Shown here: positions 1-61,128 of the stretch, piece after piece | How positions within the stretch are numbered: position 1 is the first letter of the stretch | Layout of the letters: every line of letters begins with the position of its first letter | Origin: an uncultured Lachnospiraceae bacterium | GTDB taxonomy: Bacteria > Bacillota > Clostridia > Lachnospirales > Lachnospiraceae | Length of the DNA stretch: 61,128 nt | Direction: 5' to 3' | Assembly (NCBI GenBank): GCA_910585065.1 | Contig: CAJUCG010000001.1 | Location: forward strand, 1 to 61,128 | Notes under the pieces: model-generated | What the model saw: the letters and a program-made list of their open reading frames with translations, nothing else | Databases searched by the model: none | Told to the model about the DNA's origin: nothing | Program-made: the position numbers and the translations under genes

Positions 1-126
1 TTGTGCCTGATCTTCGATTATCCGTTTACCTGCCACAACAATAATTCCCATAGTGGTAAGCAAAATACTAACAATTACCAGACCAATCACACTAAAGGTA
101 AGTCTTGCCTTAATTGTCCTTAACAT
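1..126 (-). CDS. N-terminal 42 codons of a membrane protein running off the left edge (MLRTIKARLTFSVIGLVIVSILLTTMGIIVVAGKRIIEDQAQ...). The N-terminus resembles methyl-accepting chemotaxis proteins or sensor kinases.
   Basis: ATG at 126..124 with an open frame to position 1. A basic N-terminus is followed by one hydrophobic helix. Absent from the ORF track because it is truncated. No clear SD. Confidence 0.35.
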   Translation of the reverse strand, partial: MLRTIKARLTFSVIGLVIVSILLTTMGIIVVAGKRIIEDQAQ

Positions 127-147
127 TATTCGATTCCCAAACATTTT

Positions 148-729
148 TTAATCACCGATATCTGTATGTCCCTGCTCAAATTCCCACTGAAGACCATAGC
201 GGTCAAGGAAATAAAAATACTTTATATTCCCTAAGATATCCGCTGCCTCCCTCTTTGCCTGCGGATTGTTTTCCTTTTCCTGGTCAAAGAAAATAAACTC
301 AGAAGGTTCTGTCCTGCTGACTTGGAAAACTTTGTATTCCTCAGTTGTATTAATTAAAGTTACATCCGACTGCGCCTTGATATATTCAAATGCAGCTTCG
401 ATATTATTTACCTTCAGCGCGATATGTCTTGCCCCACTAATATCATTGGCATGAAAAAAAACCGGAAGCTGCCGACCCTTCGGATAGTGATAGCACATTA
501 ATTCAAGAGTGAGTTTTGTGCCGGGCACATCCATAAAACCGATCGAGACATCCGCGTCCTCCGCCTCCTTGATAAAACCGCCCGCCATAAAAAATCCCTT
601 ATTTTTCCAATGAGGGAGATACTGTCTCGGATTCGCATTTAATATTCTTTTGTAATATACAAATGCCTTCTCAACATTATCCACAAAAATACATACATGT
701 GATAACCCTGTAAAAACTGGTCTCTCCAT
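148..729 (-). CDS. VOC family protein (glyoxalase/bleomycin-resistance/dioxygenase fold)
   Basis: 193-aa ORF. The N-terminal GLSHVCIFVDNVEKAFVYY and internal ARHIALKVNNIEAAFEYI strands are typical paired VOC beta-alpha-beta-beta-beta modules. SD GAAGGAGG lies upstream of the ATG. Confidence 0.75.
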   Translation of the reverse strand: MERPVFTGLSHVCIFVDNVEKAFVYYKRILNANPRQYLPHWKNKGFFMAGGFIKEAEDADVSIGFMDVPGTKLTLELMCYHYPKGRQLPVFFHANDISGARHIALKVNNIEAAFEYIKAQSDVTLINTTEEYKVFQVSRTEPSEFIFFDQEKENNPQAKREAADILGNIKYFYFLDRYGLQWEFEQGHTDIGD

Positions 730-783
730 TTTTGCCTCCTTCTCGACATATCCGGTAATTTGATATATAATATAACGAGTCCG

Positions 784-792
784 ATTATAGCA
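784..792 (-). promoter_or_regulatory. Candidate extended -10 sigma-A promoter (TGCTATAAT) for the VOC gene
   Basis: The minus strand reads TTTGCTATAATCGG about 55 nt upstream of the ATG. The -35 is poor. Confidence 0.35.
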
Positions 793-961
793 AAGAACAT
801 TTTATCGGGAAAGCAGTTTGGCATGATTTGCAGTTTTTTCGGCACACTTCGCAAAATCCGACATATTCCGCAAAGGATACAAATTTGGATAGCCCTTCCG
901 TCGCACTGAGGAGATTTTTCCATATAATATTTTGAAGAACTTTTTTTGCAGGAAACAAGAT

Positions 962-1378
962 ATGGAAAAAATTTACAATTTCTCCGCACTACGACAAAAC
1001 CCCGTGTTATCGGTACTTGACCCATCCGCCTGCTACCTGATTCAGTTTGCGTTAGAGAGGGAAAATTTCCGGGTGGAACTTATCTATTATGACAGTGTTT
1101 TAGAACTCTACTGTGCCATTTGCTTTCTTGTTTCCCTTCCGCCTAAAAAAGCTGGGGAAGAATGCCCACCCAGCCGATTTCATTTTGGCAGAGAGGGATT
1201 TGAGCGCACTGCAGCATGGATTGACGCGATGTTAGATTCCTTTTTTACCGAGCATGTTCCGCTCGCGATCTCCGGTATTCCCGCACTGGATTTCGATCCT
1301 GAACTGCGCAGTCTGCTGCTGCGTCATCTGACGAACCGATGTTATAAAAATAAGCTTCCATTAGTAATTTTGCCATAA
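962..1378 (+). CDS. Hypothetical protein (138 aa from the ATG at 962; the ORF track starts at a TTG at 932)
   Basis: Open frame ending just before a strong bidirectional terminator. No family recognised. Confidence 0.45.
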   Translation: MEKIYNFSALRQNPVLSVLDPSACYLIQFALERENFRVELIYYDSVLELYCAICFLVSLPPKKAGEECPPSRFHFGREGFERTAAWIDAMLDSFFTEHVPLAISGIPALDFDPELRSLLLRHLTNRCYKNKLPLVILP

Positions 1379-1442
1379 AAAGCACATATCCCAGGCGTGT
1401 CAGAACAGGGTTTAGACGCGCCGGGGAATATGTGCTTTTTCC
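1376..1442. terminator. Bidirectional rho-independent terminator between convergent genes
   Basis: AAAAAGCACATATCCCAGGCG...CGCCGGGGAATATGTGCTTTTT forms a long imperfect stem flanked by an A-run and a T-run. Confidence 0.65.
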
Positions 1443-1453
1443 TATTTCAATAT

Positions 1454-2503
1454 TTAGCGCGCAATCTCCTCCACCCTCATCTGTTTTAGCGCGCGAATTA
1501 CATAATACACCAGCACAGTATTAAACGGAAGCTGAATCATACTCTTAATACTGCGCGATGCAAAATAAAACCAGAAACCCTTGCCATACATCAGCACACA
1601 CCAGAATGTCCCCAAAAGCATCTGCACAATAACTGCCACAAAAAGCATAGTAAAAAAACACCGCAACAGAAATTTTGCGTCCACTGCTCTCTCGTGCAGC
1701 ACCGCAAAAAGGTTTAATAGAACACAGGCAGCAAAGCCCAGGCACAAAAACACAAAACCAGATCTTGCCGCCAAAATCTTCCGGTCGTTGTACATCGGCA
1801 AAAGCAGCCACAGACAAGCTACTACGCCGGAAAGAATCACAAATACGCGCTTCTTACACAGCGCGAAGATCCCCCCGGCAAGAATCAGGACAAGTGCCGC
1901 TACTGCAAGTGTTTTGGGACTTGTACTTACGGATTCTCCAACTGCCCCACTGATGTAGTCAAAAGCGGTGCCCGCATTTAATATCTCCCGCTCTGCGGAT
2001 GCATCTGCCTTTGTTGTTACATCAAGGAATGGAAGAAAAAACCAGACCGCAAGCAAAACGACAAAAATTCCTACGCTAAGAAAATCTGCCACGCGAAAAT
2101 TTATTTTTTCCTCCCCAGATAAATCTTTTGTCGATTCTTCCCTAGGGGATCTTCGGTAAAATGCCAGCCCGTACATCAGACCTCCGAGCGCGGCGTTAAA
2201 TGTCCAGCCAAAAAAATATCCCCCCACCGGTTTTAACAGATATTGCAGGATATCGCCGAGTGCCCCGGTAACAAGTGCCATCCACGGACCAAACAGATAC
2301 CCTGTCACTACATTTGTGATAAAAGAAATGCTGAATTTTACGCTTTGCGTCAGATAAATTCCCAGTACCATCGCCAGAATAATATGCAGTGCCAGCAGCA
2401 TTCCTGCTATCACTACTGCCCTGCGGTTTTTAAATACTGATGCCGCACCCTTAAATCCACTTTCCATTCCCTGCGCGCTTCTCGCGCCACTTATGCTCTG
2501 CAT
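1454..2503 (-). CDS. folT: Folate-family ECF transporter S component (FolT-like) with a large internal multi-helix insertion
   Basis: FolT-like blocks NVVTGYLFGPWMALVTGALGDILQYLLKPVGGYFFGWTFNAALGGLMYGLAFY and a C-terminal LLGTFWCVLMYGKGF...SIKSMIQLPFNTVLVYY. The ATG at 2503 follows AAGGAG (the ORF-track start at 2524 is a TTG). A THF riboswitch sits upstream. Confidence 0.7.
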   Translation of the reverse strand: MQSISGARSAQGMESGFKGAASVFKNRRAVVIAGMLLALHIILAMVLGIYLTQSVKFSISFITNVVTGYLFGPWMALVTGALGDILQYLLKPVGGYFFGWTFNAALGGLMYGLAFYRRSPREESTKDLSGEEKINFRVADFLSVGIFVVLLAVWFFLPFLDVTTKADASAEREILNAGTAFDYISGAVGESVSTSPKTLAVAALVLILAGGIFALCKKRVFVILSGVVACLWLLLPMYNDRKILAARSGFVFLCLGFAACVLLNLFAVLHERAVDAKFLLRCFFTMLFVAVIVQMLLGTFWCVLMYGKGFWFYFASRSIKSMIQLPFNTVLVYYVIRALKQMRVEEIAR

Positions 2504-2574
2504 AGATAAATCTCCTTTTCCCAATTTTTGGAATACTGATTTTACTCAATCGAGTAGAGAAAAAATCTTTCTTC

Positions 2575-2608
2575 GCAAAAAGAAAAAGCCTGCCCAAAAT
2601 GGACAGAC
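2575..2608 (-). terminator. Intrinsic terminator acting as the expression platform of the THF riboswitch
   Basis: Minus strand GUCUGUCC-AUUUU-GGGCAGGC followed by UUUUUCUUUUU, located between the aptamer and the folT SD. Confidence 0.6.
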
Positions 2609-2671
2609 TCCATCGCCGCCCGCATATCGCTATGCGGACACGCTACAACACAAAATCTTATCGATCGTTGT

Positions 2672-2775
2672 AACAGCGGGATGCGAAATCTGCACCGCAA
2701 GATAACTTTTCGTTCACACAGCAACTCCCCGTCTGCATGACACTTAACGCGCAAATTCCTACTCTGCTCAATTTG
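2672..2775 (-). ncRNA. THF (tetrahydrofolate) riboswitch aptamer
   Basis: Minus strand GCAGAGUAGGAAUUUGCGCGUUAAGUGU...ACGGGGAGU...GAACGAA...GCGGUGCAGAUUUCGCAUCCCGCUGU. It matches the conserved AGAGUAG, CGCGUUAAGUGU, AACGAA, GCGGUG and GCAUCC-GCU blocks of the E. siraeum THF riboswitch as I recall it. P2 pairing GGAAUUUG/CAGAUUUC is possible. A folT-type gene lies directly downstream. Confidence 0.8.
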
Positions 2776-2787
2776 TTTGACGACTGC

Positions 2788-2816
2788 ATTATAGCATGAA
2801 GATTTTAAGAATGCAA
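2788..2816 (-). promoter_or_regulatory. Sigma-A promoter of the riboswitch-folT transcript
   Basis: TTGCAT (2816..2811), 17-nt spacer, TGcTATAAT with -10 at 2793..2788. Confidence 0.6.
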
Positions 2817-2826
2817 GAAAATTTTC

Positions 2827-2855
2827 TTGTCATCCTGCAAAAAATATCGTATGAT
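2827..2855 (+). promoter_or_regulatory. Sigma-A promoter of the MocR regulator gene
   Basis: TTGTCA (2827..2832), 17-nt spacer, TATGAT (2850..2855). It is divergent from the folT promoter. Confidence 0.5.
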
Positions 2856-2961
2856 ATATCAGATATGGGATGGCTCCTGCCGCTATAGCGGTAAGCAGCT
2901 TATTCGCATTTGTGGCGGGACTCAATCCCCATCGAATATCGTATACATACGGAGGTTTTTT

Positions 2962-4410
2962 ATGCTCACCTATTCCCTTGCCGATAAAGGTGCGGACAGC
3001 TTGTACCTTTATCTCTATAAATGTATAAAAAATGATATTGTAAAAGGGGTGCTGCCCTCCGGAAAAAAACTTCCCTCCAAGCGCAGTTTTGCTAAAAATC
3101 TTGGAGTCAGCAATATTACGGTGGAAAATGCCTACGCTCTATTACAGTCGGAGGGATATATTTTTTCGCTCCCAAAGCGGGGGTTCTTTGTCTCGGATAT
3201 CGCATTCCCCTCCCCGGCAAAATCTGCTTCTTTTTTTGCACCAGTGTCACAGGTAGAGGAAGGTTTCCCCCGCGCACAAAAAGCCACCACACCCGCTTTT
3301 TTCGCCGATTTCGTAAACAATCACACGACCCCGGAGAGCTTCCCTTTTTCCATCTGGGCAAAACTTTTGCGCGAGATAATCTCCCAGAAGAGCAGTGAGC
3401 TTATGATGCCGCCTCCCTGCGGCGGAATCTATGAGCTTAGAAGTGCTATCTGCTCGCATTTAAAACAATTCCGCGGCATGGAAATCACCCCGGAACAGGT
3501 GATTGTTGGCGCGGGGACGGACTATCTTTACAGCCTGCTAATCCTGCTGCTTGGGCGTGACAAAATCTACGCAGTTGAAAATCCCGGCTACACAAAAATT
3601 GAGAAGGTTTACCGCAGTCACGGTGTTGACTGCCGTTTTGTCAATATGGATTCCTCCGGTATTCTCGTGGAGGAATTAAACCGCAAGGACGCAGATATTG
3701 TACATATTTCACCTTCCCACCACTATCCGACCGGCATTGTAACACCTGTAAGCCGACGCTATGAACTGCTTGGCTGGGCAGCAGCACGCCCCTCCCGCTA
3801 TATTATTGAGGACGATTACGACTCAGAATTCCGTTTTGCCGTGTGTCCAATGCCGACTCTGCAAAGTATTGATACAATGGAGCGGGTGATCTATATCAAT
3901 ACCTTTACTAAGAGTCTTTCCTCCACCATCCGCATTAGCTATATGGTGCTGCCGCCCAGACTGTTAGCACGATTTTATGGGGAACTTTCCTTCTATTCTG
4001 GCACCGTCTCAAATTTCGAGCAGTACACTTTAGCGAAATTTATCCGCGACGGCTATTTTGAAAAACATATCAACAGAATGCGCAATCACTACCGCGCTAT
4101 CCGCGATGCTCTGCTTACCCAGATTGCCAAAAGTCCGCTTGCTGGGTGCAGCACTATCACCGAAGAAAGCGCGGGACTGCATTTTATCCTACGGCTCGAC
4201 ACAGAAAAATCGGATGAGGAATTAGTAAATAATGGAAAAAAGAATGGACTGAATCTCTCATGTCTTTCACAGTACTACCATATGACTTCGCCCAAAATAC
4301 CAAACTATTCCTCCACGCACTCCCTTGTAATGAATTACTCCGGCATTTGCAAACAAGACATTAAAGAAGCCGTACAGCGACTTTGTAAGAGCGTTCTTAC
4401 GAATTTTTAG
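2962..4410 (+). CDS. MocR/PdxR-type regulator: GntR winged-HTH fused to a PLP-dependent aminotransferase-like domain
   Basis: N-terminal LPSKRSFAKNLGVSNITVENAYALLQSEGYIFSLPKRGFFV (GntR HTH). Fold-type-I aminotransferase body with NTFTKSL (PLP lysine). The ATG at 2962 follows GGAGG; the ORF-track start at 2827 is an upstream TTG extension. Confidence 0.85.
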   Translation: MLTYSLADKGADSLYLYLYKCIKNDIVKGVLPSGKKLPSKRSFAKNLGVSNITVENAYALLQSEGYIFSLPKRGFFVSDIAFPSPAKSASFFAPVSQVEEGFPRAQKATTPAFFADFVNNHTTPESFPFSIWAKLLREIISQKSSELMMPPPCGGIYELRSAICSHLKQFRGMEITPEQVIVGAGTDYLYSLLILLLGRDKIYAVENPGYTKIEKVYRSHGVDCRFVNMDSSGILVEELNRKDADIVHISPSHHYPTGIVTPVSRRYELLGWAAARPSRYIIEDDYDSEFRFAVCPMPTLQSIDTMERVIYINTFTKSLSSTIRISYMVLPPRLLARFYGELSFYSGTVSNFEQYTLAKFIRDGYFEKHINRMRNHYRAIRDALLTQIAKSPLAGCSTITEESAGLHFILRLDTEKSDEELVNNGKKNGLNLSCLSQYYHMTSPKIPNYSSTHSLVMNYSGICKQDIKEAVQRLCKSVLTNF

Positions 4411-4414
4411 CAAA

Positions 4415-4903
4415 TTATTTTCTGCGCAAAATCACAGAGAGAATCCGCGCAGAGAGAATTCCCATCAGCATCCCCGTAAATACTCCCGCTGCGATAAGCA
4501 CTGGGGTATAGTACAGCACTGCCTTGTTTTTGCTTATCCATGCCGCTGCGCAAATCTGACCGATATTGTGCGATACACCGCCCGCAATACTAACGCCAAC
4601 CACAGAAAATCCTTTTTTTCTTTTTAACAGGAACATAATAAAAAAACTTAATATCCCCCCAGCAAAGCTGTAGAGAAAGGAAACTCCATTTCCAAACAAA
4701 AAGGAGGTAAAAATAATCCGCACAGTGGAAATCAGAAGAACTTCGCCGGGGGAAAGGTAATAAAATCCGGTGACAATTACAAGATTTGCCAGTCCGAGCT
4801 TTACCCCCGGCACACCGAAATGAATGGGCAAAATAGCCTCTATGTAAGAAAATATCATTGCAAGTGCCACAAGTACTGCACAGTACGCTATTTTTCTTCC
4901 CAT
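4415..4903 (-). CDS. Gx transporter family membrane protein (Hpre_diP_synt_I-like)
   Basis: PGVKLGLANLVIV...FAGGILSFF...GGVSHNIGQI blocks with multiple TM helices. Probable start is MGRKIAY at 4903. Confidence 0.7.
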   Translation of the reverse strand: MGRKIAYCAVLVALAMIFSYIEAILPIHFGVPGVKLGLANLVIVTGFYYLSPGEVLLISTVRIIFTSFLFGNGVSFLYSFAGGILSFFIMFLLKRKKGFSVVGVSIAGGVSHNIGQICAAAWISKNKAVLYYTPVLIAAGVFTGMLMGILSARILSVILRRK

Positions 4904-4916
4904 TGTTTTCCTCCTC

Positions 4917-5273
4917 CTACTGTGCCACTGCATCCAGCGGCAAATTTTCCCCGATCACCTCGATCACTAACTTGTGCGGCAGGCATACAATTGTCTGTCC
5001 CGCCCTGTGAATTTTCCCCTGCCGAATACAGTATCCATCCGGGCAGTCAGCTTCCTCCATCCATGCAATTCCATCTCCAAGGTGAAGAATATTTTTGCCG
5101 GACTCCTGTTCAATTACCACTTTCTGTTCTAAAAAAAGCGAATATACCCCATATAATTGCCCGTCCACGGTAATCCGAACCTCTCCCCCTTCCTCTTTAT
5201 CTGGAAGGAGGAAAAACAGGAGAAATGCGATAAAAAGAAGAGATGCCGCCAAGATAATATCCCTTTTTTTCAA
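4917..5273 (-). CDS. NusG domain II-containing membrane-anchored protein
   Basis: N-terminal TM helix, then VRITVDGQLYGVY...CPDGYCIRQGKIHRAGQTIVCLPHKLVIEV, typical of the NusG-II partner of Gx transporters. Confidence 0.7.
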   Translation of the reverse strand: MKKRDIILAASLLFIAFLLFFLLPDKEEGGEVRITVDGQLYGVYSLFLEQKVVIEQESGKNILHLGDGIAWMEEADCPDGYCIRQGKIHRAGQTIVCLPHKLVIEVIGENLPLDAVAQ

Positions 5274-5309
5274 GATTCCCCTCCATTTCTATTTTCCCTA
5301 AATTTATAT

Positions 5310-6368
5310 TTATGGTTCCCGCTCAATCAAGTTTACCGGAAATTTTGAGGAGAAAGCTTTGACAATCCCCTCTGTTACATATAATTCCTGCTCTTTTGTA
5401 TAAAAGACCGCGTCAAATTCTTTCGAGTGTTCCCTCCAAAACTGGATTGCCCGCTCCTTCCCCATAATAAAGAGCGCAGTGGACAACCCGTCCGCAAGTG
5501 TCCCGTCCTCACTCACCACGGTGACAGAAACAAATTCCGAATCCGCAGGATACCCCGTCGCCGGATCTAAGATATGGTGATACCGCACCCCATCCTGCTC
5601 AAAATAGCGTTCATAGCTGCCGGAAGTAATTACTGCGCAGTCCTTTATCTGCAAAACGCCCAGATACTCTTCCCCGCCGTCCGGGTTTTGCAGTGCGATG
5701 TGCCATAAACTTCCATCCGGCTTCGTGCCAAGTACCTGCACATTTCCCCCAAGGCTAACCAGCCCGCTTACAATTCCTTTCTCCCGATAGATCTCCATAA
5801 TACGCTCGGAGGCAAAACCCTTTGCAATTCCTCCAAGATCGATCTGCATTCCCTCCATCCCAAAACTTACATATCCCTCTTCCTCACTAAGCACAATCTG
5901 CGCTGCATCCGTTTTCTTTTTAAGTCTTGCAATCTCAGTATCCGACGGGACATGATATGTTTTTTCTGGAAATCCCCAGGCACGCATTAACGGATAAATG
6001 CTAATGTCAAAAGTGCCCTCCGTCAATGTACACAATTCCTTGGCACGCTTTAACAAAGATAGGGTATCCTCCGAAACTGCGCCCTCTCCGAAAGCATTAA
6101 TTTTTGCGATCTCGCTGGTCTTAATCCCTGTAGAAAAGAGATTTTCCAGCCGTTCTACTTCTTCTTTTGCCGCGTTTACAGCCAACTCACTGTTCTCTTC
6201 CTCACCGTAAGCCAAAACCCGCATAAAAGTATCCATCGCAAAAAATTCAAGTTCTGCTCCATCCTTTTTCTCCCCTGCCTGTCGGTTTGCACAGCCAAGG
6301 GGAAGGAAACAGAACAAAACCAAACTAAATTTTATTAAAACAGTTTTGTATTTGTAAAATTTTTCCAT
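5310..6368 (-). CDS. apbE: FAD:protein FMN transferase ApbE, with a probable lipoprotein signal
   Basis: FFAMDTFMRV, IDLGGIAKGFA, VSLGGN, AVITSGSYERYF and HHILDP motifs. N-terminal signal ending LPLGC. ATG at 6368. Confidence 0.85.
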   Translation of the reverse strand: MEKFYKYKTVLIKFSLVLFCFLPLGCANRQAGEKKDGAELEFFAMDTFMRVLAYGEEENSELAVNAAKEEVERLENLFSTGIKTSEIAKINAFGEGAVSEDTLSLLKRAKELCTLTEGTFDISIYPLMRAWGFPEKTYHVPSDTEIARLKKKTDAAQIVLSEEEGYVSFGMEGMQIDLGGIAKGFASERIMEIYREKGIVSGLVSLGGNVQVLGTKPDGSLWHIALQNPDGGEEYLGVLQIKDCAVITSGSYERYFEQDGVRYHHILDPATGYPADSEFVSVTVVSEDGTLADGLSTALFIMGKERAIQFWREHSKEFDAVFYTKEQELYVTEGIVKAFSSKFPVNLIEREP

Positions 6369-6403
6369 AAACAATAACCCCAATCGCTAAAAAATCCCGC
6401 TCC

Positions 6404-6432
6404 AATTATAGCAGGATATTTTTTGGATTGCA
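6404..6432 (-). promoter_or_regulatory. Sigma-A promoter of the apbE/NusG-II/Gx operon
   Basis: TTGCAA (6432..6427), 17-nt spacer, TATAAT (6409..6404). Confidence 0.6.
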
Positions 6433-6435
6433 ATT

Positions 6436-6478
6436 AGAAAAAAGAAACGAGCCGTCACAGAAAATTCTGTAACGACTC
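6436..6478 (-). terminator. Rho-independent terminator after the DUF3793 gene
   Basis: Minus strand GAGUCGUUACAG-AAUUUU-CUGUGACGGCUC (two G-U pairs) followed by GUUUCUUUUUUU. Confidence 0.55.
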
Positions 6479-6501
6479 ATTTCTGACAGGCGGCGCACCC
6501 C

Positions 6502-7062
6502 TTAATCCTGTGGAGCAGCCATTGCAAGCTGCATGATGCTTTCGCCCTCCTGCCACAGACGCATATACGCCTTGCTGCAGCGTCGAAGCCTTGCAAAAGC
6601 ATATTTCGCGCTCTCTTCCTCTGCGTACACTTTCCAATATCCGGCGCATTTGCAGTGCCGCCCACCATAATGGATAAATCCTATCACATCCCTTGGCGGA
6701 TATCCCAAAAACAATCCGATCTCATGTGGAAACCCGTCTTTTTTCAGGCGCGCGCGCAATGTTGCAATCGCGTCGTCCTCCTTTGGTGTTTTGTAGCCGT
6801 AATGCTTAAGAATCCGAAAAGCCATGGGGTCTGAGAGGTCGCGTTTTAATTCCCCTGGTCGATACATATAGATCAGTGCATTTTCTTTCTTTTGAAGCAT
6901 ACACAGCTTTATCCCCTTTTTATGCAGGCATAAATTCCAGCAGGCCAAGCTTTTCTCAAGTTCTGCTTCCACACCCGCAGGATAGGAAAACAAATTTGCT
7001 GTTTTTAAGGAAGCCAATGTCGGCGCGCAATATTTGATTAAATATTTTTCCAGTCGTTCCAT
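6502..7062 (-). CDS. DUF3793 family protein
   Basis: MERLEKYLIKYCAPTLASLKTANLF...FPHEIGLFLGYPPRDVIGFI...CKCAGYWKVY is the pattern I associate with DUF3793. The ATG at 7062 follows GAGGAGG. Confidence 0.65.
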   Translation of the reverse strand: MERLEKYLIKYCAPTLASLKTANLFSYPAGVEAELEKSLACWNLCLHKKGIKLCMLQKKENALIYMYRPGELKRDLSDPMAFRILKHYGYKTPKEDDAIATLRARLKKDGFPHEIGLFLGYPPRDVIGFIHYGGRHCKCAGYWKVYAEEESAKYAFARLRRCSKAYMRLWQEGESIMQLAMAAPQD

Positions 7063-7136
7063 TTTCCTCCTCTTCAGTTGATTGTTTTTCACTTCCTCTG
7101 TTATCTTTCCCGCAAAACAAAAATTCATACGGATAT

Positions 7137-8459
7137 TTATTGTACTACTATTGTTTCGTATTTTAATGTCAAATAATTTTCATACATTTTCCTGCCGATC
7201 TCGTTTGCCGTGTAGAGCGGACCGCCCGGATACTCGCAAAAAATTCGCTCTCCTCGGTATTCCGGATGTGTAAGGCGGTAAATATTCTCATAAGGTTCGG
7301 TCAGTTTGTGAAGTTTTGTTACATTTTCCGCAATTAAATCCTCCTGCATCTGCATCATTTCCTGCGCCGTATAAAATTTTCCGATATCCTGGTTCATATA
7401 CTTTGCCCAGAATACTTTCTCCCTGTCAATATACACGGAATCCCCGACCGTTATCGTATAATTTGGCACTCCCTTATCCGTTCCACTAAGGAATTTTCCA
7501 AATTCTTCCATATCTATTTTATCATCCAAAAAATCTTTCCAGAAATTCTCATTGGAGGCAAAGCGCATATTCCAGTCCGCAGGAAACTCCTCCAAAAATT
7601 TCATCACCTTATTGTATTCTTCCTTGTTGTTAAAACGGATTGACCATTCCTCTCCCGTTTCCCCAGCTTTTCTACAAAAAATTCCATCTTCCGTATAGCA
7701 GGTAATATAATGGGCGGGTTCCTCCTGCTTACTGGACGGGTAAGTTGCCATCGTATAATTGCCAGCTAAAAGAGAGGTCTCCCGCGCCCTGGTTTGCTTT
7801 TGCTGACTTGCACTATTTTCCTTTTCCTCCATCCTCTTTTTATGTTCCTCGCGCATCTGTGTGCGAATGGAGTCTTCTAGCTCGTCAAACTTCTCCAAGA
7901 GTTTATCCCATTCCCGCTCTGTAAAAGAGGCGGCACCAATCAGGTAACTTGGCTCCGACTCCCCATTTTGAAATTTAACATAGAGTTCCTCAATAGTTTT
8001 CTTTAGAAATTTCCGGTAATCCATAGTTTCCTTTGTTTCTGAAGGTTCTTCGGTTTCTGAATTTTCCAATTTTTGGATCACCGACTGGTAAAACTCCCTT
8101 TCCTGCGCGCGGTACTGTGCAATCCCCATACTCTTTGTCTTGGCAAGCGGATGCTCCAGATCATAGAGCATGGTCTTTACCGCCTGCAATGCCGAAGCCA
8201 CACTGCCACCAAATACATCCTCCGGATTTATCGTGCCATTATACTGATTTTCCAACTGCTGCACGGTAATCTGAGAGATATGATTCATTTTTCCGTAAGG
8301 GTGATAGCCTGACTCCTCTGCTGCCTGGCGAATCGCCTCCTTTACCGCCTCCGGTGCATTTGGCGCGAACGAAAAAAAGTCCATCTCCTTCTGCGCAGAC
8401 TTCGCCTTTGCCGGGTAAACAGATCCAGAATACCCGGCTTGTACTGCTCCTACTGTCAT
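7137..8459 (-). CDS. Hypothetical 441-aa soluble protein with no recognisable family. It has an N-terminal domain, an E/K-rich coiled-coil-like centre, and an aromatic-rich C-terminal domain.
   Basis: Long clean ORF. The ATG at 8459 follows AAAGGAGGAA (the ORF-track start at 8519 is a TTG without an SD). Confidence 0.75.
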   Translation of the reverse strand: MTVGAVQAGYSGSVYPAKAKSAQKEMDFFSFAPNAPEAVKEAIRQAAEESGYHPYGKMNHISQITVQQLENQYNGTINPEDVFGGSVASALQAVKTMLYDLEHPLAKTKSMGIAQYRAQEREFYQSVIQKLENSETEEPSETKETMDYRKFLKKTIEELYVKFQNGESEPSYLIGAASFTEREWDKLLEKFDELEDSIRTQMREEHKKRMEEKENSASQQKQTRARETSLLAGNYTMATYPSSKQEEPAHYITCYTEDGIFCRKAGETGEEWSIRFNNKEEYNKVMKFLEEFPADWNMRFASNENFWKDFLDDKIDMEEFGKFLSGTDKGVPNYTITVGDSVYIDREKVFWAKYMNQDIGKFYTAQEMMQMQEDLIAENVTKLHKLTEPYENIYRLTHPEYRGERIFCEYPGGPLYTANEIGRKMYENYLTLKYETIVVQ

Positions 8460-8680
8460 GTTCCTCCTTTCTGCAGTCCATCTGACAATCCGGACTGCGC
8501 CGCTCTCCAAATGGTCCAAGCGGCTTATCTCTGCGCAGACTCACATATAAGCTGCGCGATCTAGTGGGCTGACAAAAGCTCTTTAACTACAAGATGGCAC
8601 TATGACTTTCCTTTCTCCATCCTGGAAATCACAGTGCCATCCATAGCATCCATAAAATTATCTTATTTTTTGTCAAACCC
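8460..8680 (-). promoter_or_regulatory. About 220-nt structured 5' leader of the 441-aa gene (candidate cis-regulatory RNA, class unknown)
   Basis: Stems seen by eye: GAUGGCACUGUGA/UCAUAGUGCCAUC (13 bp), GCUUAU/AUAAGC enclosing UCUGCGCAGA, CCGCU/AGCGG, and GCAGUCC/GGACUGC abutting the SD. Confidence 0.35.
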
Positions 8681-8687
8681 GATCTAT

Positions 8688-8714
8688 ATATCGGCAGAAA
8701 GCACAAAAAATTTA
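8688..8714 (-). promoter_or_regulatory. Sigma-28 (SigD/FliA) type promoter, exact consensus
   Basis: Minus strand TAAA (8714..8711), TTTTTTGTGCTTTCT (15 nt), GCCGATAT (8695..8688). The -35 overlaps the larC stop codon. Confidence 0.65.
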
Positions 8715-10028
8715 ACCCTCTACTTCCCTCTGTATTTTTTCATAAGCTTCGCTCAATCCAATCTTTTGTTCCCTTGCAATTCGCGCGATATCTTCATATT
8801 CATATTTTTCACGGAGAAAATTTTCACCAAAAAAGCTGCCTTCCGATTCCTTGCGGCGCACCGTTCCATAAGGAGTTTCAATGGATGTGATCTTACGCTC
8901 AAGAAGATAGCGCGCGCGCTCCGCCTTGCGAATACCGATGGTGGTGGTATGTTTAAACAAAAGTGCTGCCATCTGCACTTCTTTCTCCGGCGCACATAAA
9001 ACAGTAAGCAGCACACCCGGACGTGCCTTTTTCATTCCTGCGGGCAGAGTAAAGACCTCAAGCGCGCCCCCCTCAAACAAGCGTTCCATTGCAAAGCCTA
9101 TCGCCTCCGCTGTCATATCGTCAAGATTGCAGGAAAGTTCAAGTACCTTATCCGTCAAAAACATCGTATCCTTTAGGGGTGCATCCAAATCCTTTAGCGA
9201 CTCGCCAAGAAATGCGCGGACACAGTTTGCTTCCTTAAAATCCTTTTTCCCCATACCGTACCCAATCGCCGCAGTTTTCATTACTGGCATTTCCCCAAAG
9301 CGCGTGGCAAAGTGTTTTAACAATGACGCTCCGGTCGGTGTACATAATTCTCCTTTTACATTGCCGCCATAAATTGGCACATCCTTTAAAATATATGCCG
9401 TAGCAGGCGCGGGAACTGGCAGAATACCGTGCGCACAATGCACTTGTCCGCTTCCGACATGGATCGGCGAAACTACCACCTCCTCCGGTGCCAAACGCTC
9501 CATCAACATACAGACCGCAGTGATATCTGCAACCGCATCGAGCGTGCCAACCTCGTGAAAATGAATCTCTGTGACAGGGGCATTATGTGCATAGCTCTCC
9601 GCCTCCGCAATCAGGCGGTATACTGCCATAATATCTTCCTTAACCTTCTCTGAAAGTGCAAGATGTTCACGCACAAGATGCTCAATATCGTTCAGGACCG
9701 TGTGGGAATGTGTGTGGTTATGGGAATGCTCCGACGAAGGTTGTTCGTGCATATGATCATGGGAATATTCTGACCTCTCATGCGAATGGTTATGAGAATG
9801 TTCTGATACATCATAACTTTCCTCATGCACACCATTCACGGTAACAGAAATATAGGTTCCCGAAATTCCACATTTCATGGTCTTCTCTCTCTCCATCCGC
9901 ACACCGGGAAGTCCAAGAGCAGCAAATTCTTTTAAAAATTCCTCCGGATCAGGCAAAAGTTCTAAGAGTGCTGCGGTGAGCATATCCCCAGCAGCCCCCA
10001 TCCCACAATCAAAATAAAGGGTTTTCAT
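8712..10028 (-). CDS. larC: Nickel-pincer cofactor biosynthesis protein LarC (nickel insertion)
   Basis: MKTLYFDCGMGAAGDMLTAALLEL N-terminus and a His-rich tract HSHNHSHERSEYSHDHMHEQPSSEHSHNHTHSH. Confidence 0.9.
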   Translation of the reverse strand: MKTLYFDCGMGAAGDMLTAALLELLPDPEEFLKEFAALGLPGVRMEREKTMKCGISGTYISVTVNGVHEESYDVSEHSHNHSHERSEYSHDHMHEQPSSEHSHNHTHSHTVLNDIEHLVREHLALSEKVKEDIMAVYRLIAEAESYAHNAPVTEIHFHEVGTLDAVADITAVCMLMERLAPEEVVVSPIHVGSGQVHCAHGILPVPAPATAYILKDVPIYGGNVKGELCTPTGASLLKHFATRFGEMPVMKTAAIGYGMGKKDFKEANCVRAFLGESLKDLDAPLKDTMFLTDKVLELSCNLDDMTAEAIGFAMERLFEGGALEVFTLPAGMKKARPGVLLTVLCAPEKEVQMAALLFKHTTTIGIRKAERARYLLERKITSIETPYGTVRRKESEGSFFGENFLREKYEYEDIARIAREQKIGLSEAYEKIQREVEG

Positions 10029-10109
10029 AATCGATTCTCCTTAATTTTTAGTTCTTATTTTTAGTTCCGCAGAATCCCCTCCCAACACCGGAAGGAATTC
10101 TATTGTTTT

Positions 10110-10859
10110 TTAAGTCCGCATATGATTGATCATGCTGGCGAGATACCCCGCACCAAAGCCATTGTCAATATTTACCACAGATACACCGCTGGCGCAGGAA
10201 TTCAGCATGGATAAAAGTGCTGACAGTCCGTGAAAAGATGCACCGTACCCCACACTTGTCGGCACGGCAATCACAGGGCAGTCCGCAAGCCCGCCAATCA
10301 CGCTGGCTAGTGCCCCTTCCATCCCCGCAATTGCAATAATTACACTTGCCCCCATAATTTCCTCCAGATGCGCCAATGTCCGGTGCAGCCCTGCCACACC
10401 AACATCGTAGAGCCGCACGATCTCATTGCCTAGAACCTGCGCAGTCAAGGCGGCTTCCTCCGCTACAGGAATATCACTTGTCCCCCCCGTCGCCACCACA
10501 ATTTTTCCCATACCGCCGGGCGCGGGGATCTCGCCGACAACCCCGCAGTGTGCCTCCGCATAATAGGAAAGCGGATGTACCTTTGCAATCTCCCTGGCGG
10601 ACTCTTCGGACAGCCGAGTAATCAGCACCAGATCCTGCCCATTTTTTTTCATAGCATCTACAATCCCTATGATTTGTTCTGTAGTTTTTCCTGCGCCGTA
10701 AATAACTTCTGCCGCTCCCTGGCGCAATCTGCGGTGCATATCCACCTTCGCATAACCGATATCTTCAAAAGGTTTTATTTTTAGGCGCAGCATCGCGTCA
10801 TCCACAGAAAGCGTTCCATCGCGCACTCCTGCAAGCAGTTCCCGAATATCCTGACTCAT
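10110..10859 (-). CDS. larB: Nickel-pincer cofactor biosynthesis protein LarB (AIR-carboxylase-like)
   Basis: DxxRxxRxGxxEVIYGxGKT and VATGGTSDIPVAEEA...AIAGMEGAL blocks. Confidence 0.9.
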   Translation of the reverse strand: MSQDIRELLAGVRDGTLSVDDAMLRLKIKPFEDIGYAKVDMHRRLRQGAAEVIYGAGKTTEQIIGIVDAMKKNGQDLVLITRLSEESAREIAKVHPLSYYAEAHCGVVGEIPAPGGMGKIVVATGGTSDIPVAEEAALTAQVLGNEIVRLYDVGVAGLHRTLAHLEEIMGASVIIAIAGMEGALASVIGGLADCPVIAVPTSVGYGASFHGLSALLSMLNSCASGVSVVNIDNGFGAGYLASMINHMRT

Positions 10860-10889
10860 TTTTATCCCCCTAGATAATTCTTCTCACAA

Positions 10890-11645
10890 TTAATTCATCT
10901 CTCCACGCGCCTGTAAATCAAGTGTTACCATATCAAAATATTTTTTAAACTCCCCCAAAACTTCTCTCCGATTTTCTATCAACCGCGAAAAATCTTTCGC
11001 GGACAGTTGTATCCTTGCATTCTTTTTCTGTATTCGGACGCGGACATCCGTAAATCCAAGCGAAAAAAGAAAATTTTCTGCCATTTCTACCGCCGCAAGT
11101 TTTTCCTGTGTAATCTCTTCCCCCGTCGAAATCCTTGTGGCAAGACAGGCATAGGCGGGCTTATCCCAGGTAAATAGCCCCGCCTCCCTTGACAGACGGC
11201 GGATCTCGTCTTTGGTCAGTCCGGATTCCCGCAGTGGTGAATACACGGAAAACTCTTTTAGTGCGCGCATTCCCGGTCGATCTCCTGCATCATCGGATGC
11301 ATTTGTCCCATCAAGCAGTACAGAAAAACCATCAACAGCAGCCGCTTTTGCGATCGCGTCAAAAATCACCCGCTTGCAGTGATAACAACGCTCCTTCGGA
11401 TTTTCACAAATATTCGGATTTTCAAGAATATGAAGTTTTAACACACTCAATTCCACATCTAACATCACCGCAAATCGCAGTGCATCCTCATATTCAAACT
11501 GCGGCTGAAATTCCGATTTTACATAGTATGCGCGAACCTTTGTGCCGCAAGATTTCGCGGCAAAGAGCAGATAAGCGGAATCCACCCCACCAGAAAAGGC
11601 AACTGCCACTTTTTTATGTTGTAAAAAAAAATCAGATAATATCAT
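10890..11645 (-). CDS. larE: ATP-dependent sacrificial sulfur transferase LarE
   Basis: PP-loop VAFSGGVDS and conserved Cys in PAYACLATR. Confidence 0.9.
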   Translation of the reverse strand: MILSDFFLQHKKVAVAFSGGVDSAYLLFAAKSCGTKVRAYYVKSEFQPQFEYEDALRFAVMLDVELSVLKLHILENPNICENPKERCYHCKRVIFDAIAKAAAVDGFSVLLDGTNASDDAGDRPGMRALKEFSVYSPLRESGLTKDEIRRLSREAGLFTWDKPAYACLATRISTGEEITQEKLAAVEMAENFLFSLGFTDVRVRIQKKNARIQLSAKDFSRLIENRREVLGEFKKYFDMVTLDLQARGEMN

Positions 11646-11714
11646 CGGCTGTCTCCTTTTTCCCTGTTCCTGACAATGATCGCTTCCTGCAGTTTTCAGG
11701 AGCCACCACCTTTT

Positions 11715-11773
11715 AAGGCTCTGAAAGCCTTATAATCACTTAGAAATGCGTGATTACAAGGCTTTCAGAGCCT
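11715..11773 (-). terminator. Long nested hairpin downstream of tsf (probable terminator or RNA-stability element)
   Basis: Arms 11715..11739 and 11750..11773 pair over about 24 bp with one mismatch. Each arm contains its own AAGGCU...AGCCUU mini-palindrome. The T-run is only on the plus-strand side. Confidence 0.45.
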
Positions 11774-11810
11774 CATATTTTTTACGCTGTTCTGTTATGC
11801 AAACCTTTTC

Positions 11811-12746
11811 TTACATTCCCATCTGCGCTGCAACTTCCGCTGCAAAGTTCTCACTCTTCTTCTCAAGACCTTCGCCCGTCTCAAAACGCACGAAACGCTT
11901 GATCGAAAGGTTCGCGCTATTTTTCTTTGCAACCTGAGCCAAATACTGCGCTACTGTCTGTTCTCCCTCCTCATCCTCAGCCTTTACATAGATCTGATCA
12001 AGCAGGCAGATTTCTTTAAATTCCTTGTTGATACGCCCTTTAATGATCCCATCAATCACATTGGCAGGTTTCTTGGACTGTTTTTCGTCCTGCATAATCT
12101 GCGCTAAGATAATCTCTTTCTCATGATCGATAAAGTCCTGCCCGATCTCATCCCTCGAAACATATTTTGGACTGAGTGCTGCAACCTGCATTGCCACATT
12201 AGAGAGTGCCTCTTTGACCGCATCATTTACCACATCTGTAGCCGCCTCAACAATCACACCGATTCTGCCGCCGCCATGGGTGTAAGTAACCACGCAGCCA
12301 TTTTCTGCCGTAACTTTCTCAAATCTGCGGATGCTCAATTTCTCACCGATCGTCGCGATCTTCTCCACTAAAGCTTCCTGTACAGTATCTGCATCGATAA
12401 ACGGTGCAGCAAGAAGTGCGTCCACATCTGCATAATCTCCTTGTACAATCACATCGGCAACCTGCCCTACAAAGGTTTGGAACTTCTCATTCTTTGCCAC
12501 GAAGTCCGTCTCGGAATTGACCTCTACAACCGCTGCGCTATTGCCCTTTACTGCGATCCTGCAGATCCCCTCCGCAGCGATACGGCTTGCCTTCTTCTCC
12601 GCTTTTGCCTGACCTTTCTTTCTCAAAAATTCAACGGCCTCATCCATATTTCCTTCTGTCTCAACAAGAGCCTTCTTGCAGTCCATCATGCCCGCACCGG
12701 TCATCTCTCTCAAATCCTTTACCATCTTTGCTGAAATCTCAGCCAT
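11811..12746 (-). CDS. tsf: Translation elongation factor Ts
   Basis: MAEISAKMVKDLREMTGAGMMDCKKAL... is the canonical EF-Ts N-terminus. Confidence 0.95.
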   Translation of the reverse strand: MAEISAKMVKDLREMTGAGMMDCKKALVETEGNMDEAVEFLRKKGQAKAEKKASRIAAEGICRIAVKGNSAAVVEVNSETDFVAKNEKFQTFVGQVADVIVQGDYADVDALLAAPFIDADTVQEALVEKIATIGEKLSIRRFEKVTAENGCVVTYTHGGGRIGVIVEAATDVVNDAVKEALSNVAMQVAALSPKYVSRDEIGQDFIDHEKEIILAQIMQDEKQSKKPANVIDGIIKGRINKEFKEICLLDQIYVKAEDEEGEQTVAQYLAQVAKKNSANLSIKRFVRFETGEGLEKKSENFAAEVAAQMGM

Positions 12747-12815
12747 TATAATCCCTCCGTTCGTTTACAATTATTTTGTAGTCCTATATTTTTCACGCCT
12801 AAAATGCGATAAATC

Positions 12816-13556
12816 TTATGCTTCCTGCTCTTCCTCGACAGCCTCGGCTTCCTCTGGCACATCGCTCATGGAAACACCCTGGTTTGCCTCGATTACCGCG
12901 TCCGCCATCTTTGCCACAATCAGTTTTACCGCGCGGATCGCATCATCATTACCCGGAATTACATAGTCAAGCTCTTCCGGATCACAGTTTGTATCTGCAA
13001 TGCCAATTAACGGAATTCCTAAAGTATGCGCCTCCTGAATACAGATTCTCTCCTTTTTCGGATCTACAACAAAAATTGCATCCGGGATATTCTTCATCTC
13101 CTTAATTCCGCCAAGATTTTTTTCCAATTTTTCCCATTCTTTTTTCAGTGCGATAACTTCTTTCTTTGGAAGTACCTCAAATGTGCCGTCCTCCGCCATC
13201 TTCTCAATCGCTTTTAATCTTGTGACTCTGGACTGGATTGTCTTGAAATTTGTCAGCATACCGCCGAGCCATCTCTCATTGACATAGAACATACCGCAGC
13301 GTTCCGCCTCGGATTTAATGGAATCCTGCGCCTGCTTTTTTGTCCCCACAAAGAGAATCTTTCCGCCATCGGCAACGATATCCTTGATTGCGTAGTAAGC
13401 CTCGTCCACCTTGCCCACGGATTTTTGCAGATCGATAATGTAGATGCCGTTTCTCTCCGTGTAAATATACTCCGCCATTTTCGGGTTCCATCTTCTTGTC
13501 TGATGACCAAAATGAACCCCTGCCTCAAGTAACTGTTTCATTGAAATAACGCTCAT
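12816..13556 (-). CDS. rpsB: 30S ribosomal protein S2
   Basis: [27 protein letters not shown]. The ATG at 13556 follows GGAGG. Confidence 0.95.
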
Positions 13557-13706
13557 GTCTTTTTCCTCCATTTGGTTTTTCTACCATAGCCATGTCCGCT
13601 GGCAACTTCAACCGTCCTTTACCCGGCACCAAAAGACCGCTCAAGGCTATGTGATTTCTATATCGGCACAGCATATCACCAATTTGCCGATATTTACGAC
13701 TTATAG

Positions 13707-13735
13707 ATTTTACCACAGTTTTCCTTGCAATGCAA
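13707..13735 (-). promoter_or_regulatory. Sigma-A promoter of rpsB-tsf
   Basis: TTGCAT (13735..13730), 17-nt spacer, TGgTAAAAT (-10 at 13712..13707). Confidence 0.6.
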
Positions 13736-13760
13736 GTACTTTTTTTAAAGTAAGCTCCCG

Positions 13761-14468
13761 CTAATTTGCCGTCACTTGCCTCGCGATTTCTTCATAGGTC
13801 GCGCCCGGAAGGATGCGGTAAGTCCCCGGTCTGATATACAGCGCGTAATTATTTTGCATCAAATAGCGATCGAAGTCCACTGCATCTTCCACTACCCCCG
13901 CTTTTTGCAGTTCAAGTGCGAAACTTTCCGATCCCATTCCCTGAGGAATTGTAATACTTATCTTCTCCCCATTTGTCTCTATTTCCTGTGAAGAGGATTC
14001 TGGGGGAGGCATCATCGGCATCGTCGGAGAGTCCGGCATAGTTGGCATAGTTGGCATACTTGGAGTCCCCGGAGTATCTGATACAGTTGGTACAGTTGGT
14101 GCTGGTGTATCGGATGCACTTGGCACGACCGGAGTGGAATTTGCGTCTTTTTCTGGAGGAACCGAAGGAGTCAACTCTGGCAATTTTTGCGGAGTTGGCG
14201 TTGGACTTTCCTCCCCGGATGGAGTTGGTGTATCCGTTCCCTTCGGCGGAGTTGGTGTGCCAGTTTCTTCCGGCGGAGCCGGCGTGCCCGAAAGTGCGGA
14301 CAGATCCACATCCGTATTTTCCCTTTCCACCATTCCAAGCTCCTTTGCCCGCGCCAAAACTTCCTCGTCCGTCATTTTATATTTTCGCGGTATAATCATC
14401 GTAGAATAAACGACGACGGCGAGAATCAATCCAACGCCGACGCCGCGCAAATAATATCTTAACTTCAA
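13761..14468 (-). CDS. Membrane-anchored Pro/Thr-rich protein whose C-terminus resembles only the N-terminal (LysM-like) module of MltG/YceG
   Basis: N-terminal TM helix, about 110 aa of P/T/S repeats, then ISITIPQGMGSESFALELQKAGVVEDAVDFDRYL...IRPGTYRILPGATYEEIARQV. Confidence 0.55.
   Translation of the reverse strand: MKLRYYLRGVGVGLILAVVVYSTMIIPRKYKMTDEEVLARAKELGMVERENTDVDLSALSGTPAPPEETGTPTPPKGTDTPTPSGEESPTPTPQKLPELTPSVPPEKDANSTPVVPSASDTPAPTVPTVSDTPGTPSMPTMPTMPDSPTMPMMPPPESSSQEIETNGEKISITIPQGMGSESFALELQKAGVVEDAVDFDRYLMQNNYALYIRPGTYRILPGATYEEIARQVTAN
13985..14300 (-). repeat. Degenerate in-frame coding repeats (PT-rich linker)
   Basis: Reiterated GGAGTTGGTG/GGCATAGTTGGCAT-type units encoding TPTP/MPTMP tracts. 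Confidence 0.5.
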
Positions 14469-14489
14469 GGCTTCTCCCCATTCTTTCCT

Positions 14490-15299
14490 CTATTCGCTCT
14501 GCTTTGCATACAGATCAACGATAAGTTTTACTTCTCCCTGCCCTATCGACAATAGCTTTGATATCTCCTTAATCGATTTTTGCTCCTGGTAAAGGGCAAG
14601 CACTCTTTCCTGACGATCCATCCCCGGTTCCGGTTCTGGCTTTGATGCCTCCGAAGCCATATCCCGCACCGGATTCTCCCTCTCTAATTTTGGCGCGAAT
14701 ACTTCTGTGAGTGCCTCTGCCTGGGTATGCTCCAACTCTGAAATCCCCATCTTTACCACTGGAGTCTGAGAAAGTAAGGATTCGGTCTGCTCGCTTTTTG
14801 CAGGCTTTACAGCTTGTCCCTTGGCGGCGGCTTTTGCCGCATTGCGGCTTGCCACGCGCGCCTTCGCCTGTTTTAACTCCTCAAGCCGGTCAAAAAGTTC
14901 TCTGTTCTCCCGTCTTGTCTGCTCCATCTTGTTCATCGTGGACTTCATCTCGTCTTCTTTCTTTTGGAGCATATCATACAAAAATACAACGGACTGATTG
15001 TTGGTTTCAATTCTCTCAAGCACCTGGCTCGCATACTCATCCACCGCCATAATCTTATCATTGGAAACTTTAGAAAGCTTCTCTTTGACCTCGTCCAACG
15101 CTGCATTACACTCTTTCGTGATCAGGGTATCCAGACGATCCCTGACTTCACTCTCATGCAAAACTGCTGCCTCCTTGATTTTGCGAATCTCCGCATCAGT
15201 ATCCACTTCTTCCTTAGAAGAATTTCTGCCGCCGAGAAAAAAACTTGCCACCACAAAAACAAAGCCCGCGACCAGGATTATAATCTCGTACTCCGTCAT
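14490..15299 (-). CDS. Hypothetical membrane-anchored coiled-coil protein with a C-terminal HTH-like tail (DUF6115-like)
   Basis: The ATG at 15299 follows AAGGAGG. There is a TM helix, long coiled-coil-like segments, and a C-terminal KSIKEISKLLSIGQGEVKLIVDLY. Confidence 0.55.
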   Translation of the reverse strand: MTEYEIIILVAGFVFVVASFFLGGRNSSKEEVDTDAEIRKIKEAAVLHESEVRDRLDTLITKECNAALDEVKEKLSKVSNDKIMAVDEYASQVLERIETNNQSVVFLYDMLQKKEDEMKSTMNKMEQTRRENRELFDRLEELKQAKARVASRNAAKAAAKGQAVKPAKSEQTESLLSQTPVVKMGISELEHTQAEALTEVFAPKLERENPVRDMASEASKPEPEPGMDRQERVLALYQEQKSIKEISKLLSIGQGEVKLIVDLYAKQSE

Positions 15300-15309
15300 T
15301 TGTACCTCC

Positions 15310-15624
15310 TTATATACGCATATCAAAGCCGGAATTCATCTGATCCGTGCCCTCATGTTCGTGCTTCTTTTCTTTTTTGGCACCGTTTTTTCTCTTGTAG
15401 AGCATCCCCTTTCCATTGCCGGAACTCCCGTCATAGCGGTACTCCGGCTGATCGGTCTTTGCCATCATCACCGTCTTGGCAGCGTCCGTCATCACTTTCT
15501 GCTGCTGACTGTTCTGTAAGACGGTCTGCTCGTTGACGGGTTTTTGGACATCGTTGTGACGCTGGAAGGATGCCTCCTGCGATTTCGGCAAGAATGCCGC
15601 AGTTTCTATCGGTGTAATTGCCAT
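15310..15624 (-). CDS. Hypothetical 104-aa Q/K-rich protein
   Basis: ORF packed tightly between fapA and the next gene. No family recognised. Confidence 0.45.
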   Translation of the reverse strand: MAITPIETAAFLPKSQEASFQRHNDVQKPVNEQTVLQNSQQQKVMTDAAKTVMMAKTDQPEYRYDGSSGNGKGMLYKRKNGAKKEKKHEHEGTDQMNSGFDMRI

Positions 15625-15640
15625 TATCTTCCCCCTCTAC

Positions 15641-17236
15641 TTAATATTCCACCATCTTTACATCCGCGCGGTCTTTGATCAGCCTGCAATATTTTAATTC
15701 AGAGCGAATATGGTATGGAGTATTGTATATCACGACTTTGCAGCCGGGGTAAATGATCCCGCTCACCCGGATACAGCCGCCCGACTGCATACCTGCAATT
15801 TCCTCAAGATCATCCATTCGGGAAAGAAAGTACTGGATCTGCTTTTCTAAAACCTCTTTTGCATTTCTTGCCTCCTCAAGCTTCTTTGCCTTATCTGCTG
15901 AGAGCCTCTCCCCCGTCTTCATCCGTCTAGTCAAAACATTGATGGTCTGTGTCGCCGCCTCTAACTCTTCCTCAAGTGCCGGCAAATCATCATTGATCTT
16001 GCGAAATTCCTCCATATAGACTGGATCCGCACCAATCTCAAGAATGGTTGTCGTCCCCATAGTCGAACCTGCCGTCCGCACGGAAATACAACTTCCGGAA
16101 CGGATGGAACCCCCTACCACGAACCCGCGTTTTCCTGTTGCAGTCACATCTCCCTTTGCAGAGACATTGCTGTGTAAAATTGCCTCCGTCGAGACATAGC
16201 CATCACTTTTTACTGTAGCGTTTTCGATAAATTTCGTAATAATATTTCCCTTTGCCTCTAAAATACCACGTCCCATTCCCTGAATTCCACGTTTTAATAC
16301 AATCTGTCCCCCGGCTTTCAGCGTGGCACCTTCCACTACACCATTTACAATAATATCGCCTTCCGCCTCCACGGAAAAGCCCGTGATTACATTGCCGTGA
16401 ATAATCACGCTCCCCGCAAATTTGATATCCCCTGTCGAGGTATCCACATCCGCGGGCACATCGTAAATATTGGAGACAAAGATCTTTCCGCCAATCAGTG
16501 AAACCAACCCGTCCACCTCCGAATAAAGCTCTAAGCCATCATCCGAAAGACAAGTGTTCTTCTCTGGGCGAAGTGTCACTTTTTTAGCTGTAGCAGGGGC
16601 GATCGGCCGTCCCATAACATCGATCCCAGGCTTTCCCATAACCGCAGGCGTAAGCGTGACAAGCTTGTCGCCCTCCTGCACATGGCAGATAGTTTCAATC
16701 TGGTGAAAGTCCACGCTGCCGTCCTGATTTAATTTCGGTTTTCGCGAAAGGTCAGTATTAAAATGATAGGTTAATATAGCATTTTTTCCATCCACCTGAG
16801 GCATTGCCTCCGCAATCAGATAGGTGTAACAATATTGCCTGTCTTCGAGAAACTTGTCAATTGCCTTTTCTTTCGCACCAAATTTTATTCCTGCGCGCAC
16901 AAGTTCGCTCACAATCTCTGCTTTTGTCAGACAGGCACCATTATCCATCGGAGGGTAGAATCTCGCAATCGCCTTTTTTTTATCCTCCGAGATTTGAATA
17001 AAAATATATTCTTTTTCCTTCATATGTGGTTTTCCTGTCAGCTTTATGCTCGTCGCCTCAGAAAAACTTGACACTGCCCGCATCAGGGGTTCCCTGTCAT
17101 ACTCGATCTGCTTTACGCGCAGATACGAGTCAATCTCTTTAAAATTCAGCTTATTCTGTTCACAACCCGGAAATAACAGCAAATAAGTGCCGTCCGCCTG
17201 TGTCTGAAGCTGAAAATATGCATTTTTATTTGCCAC
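15641..17236 (-). CDS. fapA: Flagellar assembly protein A family (FapA/DUF342)
   Basis: N-terminal AYFQL...DGTYLLLFPG, a beta-helix-like repetitive GD(I/V)xxxG core, and a C-terminal coiled coil. Confidence 0.8.
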   Translation of the reverse strand: MANKNAYFQLQTQADGTYLLLFPGCEQNKLNFKEIDSYLRVKQIEYDREPLMRAVSSFSEATSIKLTGKPHMKEKEYIFIQISEDKKKAIARFYPPMDNGACLTKAEIVSELVRAGIKFGAKEKAIDKFLEDRQYCYTYLIAEAMPQVDGKNAILTYHFNTDLSRKPKLNQDGSVDFHQIETICHVQEGDKLVTLTPAVMGKPGIDVMGRPIAPATAKKVTLRPEKNTCLSDDGLELYSEVDGLVSLIGGKIFVSNIYDVPADVDTSTGDIKFAGSVIIHGNVITGFSVEAEGDIIVNGVVEGATLKAGGQIVLKRGIQGMGRGILEAKGNIITKFIENATVKSDGYVSTEAILHSNVSAKGDVTATGKRGFVVGGSIRSGSCISVRTAGSTMGTTTILEIGADPVYMEEFRKINDDLPALEEELEAATQTINVLTRRMKTGERLSADKAKKLEEARNAKEVLEKQIQYFLSRMDDLEEIAGMQSGGCIRVSGIIYPGCKVVIYNTPYHIRSELKYCRLIKDRADVKMVEY

Positions 17237-17248
17237 CCGATTCCTCCT

Positions 17249-18004
17249 CTATCCAAAAAACAAATCCATATTGCCACCAAGCCGGGTTCTCATTTTTTGC
17301 AGCGCCTTTGTATGGAGCTGTGAAATCCGTGATTCAGTCACGCCGAGAACCGCGCTGATCTCCTTTAATGTCAGCTCTTCAAAATAATACAAAAATATTA
17401 CTTTTTGTTCTTTCTCCGTCAGTTCCTTTAATGTGCGTGTAAGGATCTCTTTTAACTCCTTCCGCTCCATAATGCGTTCCGGCTGCACATAGTCCTCGCT
17501 GGTTCGTGTGACCTCCACCTGCGGTTCCCCCGCCTCCATACACTCGTCGAGTGAGACGAGGGCGGAGATCTGTGCCTGCGACTGCAGAGTTAAAAGCTCA
17601 TCAATTGAGATTTCAAGTTCTTTTGCCACTTCCTCTTCCGTTGCCATGCGCCCAGTTTCGGCTTCGATCTTTAAATACGCTGCATCTAATTTTTTTTGTT
17701 TTTGCCGCAGCGTCCTTGGAATCCAATCCATTTTGCGCACTTGATCAAGAATCGCGCCACGAATACGCAGTGAAGCGTAGGTCTCAAATTTTACGCCTTT
17801 ATCGTAATCGAATTTGTCGATCGCATCGATCAGACCAAAAGTTCCATAACCGACAAGATCGTCATATTCCACATTATAGCCCAGATACATGCTTAACTTT
17901 CCCGCCACAATCTTTACCAGCCCGACATACTCTAAAATTAGCTGTTCCCGCAACGCGGCGGTTCGCTTTACACTGTATTCCTCCCATAATTTTTGTTTGT
18001 CCAT
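17249..18004 (-). CDS. fliA: RNA polymerase sigma-28 factor (FliA/SigD/WhiG)
   Basis: Regions 2-4 are present: DDLVGYGTFGLIDAIDKFD, IRGAILDQVR and LTLKEISAVLGVTESRISQLHTKAL. Confidence 0.9.
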   Translation of the reverse strand: MDKQKLWEEYSVKRTAALREQLILEYVGLVKIVAGKLSMYLGYNVEYDDLVGYGTFGLIDAIDKFDYDKGVKFETYASLRIRGAILDQVRKMDWIPRTLRQKQKKLDAAYLKIEAETGRMATEEEVAKELEISIDELLTLQSQAQISALVSLDECMEAGEPQVEVTRTSEDYVQPERIMERKELKEILTRTLKELTEKEQKVIFLYYFEELTLKEISAVLGVTESRISQLHTKALQKMRTRLGGNMDLFFG

Positions 18005-18038
18005 TTTCCACCTTACCCCGCTTCAAACGAAATGTGCC

Positions 18039-18362
18039 TTAAGTTTCCTCCTCGTTTTCGTCGTCCGTGACTTCCTCCCCATCCCCCATATTTTCCACAG
18101 CCGCCATCGCTTCCTCCTGCTCTGCTGCCGCTGCTGCCTGCCTTGCCTCTTCTTCTGCCTGCACTGCGGCCATATACGCATTCTTATTGATCTTAAAAAT
18201 AATATGCTCAATAATTCTGCCTATGACCAGAAAAATGATCAGTACAATCAGCACCGACTGCAGCGTGTTCAAGATTGGAACGCGGTTGATCAGGCAGCAG
18301 AGCGCGGCAATTGCCCCGGCTAAAAGCGTAATCAATGCCGATATATTGTGATTTTTTTCCAT
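18039..18362 (-). CDS. Small two-TM membrane protein with an Ala/Glu-rich acidic tail
   Basis: 107-aa ORF wedged between cheD and fliA. No family recognised. Confidence 0.5.
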   Translation of the reverse strand: MEKNHNISALITLLAGAIAALCCLINRVPILNTLQSVLIVLIIFLVIGRIIEHIIFKINKNAYMAAVQAEEEARQAAAAAEQEEAMAAVENMGDGEEVTDDENEEET

Positions 18363-18390
18363 TTTCCCCTCCCTCCGCCCAAAGCCTACA

Positions 18391-18876
18391 CTACAGTGTT
18401 TTTATTGGCTTCCCGACAGATTTTACAAGGAGTTTGCCGTTTTCCGGGTAAAACTCGATCGTGCGCCCATAATTTAATCCCGTGTCCTCCGCCACAACTG
18501 GAATTCGCAGGGAAGCAAGTTTTCGCTTTACCGCCTCGACATTGCGCAGACCGACTTTTAGCATCTCATTGTCGGAATTAAATGCAAACATCTGTGCGCC
18601 CCCTGCAATCTTAGCGACAAGTGCGGTGCGGCTTGCACCCAGTTTTAGCACACGGTTTAAGAGTTCCTGAATTCCTGTATCTGCAAATTTTGCGACATTT
18701 TCATTATTTCTGATTCTCGCGCTGTCCGGCAGCATTACATGTGCCATGCCGGATATCTTCTTCGCCGGATCATATAGTACGATGCCAACACAGGAGCCAA
18801 GCCCCAGCGTTGTGATTGAATCCGGCGGCAGGCAGACATTTAGATCCGCCATTCCCACTTTTATCATCGTTGCCAT
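18391..18876 (-). CDS. cheD: Chemoreceptor glutamine deamidase CheD
   Basis: TTLGLGSCVGIVLYD...GMAHVMLP catalytic Cys/His context. Confidence 0.9.
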   Translation of the reverse strand: MATMIKVGMADLNVCLPPDSITTLGLGSCVGIVLYDPAKKISGMAHVMLPDSARIRNNENVAKFADTGIQELLNRVLKLGASRTALVAKIAGGAQMFAFNSDNEMLKVGLRNVEAVKRKLASLRIPVVAEDTGLNYGRTIEFYPENGKLLVKSVGKPIKTL

Positions 18877-18884
18877 ATGCTCTC

Positions 18885-19511
18885 CTATAATCCCAGAGAG
18901 GTAAGTATTTGACCATAGGATTCCAAAGTTGGGATCAAAATAAAATAGCCGTTTACTTCTTCACCTACATCTCCGAATTCAGTTTCTATCAATAACGCCT
19001 TATCGCTTATTTTTCCAAATTCAATCGCTGGGACGCTCAAAATTGCCCCCGCCATATCAATTGCCATATAAGGTACGCTCGACGTGATTTTCATATTGGT
19101 CAGTGCAGAGAGAGAGGATAGATACGCACCTGCAATAATATTGCCAATTTCCTGCATTGCAGAAAGTTCCATCTCGGAAAAATCGTCGTCGTCCTCACTG
19201 CCGCTACAAAAACCTCCCATCAATAGTTTAACCATACTCTTGGCTGCCTTCTTTTCTACAAGGAACATCATCATGCCGTCGATATCGTCCTGAAGGGTCA
19301 AGAGAATGCCTACTACAATATTTTCCGCGCCGCCGATCAATTCTCCCAGTTCTTTAAATTCCAAAAGATCAATCTTTGGCACTTTCATATCAATCTTTGA
19401 GGAGAGCATCTGTGACAGAGCCGTCGTTGCATTCCCGGCTCCGATATTGCCAATTTCGCGCAGCACATCAAATTGCATATGGTTCATTTCTTCAAGTTTT
19501 ACTTCAGCCAT
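18885..19511 (-). CDS. cheC: CheY-P phosphatase CheC
   Basis: Duplicated D(V/A)LREIGNIGAGNA and EIGNIIAGAY motifs. Probable ATG at 19511. Confidence 0.85.
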   Translation of the reverse strand: MAEVKLEEMNHMQFDVLREIGNIGAGNATTALSQMLSSKIDMKVPKIDLLEFKELGELIGGAENIVVGILLTLQDDIDGMMMFLVEKKAAKSMVKLLMGGFCSGSEDDDDFSEMELSAMQEIGNIIAGAYLSSLSALTNMKITSSVPYMAIDMAGAILSVPAIEFGKISDKALLIETEFGDVGEEVNGYFILIPTLESYGQILTSLGL

Positions 19512-19568
19512 ATTACACCAAGCCCTTTCTGTTGTCTTACAACTGGGCGGTATGTTCCCCCTGCCCAC

Positions 19569-19646
19569 TCATATAGAAACCCCTTATCCTGCGGGGTTCT
19601 CCTATATGCAAAAAGCCTATAAGGGTTGCCGCATTATGCGGCAACC
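19569..19646 (-). other. Two GC-rich hairpins in the cheW-cheC gap (candidate intra-operon attenuator or processing site)
   Basis: GGGUUGCCGCA-UAA-UGCGGCAACCC (19646..19622) followed by UUAUAGGCUUUUUG, then CAUAUAG-AACCCC...GGGGUU-CUAUAUG (19608..19569). Confidence 0.4.
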
Positions 19647-19654
19647 CCGCCATT

Positions 19655-20113
19655 TTATATTGTGCTTTCCTTCTCCACAACAACCGCCGGGATATTAAGC
19701 AGCGATACTAAACCGTCCGGCTGCTTGCCCACACCGTAAAGGTACGCGCTTCTCTCATCATTGTTCCCGGAAGTCCGGTCAATATTTTCCTCACTCAGTG
19801 TAATCACTTCCTTGACCTCATCCACAATCATGCCGATTGCTGCCTGCGGCTCAATTTTAATGATAAGGATTCTGGTAGCATTCTTGAATTCGTCCGGCTC
19901 TAAGCCAAACTTTAAGCGCAGACTCATCACCGGGATGACTTCGCCGCGAATATTGATAACGCCCTTAAAATATGGCTGTGCCTTCGGCACTCTGGTCACT
20001 CTCTGCATTCTTACAATATTATCCACATACTGGATATCAATTCCATATTGTTCGCTGCCAAGCTTCACAACAATATATTGTTTTTCAAGTTCTTCTATCT
20101 TTTTCTCATCCAT
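19655..20113 (-). CDS. cheW: Chemotaxis coupling protein CheW
   Basis: YIVVKLGSEQYGIDIQYV...GVINIRGEVIPV. Confidence 0.9.
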   Translation of the reverse strand: MDEKKIEELEKQYIVVKLGSEQYGIDIQYVDNIVRMQRVTRVPKAQPYFKGVINIRGEVIPVMSLRLKFGLEPDEFKNATRILIIKIEPQAAIGMIVDEVKEVITLSEENIDRTSGNNDERSAYLYGVGKQPDGLVSLLNIPAVVVEKESTI

Positions 20114-20126
20114 GATATTTCCCTCC

Positions 20127-22271
20127 CTACACCACTAAGACGTTGACATCAAGGATCAGCGCGATCTCGCCGTCGCCAAGGATCGTAGCACCGCTGATAA
20201 GCTTGCTGTTGTTAATATATTTACCAATGGACTTGATCACGATCTCAAGCTGCCCGATCAGATTATCTACAATCAGACCCGCCAACTTATCGCCCTTCTT
20301 TACAATAACGACGGTTAAGCTGACCGGTTCTTCGCCCGTAGGCTCGACATCTAGCACCCTGTCAAGGCGGATCAGAGGGATCACCGAGGAGCGCAGATTG
20401 ATCACTTCTTTATTCTGTACATACTTTACATCATCCAGCGCGATATCCTCAATAGTTTCAATGCTGCCGAGCGGGATCGCATATTTTTCATTTCCAATTT
20501 CTACCATAAGCGTCTGAATAATGGCGAGGGTAAGCGGCAGACGGATAATAAAATTGCTGCCTTCGCCGAGCGTTGTCCGGACTTCGATGCTTCCGCCCAG
20601 AGCCTCAATCTTTGTCTTTACCACGTCAAGACCGACACCGCGCCCGGAAACATCCGAGATAACTTCCGAGGTCGAAAAGCTTGGTCGGAACAAAAGGTCG
20701 ATGATTTCCTTGTCGCTCATCATCTCTGCCTGTTCCTCGTTTATCGTCCCTTTTTGAATCGCTTTTTGCTTTACCTTCTCCACATTGATGCCCGCGCCAT
20801 CGTCGCGCACCTCAATAACAACATTATTGCCCTCCTGGTAAGCGTCAAGGAAAATTGAGCCAACCTCCGGCTTGCCTAAGCGCACGCGCTCCTCATTCGA
20901 TTCAAGACCATGATCGGCCGCATTGCGCAAAAGATGCATTAACGGGTCACCAATCTCATCGATTACCGTGCGGTCAAGCTCTGTGTCCTCACCGGTCATA
21001 TACAGATCCATCTTCTTGCCGAGTTTTTTGCTCAGATCGCGGATCATGCGCGGGAAGCGATTTACCACACTCTCGATCGGCACCATTCGCACTTTCATTA
21101 CGGATTGGTGCAGGTTTGTCGTCACGCGCTCTAAGTATTCAATCTGCTCGTTAAAGCTATTGGCGTGCAGGGAATGCTCACTGTCGCCATTTACGGACAC
21201 AAGCCCGTTCTTTGCGATAATCAACTCGCTGACCAGATTCATTAGATCGTCTAACTTCTCGATATCGACACGTACAGAGCGGTTTACTGCTGCCTTTGCC
21301 GCCGCCTTCGCCGCCTGTTTTGTCTGTGGCTGCGCTGCCACGGCTGCTGCCGCGCTAGCTCCCGCCGGTGCTGTCTGTGCCGGAGTTTCCGCTGTCTGTG
21401 GCGCAGAGACCGAACTTTCCTTTTCCGGCTCAGAGGAAGTGGAAGCTGGGGTTTCTGCTGCCGTCCCAGAAGCCGCAGAGGCCGTTTTCTTCCCTGCAAG
21501 ATCTGCCGGTCCAATCACCACATCGCGGATTTCAGACACATTCATCACCGCCGTGCGAATTTCTTCCTGTGATTTTTTGGTCAACAGCACCATCGAGAAA
21601 TCATAGTCAAATTTCTCATCCTCAATATCCTGCACTTCTGGAACCGACTTGATAATATCGCCGCACTCCTCCAATGCCTTAAAGACAAGAAAGGCTCTGG
21701 CCGCTTTTAAGATACAACTCTGCTGAACAAAAACCGTAATCTCAAAGATATTTTCTCCCTCTTCCTTCGCCTTTAACGCCGCCGTAAGTTCATGTTCTGC
21801 CAACACAAGATGCTTCCCCTGCACAGGGGGATCTACCGATGTGGCAGCCGGGGAAGGAGCCGAGGATGCCGCCACTGCCGTGCCAAGCCCTTCCTCCATC
21901 ACTTTCTGAAGACCATCAATAATATCCTGGTTATCCTCCGTCCCCTCGTCCTGGGTATTGATAATAATATCAAGATAGCTCTCCAGTGCATCAAGACCGC
22001 GGAACAACAGATCAATCAAATTCGGTGTTGCCTTCATCTTGCCGTTGCGTATCTCGGAAAATACATTCTCCATATCATGGGTCAGACGCTGCATCCGCTT
22101 ATATCCCATTGTGCCCGCCATTCCTTTTAAGGAGTGCGCTGCCCGGAAAATCTCGTTGATGGTATCCTCATTTTCCGGTTCCTTCTCGAGAATTAAAATC
22201 TGTTCGTTCAGTTCCTGTAAATGTCCTCTTGTTTCGTCGATAAAGATCCCTAAATATTGGCTTACATCCAT
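20127..22271 (-). CDS. cheA: Chemotaxis histidine kinase CheA
   Basis: HPt FRAAHSLKG, an A/P/S/T-rich linker, HATPase blocks HLLRNAADHG, DDGAGI and GRGVGLDVV, and a C-terminal CheW-like domain. Confidence 0.95.
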   Translation of the reverse strand: MDVSQYLGIFIDETRGHLQELNEQILILEKEPENEDTINEIFRAAHSLKGMAGTMGYKRMQRLTHDMENVFSEIRNGKMKATPNLIDLLFRGLDALESYLDIIINTQDEGTEDNQDIIDGLQKVMEEGLGTAVAASSAPSPAATSVDPPVQGKHLVLAEHELTAALKAKEEGENIFEITVFVQQSCILKAARAFLVFKALEECGDIIKSVPEVQDIEDEKFDYDFSMVLLTKKSQEEIRTAVMNVSEIRDVVIGPADLAGKKTASAASGTAAETPASTSSEPEKESSVSAPQTAETPAQTAPAGASAAAAVAAQPQTKQAAKAAAKAAVNRSVRVDIEKLDDLMNLVSELIIAKNGLVSVNGDSEHSLHANSFNEQIEYLERVTTNLHQSVMKVRMVPIESVVNRFPRMIRDLSKKLGKKMDLYMTGEDTELDRTVIDEIGDPLMHLLRNAADHGLESNEERVRLGKPEVGSIFLDAYQEGNNVVIEVRDDGAGINVEKVKQKAIQKGTINEEQAEMMSDKEIIDLLFRPSFSTSEVISDVSGRGVGLDVVKTKIEALGGSIEVRTTLGEGSNFIIRLPLTLAIIQTLMVEIGNEKYAIPLGSIETIEDIALDDVKYVQNKEVINLRSSVIPLIRLDRVLDVEPTGEEPVSLTVVIVKKGDKLAGLIVDNLIGQLEIVIKSIGKYINNSKLISGATILGDGEIALILDVNVLVV

Positions 22272-22273
22272 AC

Positions 22274-23407
22274 TTAATGTACCCCCACATTCTTCGTGAT
22301 TGCATCTGCTACCGCATCGAGCGGAACGACCTCATCCACAAGCCCTGCCTCGGCCACCACTCTTGGCATACCGTACACAGTACAAGTCGCCTCATTCTGC
22401 GCGATAACGTAGATGTTCTTTTTGTTGTTGAGCTGCTTGATTCCAAGCGTGCCATCCCCTCCCATCCCGGTGAGGACAACGCAAGTAATATCTTCAAAGT
22501 CCAAATCTACAAGAGACTCGTACATGATATCCGCACACGGTCTTAGACCGCCCCGCGCCGGTTCATTTGCATTCTCCGTAATTACGTAATCCCCGCCCCG
22601 CCGCACAACGCGCATCTGACTGCCACCCTGGGCTATGTAGACTGTCCCTTTCCTTAAAACATCCCCCTCAGCTGCCTCCTTGACATTGATCGCGCTCATC
22701 TCGTTTAGACGGTCAGCAAGCGATTTTGTAAATCCCACTGGCATATGCTGCACAAGGATCATCGGCGCGTCAAGCTCTGCTGGAAGTTTAGGAATCACAG
22801 ACTGCAATGCCTTTGGACCGCCGGTAGAGCAGGCAAGTGCCACAAGTTTTTTCGCGCCGCTTCCCACACTTTTATGTGTCGCACGCTTTGTTGGTGCTGA
22901 GGTGACATCATAGAGTGCCCTTGTCGCGGACGGTTTGATTAAGGACGGACGCGCGGAGGAAGGCTCCGGCTTCTCTTTTGGCGGAATCCCGATATCCACC
23001 CCCGTTGCCACACCGACCGTTGATAAAATCCTCTGTTTAAACCGCTCATTGCGCGCCTCCATATAACTGTCCGGCTTCGTTACAAAGTCGAAAGCACCAA
23101 GTTCCAGACAGCGCACTGTTTCCACTGCGCCCTCCTTTGCAAGGGTACTTACCACAATGATTTTCTGACGGATTTTCATTTTGTTCAGCTGTTCCAAAAA
23201 TTGGATGCCATTCATCTTAGGCATATTGATGTCAAGCAAAATTGCCTCGTATTTTTTGGGATCGCGCGTTACAAGATCAAATGCTTCCAGTCCGTTCATC
23301 GCAAGGTCGGAGACCTGGAATCTCTCGTCACTATTTATTATATCAGATATCAGTCTTCTCATAAGTGCAGAATCATCAACAACTAAAATATTTTTTTTGC
23401 TTTCCAT
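22274..23407 (-). CDS. cheB: Protein-glutamate methylesterase/response regulator CheB
   Basis: REC domain (ILVVDDS...LDINMP) plus an esterase domain (ACSTGGPKAL, VQHMP, GMGGDG). Confidence 0.9.
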   Translation of the reverse strand: MESKKNILVVDDSALMRRLISDIINSDERFQVSDLAMNGLEAFDLVTRDPKKYEAILLDINMPKMNGIQFLEQLNKMKIRQKIIVVSTLAKEGAVETVRCLELGAFDFVTKPDSYMEARNERFKQRILSTVGVATGVDIGIPPKEKPEPSSARPSLIKPSATRALYDVTSAPTKRATHKSVGSGAKKLVALACSTGGPKALQSVIPKLPAELDAPMILVQHMPVGFTKSLADRLNEMSAINVKEAAEGDVLRKGTVYIAQGGSQMRVVRRGGDYVITENANEPARGGLRPCADIMYESLVDLDFEDITCVVLTGMGGDGTLGIKQLNNKKNIYVIAQNEATCTVYGMPRVVAEAGLVDEVVPLDAVADAITKNVGVH

Positions 23408-23484
23408 TTTCTTCCTTTCCTTTCCGATTTCGGCACTGTTTCATGACTGTGCCCCGTCCATTTTCATTAAAAAGGTACAAACGA

Positions 23485-24165
23485 TCACCTACTGCTCTCT
23501 CTTTTGCGCCGTTTCTCCTCTTCAAATACATATTTTACAATAATTTCCCGATCCGCTTCGCTGATATTTGTAAATTCTACACGGTTCTCATAAATTTTTT
23601 TGCGGTTTTTAAGATCTGCGCTGGCAATGACTTTTGCTCGAAGCTGAAATTCACTTTTGTTCTCTCCAAGCAACAGTGCAAAACTAATGCCAAGTTCCTC
23701 CCCCGGCAAAAAGGCTTCCTCCGCGTTAAAACGCGCGCCGCCCCCGCTGATATCAACAATAGTCGCCGCTTTTATGTCCTCCGCCAGTTCTCCCTCCTGC
23801 GCCATCGGTCGGTAATACATATCGATAATACAGTTTAAGCGAAAAAATTGTCTGCACTGAAATTTTTCTATCTCCGAGGCACACTCCATCTTTACCAGGA
23901 AAAGCTGTTCCAGGCAGTAGCGGTCACTTACCTGCGCGATACAATAATAAAGTTCTTCTTTGGCATGAAAAAACATATTGTAGCGTTCCCCGATATCAAG
24001 AAAAACCATTTTTTCCTCCATCGGCATTGCAATCACCAGGGTATCGTCATCTTTTACCTCTGTCAGCTGACCAACCAACGTCCTTGCCCCCGCGATCTCC
24101 TTTAATTTCCCCGTGTACTTTGTCAGCGTGATCTTTTGTCCGATAGTTAGCCCTCTTGCCATCAT
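23485..24165 (-). CDS. YcgR/MotI-like PilZ-domain protein (c-di-GMP-responsive flagellar brake candidate)
   Basis: RQFFR (RxxxR) and DISGGGA (DxSxxG) motifs in the C-terminal half, with a PilZN-like N-terminal half. Confidence 0.8.
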   Translation of the reverse strand: MMARGLTIGQKITLTKYTGKLKEIAGARTLVGQLTEVKDDDTLVIAMPMEEKMVFLDIGERYNMFFHAKEELYYCIAQVSDRYCLEQLFLVKMECASEIEKFQCRQFFRLNCIIDMYYRPMAQEGELAEDIKAATIVDISGGGARFNAEEAFLPGEELGISFALLLGENKSEFQLRAKVIASADLKNRKKIYENRVEFTNISEADREIIVKYVFEEEKRRKRESSR

Positions 24166-24177
24166 AATGCCCCCATT

Positions 24178-25077
24178 CTAAGCGTTCCACTTCTGTCGGT
24201 TCGCCGTCCGGAGCAGGTTGTTAAAAAGATGCGCAATCCCCTTTCTTCCCTCCCCCGTCTGAGCATAAGCCCCTGCAAGTTTTACGGCCAACTCTCTAAG
24301 TGCCTTTCCCGCGCCCGAATCCGGCACGGATAACACTACTGGCTTTTGTCGTATAATCGCTTTTGATACCTGTTCATCCTGCGGGATGCTGCCGAGATAT
24401 TCCATCTCAAAATCTAGGAACCTCGTCACCACCATATTGATTTTTTCGAATAGTTCCCTACCCTCATTCTTTGCCGTCACCCGGTTAGCAATCATTTTAA
24501 TGCAAGTATCCTCCGCAGAAAATTCTGCCTTTTTGTTCAATGTTTTTAACAGCGCGTATGCGTCGGTGATCGAGGTCGGCTCCGGCGTTATCACCAAAAG
24601 AACCTCCGCGCCCGCCGACACAAATTCAAGAACAGCATCTGTAATGCCCGCCCCCGTATCAATAATCACAATATCCGCCATCTCATCTAACTCTGCAAGC
24701 CGCGAAGTCAGATTTAAGATCTGATCCCTCGTTAGGCTTGTCAGCTCGTGAATTCCGGAACCTCCGGAAATAAACCCGATCCCCTCCGGTCCTTTTATTA
24801 TAATATCCGTAAGATTCTTCCCCCGAAACATCATATCCGCGAGATTGTATTCCGGGCGGATTCCAAGCATTACCTCAATATTTGCCAGACCAAAGTCCAC
24901 ATCTAACACCAGCACCCGCTTGCCCATCCTTGCAAGTTCAATCGCCAGGTTTACAGAGATGCTGGATTTTCCAACGCCGCCCTTGCCACTTGTCACGGTA
25001 ATTACACGGGCGGGATTTGAAGGTTGGCTAATGGTATTTTCCCTTACCAGCTTTCTTAACTGTTCCGCCTGATCCAT
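24178..25077 (-). CDS. flhG: MinD/ParA-type ATPase FlhG (YlxH)
   Basis: Deviant Walker A TSGKGGVGKS. It lies directly after flhF. Confidence 0.85.
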   Translation of the reverse strand: MDQAEQLRKLVRENTISQPSNPARVITVTSGKGGVGKSSISVNLAIELARMGKRVLVLDVDFGLANIEVMLGIRPEYNLADMMFRGKNLTDIIIKGPEGIGFISGGSGIHELTSLTRDQILNLTSRLAELDEMADIVIIDTGAGITDAVLEFVSAGAEVLLVITPEPTSITDAYALLKTLNKKAEFSAEDTCIKMIANRVTAKNEGRELFEKINMVVTRFLDFEMEYLGSIPQDEQVSKAIIRQKPVVLSVPDSGAGKALRELAVKLAGAYAQTGEGRKGIAHLFNNLLRTANRQKWNA

Positions 25078-26265
25078 TTATTCACTGCCTCCTAACAATT
25101 GTTTTGCAATGTTCTGAGGATCGATCGCGCTGATATCATCCGGAACATTCTGACCAAAAGTTGCATAAGACAGCGGTGCCCCCGTTTTCATACGGATATT
25201 TAGCAGATTGCCAATGCAGTTTGTCTCGTCCAGTTTTGTGAAGATCAGCGCGTAATCTACAATCTGTAAATAGCTGTCTGTAATCTTTAATAAGTCGTGA
25301 TATTTCGTCGTGGCACTCAGCACAAGAAAAACTTCTCGCTCCCTTTCCGGAACGGAATTCAAAAGCCGTTCAAGATCGTCGCGCTGCTCCCTGTTTTTGT
25401 AGGAACGCCCCGCCGTATCCACCAGTACAATATCATAATCTTTCAGTTTCTCTTTCGCCTCTTTCACTTCCTCCGGCGAGTAGACAACGTGCAGCGGAAT
25501 ATCGAGAATATTCGCGTAGGTCGTCAGCTGCTCCACGGCGGCGATACGGTAAGTATCCGCCGTCATCAAGGCAATCTTTTTCTTTTTGTTCATCTTGAGC
25601 ATGGAGGCAATCTTCGCGATGGTCGTTGTCTTGCCCACGCCCGTAGGCCCGATAAAAAAGATATATTTCGGCTGGTTTTTTCCCGCTTCAATCGCGTGGA
25701 TCTGTCCCAGTTTAAGCACAATTTTTTGATACATACTCGTCAGAATATTATTCATCCCCGTATTTTTTTTCAGACTGTGTTCAATCTCGCCAATCATCTG
25801 GTTTGCGTAGGTTTCATCCACCTCGTTCGCAATCATCTGATTATAAATTAGCTGCAGACATGCAAGGTTGGAGTCCATGTCTTCCTCTGCCACAGCCTCC
25901 TTTTCCTCCCCCCCGTCACTCTCTAATTTGTTTGTGCGAATAGTGATTTGATTTTCTAATATATCCTGGAGTTTATCCAGTTTTTGTTCTATCGCAGTAG
26001 AACCACCTCCGAAGCCCGCCGCTGGCATCTCATCCTCATAAATAATATTTGGATTGCGCTTTACTGGCTCCTCCTTTGCCTTTTGCTGCTTTCCATTCTC
26101 ATCCACCGCCGCCGTAATCTCCACGCTCGGTTTGCGAAACAGCTTATAGATCCCCCTTGGCAGATTTTTCTTAATATTCATCACGATCGCATCCATGCCA
26201 AGTTCTTTCTTCGCAAGTAATATGGCTTCCGCTTCCGTACTTGCGGTGAATTTTTTAATTATCAT
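25078..26265 (-). CDS. flhF: SRP-type GTPase FlhF
   Basis: GPTGVGKTTTIAK, DTAGR and TKLDE G-motifs. Confidence 0.9.
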   Translation of the reverse strand: MIIKKFTASTEAEAILLAKKELGMDAIVMNIKKNLPRGIYKLFRKPSVEITAAVDENGKQQKAKEEPVKRNPNIIYEDEMPAAGFGGGSTAIEQKLDKLQDILENQITIRTNKLESDGGEEKEAVAEEDMDSNLACLQLIYNQMIANEVDETYANQMIGEIEHSLKKNTGMNNILTSMYQKIVLKLGQIHAIEAGKNQPKYIFFIGPTGVGKTTTIAKIASMLKMNKKKKIALMTADTYRIAAVEQLTTYANILDIPLHVVYSPEEVKEAKEKLKDYDIVLVDTAGRSYKNREQRDDLERLLNSVPEREREVFLVLSATTKYHDLLKITDSYLQIVDYALIFTKLDETNCIGNLLNIRMKTGAPLSYATFGQNVPDDISAIDPQNIAKQLLGGSE

Positions 26266-26266
26266 T

Positions 26267-28300
26267 TTATGCTGTCACCATCCCCACTGATTGTAATTCA
26301 ACATTTGATTCGATCTCATTGTACGATACAACGATTAAGTCCTGGAAATAATCTCTCGAAAGGCGTTTAAAGTACATACGCACAATCGGCGAGGTGATAA
26401 TTACTGGGTTCTTTCCAAGATTTTCCAGTTTTCCAACTTCCTCCTCGACAGATTTCATAATCTTTTGTGTTCGATCCGGGTCGAGTGCCAGGAAAGCTCC
26501 CTGCTCCGTCTGCTTGACACTGCCCATAATTTCCTGCTCGATCTTCGGGTCGAGCGTGACCACACTTGTCATCTCGCCGCTCGGGAAATACTTATTTGAG
26601 ATCGCGCGCTTTAAGCTCTGGCGAACATATTCAGTCAATACATCCGTATCGCGCGTAGTCGGCGCGTAATCGGCAAGAGTTTCAAAAATCGTGACAAGGT
26701 CTAAGATGGAGATTCCCTCGCGCAAAAGATTCTGCAATACCTTTTGAATTTCGCCCACACCAAGAAGTTTTGGAACAAGCTCCCCGATCAATGTCTGATT
26801 TGCCTCCTGCATATTGTTGATCAGGTTCTGTACATCCTGGCGTGTTAAGAGTTCGTCTAGATGGGTGCTGATTACTTGGGTCAAGTGCGTCGCAATAATG
26901 GACGGCGGATCAACTACCGTGTAGCCGTAGGACTCCGCTCTCTCCCTCTGATTCTCTGTGATCCAGATCGCTGGCAGATGATAGGATGGCTCGAATGTCG
27001 GGATTCCGGTGATTTCCTCCTCGACATAGCCGGGGTTCATTGCCATATAATGGTCAAAGAGAATTTCCCCGTCGCTAACTGGAATTCCCTTGATCTTAAT
27101 TACATACTGGTTCGGGTTGAGCTGGATATTATCGCGCAGACGGATAGTCGGCACAACACAGCCAAACTCTAATGCAATCTGCCTTCTGATCATCACGACA
27201 CGGTCAAGCAAATCGCCGCCCTGGTTGACATCGGCGAGCGGGATAATCCCGTAGCCGAATTCCAACTCAATAAAGTCCACATGCAAAAGTGAAGTGACAT
27301 TCTCCGGTCTTCGTATCTCCTCCGCACTCGTCTCCTCGATACTTGCTTCCGCCTCGATCTCCTGCACTTTGGTTCTGTTCTTGATCACGGTAGCCGTGGC
27401 GAGAAATGCAATGCCGTAAGGGCAGAAAATAATAAATGGCAGCGGCGTAAAAATGCCCAAAAATACCATGCTTCCGCCAACCATATAAAGCACCTTAGGA
27501 ATCGAAAAAAGCTGTTTTACTAATAAATCGCCGATATCGGCTTCCTTTGAAACCTTTGTGACAAGAATACCGGTAGCAAGTGAGATCATCAGCGAGGGAA
27601 TCTGACTGACTAAGCCGTCCCCGATGGTAAGCATCGCATATTTATTTAACGCCTGCGTTGCAGTAAGTCCGCCGCGCATCATTCCCATCACCACGCCGCC
27701 GACCAAATTGATCACAGTGATGATAAGACCCGCTGTCGCATCCCCCTTTACGTACTTTGTCGCACCATCCATAGAGCCGAAGAATGCGGATTCCTCCTGA
27801 ATTTTTTCGCGGCGTTCCTTCGCCTGCTGATCAGTGATCGCACCGGTATTTAAGTCGGCATCAATCGCCATCTGTTTTCCGGGCATTGCGTCGAGCGTAA
27901 ATCTCGCCGTCACTTCGGATACGCGCTCCGAACCTTTGTTTATTACAAGAAACTGGACAATTACTAAAATAATAAAGACAATCATGCCGACCACTGGATC
28001 GCCCCTGCCCACAAACTCTCCAAACTGTGTCACGACAGCTCCCGGCTCTCCGGTAGTCAAAATCAGTTTTGTCGACGATACATTTAGCGAGATGCGGAAT
28101 GTCGTCGTAAAGAGCAAGATGGTTGGGAACGTGGACATATTTAGCACTTCCTGCGAAAAGAGCGCATTGAACAAAACAATCATGGCGATGGAGATATTTA
28201 ACGCCAAAAGAACATCGAGCAGACTTGACTTCATCGGTACAATCAAGAATACAATTGCCGCGAGAATATAAATTCCGATTGCAAAATCCGCTTTTCTCAT
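26267..28300 (-). CDS. flhA: Flagellar export gate protein FlhA
   Basis: 677 aa with the conserved FRISLNVSSTKLIL and GDGLVSQIPSL blocks. Confidence 0.95.
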   Translation of the reverse strand: MRKADFAIGIYILAAIVFLIVPMKSSLLDVLLALNISIAMIVLFNALFSQEVLNMSTFPTILLFTTTFRISLNVSSTKLILTTGEPGAVVTQFGEFVGRGDPVVGMIVFIILVIVQFLVINKGSERVSEVTARFTLDAMPGKQMAIDADLNTGAITDQQAKERREKIQEESAFFGSMDGATKYVKGDATAGLIITVINLVGGVVMGMMRGGLTATQALNKYAMLTIGDGLVSQIPSLMISLATGILVTKVSKEADIGDLLVKQLFSIPKVLYMVGGSMVFLGIFTPLPFIIFCPYGIAFLATATVIKNRTKVQEIEAEASIEETSAEEIRRPENVTSLLHVDFIELEFGYGIIPLADVNQGGDLLDRVVMIRRQIALEFGCVVPTIRLRDNIQLNPNQYVIKIKGIPVSDGEILFDHYMAMNPGYVEEEITGIPTFEPSYHLPAIWITENQRERAESYGYTVVDPPSIIATHLTQVISTHLDELLTRQDVQNLINNMQEANQTLIGELVPKLLGVGEIQKVLQNLLREGISILDLVTIFETLADYAPTTRDTDVLTEYVRQSLKRAISNKYFPSGEMTSVVTLDPKIEQEIMGSVKQTEQGAFLALDPDRTQKIMKSVEEEVGKLENLGKNPVIITSPIVRMYFKRLSRDYFQDLIVVSYNEIESNVELQSVGMVTA

Positions 28301-28355
28301 TCCCGTTTCTCCTTTCCTCTATTCTCTAAATGGAATTTTCTTCCAATTCTTTTCA

Positions 28356-29522
28356 TTAAACCGCTTTATTTTTCAAATTATATACATAGGAGAGGACTTC
28401 CGCCGTCATCTGGTAAAGTTCTACCGGAATTTCCTGCTCCAAATCAACATTGTAATACAGCATACGTGCAAGAGGTTTGTTCTCGACAATCGGAATATTA
28501 TATTCCTTTGCCGCCTCCCTTATTTTTGCCGCCACATAATCCGCACCTTTTGCAATCAATACCGGCGCGGAAGAAACTTCCTTATCATATTTGAGTGCGC
28601 AGGCAAAATGCGTAGGGTTTGTAATAACAACATCCGCCTCCGGCAGCTGCTGCATCATTCTGCGCTGGGATGCCTCACGCATCTTCTGGCGAATCCGGCC
28701 TTTGATCTGCGGGTCGCCCTCTGTCTGTTTATACTCATCCTTTACTTCCTGTTTGGTCATCCGCATTTCCTTTTTAAATTTTCTCTTCTGGTAAATCAAA
28801 TCGGCAAAACCAATCACTAAGAAAAACGCGCTGATCCGAATCCCTAGATCGATAATCTCCTCGCCAATATAGACGGCGGCAGCAGAGATATTGCCGATCT
28901 GGTAGAGAAGATATAAATGGTCAATCTTATCCTTTATCATCGAGTAGGCAATCACACAGATCACAAGAATCTTGGCGATCGCTTTTACTAGCTCCATCAC
29001 CTTATCCATGGAAAAGATCTTTTTAAATCCTTTAATGGGATTGAGCTTGCTAAATTTGGGCATCAGGGGCTTTCCTGTCACTTTCCATTTTACTTGAACT
29101 ACATTGGTGACAAACGCAATCAAAAACGCGATCGCGAGAAAGGGCAGAATCGCCAACAATATAGTGAAAATCCCACTCTGCAAAAGCCTTCCAAGGGTAT
29201 TTTGGTTAAACTCATCTAAACTTATCGTGCCAATCATGCCATAGGTGTCAAAAAAGGATCCGAGCAAAAGATTTCCAAGAAAGCCTGTAAACACCTTTAG
29301 GGAGAGAAAGAGCCCCATCAGACCAAAAGCGGTGGTCAGCTCCTGGCTCTTTGATACCTGACCTTCCTTTCTGGCATCCTCTAATTTTTTTGTCGTCGGT
29401 TCCTCGGTCTTTTCCCCGCCCGGTCCCTCCTGCGCAAAAAACTGTAGACGAAGCGGATACGGGCAGAAAAGATCCCTTTCTGCATTCCCCATCGATTCCG
29501 CACTCTGCGCCATCTGCCTCAT
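28356..29522 (-). CDS. flhB: Flagellar export switch protein FlhB (start uncertain: 29522, 29513 or 29492)
   Basis: EKTEEPTTKKLEDARKEGQV N-terminus and the NPTH autocleavage site (VVITNPTHFA). Confidence 0.9.
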   Translation of the reverse strand: MRQMAQSAESMGNAERDLFCPYPLRLQFFAQEGPGGEKTEEPTTKKLEDARKEGQVSKSQELTTAFGLMGLFLSLKVFTGFLGNLLLGSFFDTYGMIGTISLDEFNQNTLGRLLQSGIFTILLAILPFLAIAFLIAFVTNVVQVKWKVTGKPLMPKFSKLNPIKGFKKIFSMDKVMELVKAIAKILVICVIAYSMIKDKIDHLYLLYQIGNISAAAVYIGEEIIDLGIRISAFFLVIGFADLIYQKRKFKKEMRMTKQEVKDEYKQTEGDPQIKGRIRQKMREASQRRMMQQLPEADVVITNPTHFACALKYDKEVSSAPVLIAKGADYVAAKIREAAKEYNIPIVENKPLARMLYYNVDLEQEIPVELYQMTAEVLSYVYNLKNKAV

Positions 29523-29535
29523 CCTTCCCCTTATA

Positions 29536-30303
29536 TTAATGCAGATAAACCGATGCCTTCTTTAACATATCAAGCATCTGGTCAAAGATAAAATCGGCGA
29601 TCGAGTCAAGCTGTGCGGTAATTACGACAAGTACCACAAGACCAATCAGGACCTTTAGCTGGATTCCGATCACAAACATATTCATCTGCGGTGCTACCTT
29701 TGCCAAGATTGCAAGCACCGCATTTGCAATCATAATCGCCGCAAATACCGGGAGTGCGATCCGAAACCCAATCACACAGAAGTCCACAATAAACTGAACC
29801 ATCAGCTTGTAAATTTCAGTGTTGAGCGAAACACCATTTAACGGGATCAATTCAAAGGAATCGACAATCGCCTCCACAATATAATAGTGCAGCCTTGACA
29901 CCAGCATCACCAGCAAAACCGCATAATTATAAATATTTGAGGTTAAAGAAACCGTGCTTTTTGTCGCGGGATCATACTCCGTTGCCATGGAAAACCCAAT
30001 CTGCATATCCATAATCTGCCCCGCAAACGAGAGAATAAAAGTACAGATATTGGAAAAGAGTCCCAGCACCACTCCTGCAAGCACATTTTCTGCCACCAAG
30101 AGCAGATAGCCGAGTGAACCGGAATAGGCAAGCGGCTGGTAGGTCGAGATTGTAAATACCAGATAGGCAAGCACCGCGGAAAGACCGACCTTTATCCTCT
30201 GTGGAACGGTATTCATCGAGAAGAACGGTGCGGCATAGACAAAAGCCGATATTCTTGCAAGGATCACAAGATAAAACTCAAACTGCTCTAAGGTAAATGT
30301 CAT
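29536..30303 (-). CDS. fliR: Flagellar export protein FliR
   Basis: 255-aa polytopic protein in the fliPQR position. Confidence 0.9.
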   Translation of the reverse strand: MTFTLEQFEFYLVILARISAFVYAAPFFSMNTVPQRIKVGLSAVLAYLVFTISTYQPLAYSGSLGYLLLVAENVLAGVVLGLFSNICTFILSFAGQIMDMQIGFSMATEYDPATKSTVSLTSNIYNYAVLLVMLVSRLHYYIVEAIVDSFELIPLNGVSLNTEIYKLMVQFIVDFCVIGFRIALPVFAAIMIANAVLAILAKVAPQMNMFVIGIQLKVLIGLVVLVVITAQLDSIADFIFDQMLDMLKKASVYLH

Positions 30304-30395
30304 ATCTGCTTCTCGCCCCTCTCGTGTATCAAAATTTTCGGTGTGAAAGGGGTAACTCCAAAAATCCCTTTAGCTTTCCCTATGCCCCTTCACAC

Positions 30396-30668
30396 TCAGC
30401 CCTTTAAGAAATACGGTAAATTCTGCATCAGATAGGCGAAGAACTCGACGACTGAGTTCATAATCCATCGTCCGCAAAGCATAATAGTGATAAAGATCCC
30501 CAATAATTTTGGTACAAAGGTCAGTGTTTGCTCCTGTATCGAAGTAACTGTCTGCAAAATACTGATAATCAGACCGACGATAAGCGACACCAAAAGCATC
30601 GGTGCTGACACCTTTACAATCAGGTAGAGTGCGCGGTTTACCACCTCAATTACCTGCGTCTCCGACAT
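30396..30668 (-). CDS. fliQ: Flagellar export protein FliQ
   Basis: 90-aa protein with LLVSLIVGLIISILQTVTSIQEQTL. Confidence 0.9.
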   Translation of the reverse strand: MSETQVIEVVNRALYLIVKVSAPMLLVSLIVGLIISILQTVTSIQEQTLTFVPKLLGIFITIMLCGRWIMNSVVEFFAYLMQNLPYFLKG

Positions 30669-30710
30669 ATTGTTCCCCCTTCTTTTTGGCTTCGGAATTT
30701 TTTTATTCCA

Positions 30711-31541
30711 TTAAAGCATCCGAAATGTTGCGATTAACTGCTCAATAATCAGGTTCCAGCCATCCGCCATAATAAAAAGCAGGATCTTAAACGGCATGGA
30801 GATTGTTGTTGGCGGCAGCATCATCATTCCCATTGACATCAGCGTGGAGGCCACTACCATATCAATAATGATAAACGGAATATAAATCATAAATCCGATA
30901 ATAAACGCCATTCGAAGTTCGCTGATAATAAATGCCGGAATCAGCACGGAAGTCGGACAGTCCTCCCTGCTCTCAAGCGAAGTATAGCCCGCCACCTTCA
31001 AAAAAAGCTTTAGATCCTTCTCGTCCGTCTGGTTAAACATAAATTCCCTCAGTGGTTCAAGCCCCCGCTCAAAGGCCTCCTCCTGTGAAATTTCCCCCGC
31101 AGAGAGCGGTTCGATCGCCTCAGTATTGATTTTTGAAAAGACTGGTGACATAATAAATACCGTGAGAAACAGTGCCAGTCCAATCAAAACTTGATTTGGC
31201 GGCGTTGTCTGCATTCCGAGTGCCGTCCTAGTAAAATGGAGTACAATCAGGATGCGGGTAAACGAAGTCACCATAATCAAAATTGACGGCGCAATGGAGA
31301 TAATGGTAATTAAAATCAGGACTTGCAGCGTCGAAGTCAGGGAACCGCCATCTTTGGTGCTAAAATAAAAAGAAAGCTCATTTCCGCCCTGATCCGTCAG
31401 CCCATTGTCCGTTGCCGCAGCAAATATTGTTTTGGGAGCATCAAAAAGAAAGGTCAACAGGCACACCCCGAAAACAACAAGTACTGCAATCATCCTTTTC
31501 TTATTCCTCTTTTTACAGTCCTTACATTTCATGTGTATCAA
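30711..31541 (-). CDS. fliP: Flagellar export protein FliP
   Basis: LVLHFTRTALGMQTTPPNQVLIGLALFLT and GFMIYIPFIIIDMVVAS. Confidence 0.9.
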   Translation of the reverse strand: MIHMKCKDCKKRNKKRMIAVLVVFGVCLLTFLFDAPKTIFAAATDNGLTDQGGNELSFYFSTKDGGSLTSTLQVLILITIISIAPSILIMVTSFTRILIVLHFTRTALGMQTTPPNQVLIGLALFLTVFIMSPVFSKINTEAIEPLSAGEISQEEAFERGLEPLREFMFNQTDEKDLKLFLKVAGYTSLESREDCPTSVLIPAFIISELRMAFIIGFMIYIPFIIIDMVVASTLMSMGMMMLPPTTISMPFKILLFIMADGWNLIIEQLIATFRML

Positions 31542-31544
31542 CCT

Positions 31545-32015
31545 TTACTTTATGTCATCGTCATATTCGCTGTTAGAAGAAGGATGATCCGAATCGGATC
31601 GCTCCTTCCCCTGTATGTCTGCACTTCTTTTTAACATCCCGTTAAAAATATTCTTAAAACTCGCCGTACTCTGCATATCCTCCCGCCACATCAAAATATC
31701 TTCCTCCTTTAATTCGGAGAGCATTGTCACTGTGTCCTTGCAGATGGCAATTATAAAATACCGCTTGCCCACCTGAATCAGAGAAAGATACTTATTCTGC
31801 GCCAGGTGAAATGTGTCAATCGTCTTGAAATTACTATTTTTCTGTCGTGAAAGCTGTTTTCCCCCCACCAGGCGCGTAACAAAATAGCTTGCCACAATAA
31901 TCAGGATACATACCCCAATCAAACCAATCAGACTCGCAATGCTGCCAAGTCTTGTGTCGGATAGAGGACTCGCGCCGCCATTTCCAGAGATTTCCAGAAA
32001 AATCATCTCAGCCAA
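31545..32015 (-). CDS. fliO: Flagellar biosynthesis protein FliO/FliZ
   Basis: Single TM helix plus KYLSLIQVGKRYFII, in the position between cheY and fliP. Confidence 0.7.
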   Translation of the reverse strand: MAEMIFLEISGNGGASPLSDTRLGSIASLIGLIGVCILIIVASYFVTRLVGGKQLSRQKNSNFKTIDTFHLAQNKYLSLIQVGKRYFIIAICKDTVTMLSELKEEDILMWREDMQSTASFKNIFNGMLKRSADIQGKERSDSDHPSSNSEYDDDIK

Positions 32016-32370
32016 TCGCTTTCTTTACTGCCTCCAATACGCGGTCCGGCTGGAATGGTTTTACGATGAAATCCTTTGCTCCGGACTGGATCGACTCAAT
32101 AACCATCGCTTGCTGCCCCATCGCAGAACACATGATAATCGCCGCATTCGGATCCGCCGCCTTGATCTTTTTGAGTGCCTGAATCCCATCCATCTCCGGC
32201 ATGGTAATATCCATCATAACAAGATCTGGCTTGGTTTCATTATACTTCTCCACCGCCTTCTGGCCATTCTCCGCCTCGCCGACAATCGTGTATCCGTTCT
32301 TGGTCAGGATATCCTTGATCATCATCCTCATAAACGCTGCATCATCACAAATCAAAATATTCTTCGCCAT
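32008..32370 (-). CDS. cheY: Chemotaxis response regulator CheY
   Basis: 120-aa REC domain with ILICDDAAFMR and DITMPEMDG. Confidence 0.9.
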   Translation of the reverse strand: MAKNILICDDAAFMRMMIKDILTKNGYTIVGEAENGQKAVEKYNETKPDLVMMDITMPEMDGIQALKKIKAADPNAAIIMCSAMGQQAMVIESIQSGAKDFIVKPFQPDRVLEAVKKAIG

Positions 32371-32406
32371 ATTCTCTCTCCTTTTTGTATGAATTTTGGG
32401 CGCGAC

Positions 32407-33687
32407 TTACTTGTCCTTTATAATTTCTGTTACCCGGATGCCGAATGCCTCCTCAATAACGACAACCTCACCCCTGGCAACATACTTTCCATTGACCAGC
32501 ACATCGATTGGTTCCCCTGCCAGTCTACTTAATTCTATGATAGTTCCCGGTGCAAAGTCAAGTATTTCTTTTATCGACTTGCTTGTTCTTCCGAGTTCTA
32601 CCGTAACCTCAAGCGGCACATCGAGCAAAAGATCGATATGTTCTGTCTGCAATAGAGGGCTTGGCTGCATCATAAACGGCTGAAATTGTGCTGGTGCGAT
32701 GTTGACTTCCTGCTGTGGCATCATCATGCCATTCATCCCCATCATCTGCTGTGACGACATTCCCTGTGACATCATGCCGTTTGGCATCATTTGCATACCT
32801 GTCATCTGCTGCTGTGGCATTCCCATACCGTTCATCCCCATCATTTGCATACCACCCATCTGCTGTGGCATTCCCATGCCATTCATTCCCGTCTGCTGGG
32901 ACATATCTGGAGCAGTCGTCTGCTGTTCCGGTGAGTTGTTGAGTGCCTCCACCTGTGCATCGTCCACGCCGGTGTATTTCATAAATTTCCGGCACAGATC
33001 TCTTGCGAAGTCAAACGGATAAAGCTGCATTAACTCGCTGTCGATCAGATTGCCGATCTCCATGCGAAAGGACACCTTCACGAATTTTCCCTTCAGAAAC
33101 TCCGCCACATCCGCCCCGTTTAAGACTTCTTGTAAATCCACTAACTCCGCACTTGGCGGGCTGATATCCACCTTCTGTTCAAGCATGGAGGAGATGGAAG
33201 TCGCGGCGGAACCCATCATCTGGTTCATCGCTTCGCTGATCGCACTCAAATGCAGTTCAGTAAGATCCCCCTCCGTGTTGGTGCCGTCTCCGCCCATCAT
33301 CAAGTCCGTAATAATCTTTACGTCGCTCTCCTTTAACACAAGGATGTTATTACCATCCAACCCCTCTTTATAACAAATCTGAATAAAAACGCACGGTCTG
33401 TCGTAATTCTTGATCAGATCATCCCATGTAGTGTAAGTGACCACCGGCGTTGTAATATTCACTTTCTGATTTACCAGAGAAAAAAGAGTTGTTGCCGCAG
33501 TTCCCATACTGATATTGGAAACTTCCCCGACCGCGTCTTTCTCCACATCATTTAACTCTTCGTCCGCGTTTGGTATCACTCTTGCCGAAGCCGGGGTACT
33601 TTCTTCTGGTTCTGGGGTTCCCGCTCCCGAAGTGTCCATCCCCGCAAGCAAGGCGTTGATCTCTTCTTGCGATAACATTCCATCCAT
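32407..33687 (-). CDS. fliY: Flagellar switch protein FliY (CheC-like domain plus FliN C-terminal domain) with a Met/Gln/Gly-rich linker
   Basis: AVGEVSNISMGTAAT and AISEAMNQMMGSAAT CheC-type motifs. The C-terminal LDVPLEVTVELGRT...IDVLVNGKYVARGEVVV is FliN. Confidence 0.85.
   Translation of the reverse strand: MDGMLSQEEINALLAGMDTSGAGTPEPEESTPASARVIPNADEELNDVEKDAVGEVSNISMGTAATTLFSLVNQKVNITTPVVTYTTWDDLIKNYDRPCVFIQICYKEGLDGNNILVLKESDVKIITDLMMGGDGTNTEGDLTELHLSAISEAMNQMMGSAATSISSMLEQKVDISPPSAELVDLQEVLNGADVAEFLKGKFVKVSFRMEIGNLIDSELMQLYPFDFARDLCRKFMKYTGVDDAQVEALNNSPEQQTTAPDMSQQTGMNGMGMPQQMGGMQMMGMNGMGMPQQQMTGMQMMPNGMMSQGMSSQQMMGMNGMMMPQQEVNIAPAQFQPFMMQPSPLLQTEHIDLLLDVPLEVTVELGRTSKSIKEILDFAPGTIIELSRLAGEPIDVLVNGKYVARGEVVVIEEAFGIRVTEIIKDK
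32700..32905 (-). repeat. Imperfect in-frame tandem repeats encoding GMNGMGMPQQ-type units
   Basis: Plus-strand CTGCTGTGGCATTCCCAT(A/G)CC(G/A)TTCAT(C/T)CCC occurs twice, surrounded by further degenerate copies. Confidence 0.6.
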
Positions 33688-33694
33688 GGCGCTC

Positions 33695-34675
33695 CTACTC
33701 CTCCTCTCTTATAATTGTTGATATCTTCACTGCGTAGGCATCCGAGGACGAACCCGGCAATGCAGTAAATTTTTTGATATTTCCGACATAGACACTCAAT
33801 TCATCTTCTACTTTTGAATTGAGTTTGATAATGTCGCCTTTCTGCATATTTAACAGATCGTTTAATGAGATGGTACTCTTGCCGAGTACCGCGCGTACCG
33901 GCACCCTGGCTCTCGCGATCATCACCTCGATCACATCCCGGTAACTTGCATCGTCCATCGTCTGCATGGAGGCGTACCAGAACTTGGTATTTAGTTTGTC
34001 AATTACATCCTCGACGCAGCTATACGGAATGCAGACATTCATCATGCCTTCCACCACACCGATCCTAACATTCATCGTAACGATGGCCGCCATCTCGGAA
34101 GGCTGTATAATCTGCGCGAATTGCGAGTTTGTTTCAATGCGCGTCAGACGCGGCTCGACGTGCACAACATTCACCCACGGCTCCGGCAACAAATTTGTGA
34201 TTACATTGTAGATGCGCTCAATAATGGCAAGCTCAATCTCTGTGAAATCTCTTGATTTTTCCAGAGGATTTCCCTCACCTCCAAGCATTCTGTCTACAAT
34301 CGCATATCCAAGATTCTGTGCAAGTTCAATAATAATACTTCCCTCAAGTGGCGAGAAGTCCACAATCCCAAGCAGAACCGGATTGGACAGCGCGTTTGTA
34401 AACTCTTGGTAGATAACCGCCTCCGAGTTCATCACCTCCACATTCACATTTTTGCGAAGGTAGCCCGGCAGATTGGTCGAAAGCAATCGTCCGAAATGCT
34501 CAAAAATATTTTCAAGTGTTCTTAAATGCTCTTTGGAGAATTTTGACGGGCGTTCGAAATCATAGTTTTTTACTGATTTCGCACCGTCCTCCTTAAATTC
34601 ATCCGCGTCGAGTTCACCGCTGCTTAGCGCATGGAGCAGTTGGTCAATCTCATTTTGTGTTAAGATGTCGCCCAT
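33695..34675 (-). CDS. fliM: Flagellar switch protein FliM
   Basis: N-terminal LTQNEIDQLL (CheY-P binding motif) followed by the FliM core. Confidence 0.9.
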   Translation of the reverse strand: MGDILTQNEIDQLLHALSSGELDADEFKEDGAKSVKNYDFERPSKFSKEHLRTLENIFEHFGRLLSTNLPGYLRKNVNVEVMNSEAVIYQEFTNALSNPVLLGIVDFSPLEGSIIIELAQNLGYAIVDRMLGGEGNPLEKSRDFTEIELAIIERIYNVITNLLPEPWVNVVHVEPRLTRIETNSQFAQIIQPSEMAAIVTMNVRIGVVEGMMNVCIPYSCVEDVIDKLNTKFWYASMQTMDDASYRDVIEVMIARARVPVRAVLGKSTISLNDLLNMQKGDIIKLNSKVEDELSVYVGNIKKFTALPGSSSDAYAVKISTIIREEE

Positions 34676-34722
34676 ACCTGACCTCTATTCTTTCTGAAAT
34701 TTATCCGTTAAAACTGTCTGTC

Positions 34723-35238
34723 TTAGTTTCCCATATACACAGCGAAATCAAGACGATAAATACACTCTGTATCGAATTCCTCCTGCAATAATTTGAGGAT
34801 CTCTTCTTTTACTAGGTCTTTGCTCTCCTTGTAGTTATCATAGGTTAAATCGCTGATCGAATTCTGAATAATTTCCTTGATGCGCGCGTTTTGTGCCTCG
34901 ATTAACGGCTGCACCGTCTTGTAATCCTTCGCCTTTGTATTTAAAACTACCGAGGCGGTAAGCGAAAGGTAATGCATTTTGCCGTCCTCACCCCTAGCAA
35001 GCTGAATCGTCATATTGTCCGCCACGGAGATCGGTTCAAGATCAGTTACTGGAATTTCCTCTTCCTTCTCCGTCGGAAGCGGCGATTCAAGCTCCAAATC
35101 TATGAGTTGACAAATTTTGGAAATCATGTCATTCATCTTCTGGGCATTCGGCAGGTATACAAAAAGCATTACTCCGCACAGCGTCAAGTTCACGAGCGTT
35201 GCCGCCAAGATAATTACTGTCAATATATTCTTCTTCAT
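34723..35238 (-). CDS. fliL: Flagellar basal-body protein FliL
   Basis: Single TM helix plus a FliL-like periplasmic domain, in the position before fliM. Confidence 0.8.
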   Translation of the reverse strand: MKKNILTVIILAATLVNLTLCGVMLFVYLPNAQKMNDMISKICQLIDLELESPLPTEKEEEIPVTDLEPISVADNMTIQLARGEDGKMHYLSLTASVVLNTKAKDYKTVQPLIEAQNARIKEIIQNSISDLTYDNYKESKDLVKEEILKLLQEEFDTECIYRLDFAVYMGN

Positions 35239-35250
35239 TTCATACCTCCA

Positions 35251-36102
35251 TCAATCTGAATTTAAGGAATTGTAGATCCTTATTTCAATTCTTCGGTTCT
35301 GCGTCCGGCCGGCCTCCGTCGAATTGTCCGCAATTGGAACATTCTCTCCCTTTCCTACCCACTCAATCTTCGTCTTATCAATGCCCTTGTTGTCAATCAG
35401 GTATTTTGCTGCTACACTGGCTCTCGCCGAAGAAAGTTCCATGTTGCTGTCATATTTGCCGCCTTTTTGCACTGGCACATTGTCCGTATGCCCAATCACG
35501 GCAATTCGGTAGCCGTTGTAATTCTTTAAGATATCGCCAACTCTGGAGAAAATCGGCAGCGCATCCTTTGTCAGCTGCGCGCTTCCGGATGGATAGAGGT
35601 AATTTCCGCTGATCTCTATCGTGATGTACCTTCCTCCTGCCTCATCTATGCCAATATCCACATAGCCATCTAAATTGTAGTCGCTGCTCATCTCTGAAAC
35701 TTCGTCATAAATCTGCTCTGACTCCTCGCGGTTTGCCTCCTCTACTGCGTCCCCGATACGATCATAAGGGTCTTCCCCCTCCTTATCCTCCGCAGTTTCC
35801 CCCATACTGTTGATGTACTCATCAATCTGGGTTAGCTGTGAAGCACCGGTGCTGATCAGCTGTCCCTCCCCAATGGAGGAGGCTCCCCCGGTAAAAATAT
35901 TTAATCGGCTGGAAAGCACATTTGCTAATTCTTCAAGCTTTGCTTCGTCAATACTTGACATCGCGAAGAGAAGGACGAAGAAACATAGAAGGAGGTTCAT
36001 CAAGTCGGAGAATGTTGCCATCCACGGCGCGGGCGTTCCGGCTGGAACGCCACCCTCTTCTTTTTTCTTTCTAGCCAACGTCCTCACCACCTTCACTTGC
36101 AC
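35251..36102 (-). CDS. motB: Stator protein MotB (OmpA-like C-terminus). The start is a non-ATG codon in the 36084..36102 region and overlaps the motA 3' end.
   Basis: WMATFSDLMNLLLCFFVLLFAMS plug/TM region with the conserved Asp. The C-terminal GHTDNVP...SNMELSSARA...NRRIEI is an OmpA-type PG-binding motif. Confidence 0.85.
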   Translation of the reverse strand: MQVKVVRTLARKKKEEGGVPAGTPAPWMATFSDLMNLLLCFFVLLFAMSSIDEAKLEELANVLSSRLNIFTGGASSIGEGQLISTGASQLTQIDEYINSMGETAEDKEGEDPYDRIGDAVEEANREESEQIYDEVSEMSSDYNLDGYVDIGIDEAGGRYITIEISGNYLYPSGSAQLTKDALPIFSRVGDILKNYNGYRIAVIGHTDNVPVQKGGKYDSNMELSSARASVAAKYLIDNKGIDKTKIEWVGKGENVPIADNSTEAGRTQNRRIEIRIYNSLNSD

Positions 36103-36871
36103 TTAATTCTTCTCTGCGGTTCGGCGCGAGGAAGGACTTTAATTTCTCCTCAATAACGCGAGGATTCTCACCCGCCTGGATCGAGAGCAGGCCTTCGACT
36201 AGGATCTCCTTTTGCTTTAGCTCTGCTCCATCGTTTTCCTTTAGTTTGTTTGCAACCGGAGTACAGATCCAGTTTGCAAGCAGTGAACCGTACAGTGTCG
36301 TAATCAACGCGATCGCCATGTTCGGACCTACAGTTGCCATATCCTGCAGTTTTCCGAGCATATTGATAAGTCCAATCAGGGTACCGATCATACCCCAGGC
36401 AGGACCTGCGGCGGCAAGTGCTTCCCAGAAACCAATATTTGCCTTGTGCCGCTCCTCGATACTGGAAAGTTCTGTCTCCAAAATGCTTCGGACAAGCTCC
36501 GGGTCAGTACCGTCAACGATTAAGAGCAACCCTTTTTTCATAAAAGCATCATCCATGCCGTTCGCCATCTCTTCAAGCTGCAAAAGACCGTCCTTGCGGG
36601 CGACATTTGAGAGCTGAATAACCGTCTGGATCGTTTCGAGTTCATTGATCGTATGTACTTTGAAAATCAAACCCATTGATTTGAGTCTCTGGATAAACAC
36701 CGGGATGGACGACTGCGTTACCATAATACCCATGAACGCACCGCCGAATGTAATAAGCGCGGACTGAAAATCCAAAAACCCCAACATTGCACCGAAACCA
36801 TCCTTCGCTACAATACCATAAACAACCAATACTGCGGCCATTAAAAGACCAACCAAAGAAGCTATGTCCAT
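36071..36871 (-). CDS. motA: Stator protein MotA
   Basis: Four TM helices and the AAGPAWGMIGTLIGLI...ALITTLYG motif. Confidence 0.9.
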   Translation of the reverse strand: MDIASLVGLLMAAVLVVYGIVAKDGFGAMLGFLDFQSALITFGGAFMGIMVTQSSIPVFIQRLKSMGLIFKVHTINELETIQTVIQLSNVARKDGLLQLEEMANGMDDAFMKKGLLLIVDGTDPELVRSILETELSSIEERHKANIGFWEALAAAGPAWGMIGTLIGLINMLGKLQDMATVGPNMAIALITTLYGSLLANWICTPVANKLKENDGAELKQKEILVEGLLSIQAGENPRVIEEKLKSFLAPNRREELSASEGGEDVG

Positions 36872-36900
36872 TTTTCCACCTCAAGTCCTTTTCGTAAAAT

Positions 36901-37104
36901 TTATGTTTCCTTTTCCACGGTCGGATTTAATAATTCCATTCTATATAATATTACTAAATTTTTCACCTTTTGTCTACTTTCTTTTACAAATAATTTTTTT
37001 CCATTTGTAAAAGTGATCACAGTTTCGGGAACTTCCTCGATCATTTCGATCAAATCCGCATTCACAGTTACTTTCTCATCATTTAATTTTGTAACTTCAA
37101 TCAT
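36901..37104 (-). CDS. flbD: Flagellar protein FlbD
   Basis: MIEVTKLNDEKVTVNADLIEMIEEVPETVITFTNGKKLFVKES. Confidence 0.85.
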   Translation of the reverse strand: MIEVTKLNDEKVTVNADLIEMIEEVPETVITFTNGKKLFVKESRQKVKNLVILYRMELLNPTVEKET

Positions 37105-37226
37105 GTTCCACCCCCCGACTGCGGCGATTATTTGTAATTTTTTTACATTTCTGCATAAAAGCCCCGGTTGATTTTTCCTTCCATCTTAGACTTTTTTATC
37201 CCCTTTTCCCCTCTTTACAAAATTCT

Positions 37227-37294
37227 CTGGCAGTTTTTACACTGCCAGGGAAATCCCTGCGGCATATCGATGCTAAATTCATGCCACAGGGATT
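37227..37294 (-). terminator. Tandem hairpins just after flgE (candidate partial terminator or stabiliser)
   Basis: AAUCCCUGUGGCAU...AUGCCGCAGGGAUU (37294..37252), then CUGGCAGU-GUAAAA-ACUGCCAG (37248..37227) followed by AGAAUUUUG. Confidence 0.4.
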
Positions 37295-37300
37295 CTTTTA

Positions 37301-38782
37301 TTAACGTTTCAGATTGATCAGCTCTTCAAGCAATGTATCCGAGGTTGTAATAATACGGGAGTTTGCCTGAAATCCTCTCTGTGTAATAATCATATCGGTA
37401 AATTCGTTTGCCAGATCGACATTGGACATCTCAATAACACCCGGATTGAACTTGCCGCCCGTGGTCAAGATATCCTTGCCAATGCCATCAAAACTGCCGG
37501 AGTTCTGTGTGGTCGCAAACATATTATTTCCGATCGCCTCAAGACCAGCCGCGTTCGGGAAGGTCGCGACAACCACCTGACCTAAAAGATTGGAATCCCC
37601 GTTGTCATAAGAACCATAGATCTTGCCGTACTTGTCAATGCTAAGCCCCGTCATATTGCCGACTGGTTTGCCCGCACCCTCCGCCGCACTTGCCCTAGTT
37701 CCGCGCGCACACTCTAAAGTGGTGGTATCGCTCTGCGAGAACATGGTCAGGGCGGAGAAATCGATATTGATCCGCTTAAATGGAGTGCCCTCTGTATCAC
37801 CAGCAAGATCAAAGGTAAGAGATGGATTTGTCGCCTCATCAAAAAATTCGCCTGCCGCATCCGCATCCCCAGTAATGCTCTGAAAATGTCCAGTTATAGA
37901 ATCAAAGGTTAAAACAGCCGCTTCCATCTCAATTGTGACTTCCCCTGTTTCCTCATCCACTTCTACGGTCTGCCCCTGACCATTAAAATTAAATCCGGTA
38001 AGCGTGCTAGGCTGATAGGTAATAACCCCATCCTCCTCCACCTCATCTACAAAGACAGACTTTCCTCTCTCGTCATAGACATTTTTTATCGTAACATCAT
38101 ACGTATTTGTAGTTTCAGCCTCTGCCTGATGCTTAATATTAAATTCCACCGTAAACAGGTTTCCGAGATTGTCGTAGAACTGCACATTAGCCACGCGCCC
38201 TGCTGCATCCGCTGCAAGCTGCGTATCATTCATATCGATATTCCCGGTTACATTACACTGTGTTGTCGCCTCAGGATTTGAGAACATCTTATCCGGGGAC
38301 ATTACCCGAAGTGCGGATACGGTATCCGACTTACATTTCGACGGATCGTCCTCGCTTACCTGCCAGCCCATAACTAACGCGCCGGACGGCGTGCAGAGAT
38401 TTCCGTTGGCATCGACATTAAATGAACCCGCCTTGGTAAAATAGTTTGTGCCGTTGCTCTGCACAACAAAGAACCCGTCGCCCTCAATCATAAGGTCGGA
38501 CCAGCCGTCCGTGCGCTGCGATCCGCCCGTGCCCGTAATATTTGTTGTGATGGAGGCAAGGTTCGCGCCAAGACCAATCTGCATTGCGTTGATACCTGCT
38601 GTCCCCATCGCATCGTTCGGTCCGCTCGCCGGTTTCGATGTCTGATAGAGAATATCTGAGAATGTTACCGTGCTACTCTTAAACCCAACGGTATTTACGT
38701 TCGCGATATTGTTACCAATTACATCCATCCTTGTCTGATGTACTCTAAGACCTGATACACCAGAATACAATGATCTCATCAT
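37301..38782 (-). CDS. flgE: Flagellar hook protein FlgE
   Basis: MMRSLYSGVSGLRVHQTRMDVIGNNIANVNTVGFK N-terminus and a C-terminal MIITQRGFQANSRIITTSDTLLEELINLKR. Confidence 0.9.
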   Translation of the reverse strand: MMRSLYSGVSGLRVHQTRMDVIGNNIANVNTVGFKSSTVTFSDILYQTSKPASGPNDAMGTAGINAMQIGLGANLASITTNITGTGGSQRTDGWSDLMIEGDGFFVVQSNGTNYFTKAGSFNVDANGNLCTPSGALVMGWQVSEDDPSKCKSDTVSALRVMSPDKMFSNPEATTQCNVTGNIDMNDTQLAADAAGRVANVQFYDNLGNLFTVEFNIKHQAEAETTNTYDVTIKNVYDERGKSVFVDEVEEDGVITYQPSTLTGFNFNGQGQTVEVDEETGEVTIEMEAAVLTFDSITGHFQSITGDADAAGEFFDEATNPSLTFDLAGDTEGTPFKRINIDFSALTMFSQSDTTTLECARGTRASAAEGAGKPVGNMTGLSIDKYGKIYGSYDNGDSNLLGQVVVATFPNAAGLEAIGNNMFATTQNSGSFDGIGKDILTTGGKFNPGVIEMSNVDLANEFTDMIITQRGFQANSRIITTSDTLLEELINLKR

Positions 38783-38861
38783 AGTAAAATGACCTCCTTA
38801 TTTTACGTTCCCCGACCTCTGTCATTCAGCCGGGAACCGCCCCCTTTTGTGGTCCGGCGGT

Positions 38862-39269
38862 TTAGCCTATCACTGCTCCATCAATATTGGTAAATACTTT
38901 GTCGTCGCCCCCTGCCACCGCAGTGACCACGATATTATTTCTTGTATTTACAATAAATGCATAACTGTCCACCATAACAAGCGACTCCACAATTCCCTTT
39001 TGCTGTGCCTTTGCCGCACCGGCAAAAAGCCGCTTTACCTGTTCCTCGGACAGATCAATGCTCCGATCCAAAAGCCTCTCATTCGCGTGCTTTGAAAAGC
39101 GCAGCGGACTTGCCTCGGTTTCTAAATTTTTCCTCTCCTGCTTTTGACGCAGCAGGATATTTTCAAAAGAATCCTGTACTGCCCTGCCCCCCGAAGTCTT
39201 TCCTGCCGGTTGGCAAAGTTTGCTCGTCATTTGTTCGATGGAAGAAAAGCTGTTCTTTATCTGATTCAT
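38862..39269 (-). CDS. TIGR02530-type flagellar operon protein
   Basis: FSKHANERLLDRSIDLSEEQ...VMVDSYAFIVNTRNNIVVTAV. The ATG at 39269 follows GGGAGG. Confidence 0.7.
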   Translation of the reverse strand: MNQIKNSFSSIEQMTSKLCQPAGKTSGGRAVQDSFENILLRQKQERKNLETEASPLRFSKHANERLLDRSIDLSEEQVKRLFAGAAKAQQKGIVESLVMVDSYAFIVNTRNNIVVTAVAGGDDKVFTNIDGAVIG

Positions 39270-39324
39270 CGCATTTGCCTCCCTCATAAAAGAAAAAACT
39301 TCCTGACGCTTATCTGCTTCTTAA

Positions 39325-40167
39325 TTACTCTTCGGTCTTATCCGTTTTGTCTGTTTTGTCTTTGTCCCCTTCCGTCTTATCTCCCTCGGTCTTATCGGTA
39401 TCATTCGGCTTTACTTCCTCCGGCTTTACCTTGGAATTTACAATCTCCACGGAAATCTTATCCTCAATCGTCGTATAATCGTTGTCGTTAAAGACTACTG
39501 CAACCGCATATGATCCGTTTGGCAGATCGGCAAACGCACCGCCAAAAATTGTAAGTTTATTGCCGTCCAGCTTGAAATTCGAAGGATCAATCAATTTCTT
39601 GTTGATGACTAATGCTACCTCGTCCGCCGCGTACTCATCCTCACCAAGATTTACCTCAACAATACTTGCTGACGGCTTATCTGCATCATACTTAAACTTG
39701 TAGCTCTTGTCGATGGACGGAGCGCAGACATTCTTTACATAGCTCTCATCCATAACCGCATACAGATCATCAATATCATAGAGCTTCCCATTGACATAGA
39801 TCTGCACAGTCGTTCCGGAGGCATTGACATACTGCACTTTCCCCGCTACCTGTGTTTCCTTGCCTGTGGAATCCTCCGAGTTGACAATAACATCCTTGCC
39901 AATCAGCGAGAACGCCTGGGACTTCTCATAGGAAGCATTCAAATTCTGCATCTGCTCAAGCTGCGAGAAAGTCGCGAGCTGTGATACAAACTCCGTATCA
40001 TCCTGTGGGTTTAACGGATCCTGATTCTGGATCTGACAGACAAGAAGCTGCAAAAATGCATCTTTGCCAAGTTCTGATGTCCCCTTGGTCTCCTTCTTTG
40101 TGGTCGTGATCGCATTGTTCGCATCCTGCAATACACCATTTACTACTTTTCCAACTAATTCCGCCAT
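39325..40167 (-). CDS. flgD: Hook assembly/capping protein FlgD with an extra Ig-like C-terminal domain and a KTEGD/KTD repeat tail
   Basis: LGKDAFLQLLVCQIQNQDPLNP FlgD motif. Confidence 0.85.
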   Translation of the reverse strand: MAELVGKVVNGVLQDANNAITTTKKETKGTSELGKDAFLQLLVCQIQNQDPLNPQDDTEFVSQLATFSQLEQMQNLNASYEKSQAFSLIGKDVIVNSEDSTGKETQVAGKVQYVNASGTTVQIYVNGKLYDIDDLYAVMDESYVKNVCAPSIDKSYKFKYDADKPSASIVEVNLGEDEYAADEVALVINKKLIDPSNFKLDGNKLTIFGGAFADLPNGSYAVAVVFNDNDYTTIEDKISVEIVNSKVKPEEVKPNDTDKTEGDKTEGDKDKTDKTDKTEE

Positions 40168-40183
40168 AATTTCCTCCTTTCTG

Positions 40184-41773
40184 CTATGCCGTGTAGTCTA
40201 CCTGGTTTCCACTTCGCTCCATCAGATCAGCAGCGATCTGCTCTGCTTCCGACATCCCCTGCGGCAAGCCACCATCATTTATGGACTCGTCAAAGCGAAG
40301 ACCTCTTCTGCCTCTCTGTCTGTTCTCCTGGCCACCATTATTTGCCGCGGCACCGCCGTTTTGGGTAAAATCAAAATTGGAAACTGTCACTTCGATCGCC
40401 TCAACCTTAAGTCCCTGGCTCTCCAAATTTTCGCGAAGCACCACCATCTGGCTTTGGATCGCTTCTTTTGCCACCTCATTCTGCGCCGTAAAATGCGCGG
40501 TCAGTGCCCCATGTCTTGAGACGAGGTTTAGGGTTACTCTCCCAAGGCTTTCCGGCGTTAAAGAAATCTCCATCGAAGTCTGCTTATCACTTAATACCAC
40601 ACGCACCTTCTCCAAGATCTGATCTGCCACCGCCCGAACCTGCTCAGCTTTTGAGAGCTGTGCAAACTCTGCCTCGTCCGTCTTCGCCGCATCCGCAACG
40701 AAATTTAAGAATTGATCTCCCAGTGTGGCTTGACCCGGCTTCACATCACTTCTCGTCCCATGACTGTCAGTATGATCGGAAAGACTCTCTTTTGCTGCCT
40801 CCCCGCTCTCTCTTACCGCTTCAAAAGTAAATCCTGTCTCCTTTTGCCCCTGCACCTCTCCCTTTAGCATATCATCGCCAAGTTCTTTCTCTGATTGTTT
40901 CCCAGTATTTTCCACTTTGGTTTCCACAACCTTTTCGTCCGGATTTGCGGTTTTTGCCAGAACTTGTGCAAAATCCGATTCCTCCGCATCTCCAGCGGCC
41001 TTTTGTGACAGGAGAGCATCCTCTTCTCCCAGTTTAGGAATTTCCACCGTCTGGGAAAGTTCTGAGAGATCAGTTTGAATTTCCTCCGCCTTTGCAAGCA
41101 AATCCTTCAGAGTATTCATTGCGGACTCATTGGTCAGCAGTCCCATCGGATCGCCGCCACATTCTGCGTTTACAACAAGTTGCTGTAAAAGCTGCGGCTG
41201 TAACATCCCCTGCATATTGGTTCCCATCTGCTCTAAGAGTTGTTCTAACTCCTCCTCGTCCATCTGCAGCGAATCCATAATTGCCTGTTTTAACTCGCCG
41301 AGTTTCTGCATCTCCAAAATCTTTGATGCCTCACGAAAAAGTTTTAAGCTTTTGACAAAGCTGGTATCAAGCACCGAATTCTCCCCGGAATCCGAAGACA
41401 CCAGATCCCCAGAAAGCACTGGCTCATCCGGCAGTTCGCCCTCCGGCATATCCCCCGGTTTCTCTCCCTGCTGTACTTTTCCTTCAACTCCCTGTGGATT
41501 CTCTTTTGTTTCCTGCGTCATCTCAGGTGCTTTTGCTACTTCCCTCTCGCTGCCCACATCTTTTGCCGACGATGCATTTGTCGTCTGTGCGCGGCTTTCC
41601 TGCGCGCGCTCCACCTTTGTCTGGGCGGTAGAAGAGACCTTTTTCGAGGAAGCACTCGCGGACATCATATCGGAAAAAGAAGTGCCGCCCGCAGTGCGAT
41701 TGCCTGCGCGTGTCCCCACGGATGCCACTTTTACAGAGCGCGGTCCCGCTACTTGTACTCCTGATGTTGTCAT
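40184..41773 (-). CDS. fliK: Hook-length control protein FliK
   Basis: Long disordered acidic region plus a C-terminal Flg_hook domain (MEISLTPESLGRVTLNL...TAHFTAQNEVAKEAI). Located between ylxF and flgD. Confidence 0.75.
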   Translation of the reverse strand: MTTSGVQVAGPRSVKVASVGTRAGNRTAGGTSFSDMMSASASSKKVSSTAQTKVERAQESRAQTTNASSAKDVGSEREVAKAPEMTQETKENPQGVEGKVQQGEKPGDMPEGELPDEPVLSGDLVSSDSGENSVLDTSFVKSLKLFREASKILEMQKLGELKQAIMDSLQMDEEELEQLLEQMGTNMQGMLQPQLLQQLVVNAECGGDPMGLLTNESAMNTLKDLLAKAEEIQTDLSELSQTVEIPKLGEEDALLSQKAAGDAEESDFAQVLAKTANPDEKVVETKVENTGKQSEKELGDDMLKGEVQGQKETGFTFEAVRESGEAAKESLSDHTDSHGTRSDVKPGQATLGDQFLNFVADAAKTDEAEFAQLSKAEQVRAVADQILEKVRVVLSDKQTSMEISLTPESLGRVTLNLVSRHGALTAHFTAQNEVAKEAIQSQMVVLRENLESQGLKVEAIEVTVSNFDFTQNGGAAANNGGQENRQRGRRGLRFDESINDGGLPQGMSEAEQIAADLMERSGNQVDYTA

Positions 41774-41863
41774 CCCATTCCTCCTTTCAAAAAATGTTTT
41801 GCCTTGTATTTATGAAACGGTTTCCCGGTTTCACCATACCTTAGAAAGGAAATGAACTTCTCC

Positions 41864-42649
41864 CTATCTTCCTAACTGCTGTCTTATCGAATTCATCTTT
41901 TCCTCGTTAATATCTGCAATTACCTGCATAACATGAGCCGCGTAGAGCGTATCCATCTTCTCTAAGATTGCCGCACTCTCCGTTGTCTTCATACATAACA
42001 GATACTGCGCCACTAAATTGATACTCGCGTTCATCTCCTCTAGGATCGCCGCCGCATTGCCTGGCTTCATCTTTGCAAGGCGATTTGCTTCCTCCTTGAT
42101 CAAATCATCATATTCTAACAATTCTAACACCTGACGGTAAATTTCCTCCGCCGTTGTCGGATTGATCTCCTCGTAAAATTTGCGGTACTCCTCCACATCG
42201 GGAGCCTGATCATTAAAGACGACATTCCGGTCAAATTCTTCCACGCGCTTGGCAAAGGCCAACTGATCATCTTCAAATACCTTGAGTCTTGCGTTCTCTG
42301 CCTGAAGTTCCGCAACCAATTTTGCATAGTCTGAACTTGAACTTGTCGCGGCATCTAACTGCGCCTCAAGTTCCTTAATTCGTGCTACCGCCTCTTCCAT
42401 TGTATCAAATGGATAGTTATTTTCCCAGGCCTCCTGCTCATCCGACACAGCGGGCAGGAGATATTTTAGCACTGGGACATCCTTTAACATCGGTCTTAGG
42501 CTTGTTCCAAGATTACCAACATCCATCTTTATCAAAAAGGCAAAGGTAATGATCCACATCAACAGAACTAATAAGATAATAATGAAGGTCACAAATTTTC
42601 CGCCGCCCTTCTTTTCTTCCCCGCCTGCGTTTTTATTTTTTTTTGCCAT
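41864..42649 (-). CDS. YlxF/MotE-like protein (MgtE-N-type domain)
   Basis: N-terminal TM helix, a coiled coil, and LAKMKPGNAAAILEEM...AAILEKMD. Located between fliJ and fliK, as in B. subtilis. Confidence 0.7.
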   Translation of the reverse strand: MAKKNKNAGGEEKKGGGKFVTFIIILLVLLMWIITFAFLIKMDVGNLGTSLRPMLKDVPVLKYLLPAVSDEQEAWENNYPFDTMEEAVARIKELEAQLDAATSSSSDYAKLVAELQAENARLKVFEDDQLAFAKRVEEFDRNVVFNDQAPDVEEYRKFYEEINPTTAEEIYRQVLELLEYDDLIKEEANRLAKMKPGNAAAILEEMNASINLVAQYLLCMKTTESAAILEKMDTLYAAHVMQVIADINEEKMNSIRQQLGR

Positions 42650-42664
42650 TTGCGATGTTTCCTC

Positions 42665-43117
42665 CTATTCCACCGTCTCTGTTAATTTATGCCGGAAACT
42701 TACCAATTCGTCAATTTCTTTTTGTTCCTCGGCATTTAATTCTGCCAGATATCCCTGAAACGCTTTTTCTTTTAATTTCTCCTGTGTCTTGCGCTCCGCC
42801 ATCGCCTCGCGTAACCGGTGCATTGCCGCATCCACATTGTTCTGCGCCCTCTGTACCGCCATCTTCTGACGCTCAATAAAAATCTTCAATGTTTCCAGTG
42901 CGTCCTCCCCATGCCGTATAGTCATTATATTTAGATTCGCGCCCACCAATTCCCGCAGATTTGCCTCACAGTCCGCGCGCCGCAAATTAAGCGCGTCAAG
43001 TTTTTGCTCTTCCTCGTTTAATTTTGCCTGTGCCGCCGCATAGCGCGCCTTTTCCTGCTCTTCTAATTTCTCCTTGATATTGAGTACACTCTGCATTTTA
43101 TAGACAAATTTCTTCAA
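42665..43117 (-). CDS. fliJ: Flagellar export chaperone-escort FliJ
   Basis: 150-aa all-coiled-coil protein directly after fliI. Confidence 0.8.
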   Translation of the reverse strand: MKKFVYKMQSVLNIKEKLEEQEKARYAAAQAKLNEEEQKLDALNLRRADCEANLRELVGANLNIMTIRHGEDALETLKIFIERQKMAVQRAQNNVDAAMHRLREAMAERKTQEKLKEKAFQGYLAELNAEEQKEIDELVSFRHKLTETVE

Positions 43118-43137
43118 TCAGACCACCACTTTTCTCT

Positions 43138-44442
43138 CTACGCCCCAAAAATCCCTTCTAGTTCCGACAAGGTCTCCTCAAGCGATACTTTTTCATCCGT
43201 CGCCTGACAAAGAAATGAATTTACCGCATCAATCTTTTCTATCGCATAATCAATATTTTTATTGCTCCCCGCCTTGTAAGCACCGATATTGATCAGATCT
43301 TCCGCCTCACTGTAGGTCGCCATCACCATTTTAAGCTGTCCCGCTGCTCTTTTATGATCTCTGTCTGCAATTGAACTCATCACACGCGAAATACTCTGCA
43401 AAATATCGATCGCCGGATAATGATTCTTGTGCGCGAGAGAGCGCGACAAAATAATATGCCCATCCAAAATTCCTCTCGCGGTATCCGCGATCGGCTCGTT
43501 AAAATCATCCCCATCGACAAGAACCGTGTAGAGTCCTGTAATGGAGCCATTTGCGTCGTTTCCGGCGCGCTCTAAAAGTTTTGGCATCTCCGAGTACACA
43601 CTCGGCGGATACCCTCTTGAAACTGGCGGCTCACCGCCCGCAAGTCCTATCTCTCTCTGTGCCATTGAAAAGCGCGTCAGAGAGTCCATCATCAGCAAAA
43701 CATCTTTTCCCTGATCTCTAAAATACTCCGCGATTGCCGTTGCTGTCTTCGCTGCCTTCTTGCGGATAAGTGCCGGCTTATCGGAGGTCGCAATCACAAG
43801 CACCGATCGCTTTAAGCCTTCCTCCCCAAGATCGCGCTCAATAAACTCCCTTACTTCGCGACCTCGTTCGCCGATCAGGGCGATCACATTGATATCCGCT
43901 TTGGTATTGCGCGCAAACATACCGAGCAGGGTACTTTTCCCCACGCCGCTGCCCGCAAAAATCCCAATTCTCTGCCCCTTGCCAAGCGTTAAAAGCCCAT
44001 CGACTGCCCTCACGCCAAGCGGCAGGATCTCCGAGATCAGCACGCGGTCGAGTGGGTCAGGAGCAGGAGCATCCACCGGGTAAGCATCACTTGTGACCAG
44101 TTCGCTGCCGTCAAGCGGTCTTCCAAGTCCGTCAAGCGATTTTCCCAAAAGCTGCGGTCCCACCCCGACAAGTAACGGCTCATGCATATTGATCACACTG
44201 CTTCCCACACCGATCCCGCTCACATCCTCATAGGGCATCAGCAGAAGCTTTCCCTCACGAAAGCCGATCACTTCCGCTCTGACCTGCACCCCTTCATCGC
44301 GTGAGCAGATCAGGCAGACATCGTTGATATTCGCATCCGGACCAAGTGATTCCACGGTCAGTCCCACAACTTTTGTCACTTTTCCCTTGGTATCGATATA
44401 TGATTTTGTGTAGAGCGACTCATATTTTGATAAATCAATCAT
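43138..44442 (-). CDS. fliI: Flagellum-specific ATPase FliI
   Basis: Walker A GSGVGKST, Walker [12 protein letters not shown]1-beta-like. Confidence 0.95.
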
Positions 44443-44448
44443 CCGGTC

Positions 44449-45294
44449 TTATTCCTCTCTGCTCCCGGCAAGCATCTTCAGATCGCCTGCTAGGTTCTTT
44501 AGCTGCACATCAATACTACAATCAAAAATGCGGCTGTCCGTCTCAATGATACACTGTCCTTTCTGCATTGTTCCATCTTTTGTAATCTCAAGTACGGCTC
44601 CCTCTTTTAACTGCCCCAAAAGTTTTTCTTTCCCTAAATTTGCCACCGCAAAATCTTCCGGAGAGACATGAATCAGGTAGGTCATACTTGATCCAATCTC
44701 ATATAGTGCCTGTTCTATCAGGTAGGTGATCAGATCGGATTTCTCCTCTAAGAGAACTCCAGTCAATTTCCCCATAAGATGAATTAGAATCTCCACAAAA
44801 GCAGGTTCTAGCTCTCTTACCTGTCTCTCGTAAGCCTCCTTTGCCTCCTTAACTTCCCGCTCAAGCCGCACTTTCATTGTATCGTATTTTTCTTGCGCTT
44901 TCTTTTCTCCCTGCCGCAGACCATCATCGTAAGCCTGTTTTCGAATGCCATCCGCATCCGTCTGTGCCGCAGAGAGGATATTCTCCGCTTCCTCCCGCGC
45001 CTGTAAGAGCATATCCTGCGCTTCCTTTATCTTTTGTTCGGCTTCCTCTTTTTTTCTTGCAATCTCTAAAGCCTCTTCGTCCTCGGCTTTCTCCTCCTTA
45101 TCCTGCTGTGCAAAAAGCCCTAAGATTCCAGGCTTAAACTCCCCGTCCTCCTCCCCATCCCTTTTTACCTGTGCGCGCTTTTCCACAGCAAGGCGGGTAA
45201 ACCCGCCCTCCCGCAGATTTGAATCTATCGTGCGTATTTCCTGCGTATATGTAACAGCCGCCGCCTTGATCACATTAGACAACGATCTCGTCAC
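44449..45294 (-). CDS. fliH: Flagellar export regulator FliH (GTG/TTG start overlapping the fliG end)
   Basis: LSNVIK N-terminus, an E/K-rich coiled coil, and a C-terminal FliH domain. Confidence 0.8.
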   Translation of the reverse strand: MTRSLSNVIKAAAVTYTQEIRTIDSNLREGGFTRLAVEKRAQVKRDGEEDGEFKPGILGLFAQQDKEEKAEDEEALEIARKKEEAEQKIKEAQDMLLQAREEAENILSAAQTDADGIRKQAYDDGLRQGEKKAQEKYDTMKVRLEREVKEAKEAYERQVRELEPAFVEILIHLMGKLTGVLLEEKSDLITYLIEQALYEIGSSMTYLIHVSPEDFAVANLGKEKLLGQLKEGAVLEITKDGTMQKGQCIIETDSRIFDCSIDVQLKNLAGDLKMLAGSREE

Positions 45295-46288
45295 CTCCGC
45301 CTCTCGAAATTACAATCTCGCCGGAATCCTCAAGCTTGCGGATTACATTGACGATCTTTTGCTGTGCCTCCTCGACATCCTTCATGCGGACAGGCCCCAT
45401 ATAGTCCATATCCTCGCGGATCATCGTGACAAGACGCTTGGAGAGATTGTTAAAGATCGCCGTCTGCACTTCCTCCGTGGACGCTTTTAGTGCCACCGCA
45501 AGCTCGTTGTTGTCCACCTCACGCAGCACGCGCTGAATAGAGCGGTCGTCGAGCGTAAGAATATCCTCGAACACAAACATCTTTTTGCGGATCTCGTCGG
45601 CAAGCTCTGGCTCCTCGATCTCCAAATTTTCCATAATATGTTTCTCTGTCCCGCGATCCACGGTATTTAAGATCTCCACGATCGCGTCCACGCCACCAGC
45701 AATAGTGTAATCCTGGTTTACTAGCGCGGAGAGTTTGCGCTCAAGCACTCGCTCCACTTCCTTTAACACATCCGGGGAAGTGCGATCCATCTGTGCGATA
45801 CGCTTGGCAACATCCGCCTGCTTATCGGGCGCGAGTGCCCCGATAATTGCCGCCGCCTGCGCACTTGGCAGATAGGATAAGATAAGAGCGATCGTCTGCG
45901 GGTGTTCATCCTGGATAAAGGTAAGCAGCTGGCTTGCCTCCGCCTTGCGGATAAACTCGAATGGACGCACCTGCAAGGAGGCGGTCAATTTTCCAATAAC
46001 CTCGCGCGCTTTCTCCGGACCTAGAGCCTTCTCCAGCAAATCCTTCGCGTAGCCAATACCGCCCTCCGCGATATACTGCTGTGCCAAGCACACCTGATAA
46101 AACTCATCTAAAACAGCTTCCTTTGTACTCTGTGATATGCTTCTGGTATTGGCAATCTCAAGCGTGAGCTGTTCAATCTCTTCTTCCTTCAAATGTTTAA
46201 ATATTTTTGAGGAGCGTTCAGGCCCCAGCGAAATCAGCAGTATCGCTGTCTTTTGCAAACCTGAGAGTTCATCCCCTTCTTTTGCCAT
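45275..46288 (-). CDS. fliG: Flagellar motor switch protein FliG
   Basis: GLQKTAILLISLG, the MFVFEDI motif, and a C-terminal torque-helix region. Confidence 0.95.
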   Translation of the reverse strand: MAKEGDELSGLQKTAILLISLGPERSSKIFKHLKEEEIEQLTLEIANTRSISQSTKEAVLDEFYQVCLAQQYIAEGGIGYAKDLLEKALGPEKAREVIGKLTASLQVRPFEFIRKAEASQLLTFIQDEHPQTIALILSYLPSAQAAAIIGALAPDKQADVAKRIAQMDRTSPDVLKEVERVLERKLSALVNQDYTIAGGVDAIVEILNTVDRGTEKHIMENLEIEEPELADEIRKKMFVFEDILTLDDRSIQRVLREVDNNELAVALKASTEEVQTAIFNNLSKRLVTMIREDMDYMGPVRMKDVEEAQQKIVNVIRKLEDSGEIVISRGGGDEIVV

Positions 46289-46331
46289 CGAATCTTCCCC
46301 CTTCCTGCCCTTTTTCTAAATTAAAGACTAA

Positions 46332-47936
46332 TTAACCCCAATCATCGCTGAGCCAGTTGCGCAAAAGCGCGGCAACCGCCTCCGGATTTTCGTCCACAAA
46401 TTTCTCGATCATGCGCTTTGTTTCTGAACTCTCGCCAAATTCCAGATCTTCGAGCGACTGATTTTCCTTCGTGGTCGCAAGAAGCTTCTCCACTGAAAGC
46501 TCCGGCTCTGTCTCGATCACTTCCTCCGGCTTGGATACGCGGAAGACTACGAAGATTAACAGACCGATAATAATGACAAAGAGCAGAATTGTAAGGATCA
46601 GGTTCCAATTAAACCCTTCCTCCGGCAGCTCGACATAATTCGGAATCTCAATAATGCGGATCGCAAGGCGAGTCACATCAATTCCTGTCGCCATTGAGAA
46701 AGCCTCAAGATAGTCCGCAATAAGTTCCTCATCCGTTATCTGTACTGGCTGACTGTTGCGGATCTTGTACTCCTCGTAGGTCATCTCCCCCAAAAGCCCA
46801 AGCACCTCAAGATCTCTCTCCGAGTACTGGCGAACGCGCTTTAACACGATCGCCCCGCTGCTGTTCTCCTTTAAAATATTCAAACTGCGCATTGTGCGCG
46901 TGGTTCTCTCACTTGGCAGATACTGAATCTTAGTCGACTCATACGAGCTGCTGCCCGTGCCGTTGGTCTGAATATAGTAATCATTCTCATCATTGGAATC
47001 CGTGCCCGGAATATCCGCAGTTCCAGCAGTATTCTCCGAAGCAACGTGTTCATAGATACTTTGCAGACCCTGCTCCTGCCCATCAGCTGGCAGATATTCA
47101 TGCAGATACTCCTCAATGCGATCGTAGTTGATATCGAGATTAAACTCCGCATCCACATAGTCAAATCCCAGAAAAAGCCCATAGCGTTGTACCGCATCAC
47201 GGTAAAAATTATTTGTCTGTACCCACTGCTCATGCTGGGTGTTTAGGGAGGCGGTCTGTTCGTCCTCAGGTCCGCTGTAGAGCATCTTTCCATGTTGGTC
47301 AATAATCTTTACGCTCTCAAGCGTCTTGTTGCCGAGTGCGTTCGCCACTGTGACTGCGATCCCCTCCGGTGCTACAGCAGTATTAAATTTTGAATTGATG
47401 GTCAAAAAGATAGAACACTGAATCTCTTTATTCTCATCCAGGATTGTCGAGGTACGGTCAATCGGAATATAGCGAACCTGTGCATCATCCACACCATCAA
47501 AATTCCTTATGTAACTCTCAAGCTCCGCCATCGTGTACTCGGCGGATTTTAAGTTCTTCTCGTAGTTCGTCGTACTCATATCGCTCTCTAAGAGCTGTTC
47601 TAGTGTTACCCGGCCCTCCTGCATCAGCGAACTTCCAACGATCGCATAATTTGCCTCCACCGTCTTTGTCGAGTCCACATAGATCGTCACACTGTCGTCC
47701 GCAATTTTATGTGCAATACCGGATTCCGTCAGGAGCTGATCCACGGACTTCGCCACACCGACATCCTCAAAGGTACGCCAGCGCGTATAGGTTGTGCGCC
47801 CAAAAAAGTACGCCAACAAGAGAAGCATAATCACCACAGCACCCACCGTGCTTAAGATAATCGTCTTCTGCTTTTTGGTGTACTTATTCCACATCTCCAA
47901 TATTTTGTTTAATAATTGTTTAAACCTGTCCTGCAT
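46332..47936 (-). CDS. fliF: MS-ring protein FliF
   Basis: 534 aa with N- and C-terminal TM helices and a FliG-binding C-terminus (AVAALLRNWL). Confidence 0.9.
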   Translation of the reverse strand: MQDRFKQLLNKILEMWNKYTKKQKTIILSTVGAVVIMLLLLAYFFGRTTYTRWRTFEDVGVAKSVDQLLTESGIAHKIADDSVTIYVDSTKTVEANYAIVGSSLMQEGRVTLEQLLESDMSTTNYEKNLKSAEYTMAELESYIRNFDGVDDAQVRYIPIDRTSTILDENKEIQCSIFLTINSKFNTAVAPEGIAVTVANALGNKTLESVKIIDQHGKMLYSGPEDEQTASLNTQHEQWVQTNNFYRDAVQRYGLFLGFDYVDAEFNLDINYDRIEEYLHEYLPADGQEQGLQSIYEHVASENTAGTADIPGTDSNDENDYYIQTNGTGSSSYESTKIQYLPSERTTRTMRSLNILKENSSGAIVLKRVRQYSERDLEVLGLLGEMTYEEYKIRNSQPVQITDEELIADYLEAFSMATGIDVTRLAIRIIEIPNYVELPEEGFNWNLILTILLFVIIIGLLIFVVFRVSKPEEVIETEPELSVEKLLATTKENQSLEDLEFGESSETKRMIEKFVDENPEAVAALLRNWLSDDWG

Positions 47937-47954
47937 GGAATATTACCCCAATCA

Positions 47955-48275
47955 TTAGAATTGTAACTGCATCAGCTCTTTGTAGGCATCCAGAACGGCA
48001 TTCCGCACTGCAACGGTATACTGCAGAGACATATTGGCTTTTGTCTGCGCCACCTGTACATCCGTCGTCGAATTTTTAAAACCCATCATGTAGGAAAGTT
48101 CTTCCTCTCTTGCGGCATTGGTTAGATTGTTTGTCTCGCGCAGCATCTCGAGCGCGGATTGAAACAGTGATTCAAACGCCGTGTTTTTTTGTGTCGTCTC
48201 CTTTGGTTTCTCCCAACTCGCGGTGTAATCTTCGATCCTGTTGATCGCACCTATTGATGTAAAGTCCATTGCCAT
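47955..48275 (-). CDS. fliE: Flagellar hook-basal body protein FliE
   Basis: 106 aa with a C-terminal VAVRNAVLDAYKELMQLQF. Confidence 0.85.
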   Translation of the reverse strand: MAMDFTSIGAINRIEDYTASWEKPKETTQKNTAFESLFQSALEMLRETNNLTNAAREEELSYMMGFKNSTTDVQVAQTKANMSLQYTVAVRNAVLDAYKELMQLQF

Positions 48276-48323
48276 TCTCCATTCTTGACCATTTTACGGT
48301 TCTATTTTTCCCTTCTTATCGCC

Positions 48324-48779
48324 TTAACCCTTACCAACTTCAAGACCCTTTAACAACATATTTTTTGTCGCGTTAAACGCTGTGATATTCGCCTCATAAG
48401 CGCGCGAAGCATCAATTAGGTTCGTCATCTCCGTCACCGAATTGATGTTTGGCTGTGTTACATATCCGTCCTCATCCGCATCAGGATTGCCAGGCTCATA
48501 AACCTTTCTCAGCGGCGTGGCATGATCTTCCACAATCGCTGTCACCTTCACTCCGTTGCCGATAAGATCCGTCGCGTTATCCTGCTGACTCATCATCAGC
48601 ATACTTGAAAAGGTATCGTACCCCTTCGTCTGAAAAAGCACGGTCTTTCGTCGAAATACATTCCCATTCTCATCTCTTGTCGTGTTGACATTTGCAAGGT
48701 TCTGCGCGATCGTGTCCATGCGCACACGCTGCGCAGTCAATCCGCTTGCACTGATATTGAGCGCGTCAAAACTTCCCAT
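48324..48779 (-). CDS. flgC: Proximal rod protein FlgC
   Basis: ISASGLTAQRVRMDTIAQNLANVNTT. Confidence 0.9.
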   Translation of the reverse strand: MGSFDALNISASGLTAQRVRMDTIAQNLANVNTTRDENGNVFRRKTVLFQTKGYDTFSSMLMMSQQDNATDLIGNGVKVTAIVEDHATPLRKVYEPGNPDADEDGYVTQPNINSVTEMTNLIDASRAYEANITAFNATKNMLLKGLEVGKG

Positions 48780-48815
48780 TTACATCCTCCTTTTCCCGTT
48801 TTCTTTTTCCCTTCC

Positions 48816-49214
48816 TTAATTTCTATTTAATACCATTCGGATTCGCGCAAATTCCTGCGTCATTGAATCGAGCAATGTGTAATAGCGGATCGAGTTCTGT
48901 GCCAAATTTGCATTTTCCACATCCACATCCACATTATTTTCATCCAGTCGGTAACTCAGTTCCCTCTGATCTACGTAGGTTGTCGTCTTTAGATTGGCGA
49001 GATCAACACCTGCCACTGCCTTATCCATAAAGACCTGTGTCCCTGCGCTTGCAAGCTCCTTCTTTAAATACTCTTCAAATCGGATATCGCTGCGCTTAAA
49101 TCCCGGCGTACTCACATTTGCAAGATTGTTGTTCAAAACGGTGTTCCGCACCCAGCTCGCATTCGCCGCCTGGTTAAGCACATTTATGTAATTGTAGAGA
49201 TCGGAACCTATCAT
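48816..49214 (-). CDS. flgB: Proximal rod protein FlgB
   Basis: NNNLANVSTPGFKRSDIRFEEYL. Confidence 0.9.
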   Translation of the reverse strand: MIGSDLYNYINVLNQAANASWVRNTVLNNNLANVSTPGFKRSDIRFEEYLKKELASAGTQVFMDKAVAGVDLANLKTTTYVDQRELSYRLDENNVDVDVENANLAQNSIRYYTLLDSMTQEFARIRMVLNRN

Positions 49215-49281
49215 GTCATCATCCTTTCAAATTTTTAAATTTATGTCTATGTTTACCTACAGCACAAATTACATACATTAT

Positions 49282-49310
49282 ATTATAGTCAGTTCAAAGG
49301 AAAAAAACAA
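49282..49310 (-). promoter_or_regulatory. Candidate sigma-A promoter of the fla/che operon
   Basis: TTGTTT (49310..49305), 17-nt spacer, TATAAT (49287..49282), about 70 nt upstream of the flgB ATG. Confidence 0.4.
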
Positions 49311-49330
49311 GTAATATTTCAATTTTCTTT

Positions 49331-49345
49331 AATATTCAGAATTTT
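49331..49345. promoter_or_regulatory. CodY-box-like palindrome just upstream of the flgB promoter
   Basis: AATATTCAGAATTTT against consensus AATTTTCWGAAAATT (3 mismatches). An overlapping weaker copy lies at 49321..49335. Confidence 0.3.
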
Positions 49346-49554
49346 TCTTCATTTTTGCGACTCCTCCCCCGAAATTATCACGCATTTTTTACAAATGTTA
49401 GTACAATTGGAAAAAAAGAACAAAGAGATAGACGAAAAATACCCTCGTCATGACAAATCCCTTTGTTCCGACACAATCCATTTCCATATTATAGAAGATC
49501 CACTTTACCTAAACTTCCCATTTCTTTTTGACATTTTATATTATGCTGCACTTT

Positions 49555-50322
49555 TTACTGCATCTTCTTTAACTCGTCAAACACAACGTCGTTCAATACC
49601 CGAATATAGGTTCCCTTCATCCCTGATGAGCGCGACTCAATCACACCCGCGCTCTCAAACTTGCGCAGAGCATTGACAATCACGGAGCGCGTGATCCCCA
49701 CGCGGTCAGCAATCTTACTTGCCACCAAAATGCCCTCGTTGCCATCCAGCTCCTCAAAAATATGGGTGATCGCCTCAAGTTCCGAGAAGGAGAGCGTGCT
49801 GATTGCAGAACGCACAATTTGTACTTTTCGGTTCTCCTCCGCATTTTCCTCGTTTACCGAGCGCATCATCTCTAAGCCGACTACAGTGGTGCCGTACTCG
49901 CTTAAAATAATATCGTCGATCGAGTACTGCTCTCTGTTCTTGTAAATAAATAGCGTGCCAAGCCTCTCCCCCGCGATATCGATCGGCGTGATGATCGCGC
50001 GGTAAGAATCCATATGCTCAAACTCGAATCCGAGCGTCGCCAGATTTACATTCTCCTTTGTCGAGAGGATATTTAAAAGTCTTTCGTTTAACATCCCATC
50101 GATGTAGCCGCCCACGGAATCCCTTATCAGCTCCGAGATCGGCGCGATATCCGAACGGTTTTTTATGCCGAGCACCTTCCCCTTCCTACTGATTACAAGG
50201 ATGTTCGAGCCAAGAATATCACTCAGCACCAAGCAGATATCGTTGAATACTACCTTGTGAGAATTATTGTTATGCAGTAATTTATTGATTTTTCTGGTTT
50301 TGTCCAACAGTTGAACACTCAT
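49555..50322 (-). CDS. codY: GTP/BCAA-sensing pleiotropic repressor CodY
   Basis: MSVQLLDKTRKINKLL... and the C-terminal HTH ASKIADRVGITRSVIVNALRKFESAGVIESRS. Confidence 0.95.
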   Translation of the reverse strand: MSVQLLDKTRKINKLLHNNNSHKVVFNDICLVLSDILGSNILVISRKGKVLGIKNRSDIAPISELIRDSVGGYIDGMLNERLLNILSTKENVNLATLGFEFEHMDSYRAIITPIDIAGERLGTLFIYKNREQYSIDDIILSEYGTTVVGLEMMRSVNEENAEENRKVQIVRSAISTLSFSELEAITHIFEELDGNEGILVASKIADRVGITRSVIVNALRKFESAGVIESRSSGMKGTYIRVLNDVVFDELKKMQ

Positions 50323-50448
50323 GACCTAACCCCCCGCACATAATTTTTCATAATCCAATAATAACACAACTATTGTTCAAAAACAAGTAGAATTTTCAAT
50401 TTTGCCGCAATTTTAATCTATATTTTCTGATTTTTTGAATTCTTACGT

Positions 50449-52545
50449 TTATTTGTTCTTTTCTTCCTCTTCACTCTCCTCCTTTTTTGGCTGCTGGTAT
50501 CCGCACTCCGGTGCCGGACAGACGAGGCGGTTTCCCTTTTCAACTAACAGTTCCCCGCATTGCGGACATACGGCATTGGTCGGCTTCTGCCAGGTCATAT
50601 AATCGCACTCCGGATTGTGTTCACAGCCGTAGTAACGTCTGCCCTTCTTTGTCTTTTTTAACACAATCTCGCCGCCACAGCGCGGGCAGGTAATACCAAT
50701 TTTTTCCAGATATGTCTTTGTATTGCGGCATTCTGGGAAATTTGGACAGGCGAGAAATTTTCCGTGAGGTCCATATTTAATCACCATATTGCGCCCGCAC
50801 AGATCGCAGACCACATCGCTTACCTCGTCCTCGATCTTTATCTGGGCAAGCTTCTCATTTGCCTCCTTGATCGCGACTTCCAGATCGGGATAAAAATTGC
50901 TTACCACCGTTTTCCAAGCGACATTCCCCTCCTCCACACCGTCTAGGAGTGCCTCCAAATTTACGGTAAAATTCACATCAACAATACTTGGAAAGGCTTC
51001 TTTCATCATATTGTTCACCGCCTCTCCCAATTCGGTAATATAGAGATTTTTGTCCTCCTTTACCACATAGTGCCTCGCCATAATGGTGGTGATGGTCGGC
51101 GCGTAGGTACTCGGTCGTCCAATGCCAAGTTCCTCCATAGTTTTTACTAGGCTCCCCTCTGTATAATGCGCCGGAGGCTGTGTAAAATGCTGTCCCTTCT
51201 CAAGTTCCTTCAATTTTAATTCCATGTTTTCTTTAATTCCCTTTAATCCGGTGTTTAGTGCCTCATCATCATCTTCTTCTGCCATGTAGACTGCGAGAAA
51301 ACCGTCCTTTTTCAATTTGGAGGCGGAGGCACTAAAGCGGTATCCGCCCCCGTCAATCTTGACGGAGGCTGTCTCGTAGACCGCCGCGATCATACGGCTT
51401 GCGACAAAACGCTTCCAGATAAGCTGGTAGAGGCGGAACTGATCGCGAGAGAGCGAATCCTTGACCTTTGCGGGGGTAAGCTCCACATAGGTCGGACGAA
51501 TCGCCTCATGCGCATCCTGAATTTTTTTTCCGCTCGCCTGGTTTACATCCACCTGCGTCACAAATTCCTCCCCGTAAGTCTCGCGAATAAATTGCTTTGC
51601 CGAAGCGTCCGCCTCGTCGGAAACACGCACGGAATCCGTTCTCAGATACGAAATTAACCCGATCGTGCCATATCCTGCAACATCCACACCCTCATAGAGT
51701 TGCTGCGCAAAACGCATAGTTTTCTGAGTAGAAAAATTTAACAGTTTCGCTGCCTCCTGCTGCAGGGTGCTTGTTGTAAACGGCAGCGGAGCCTTGCGAT
51801 GACGCTCCCCATTTTTTAATTCTGTCACGACAAATTTCGCATTTTCCAACTGTTTTACAATTTTTCCCAATTCCGTCTGCGTAGAGATGGAAATCTTTTT
51901 CTCCGCCGTTCCATAAAATTTTGCAATCAGCGGTCTTTTTTCGCCCTCGATTGCAAAGGCGGCATCCAGACTCCAGTATTCCTGCGGCACAAAATCTTCG
52001 ATCTCCTTCTCGCGGTCCGCAATAATGCGCAGCGTCACGGACTGCACGCGCCCCGCACTCAGCCCGCGCTTAATCTTCGCCCATAAAAGCGGACTGATCT
52101 CATATCCCACCATGCGGTCGAGCATACGCCTTGCCTGCTGCGCATCCACCAGATCCATATCGATGGATCTCACGTTTTTAATAGAAGCTTTCACTGCGTT
52201 TTTCGTGACCTCGTTGAAGGTAATCCGGTTTTTTCCTCCCTCCGGCAGTTTTAACACATTCGCCAAATGCCATGCGATTGCCTCCCCCTCGCGATCTGGG
52301 TCAGTTGCCAGATAAACCTTATCCGCCTTTTTCACCTCTTTGCGCAGCATTGCAAGAACATCTCCTTTGCCGCGTATCGTAATATATTTCGGCTCAAAGC
52401 CATGCTCAAAATCAATTCCCATCTGACTTTTTGGGAAATCCCTCACATGGCCGTTCGACGCGACTACCTCATAATTTGCTCCGAGAAATTTTTTCACTGT
52501 CTTCGCCTTTGACGGCGACTCCATAATCACCAGATTTTTTGCCAT
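50449..52545 (-). CDS. topA: DNA topoisomerase I
   Basis: TOPRIM N-terminus LVIMESPSKAKT, the active-site region SYLRTDS, and C-terminal zinc ribbons (CPxCG repeats). Confidence 0.95.
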   Translation of the reverse strand: MAKNLVIMESPSKAKTVKKFLGANYEVVASNGHVRDFPKSQMGIDFEHGFEPKYITIRGKGDVLAMLRKEVKKADKVYLATDPDREGEAIAWHLANVLKLPEGGKNRITFNEVTKNAVKASIKNVRSIDMDLVDAQQARRMLDRMVGYEISPLLWAKIKRGLSAGRVQSVTLRIIADREKEIEDFVPQEYWSLDAAFAIEGEKRPLIAKFYGTAEKKISISTQTELGKIVKQLENAKFVVTELKNGERHRKAPLPFTTSTLQQEAAKLLNFSTQKTMRFAQQLYEGVDVAGYGTIGLISYLRTDSVRVSDEADASAKQFIRETYGEEFVTQVDVNQASGKKIQDAHEAIRPTYVELTPAKVKDSLSRDQFRLYQLIWKRFVASRMIAAVYETASVKIDGGGYRFSASASKLKKDGFLAVYMAEEDDDEALNTGLKGIKENMELKLKELEKGQHFTQPPAHYTEGSLVKTMEELGIGRPSTYAPTITTIMARHYVVKEDKNLYITELGEAVNNMMKEAFPSIVDVNFTVNLEALLDGVEEGNVAWKTVVSNFYPDLEVAIKEANEKLAQIKIEDEVSDVVCDLCGRNMVIKYGPHGKFLACPNFPECRNTKTYLEKIGITCPRCGGEIVLKKTKKGRRYYGCEHNPECDYMTWQKPTNAVCPQCGELLVEKGNRLVCPAPECGYQQPKKEESEEEEKNK

Positions 52546-52599
52546 AGAATAACCAAGCCTTTCTCACTTCTATTTTTGCAGACGCTAAGCAGCAAAGAA

Positions 52600-53703
52600 T
52601 TAACTCTCCCGCCCCGTCCGTGCGTAATAATTTCCCGCGGGTGAATAAATTAACCCCTTCGCCTCAAGGGAAAACAATATTTTCATCAGTTCCGGAAGCG
52701 GAAATTCCACCGAAAAAAGAATTTCCTCAATATGCCTCGGTTCCAAACGCAAATAAGCATACACTATTTTTTCTGCGTCTTCAAGTAGAAATTTATTTTT
52801 TTCCAATTTCTTTAGATTTTGGCTTTCCGGATAGTGTTTCAAAAGCTCAAATAAAATATCCCCACTCCCCATTACCATGTACGCGCCCTGTCTAATCAAT
52901 TCATTGCATCCCTCGCTTAGCGGCTCGCCAATCCTTCCGGGACGGGCAAATACATCTCTGCCCTGCTCTAGGGCGCACTCCACCGTGATTAACGTCCCGC
53001 TCTTTTTTCTTGCCTCCACCACCACAAGCCCATCTGCCAGACCGGAAAGAATGCGGTTTCGCATCGGAAAATGCCAGGCAGTGCCAGGGGAGCCAGGTGC
53101 ATATTCCGATATGAGCCCTCCTTTTTGGATAAGTTCTTCAAATAAGGAAAAATTTTCTATGGGATAACAGAGATCCACCCCGCAGCCAAGTACCGCAAAG
53201 CTCTTTCCAAAGCTAAGTGCTGCCCTCTGGGCATGTCCATCCACTCCCCTTGCCATACCGCTGATAATCTGAACTCCCGCGCCCGCAAGCTCCTCCGCAA
53301 GCATCTGCGCAATTCCCCTTCCGTAGGAGGAACATTCCCTCGCCCCGACAATCGCCACGGAGGGCTTTTCCTCAGAAGGCAATTCTCCCCGGTAAAACAA
53401 GAAATCAGGCGCGCCCGGAATATTCTTTAGACGCTCTGGAAACGCCGCCTCATCCTTTGTTACAAAATATATGTGCCTCTCCTGCAATTTATGAAATTCT
53501 TCTAACACACCCCTTCGATAGCGCGGATTCAGCAATGCACGCACGGCTTTCTCTGAAATTCCTGCCCTTTTAAGTTCGTTCTCCTTCGCACAAAAAATTT
53601 CCTGCGCACTCCCGAATACATCAAGAAGTTTTGCGCGCGCACTGCCCCCGACTTCCTCCACCTTTGCCAGCCAGTACCAGTACTGCTTTTCTTTTTTATC
53701 CAT
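52600..53703 (-). CDS. dprA: DNA-processing protein DprA
   Basis: Rossmann-like core VAIVGARECSSYG...SGMARGVDG... Confidence 0.9.
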   Translation of the reverse strand: MDKKEKQYWYWLAKVEEVGGSARAKLLDVFGSAQEIFCAKENELKRAGISEKAVRALLNPRYRRGVLEEFHKLQERHIYFVTKDEAAFPERLKNIPGAPDFLFYRGELPSEEKPSVAIVGARECSSYGRGIAQMLAEELAGAGVQIISGMARGVDGHAQRAALSFGKSFAVLGCGVDLCYPIENFSLFEELIQKGGLISEYAPGSPGTAWHFPMRNRILSGLADGLVVVEARKKSGTLITVECALEQGRDVFARPGRIGEPLSEGCNELIRQGAYMVMGSGDILFELLKHYPESQNLKKLEKNKFLLEDAEKIVYAYLRLEPRHIEEILFSVEFPLPELMKILFSLEAKGLIYSPAGNYYARTGRES

Positions 53704-53723
53704 TTTTAATTCCCTTCCCCACC

Positions 53724-55226
53724 CTACACAAAATTTCGATATCCGATCGCCTCGTACAAATGCTCTTCTCCGATCGCCTCCGCCCCATCCATATCCGCGA
53801 TTGTCCGCGCTACTTTAATGATGCGGTGGTAGGCACGCGCACTTAAACTGTAACGAAAGAATGCCTCTTTTAAAACTTCCTCCCCGGCGGCGTTAAGTGC
53901 GCAAAAATGTGCAAGCTCGCCCGCCGAAAGTTCGGCGTTCGTCATTATCCCAAGCCCCGCATAGCGATCTTTTTGCCTCTGTCTTGCGCGCATAACCCGC
54001 GCGCGAATCACAGCGGAAGATTCCTCCTTTTTCTTTGTTGTAAGCTCCTCGTAACGCACCGGAGCCAACTGCAAAAACAGATCGATCCGGTCTAAAAGTG
54101 CGCGGCTGATTTTCCCCTGATACCGGCGAATCTGTACCTCGCTGCACCGGCATTTTCTCCTGTCCGGATAAGCTCCGCAGGGACAGGGATTCATCGCTGC
54201 CACAAACATAAACGATGCCGGATAATCACAGCGGTCCGCCACGCGGTTCACCGTGATCTCGCGCTCTTCTAAGGGCTGGCGCAATAATTCCACTGTCCGC
54301 CTCTCAAATTCCGGCAGCTCGTCGAGAAATAATACCCCATATGTTGCAAGGCTTACTTCCCCGGGTTTTGGGTGCTTTCCGCCGCCCGCCATCGCGCTGG
54401 GTGTGATCGAGTGATGCGGTGCTAAAAACGGGCGATTTTTCATTAGCCCACCGCCCGTCATCCGCCCGGATACACTGTAAATTTTTGACAATTGCAGACT
54501 TTCCTCCTTTGTCAGCTCCGGCATAATCGAGGGGATACACTTTGCAAGCATAGTCTTTCCTGCCCCTGGACTTCCCATAAAAAGTAGATTATGTCCGCCG
54601 CAGACCGCGATCTCGATCGCGCGTTTTGCCGCTTTTTGCCCGCAGATCTCCGCGAAATCCGGCAATTTTTCCCCCTCGTTTTCCGTGAAAATTTCCTCAT
54701 CTTTTTTAGGAATTTCCCCGCTTGACAAAAAGCGAAGCACCTCGGATAAAGACTTGCACCCCACCGCGCAAATTCCCTCCACCAACGCTGCTTCCGCATG
54801 GTTTTTTGCGGGAACAACAAGTGTCTTTATCCCGTTCTCCCTTGCGCAGCAGGCGATTGGAAGAATCCCACTCACCGGATTTAATCCACCGTCAAGACTT
54901 AGTTCTCCTGCAAACATTATCTGTTCCATTGATTTTTCAGATAGTTGACCGGACGCGGTCAGAATCGCAATTGCAATTGCAAGATCAAATGCTGTGCCCT
55001 CCTTGCGAACATCGGCTGGCGAGAGATTCACCGTAATTTTTTTTGGCGGAAGTATAATCCCAGTATTGCAGATCGCCACCCGCACCCGCTCCTTTGCCTC
55101 CCTTAGCTCGGACGCAAGGAACCCGACCAGTTCAAACCCCGGAAGTCCACCGTTTACATCCGCTTCCACCTGAACTAACAGCGCGTCAATCCCATGGATT
55201 GCTGCCGCATATGTTTTTGAAAACAT
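53724..55226 (-). CDS. comM: YifB/ComM family Mg-chelatase-like AAA+ ATPase
   Basis: Lon-like N-terminal domain, Walker A MGSPGAGKTM, VLFLDELPEF, and a C-terminal Mg_chelatase_C. Confidence 0.9.
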   Translation of the reverse strand: MFSKTYAAAIHGIDALLVQVEADVNGGLPGFELVGFLASELREAKERVRVAICNTGIILPPKKITVNLSPADVRKEGTAFDLAIAIAILTASGQLSEKSMEQIMFAGELSLDGGLNPVSGILPIACCARENGIKTLVVPAKNHAEAALVEGICAVGCKSLSEVLRFLSSGEIPKKDEEIFTENEGEKLPDFAEICGQKAAKRAIEIAVCGGHNLLFMGSPGAGKTMLAKCIPSIMPELTKEESLQLSKIYSVSGRMTGGGLMKNRPFLAPHHSITPSAMAGGGKHPKPGEVSLATYGVLFLDELPEFERRTVELLRQPLEEREITVNRVADRCDYPASFMFVAAMNPCPCGAYPDRRKCRCSEVQIRRYQGKISRALLDRIDLFLQLAPVRYEELTTKKKEESSAVIRARVMRARQRQKDRYAGLGIMTNAELSAGELAHFCALNAAGEEVLKEAFFRYSLSARAYHRIIKVARTIADMDGAEAIGEEHLYEAIGYRNFV

Positions 55227-55410
55227 TCTGACTCCTTCCTCTCTCCAGAAGAATTGTCAGACATAGTATATCTGATTTTTTTCCTGTGTACAAGTAAAAA
55301 GCATCTGTTTGTTTTTGGATAGTCTGCACAAATTTCCTTTGTGTGCAATTTTGGGGTGCGTGCTGCTGGCAGTTATCTTCCCTGTATGTTTATGCACTCA
55401 CATCCCCGCG

Positions 55411-55440
55411 CAAAAAAACGGTCTGCCACAGCAGACCGCA
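55411..55440 (-). terminator. Rho-independent terminator after nrdR
   Basis: Minus strand CGGUCUGC-UGUG-GCAGACCG followed by UUUUUUU. Confidence 0.7.
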
Positions 55441-55479
55441 GGGATTGTATTTCCACTAAAATAAAGTCTTTCTCCTGAT

Positions 55480-55929
55480 TTATTCAAGAATCTTCTTTAG
55501 CTCATCCATAAAAGTATTTATATCTTTAAATTCCCGGTAAACCGAGGCAAAGCGTACATAGGCAACCTGGTCTAAGACTTTCAAACGCTCCATCAAAAGC
55601 TCCCCGATCTTATAACTTGGGATCTCCTTTTCCTCCATACTAAAAATAATATTTTCCACCTCGTCCATCAACGCTGTAATCTGATCGTAGGAAACAGGTC
55701 TTTTATGACAGGAGCGCACAATGCCGGTTTCTAGTTTTTCGCGGCTGTAAGGCTCCCGGTTATTATCCTTTTTAATCACCATAAACGGGAGCATCTCGAT
55801 TTTTTCATAGGTAGTAAAACGTTTCTGGCAGGTATCACACTGCCTTCTGCGCCGAATAGAATTTGAATCGTCCGCCGGTCTTGAATCCACCACTCTCGTA
55901 TTTTCTTTTCCGCAAAATGGACATTTCAT
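55480..55929 (-). CDS. nrdR: Transcriptional repressor NrdR
   Basis: MKCPFCGKENTRVVDSRPADDSNSIRRRRQCDTCQKRFTTYE zinc ribbon plus an ATP-cone. Confidence 0.95.
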   Translation of the reverse strand: MKCPFCGKENTRVVDSRPADDSNSIRRRRQCDTCQKRFTTYEKIEMLPFMVIKKDNNREPYSREKLETGIVRSCHKRPVSYDQITALMDEVENIIFSMEEKEIPSYKIGELLMERLKVLDQVAYVRFASVYREFKDINTFMDELKKILE

Positions 55930-56116
55930 TAGATCCCTCCTTTTTCTCGAAACTCTCTTTATCCTTAATTTTCAGGCTCATTATAATATACAGTGCCCTG
56001 AATGGTCAAGAAAAAGTTTCTGCCGGTGCGATTGCAGGAGGAAAGTTTTTGTCATTTTGGTTCTAAAAAAATCCATTGCGCGATACAATATAAAAAATCC
56101 CCAAAAAGGAGCGGTC

Positions 56117-56380
56117 ATGCGACTCTCGGAACTGCGTGAAAAAGAAGTAATCAATTGCCGCGATTGCGAGCGGCTCGGCTACCCGAATGATCTCGCCTTC
56201 GATGTGCGAAACGGGTGCCTGGAAGCACTGATTGTGCCAGGACCATGCAAATTATTTGGTCTTTTAGGGCACGAGCAGGAATACATTATCCCGTGGAAAT
56301 GCATCCGTCAGATCGGCAGCGATATTATTTTAGTTGATATCCGGACAGAGGACTGTCTAAGAAAACCCCCGGAAGAATAG
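56117..56380 (+). CDS. ylmC: YlmC/YmxH family sporulation protein (PRC-barrel)
   Basis: MRLSELREKEVINCRDCERLGY...IIPWKCIRQIGSDIILVD. The ATG at 56117 follows AAGGAG. Confidence 0.8.
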   Translation: MRLSELREKEVINCRDCERLGYPNDLAFDVRNGCLEALIVPGPCKLFGLLGHEQEYIIPWKCIRQIGSDIILVDIRTEDCLRKPPEE

Positions 56381-56382
56381 AA

Positions 56383-57774
56383 TTATTTTCCACCTGCCGC
56401 GTCAATCACCCACATCAGTGCCTGCTTTGGCTGTAAGTCGCCGTCAAAAAATCTTGAGTATTCCTTGTTGTCCGGATAGAGCATATACTCATCCATCAAT
56501 CCAAATACGGTTACACTTGTAATATTTGCCGGACCGCCATTATCCGAATCCAACTCCATCAAAAGCTGAAACATTTCCTTGTAGCGCATCGCCTGAATCA
56601 AGAGTGCGCGCTCGTCCGGCTCGTCGATATTGATGGTAAGTTCCGTGATCTGAATCTCAAGTCCAAGCTCTGAAAAATTCTCGATCGCAGCCTGTACGCT
56701 CCCGGTTCTTCCTTTGATATCCGGATTTTTCCGGTCGTAATAAGACTGCATTCCAACGCCGTCCACCAACCCTTTAGATGAGAGATCGGCGAGCAGTGCG
56801 CAGATCTTTTCGTTTTTTACTGGCTGGAAGGTATTGTAATCATTATAAAAAAGTTTTACCCCCTCCGGCGCGTATTTGCGCGCGTAGGTAAAGGCTTTTT
56901 CCACGTAGTCCGCGCCAATCACGGTATACCACAAATTTTCTTCATCCCCGTTGTAGGTGCGGATGCAGTACCCTGTCTCATCCTCGTGCATCCCCGCACC
57001 CGGCTCGACGGCCTCGTTGACTACATCCCAGCAATATACCACGCCCGGATAATTTTCTTCCACAAAGCCGATCACCTGCGCGATATAGCTCTCCATACGT
57101 CCAAGCATTGTATCCCTGTCCACAAGCGGGGCATCGTCCTCATACCCCTCGCGGAAAAACCAGCCCGGCACCTGAGTATGCCAGACTAAGGTATGCCCTC
57201 TCATCCCGATCCCGTTCTCCTTGCAAAAATCCAGTGCATCAATACAGGCATCAAATTTTACCGCGGGCGTTTCCACCCCATCCTTTATATTTTGAATGCT
57301 TCCCTTCTGGTCAAGCAGATAGGACGGCTTCATTAAATTAGTCAATGTAGTGCTGTTAAAATGGTATTTTACTACTTCTGACATCGCCTCGGAGGTTGTC
57401 ATCATTACCTCCGGCGCGTAGCCAGTTAATCCGACTCCCATTTTAAAGTACGGTGCGTAAAGATCTTTTAGCGAGGCGATCGAAGTGGCCGAACCAATAT
57501 CCTTTCCCTCGATGATCCGTTCGGGAACTAGCGTTGGCTCTACGGTAGTGGGAATATTTTCCTCTCCCTCTGCACTCGGTGTTGGCTTTTCCGCACCGGA
57601 AACTTCCCCATTTTGTTCCCCGCCTAAATCTTTCTCGCTCTGTTCTTCATCGGAATCTTCTTTATTTTGCTCCTGCCCCGGCATTTTCGTCGGCACTTCG
57701 TTTTCCTGCTTCTGTTCCCTACACGCTGACAAAAAAAGCATCCCCGCCAGCCCGACATACCACCATTTTTTCAT
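56383..57774 (-). CDS. GH10 endo-1,4-beta-xylanase, lipoprotein
   Basis: Lipobox LSAC, an acidic low-complexity linker, and a GH10 core with GHTLVWHTQVPGWF, WDVVNEAV (acid/base Glu) and IQITELTI (nucleophile Glu). Confidence 0.85.
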   Translation of the reverse strand: MKKWWYVGLAGMLFLSACREQKQENEVPTKMPGQEQNKEDSDEEQSEKDLGGEQNGEVSGAEKPTPSAEGEENIPTTVEPTLVPERIIEGKDIGSATSIASLKDLYAPYFKMGVGLTGYAPEVMMTTSEAMSEVVKYHFNSTTLTNLMKPSYLLDQKGSIQNIKDGVETPAVKFDACIDALDFCKENGIGMRGHTLVWHTQVPGWFFREGYEDDAPLVDRDTMLGRMESYIAQVIGFVEENYPGVVYCWDVVNEAVEPGAGMHEDETGYCIRTYNGDEENLWYTVIGADYVEKAFTYARKYAPEGVKLFYNDYNTFQPVKNEKICALLADLSSKGLVDGVGMQSYYDRKNPDIKGRTGSVQAAIENFSELGLEIQITELTINIDEPDERALLIQAMRYKEMFQLLMELDSDNGGPANITSVTVFGLMDEYMLYPDNKEYSRFFDGDLQPKQALMWVIDAAGGK

Positions 57775-57791
57775 TGATACTCCCTCTATTC

Positions 57792-58433
57792 TTATATCAG
57801 ATCTGCAATATCAAGATTTTCTCCGCTAATTCCAATTACTGCGCCCTGTTTTGCCTCGTCGGTATCCGGATGTGCAATTAGCCATTTATTTAATGCAAAC
57901 AGTCGTTTATCCTCCTCGTTCTTGCAGACAATTTCCGGCTTGTCCCCGTTTGTACCTCTCGGCAGCACAATCGCCACGCGGAACGGTTCACCCTTCTTCC
58001 CGCTGCAAGGTGCGTAGTGCATGGTGGTTGCGTACAGCTCCACCGCCGTTCCCCTCTCCATCAAAAACGCTTCCACCTTTGAAGAGTCAAGCGGTCCTTC
58101 TGCCGCATCCTGCTGCCTTGCCACCAATAAGACCGCGTCATTTGCAGCAATATTTATCTCGCTGTCCTTATGATATTCCAAACAATTTAATTTTGTGTTT
58201 GTGCCATTGCAGTAGCCAATTTGAATTGGCAGACCGCCATAGCAGTTATTCTTCAGTTCCTCCGCCACGCTAAGTGCCTCCAGATTCGCATCCGAGGCAA
58301 CATAGATCACATGATTTGGTGCTGGTGTTGTCCTTGTCAGCACATCCAAAAACTCCGTGAAATCAAATCCCTCTACCACGCGCCCATACGTCCGAAACGA
58401 CTCGTCTTTTACATTCTGAATTTTCAGTCCCAT
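57792..58433 (-). CDS. DUF4867 family protein
   Basis: MGLKIQNVKDESFRTYGRVVEGFDF... cupin-like. The ATG at 58433 follows AAGGAG. The family call is from memory. Confidence 0.6.
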   Translation of the reverse strand: MGLKIQNVKDESFRTYGRVVEGFDFTEFLDVLTRTTPAPNHVIYVASDANLEALSVAEELKNNCYGGLPIQIGYCNGTNTKLNCLEYHKDSEINIAANDAVLLVARQQDAAEGPLDSSKVEAFLMERGTAVELYATTMHYAPCSGKKGEPFRVAIVLPRGTNGDKPEIVCKNEEDKRLFALNKWLIAHPDTDEAKQGAVIGISGENLDIADLI

Positions 58434-58500
58434 AAAATACTCCTTTTCTGCGAAATTCCGCTCAATTTTTATGTTATAGCAATGCCTATCTCTATCATAC

Positions 58501-58542
58501 AAAAAACCGCACGATTTTTCAACTCAGATCGTGCGGTTTTTT
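58501..58542 (-). terminator. Rho-independent (bidirectional-looking) terminator after fhs
   Basis: AAAAAACCGCACGAU-12 nt-AUCGUGCGGUUUUUU. Confidence 0.75.
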
Positions 58543-58568
58543 GTGCAAAATAAGCGATCCCTGTGAAC

Positions 58569-60239
58569 TTAAAATAGTCCTGTAATCTTTCCATCCTCGT
58601 CCACATCAATGCGCCAGGCAGCAGGTGATTTTGAAAGCCCCGGCATGGTCACAATCGTGCCCGTAAGTGCCACTACAAAACCCGCGCCCGCCGATACATA
58701 GACCTCCCGCACATGGACAGTAAAGCCCGTCGGTCTCCCAAGCTTTGTCGGATCATCCGAAAGCGAATACTGATTCTTTGCAATGCAGACCGGGAAATTT
58801 CCAAATCCCATCTGTTCAATCTTTTTTAATTGTTTTTCTGCCGCTGGCTCAAAATCTACATCTTCGGCTCCGTAAATTTCCTTTGCCACCGTCCGTATTT
58901 TCATCGCAAGCGGCATTTCGTCCGGATAGATCGGCGCGAAATTAGAAACTTTTTCCCCCAACGTCTTTATTATCTTCTCTGCCAGCTTAATTCCGCCCAT
59001 ACCGCCCTCTTCCCAAACTTTAGAAAGCGCGAACTCACAGCCCTTTTTCTCGCAGAATTCCTCTACATACATTAACTCTGCCTCCGTGTCGCTTACAAAT
59101 TGATTCAGCGTTACAATGCAGGGAACTCCAAATTTTTTAATATTTTCGATATGCTTTTCCAGATTGACAATTCCTTTTGCAAGTGCGGCAATGTTTTCCT
59201 CGGAAAGGTTCTCCTTCTTCGCGCCCCCATTATATTTTAGTGCGCGCACAGTCGCCACAAGCACAACTGCATCCGGCTTTAATTTTGCTATACGGCATTT
59301 GATATCAAAAAATTTCTCCGCGCCCAAATCCGCGCCAAAGCCCGCTTCCGTAATCACATAGTCCGCAAGTTTTAGAGCCGTCTTTGTCGCGCGGACCGAA
59401 TTGCAGCCGTGCGCAATATTCGCAAATGGTCCCCCGTGTACGATCGCTGGAGTATTTTCAAGCGTCTGCACCAAATTCGGGCGGATTGCGTCCCGTAACA
59501 GTGCCGCCATCGCACCCACCGCCTTTAAATCTCCCGCCGTCACTGGGTCGCCGTCATAGGTGTAGGCGACAATAATCTTTGCCAGACGCTTTTTTAAATC
59601 CGCCATATCCTCCGCCAGACACAGAATCGCCATAATCTCTGATGCGACAGTGATTACAAAATGATCCTCCCTAACTACGCCGTCCATTTTATTTCCCAGT
59701 CCAATCACAATATTTCGCAGTGCGCGGTCATTCATATCCTCACATCGCTTCCAGACCACCTGCTTTGGATCAATACAAAGTGCGTTGCCCTGCTGCAAAT
59801 GGTTGTCAAGCAGTGCTGCAAGCAGATTGTTCGCGGAGGTAATCGCGTGAAAATCCCCCGTAAAATGAAGATTTAAGTCCTCCATCGGCACCACCTGCGC
59901 CATCCCTCCTCCGGCCGCACCTCCCTTAATACCAAAACAAGGTCCTAGAGAAGGCTCCCTCAGCGCGATCACCGCCCTCCTGTCGAGTTTGGCAAAGGCC
60001 TGCCCAAGCCCAACTGTCGTGGTAGTCTTGCCCTCGCCCGCTGGGGTCGGATTGATTGCCGTCACCAATATAAGCTTTCCATCTGGATTTTTCGCAATCT
60101 TTTCATCAAGTGAATCTGCAAATTTTGCCTTGTACTTTCCATAAAATTCCAAATCATTCTCAGAAATAGAAAGCCCCGCCGCCACCTCCCCGATCGGCAG
60201 CATCTTCGCCCCCTGTGCAATTTCAATATCTGTTTTCAT
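58569..60239 (-). CDS. fhs: Formate-tetrahydrofolate ligase
   Basis: MKTDIEIAQ..., [15 protein letters not shown] and [18 protein letters not shown]. Confidence 0.95.
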
Positions 60240-60310
60240 CGCGGTACTCCTCCTGAATCTTTGATATCCCGATTATAGCAGAAAAAAGAAACAAAAGAAA
60301 GCCCTAGATT

Positions 60311-61051
60311 TTAACTGCTTACACTCATCTCCTTTTTTAGCCGTTTCATAATTTTTTTCTCCAGCCTTGATATGTAGGACTGCGAGATCCCAAGCAGATC
60401 TGCAACTTCCTTTTGTGTGCGCTCTCTTCCGTCGTTTGTCCCGATTCCAAAACGGAGCTGCACAATAATTTTCTCCCGATCCTCCAGCTTTTCAAGTGCT
60501 TTGTAAAGCTGCTTTTTATCTGCCTCCGCCTCAATACTGCGATAAATTCCATCCTCCTCCGTGCCCAAAATATCGGAGAGCAGCAATTCATTTCCGTCCC
60601 AATCCACATTTAACGGCTCGTCAATCGAAACCTCCTGCTTAATCTTGTTATTGCGCCGCAGATACATTAAAATCTCATTCTCAATACAGCGCGATGCATA
60701 GGTTGCAAATTTGATCTTCTTCTCCGGATTAAAGGTGTTGATTGCCTTCATCAGCCCGATCGTTCCGATCGAGATCAGATCTTCCACCCCAACCCCCGTA
60801 TTATCAAATTTCTTTGCGATATAGACAACAAGGCGCAGATTATGTTTTGCTAAAATCGCGCGCGCAGTCGCGTCCTCTGATGTTCCCAAAAGCAAGAGTA
60901 CATCCGATTCCTGACTTGTAGTAAGCGGCGCGGGCAAAATCTCTGCTCCGCCGATATAGTGGATCTCCCCCCTCTTCCCAAACAGCATACTAAATAGATT
61001 CGGTTTTAAACGAACCTGAAATTTGTTTGCCCAAACGATCTTAAACAGCAT
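60311..61051 (-). CDS. sigE: Sporulation sigma factor SigE (pro-sigma-E)
   Basis: Pro-sequence then [69 protein letters not shown] and [19 protein letters not shown]. This is near-identical in pattern to B. subtilis SigE and not to SigK. Confidence 0.9.
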
Positions 61052-61128
61052 AATCCCCTTTCCTTTCCTTTCAAATTTCTCTCTTCCAAAACTTTTGCGA
61101 AAATATTTTTTCCTTACGGAAAAAAGTC

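Follow-up and report, generated by a model that had tools for sequence, protein, structure and literature searches.

The minus-strand site at 8714..8688 of the window (the whole stretch of DNA analysed, 61,128 nt) is very probably a functional sigma-28 (FliA/SigD) promoter for a gene of the DUF8329 family, which on comparative sequence analysis would be a well-supported new member of the sigma-28 regulon. A structured double hairpin, here called R1, lies in the mRNA leader of this gene, and a related one precedes the hook gene flgE. The combination of a sigma-28 promoter with a leader partly common to flgE makes DUF8329 a good candidate for a new function connected with the flagellum. A motility-linked function had already been put forward as a possibility for this gene in an earlier, sequence-only reading of the same DNA, and the RNA element common to its leader and flgE lends support to that proposal. 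In gut Lachnospiraceae (Roseburia, Eubacterium and relatives) flagella are a major stimulus to the immune system, and to our knowledge the flagellar regulon of these bacteria beyond the structural genes is unexplored. The findings described here would give a whole uncharacterised protein family (732 clusters with E <= 0.001 in a library at 50% identity) a regulatory address with the late flagellar genes, and they bring to light an undescribed structured RNA common to DUF8329 genes and flgE. Possible outcomes are the recognition of new flagellum-associated or flagellum-secreted proteins and of a new post-transcriptional layer in Gram-positive flagellar assembly.

On the minus strand, 8714..8688 has the sequence TAAATTTTTTGTGCTTTCTGCCGATAT, which can be parsed as TAAA-TTTTTTGTGCTTTCT-GCCGATAT. 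In this stretch the sequence-only reading had recognised the SigD consensus TAAA-N15-GCCGATAT without mismatch, its TAAA reusing the stop codon of larC; re-reading of the sequence agrees, and the larC open reading frame indeed occupies 8712..10028. Upstream of larC are larE and larB; the protein that larC encodes matches Ni_insertion in Pfam and LarC in NCBIfam. The elements of the putative promoter and the sigma factor gene are as follows.

8711..8714, minus strand: -35 element TAAA, overlapping the larC stop codon and followed by the T-rich stretch TAAATTTT
8688..8695, minus strand: -10 element GCCGATAT, which together with the preceding T reads TGCCGATATA
8678..8681, minus strand: predicted transcription start, 7-10 nt downstream of the -10 element
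17249..18004, minus strand: sigma factor gene of the FliA/SigD/WhiG family (TIGR02479 FliA_WhiG at 265 bits, the cut-off being 189.6)

A search of both strands of the window returned 8714..8688 on the minus strand as the sole exact match to TAAA-N15-GCCGATAT, as had been claimed. The next-best sites all carry one mismatch and are poorly located, being found within genes, on the wrong strand or in a palindrome before rpsB. The earlier estimate of 0.007 chance occurrences is correct as an equal-frequency figure (122256/4^12), whereas dinucleotide shuffles of the window give a mean of 0.02, with one match in 2 of 100 shuffles. A single match at an expectation of 0.02 is suggestive only, and comparison with other loci was thus needed to decide. 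A sigma-A promoter at TTGACA (8675-8670) was also considered and rejected: no acceptable -10 element follows it, the promoter scan is silent there, and the orthologues have TTGGCA or TCGGCA.

The sigma factor gene that had been named as cognate, 9 kb away, is confirmed as FliA/WhiG by NCBIfam. It encodes Sigma-70 regions 2, 3 and 4 (Pfam), lies downstream of CheW, CheC and CheD and is the last gene of a Bacillus-like flagellar-chemotaxis operon (FliK, FlgD, FlgE, MotAB ... CheW, CheC, CheD). In the mechanism that we propose, FliA/SigD from this gene at the end of the operon would recognise the DUF8329 promoter, the sigma-28 holoenzyme binding TAAA (8714-8711) and GCCGATAT (8695-8688), and transcription would begin near 8680. 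From the match and its conservation we infer sigma-28 dependence in vivo, and expression of DUF8329 would then be tied to a late stage of flagellar assembly, as is the case for flagellin.

Loci encoding homologues of the DUF8329 protein (n = 75) were collected by scanning a single genome for each species. A family or genus label is attached to 69 of them and denotes Lachnospiraceae or its genera, with the exception of two Bacteroides labels and five that read Clostridium/Clostridiaceae; six loci are without a family or genus label. True start codons of the homologues were set by the position of the R1 element described below. The core motif TAAA-N14-16-NCCGATA was found at most 600 nt before the approximate start position in 36 of the 75 loci, and its matches, counted on both strands of 1.16 Mb, lie predominantly on the gene strand (50/57). 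Its density is 0.87/kb over the 450 nt that precede the leaders, 0.047/kb elsewhere on that strand and 0.010/kb on the opposite strand, which makes it about 84 times commoner upstream of the leader than on the opposite strand over the set of 75 Lachnospiraceae loci. The sequence-only reading had proposed a sigma-28-type promoter pointing at this gene and had suggested looking for the motif upstream of orthologues; it is kept in the seven syntenic loci and also at distant homologues, while the spacer diverges.

Positions that had played no part in the search were inspected in 25 non-redundant sites. Before CCGATA, T is found at -2 in 23 and G at -1 in 20 of the 25 sites; after it, W is found in all 25 and A at +7 in 23. 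A T-rich run follows TAAA in these 25 promoters and the remainder of the spacer is not conserved. Because these unselected flanking bases agree with the sigma-28 consensus, they count towards the promoter reading. In 24 of 68 leaders no motif with up to one mismatch was found within 450 nt, and some of these leaders appear to sit behind another gene that bears the promoter. Duplication of the gene together with its upstream region could explain part of the conservation of the motif among homologues.

As a positive control we used 80 Lachnospiraceae-type flagellin loci from metagenomes, which yielded 72 non-redundant upstream regions. TAAA-N16-CCGATA is present in 44 of the 72, typically in the form CTATAAAGTAT...TCCGATATATA and 111-251 nt before the ATG, and the distance from TAAA to CCGATA is 16 nt in the flagellin promoters and in the window alike. 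TAAA and GCCGATAT at 15-16 nt from each other are likewise a feature of the sigma-28 promoters of B. subtilis hag and of fliC in Butyrivibrio, Roseburia and Eubacterium. For Butyrivibrio fibrisolvens the sigma-28 consensus is TAAA-N16-17-MCGATAa (Neville et al. 2013, PMC3720852), and the flagellin genes of Roseburia and Eubacterium have sigma-28-type promoters 47-375 bp upstream (PMC3720852), a range in which the leader of about 220 nt between promoter and ATG in the window is normal for the group.

The gene downstream of the promoter, its translation signal and the features around the following gene are given here.

7137..8459, minus strand: coding sequence of a 440-aa protein assigned to DUF8329 (PF27009) through its homologues, the first 23 residues predicted to be disordered
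8463..8467, minus strand: Shine-Dalgarno sequence GGAGG, inside the invariant GAAAGGAG
7102..7130, minus strand: promoter-like box before the DUF3793 gene, composed of GTATG (7130-7126), 15 nt and GGAAAGATA (7110-7102)
6502..7062, minus strand: DUF3793 gene (Pfam PF12672, E 5.6e-53)
6434..6484, minus strand: terminator-like hairpin and T-run after the DUF3793 gene, with the hairpin at 6484..6443 (19-pair stem, 4-nt loop) and TTTTTCT

The open reading frame at 7137..8459, previously counted as 441 aa, is present and encodes 440 aa, its 441 codons including the stop. The listed homologues of the protein, among them the 99%-identical P0001, carry the precomputed PF27009 (DUF8329) mark, and the family is essentially confined to Lachnospiraceae. 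Compared with a copy of Pfam that does not include the PF27009 model, the 440-aa protein gave just a sub-threshold match to AIP3, and with NCBIfam it gave no match. In its AlphaFold model (mean pLDDT 78, pTM 0.39) the N-terminal half is helical, and there are also a helix of 50 residues and a small domain of beta-sheet; the model had no match below E 0.01 in the PDB; a literature search on DUF8329 found no report. Like late flagellar genes, the DUF8329 gene stands alone, at a distance from the main flagellar operon with its sigma factor gene, but unlike theirs its product is no known flagellar, chemotaxis or autolysin protein. The homologue loci are scattered: in the neighbourhoods checked, flagellar genes are never adjacent to DUF8329, which is never inside a flagellar cluster. 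Both this and the lack of a recognisable fold or of a family with a known role speak against the sigma-28 explanation. Neither the window nor the homologue loci examined for them contain flagellin, csrA, fliW or flgM genes.

The sequence-only reading had regarded the DUF8329 and DUF3793 genes as a two-gene unit closed by a terminator. The identity of the second gene is confirmed by its PF12672 match, and a terminator-like hairpin with a T-run does follow it. Were the promoter to drive an obligate DUF8329-DUF3793 operon, forming one motility-linked module, this would account for the arrangement in the window, where the two genes lie on the same strand, are separated by a gap of 74 nt that contains no terminator-like hairpin, and end at a strong hairpin of this kind; the pair is kept, moreover, in six related loci. 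However, these six, all closely related and syntenic, are the only ones of the 75 in which the genes are adjacent, no DUF3793 gene being found downstream of DUF8329 in the other 69, and within the six syntenic loci the gap widens to about 100-780 nt. The promoter-like box just before DUF3793 (CTTCCAGTATGAAATTTT..GCGGGGAAAGATAA, reading GTATG-N15-GGAAAGATA in the window) is kept in all seven syntenic loci and would fit the forespore SigF consensus, GCATR-N15-GGHRARHTX, and neither the sigma-28 motif nor R1 travels with DUF3793. We consider an obligate operon doubtful, and the earlier claim of a two-gene unit is not upheld by the comparison. DUF3793 is probably a separate unit, which may receive read-through transcripts in this genome, read-through being possible in the window, whose gap of 74 nt is free of terminators. 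As judged from the loci compared, the conserved unit is the promoter, the leader and DUF8329, not the gene pair.

The leader between the predicted start and the DUF8329 gene contains three structured elements, the second inside the first, and a counterpart of the most downstream one is found elsewhere in the window.

8566..8680, minus strand: 5' leader domain, in which a long-range helix between 8680-8668 and 8577-8566 encloses a GGAUG-rich hairpin
8593..8651, minus strand: GGAUG-rich element, comprising a long hairpin (8642..8593) and three copies of GGAUG (8651-8647, 8642-8638, 8622-8618)
8473..8524, minus strand: double hairpin R1, made up of hairpin A (8524-8499, with an internal GGACC) and hairpin B (8498-8473), abutting the ribosome-binding site
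38784..38865, minus strand: related double hairpin immediately before flgE (identified by Pfam), in a gap of 79 nt, scored by the R1 model at 26.9 bits, E 1.2e-6

Hairpin A of R1 has the form GCCGCUU-GG-ACC...GG-AGAGCGGC and hairpin B the form GCAGUCC-GGAUUGUCAGAU-GGACUGC, with GGAUUGUCAGAU as its loop. A covariance model built from 35 copies scores the copy in the window leader at 91.6 bits (cmsearch) and recovers R1 at 59 of the 75 loci with homologues; its 68 matches are without exception on the gene strand, nearly all of them directly before the start codon. In the R1 alignment 97.5% of the cells are paired and compensatory changes affect 10 of 16 pairs, values that none of 500 shuffles reaches, and none of the slid controls comes close to the observed covariation. 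With Rfam 15 at the gathering score no family was found at the leader, the sole match in the window being a THF riboswitch elsewhere, and an E-value search of 8400-8760 against Rfam gave chance-level matches only.

The same two hairpins are also found before flgE in five other loci (59-84% protein identity), with compensatory changes in the stems, and these copies retain the GAWTGMCAGA loop as well as the invariant GGACC. In the flagellin leaders, by contrast with the DUF8329 leader, R1 is absent; it is therefore not a general leader of late genes and marks flgE and the DUF8329 group specifically. A literature search for an flgE RNA motif in Clostridiales found no report. The leader element common to flgE would constitute an independent link of DUF8329 to flagella. 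R1, next to the ribosome-binding site, would probably either stabilise the mRNA or bind a flagellum-specific factor that controls translation.

Stem-loops at the 5' end act as stabilisers of Gram-positive mRNAs, as in the aprE, hag and ermC leaders of B. subtilis. The DUF8329 leader resembles these in that R1 or the closing helix of the upstream domain is found close to, or right at, the predicted 5' end and beside the ribosome-binding site, and in that the promoter is about 10 nt from R1 in five loci (L026, L029, L058, L060 and L070). The flgE copy of R1, for its part, falls between two genes of a long operon, a place at which processing to a stable mRNA would be plausible. The resemblance does not extend to the loop and bulge sequences of R1 (GGWCC, GAnUGMCAGA), which are conserved although a plain stabiliser has no need of them; their conservation points to recognition by a specific partner.

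The whole leader, 226 nt between about 8682 and the ATG, folds much more stably than its shuffles do (z = -5.4). The helix that closes the upstream domain, which was identified only by inspection by eye and in minimum-energy folds, is present in such folds of the window and of six syntenic leaders, each with a different partner sequence. Its opening strand, the conserved GGGTTYGG, starts 8-10 nt after the -10 element, which is at the predicted start, in seven of the seven syntenic leaders, and its pairing partner, on the far side of the long hairpin, varies in sequence; the conserved structure thus has its 5' edge just where transcription is predicted to start. The long hairpin inside this domain has the loop CAGGAUGGAGAAA, a stem of about 19 pairs and two flanking copies of AUGGAUG. 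It is conserved in 14 loci, non-syntenic ones included, with compensatory change in 4 of 15 pairs, and the U-rich tail that follows is weak in the window (CUUGUAGUU) and reads UUUUU in relatives. Counts over 25 leaders were 15 for GGATGG (1.8 expected) and 212 for GGA (105 expected), part of the GGA excess being inherited with R1; the window leader contains 11 GGA and 3 GGAUG in 229 nt. A possible leader peptide of 17 codons, starting at the ATG at 8653-8651, was examined and discarded, as the reading frame is not kept in orthologues and L002 has no ATG there.

In Lachnospiraceae the flagellin leader contains the short hairpin GCAGC-AUGGAWG-CUGC, followed by AAGGAGG, and the heptamer AUGGAUG is common to the loop of this hairpin and to the DUF8329 leader. 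Hairpin and AAGGAGG together give the flagellin leader the two-site CsrA layout known from B. subtilis hag, and the heptamer that the DUF8329 leader has in common with it leads us to propose CsrA control here: the GGAUG-rich hairpin would probably bind CsrA, in the way supposed for the hairpin of the flagellin leader. The DUF8329 leader has the loop CAGGAUGGA and the two flanking AUGGAUG copies, GGA is enriched twofold across leaders, and the heptamer is close to the CsrA SELEX consensus RUACARGGAUGU. In the hag leader of B. subtilis, CsrA/FliW control employs one site in an upstream hairpin and one over the ribosome-binding site (PMC7652899), and the DUF8329 leader likewise has GGA or GGAUG in and beside a hairpin loop and a ribosome-binding site that contains GGA. 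There are also differences: the stem of about 19 pairs is atypically long when typical CsrA sites have at most 4, the GGWCC of R1 frequently takes the form GGUCC, to which CsrA would not bind, and the window has no csrA or fliW gene. In six related genomes csrA lies in the flgM locus (PMC3720852).

The presence of UUUUU after the upstream hairpin in several relatives implies that many transcripts may stop before the gene. It might be supposed that the main product of a real sigma-28 promoter is a short leader RNA ending at the GGAUG-rich hairpin, which would serve as an intrinsic terminator or attenuator, and that DUF8329 is made only when termination is overcome or that the short RNA itself acts, for example as a CsrA sponge. 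In favour of this are the hairpin of about 19 pairs (8642-8593), with UUUUU behind it in L002, L006, L007, L024 and L041, the density of GGA and GGAUG in the window leader and the twofold enrichment of GGA across leaders. In the window, however, the tail is just CUUGUAGUU; in L043-L051 and L071 the hairpin stands about 10 nt before the ribosome-binding site and has a poor U-tract, so that it cannot be an obligatory terminator there; and in L026, L029, L058, L060 and L070 the promoter is right at R1 and there is no upstream hairpin. We judge it rather unlikely that a short RNA is the main product, and prefer the reading in which the promoter serves the expression of DUF8329.

The promoter reading is further strengthened by the intergenic region between larC and DUF8329, which can be compared across seven syntenic loci. 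Here TGCCGATA, the AA of the -35 element and the TTT next to it are invariant amid diverged DNA, and these invariant -35 and -10 islands, taken with the changing partner of CCGAT, fit a DNA site bound by protein and not a small RNA hairpin. That the site is a chance match, or that GCCGATAT is one arm of a small hairpin CCGAUAUAUAGAUCGG which ends the larC transcript and has no promoter function, as the sequence-only reading had allowed for the hairpin, is highly improbable: some 0.02 exact matches per window are not negligible over many windows, CCGAT and ATCGG are able to pair in the window and no other terminator follows larC, but GCCGATA is invariant and kept with the -35 element at the right spacing while its would-be partner shifts in position and sequence among orthologues (ATCGG, ATTGG, ATCAGG, CCGG or none), no U-tract follows the small hairpin, the motif also precedes non-syntenic homologues that have unrelated upstream genes, and the strand bias is 50 vs 7.

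In Campylobacter jejuni, FspA, FlaC and Cia are sigma-28-dependent non-flagellar proteins that are exported by the flagellar type III apparatus (PMC2764114, PMC5223770). DUF8329 is comparable to them as a gene of the sigma-28 type located outside flagellar clusters, and its protein has no Sec signal and an N-terminus predicted to be disordered; a short N-terminal motif is, in addition, common to otherwise different proteins led by R1. The differences are that the C. jejuni proteins bear no sequence relation to DUF8329 and that the host of DUF8329 is a Gram-positive gut commensal. We know of no counterpart in the Campylobacter cases to an mRNA leader shared with flgE. Export of DUF8329 through the flagellar apparatus would be, on this analogy, pure conjecture. 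A wider proposal, which we put forward as speculative and improbable as it stands, is that DUF8329 and the unrelated small proteins with the same leader and N-terminal motif might form an unrecognised class of late, sigma-28-dependent cargo for flagellar export in gut Lachnospiraceae, and that the double-hairpin leader might be a new flagellum-specific cis-regulatory RNA through which translation of these proteins, or their delivery to the export gate, could be coupled to how far flagellar assembly has advanced.

The small proteins in question are encoded behind extra copies of R1, which precede genes for proteins of 150-205 aa and for one of 455 aa; compared with Pfam, these proteins gave no family. 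The N-terminal pattern M-x-[VIL]-[GSN]-x-[VI]...Y15 is common to DUF8329 and the R1-led small proteins, and several of the latter contain a module that is also found as N-terminal repeats of longer DUF8329 proteins.

The double hairpin described by R1, a covariance model built from 35 copies of the leader element, is an RNA element not described before. It lies beside the ribosome-binding site of DUF8329-family genes, both in the window and among the homologous loci L001-L075, and a related form directly precedes flgE in six genomes (the window and loci L080-L084). Covariation in R1 is strong, both the GGWCC inside it and the GAnUGMCAGA loop are conserved, and Rfam holds no match for it. The window holds the following copies and weaker matches, of which the last two may have arisen by chance:

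8473-8524, minus strand: R1 double-hairpin RNA element, adjoining the ribosome-binding site of the DUF8329 gene
38784-38865, minus strand: R1-related element, directly 5' of flgE
40152-40241, minus strand: weak R1-like match (13.1 bits), just upstream of flgD
23392-23489, minus strand: weak R1-like match (10.4 bits), just upstream of gene 22274-23407

Extra R1 leader copies were located 5' of genes for small proteins, none of which matched a Pfam family:

L059, 2365-2986
L067, 3031-3652
L053, 5586-6277
L042, 6403-7044
L079, 16228-17666

These small proteins have an N-terminal motif in common with DUF8329 proteins, and in several of them a further shared module lies internally (its approximate consensus is V..V.P.NA[ST]..[DE]M.A[YL]S). 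At L067, two such genes stand in tandem, with a sigma-28 promoter 5' of the first.

The DUF8329 leader contains a second structured region:

8566-8680, minus strand: leader domain with a closing helix that begins at the predicted transcription start

Inside it are a long hairpin and three GGAUG motifs, and in relatives UUUUU follows the long GGAUG hairpin on its 3' side; the domain is a candidate CsrA site, attenuator, or both. Lachnospiraceae flagellin loci (L085-L164) have in common a fixed leader layout that starts with a sigma-28 promoter, followed by a 5'-terminal stem-loop (CAAGTAAAC...GTTACTTG), a GGAGCGTACGGCCGG box, the hairpin GCAGC-AUGGAWG-CUGC and finally AAGGAGG, an arrangement that looks like a conserved CsrA-type leader.

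Other features of the window are:

8712-13571, minus strand: larE, larB and larC (nickel-pincer cofactor genes), directly 3' of rpsB-tsf
7102-7130, minus strand: promoter-like box GTATG-N15-GGAAAGATA, 5' of the DUF3793 gene
13660-13693, both strands: inverted repeat ATATCGGCA...TGCCGATAT in the gap before rpsB
2672-2768, minus strand: THF (tetrahydrofolate) riboswitch (87.8 bits, E 4e-19)

No terminator-like site was found 3' of larC in the window, and lar transcripts may therefore read through into the DUF8329 leader. The box before DUF3793 is conserved in the seven syntenic loci and resembles a forespore SigF-type promoter; DUF3793 may belong to the sporulation genes and be transcribed from a promoter of its own. 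The inverted repeat yields a sigma-28-like match with one mismatch on each strand (the minus-strand match is CAAA-N15-GCCGATAT); it probably forms a hairpin and does not serve as a promoter.
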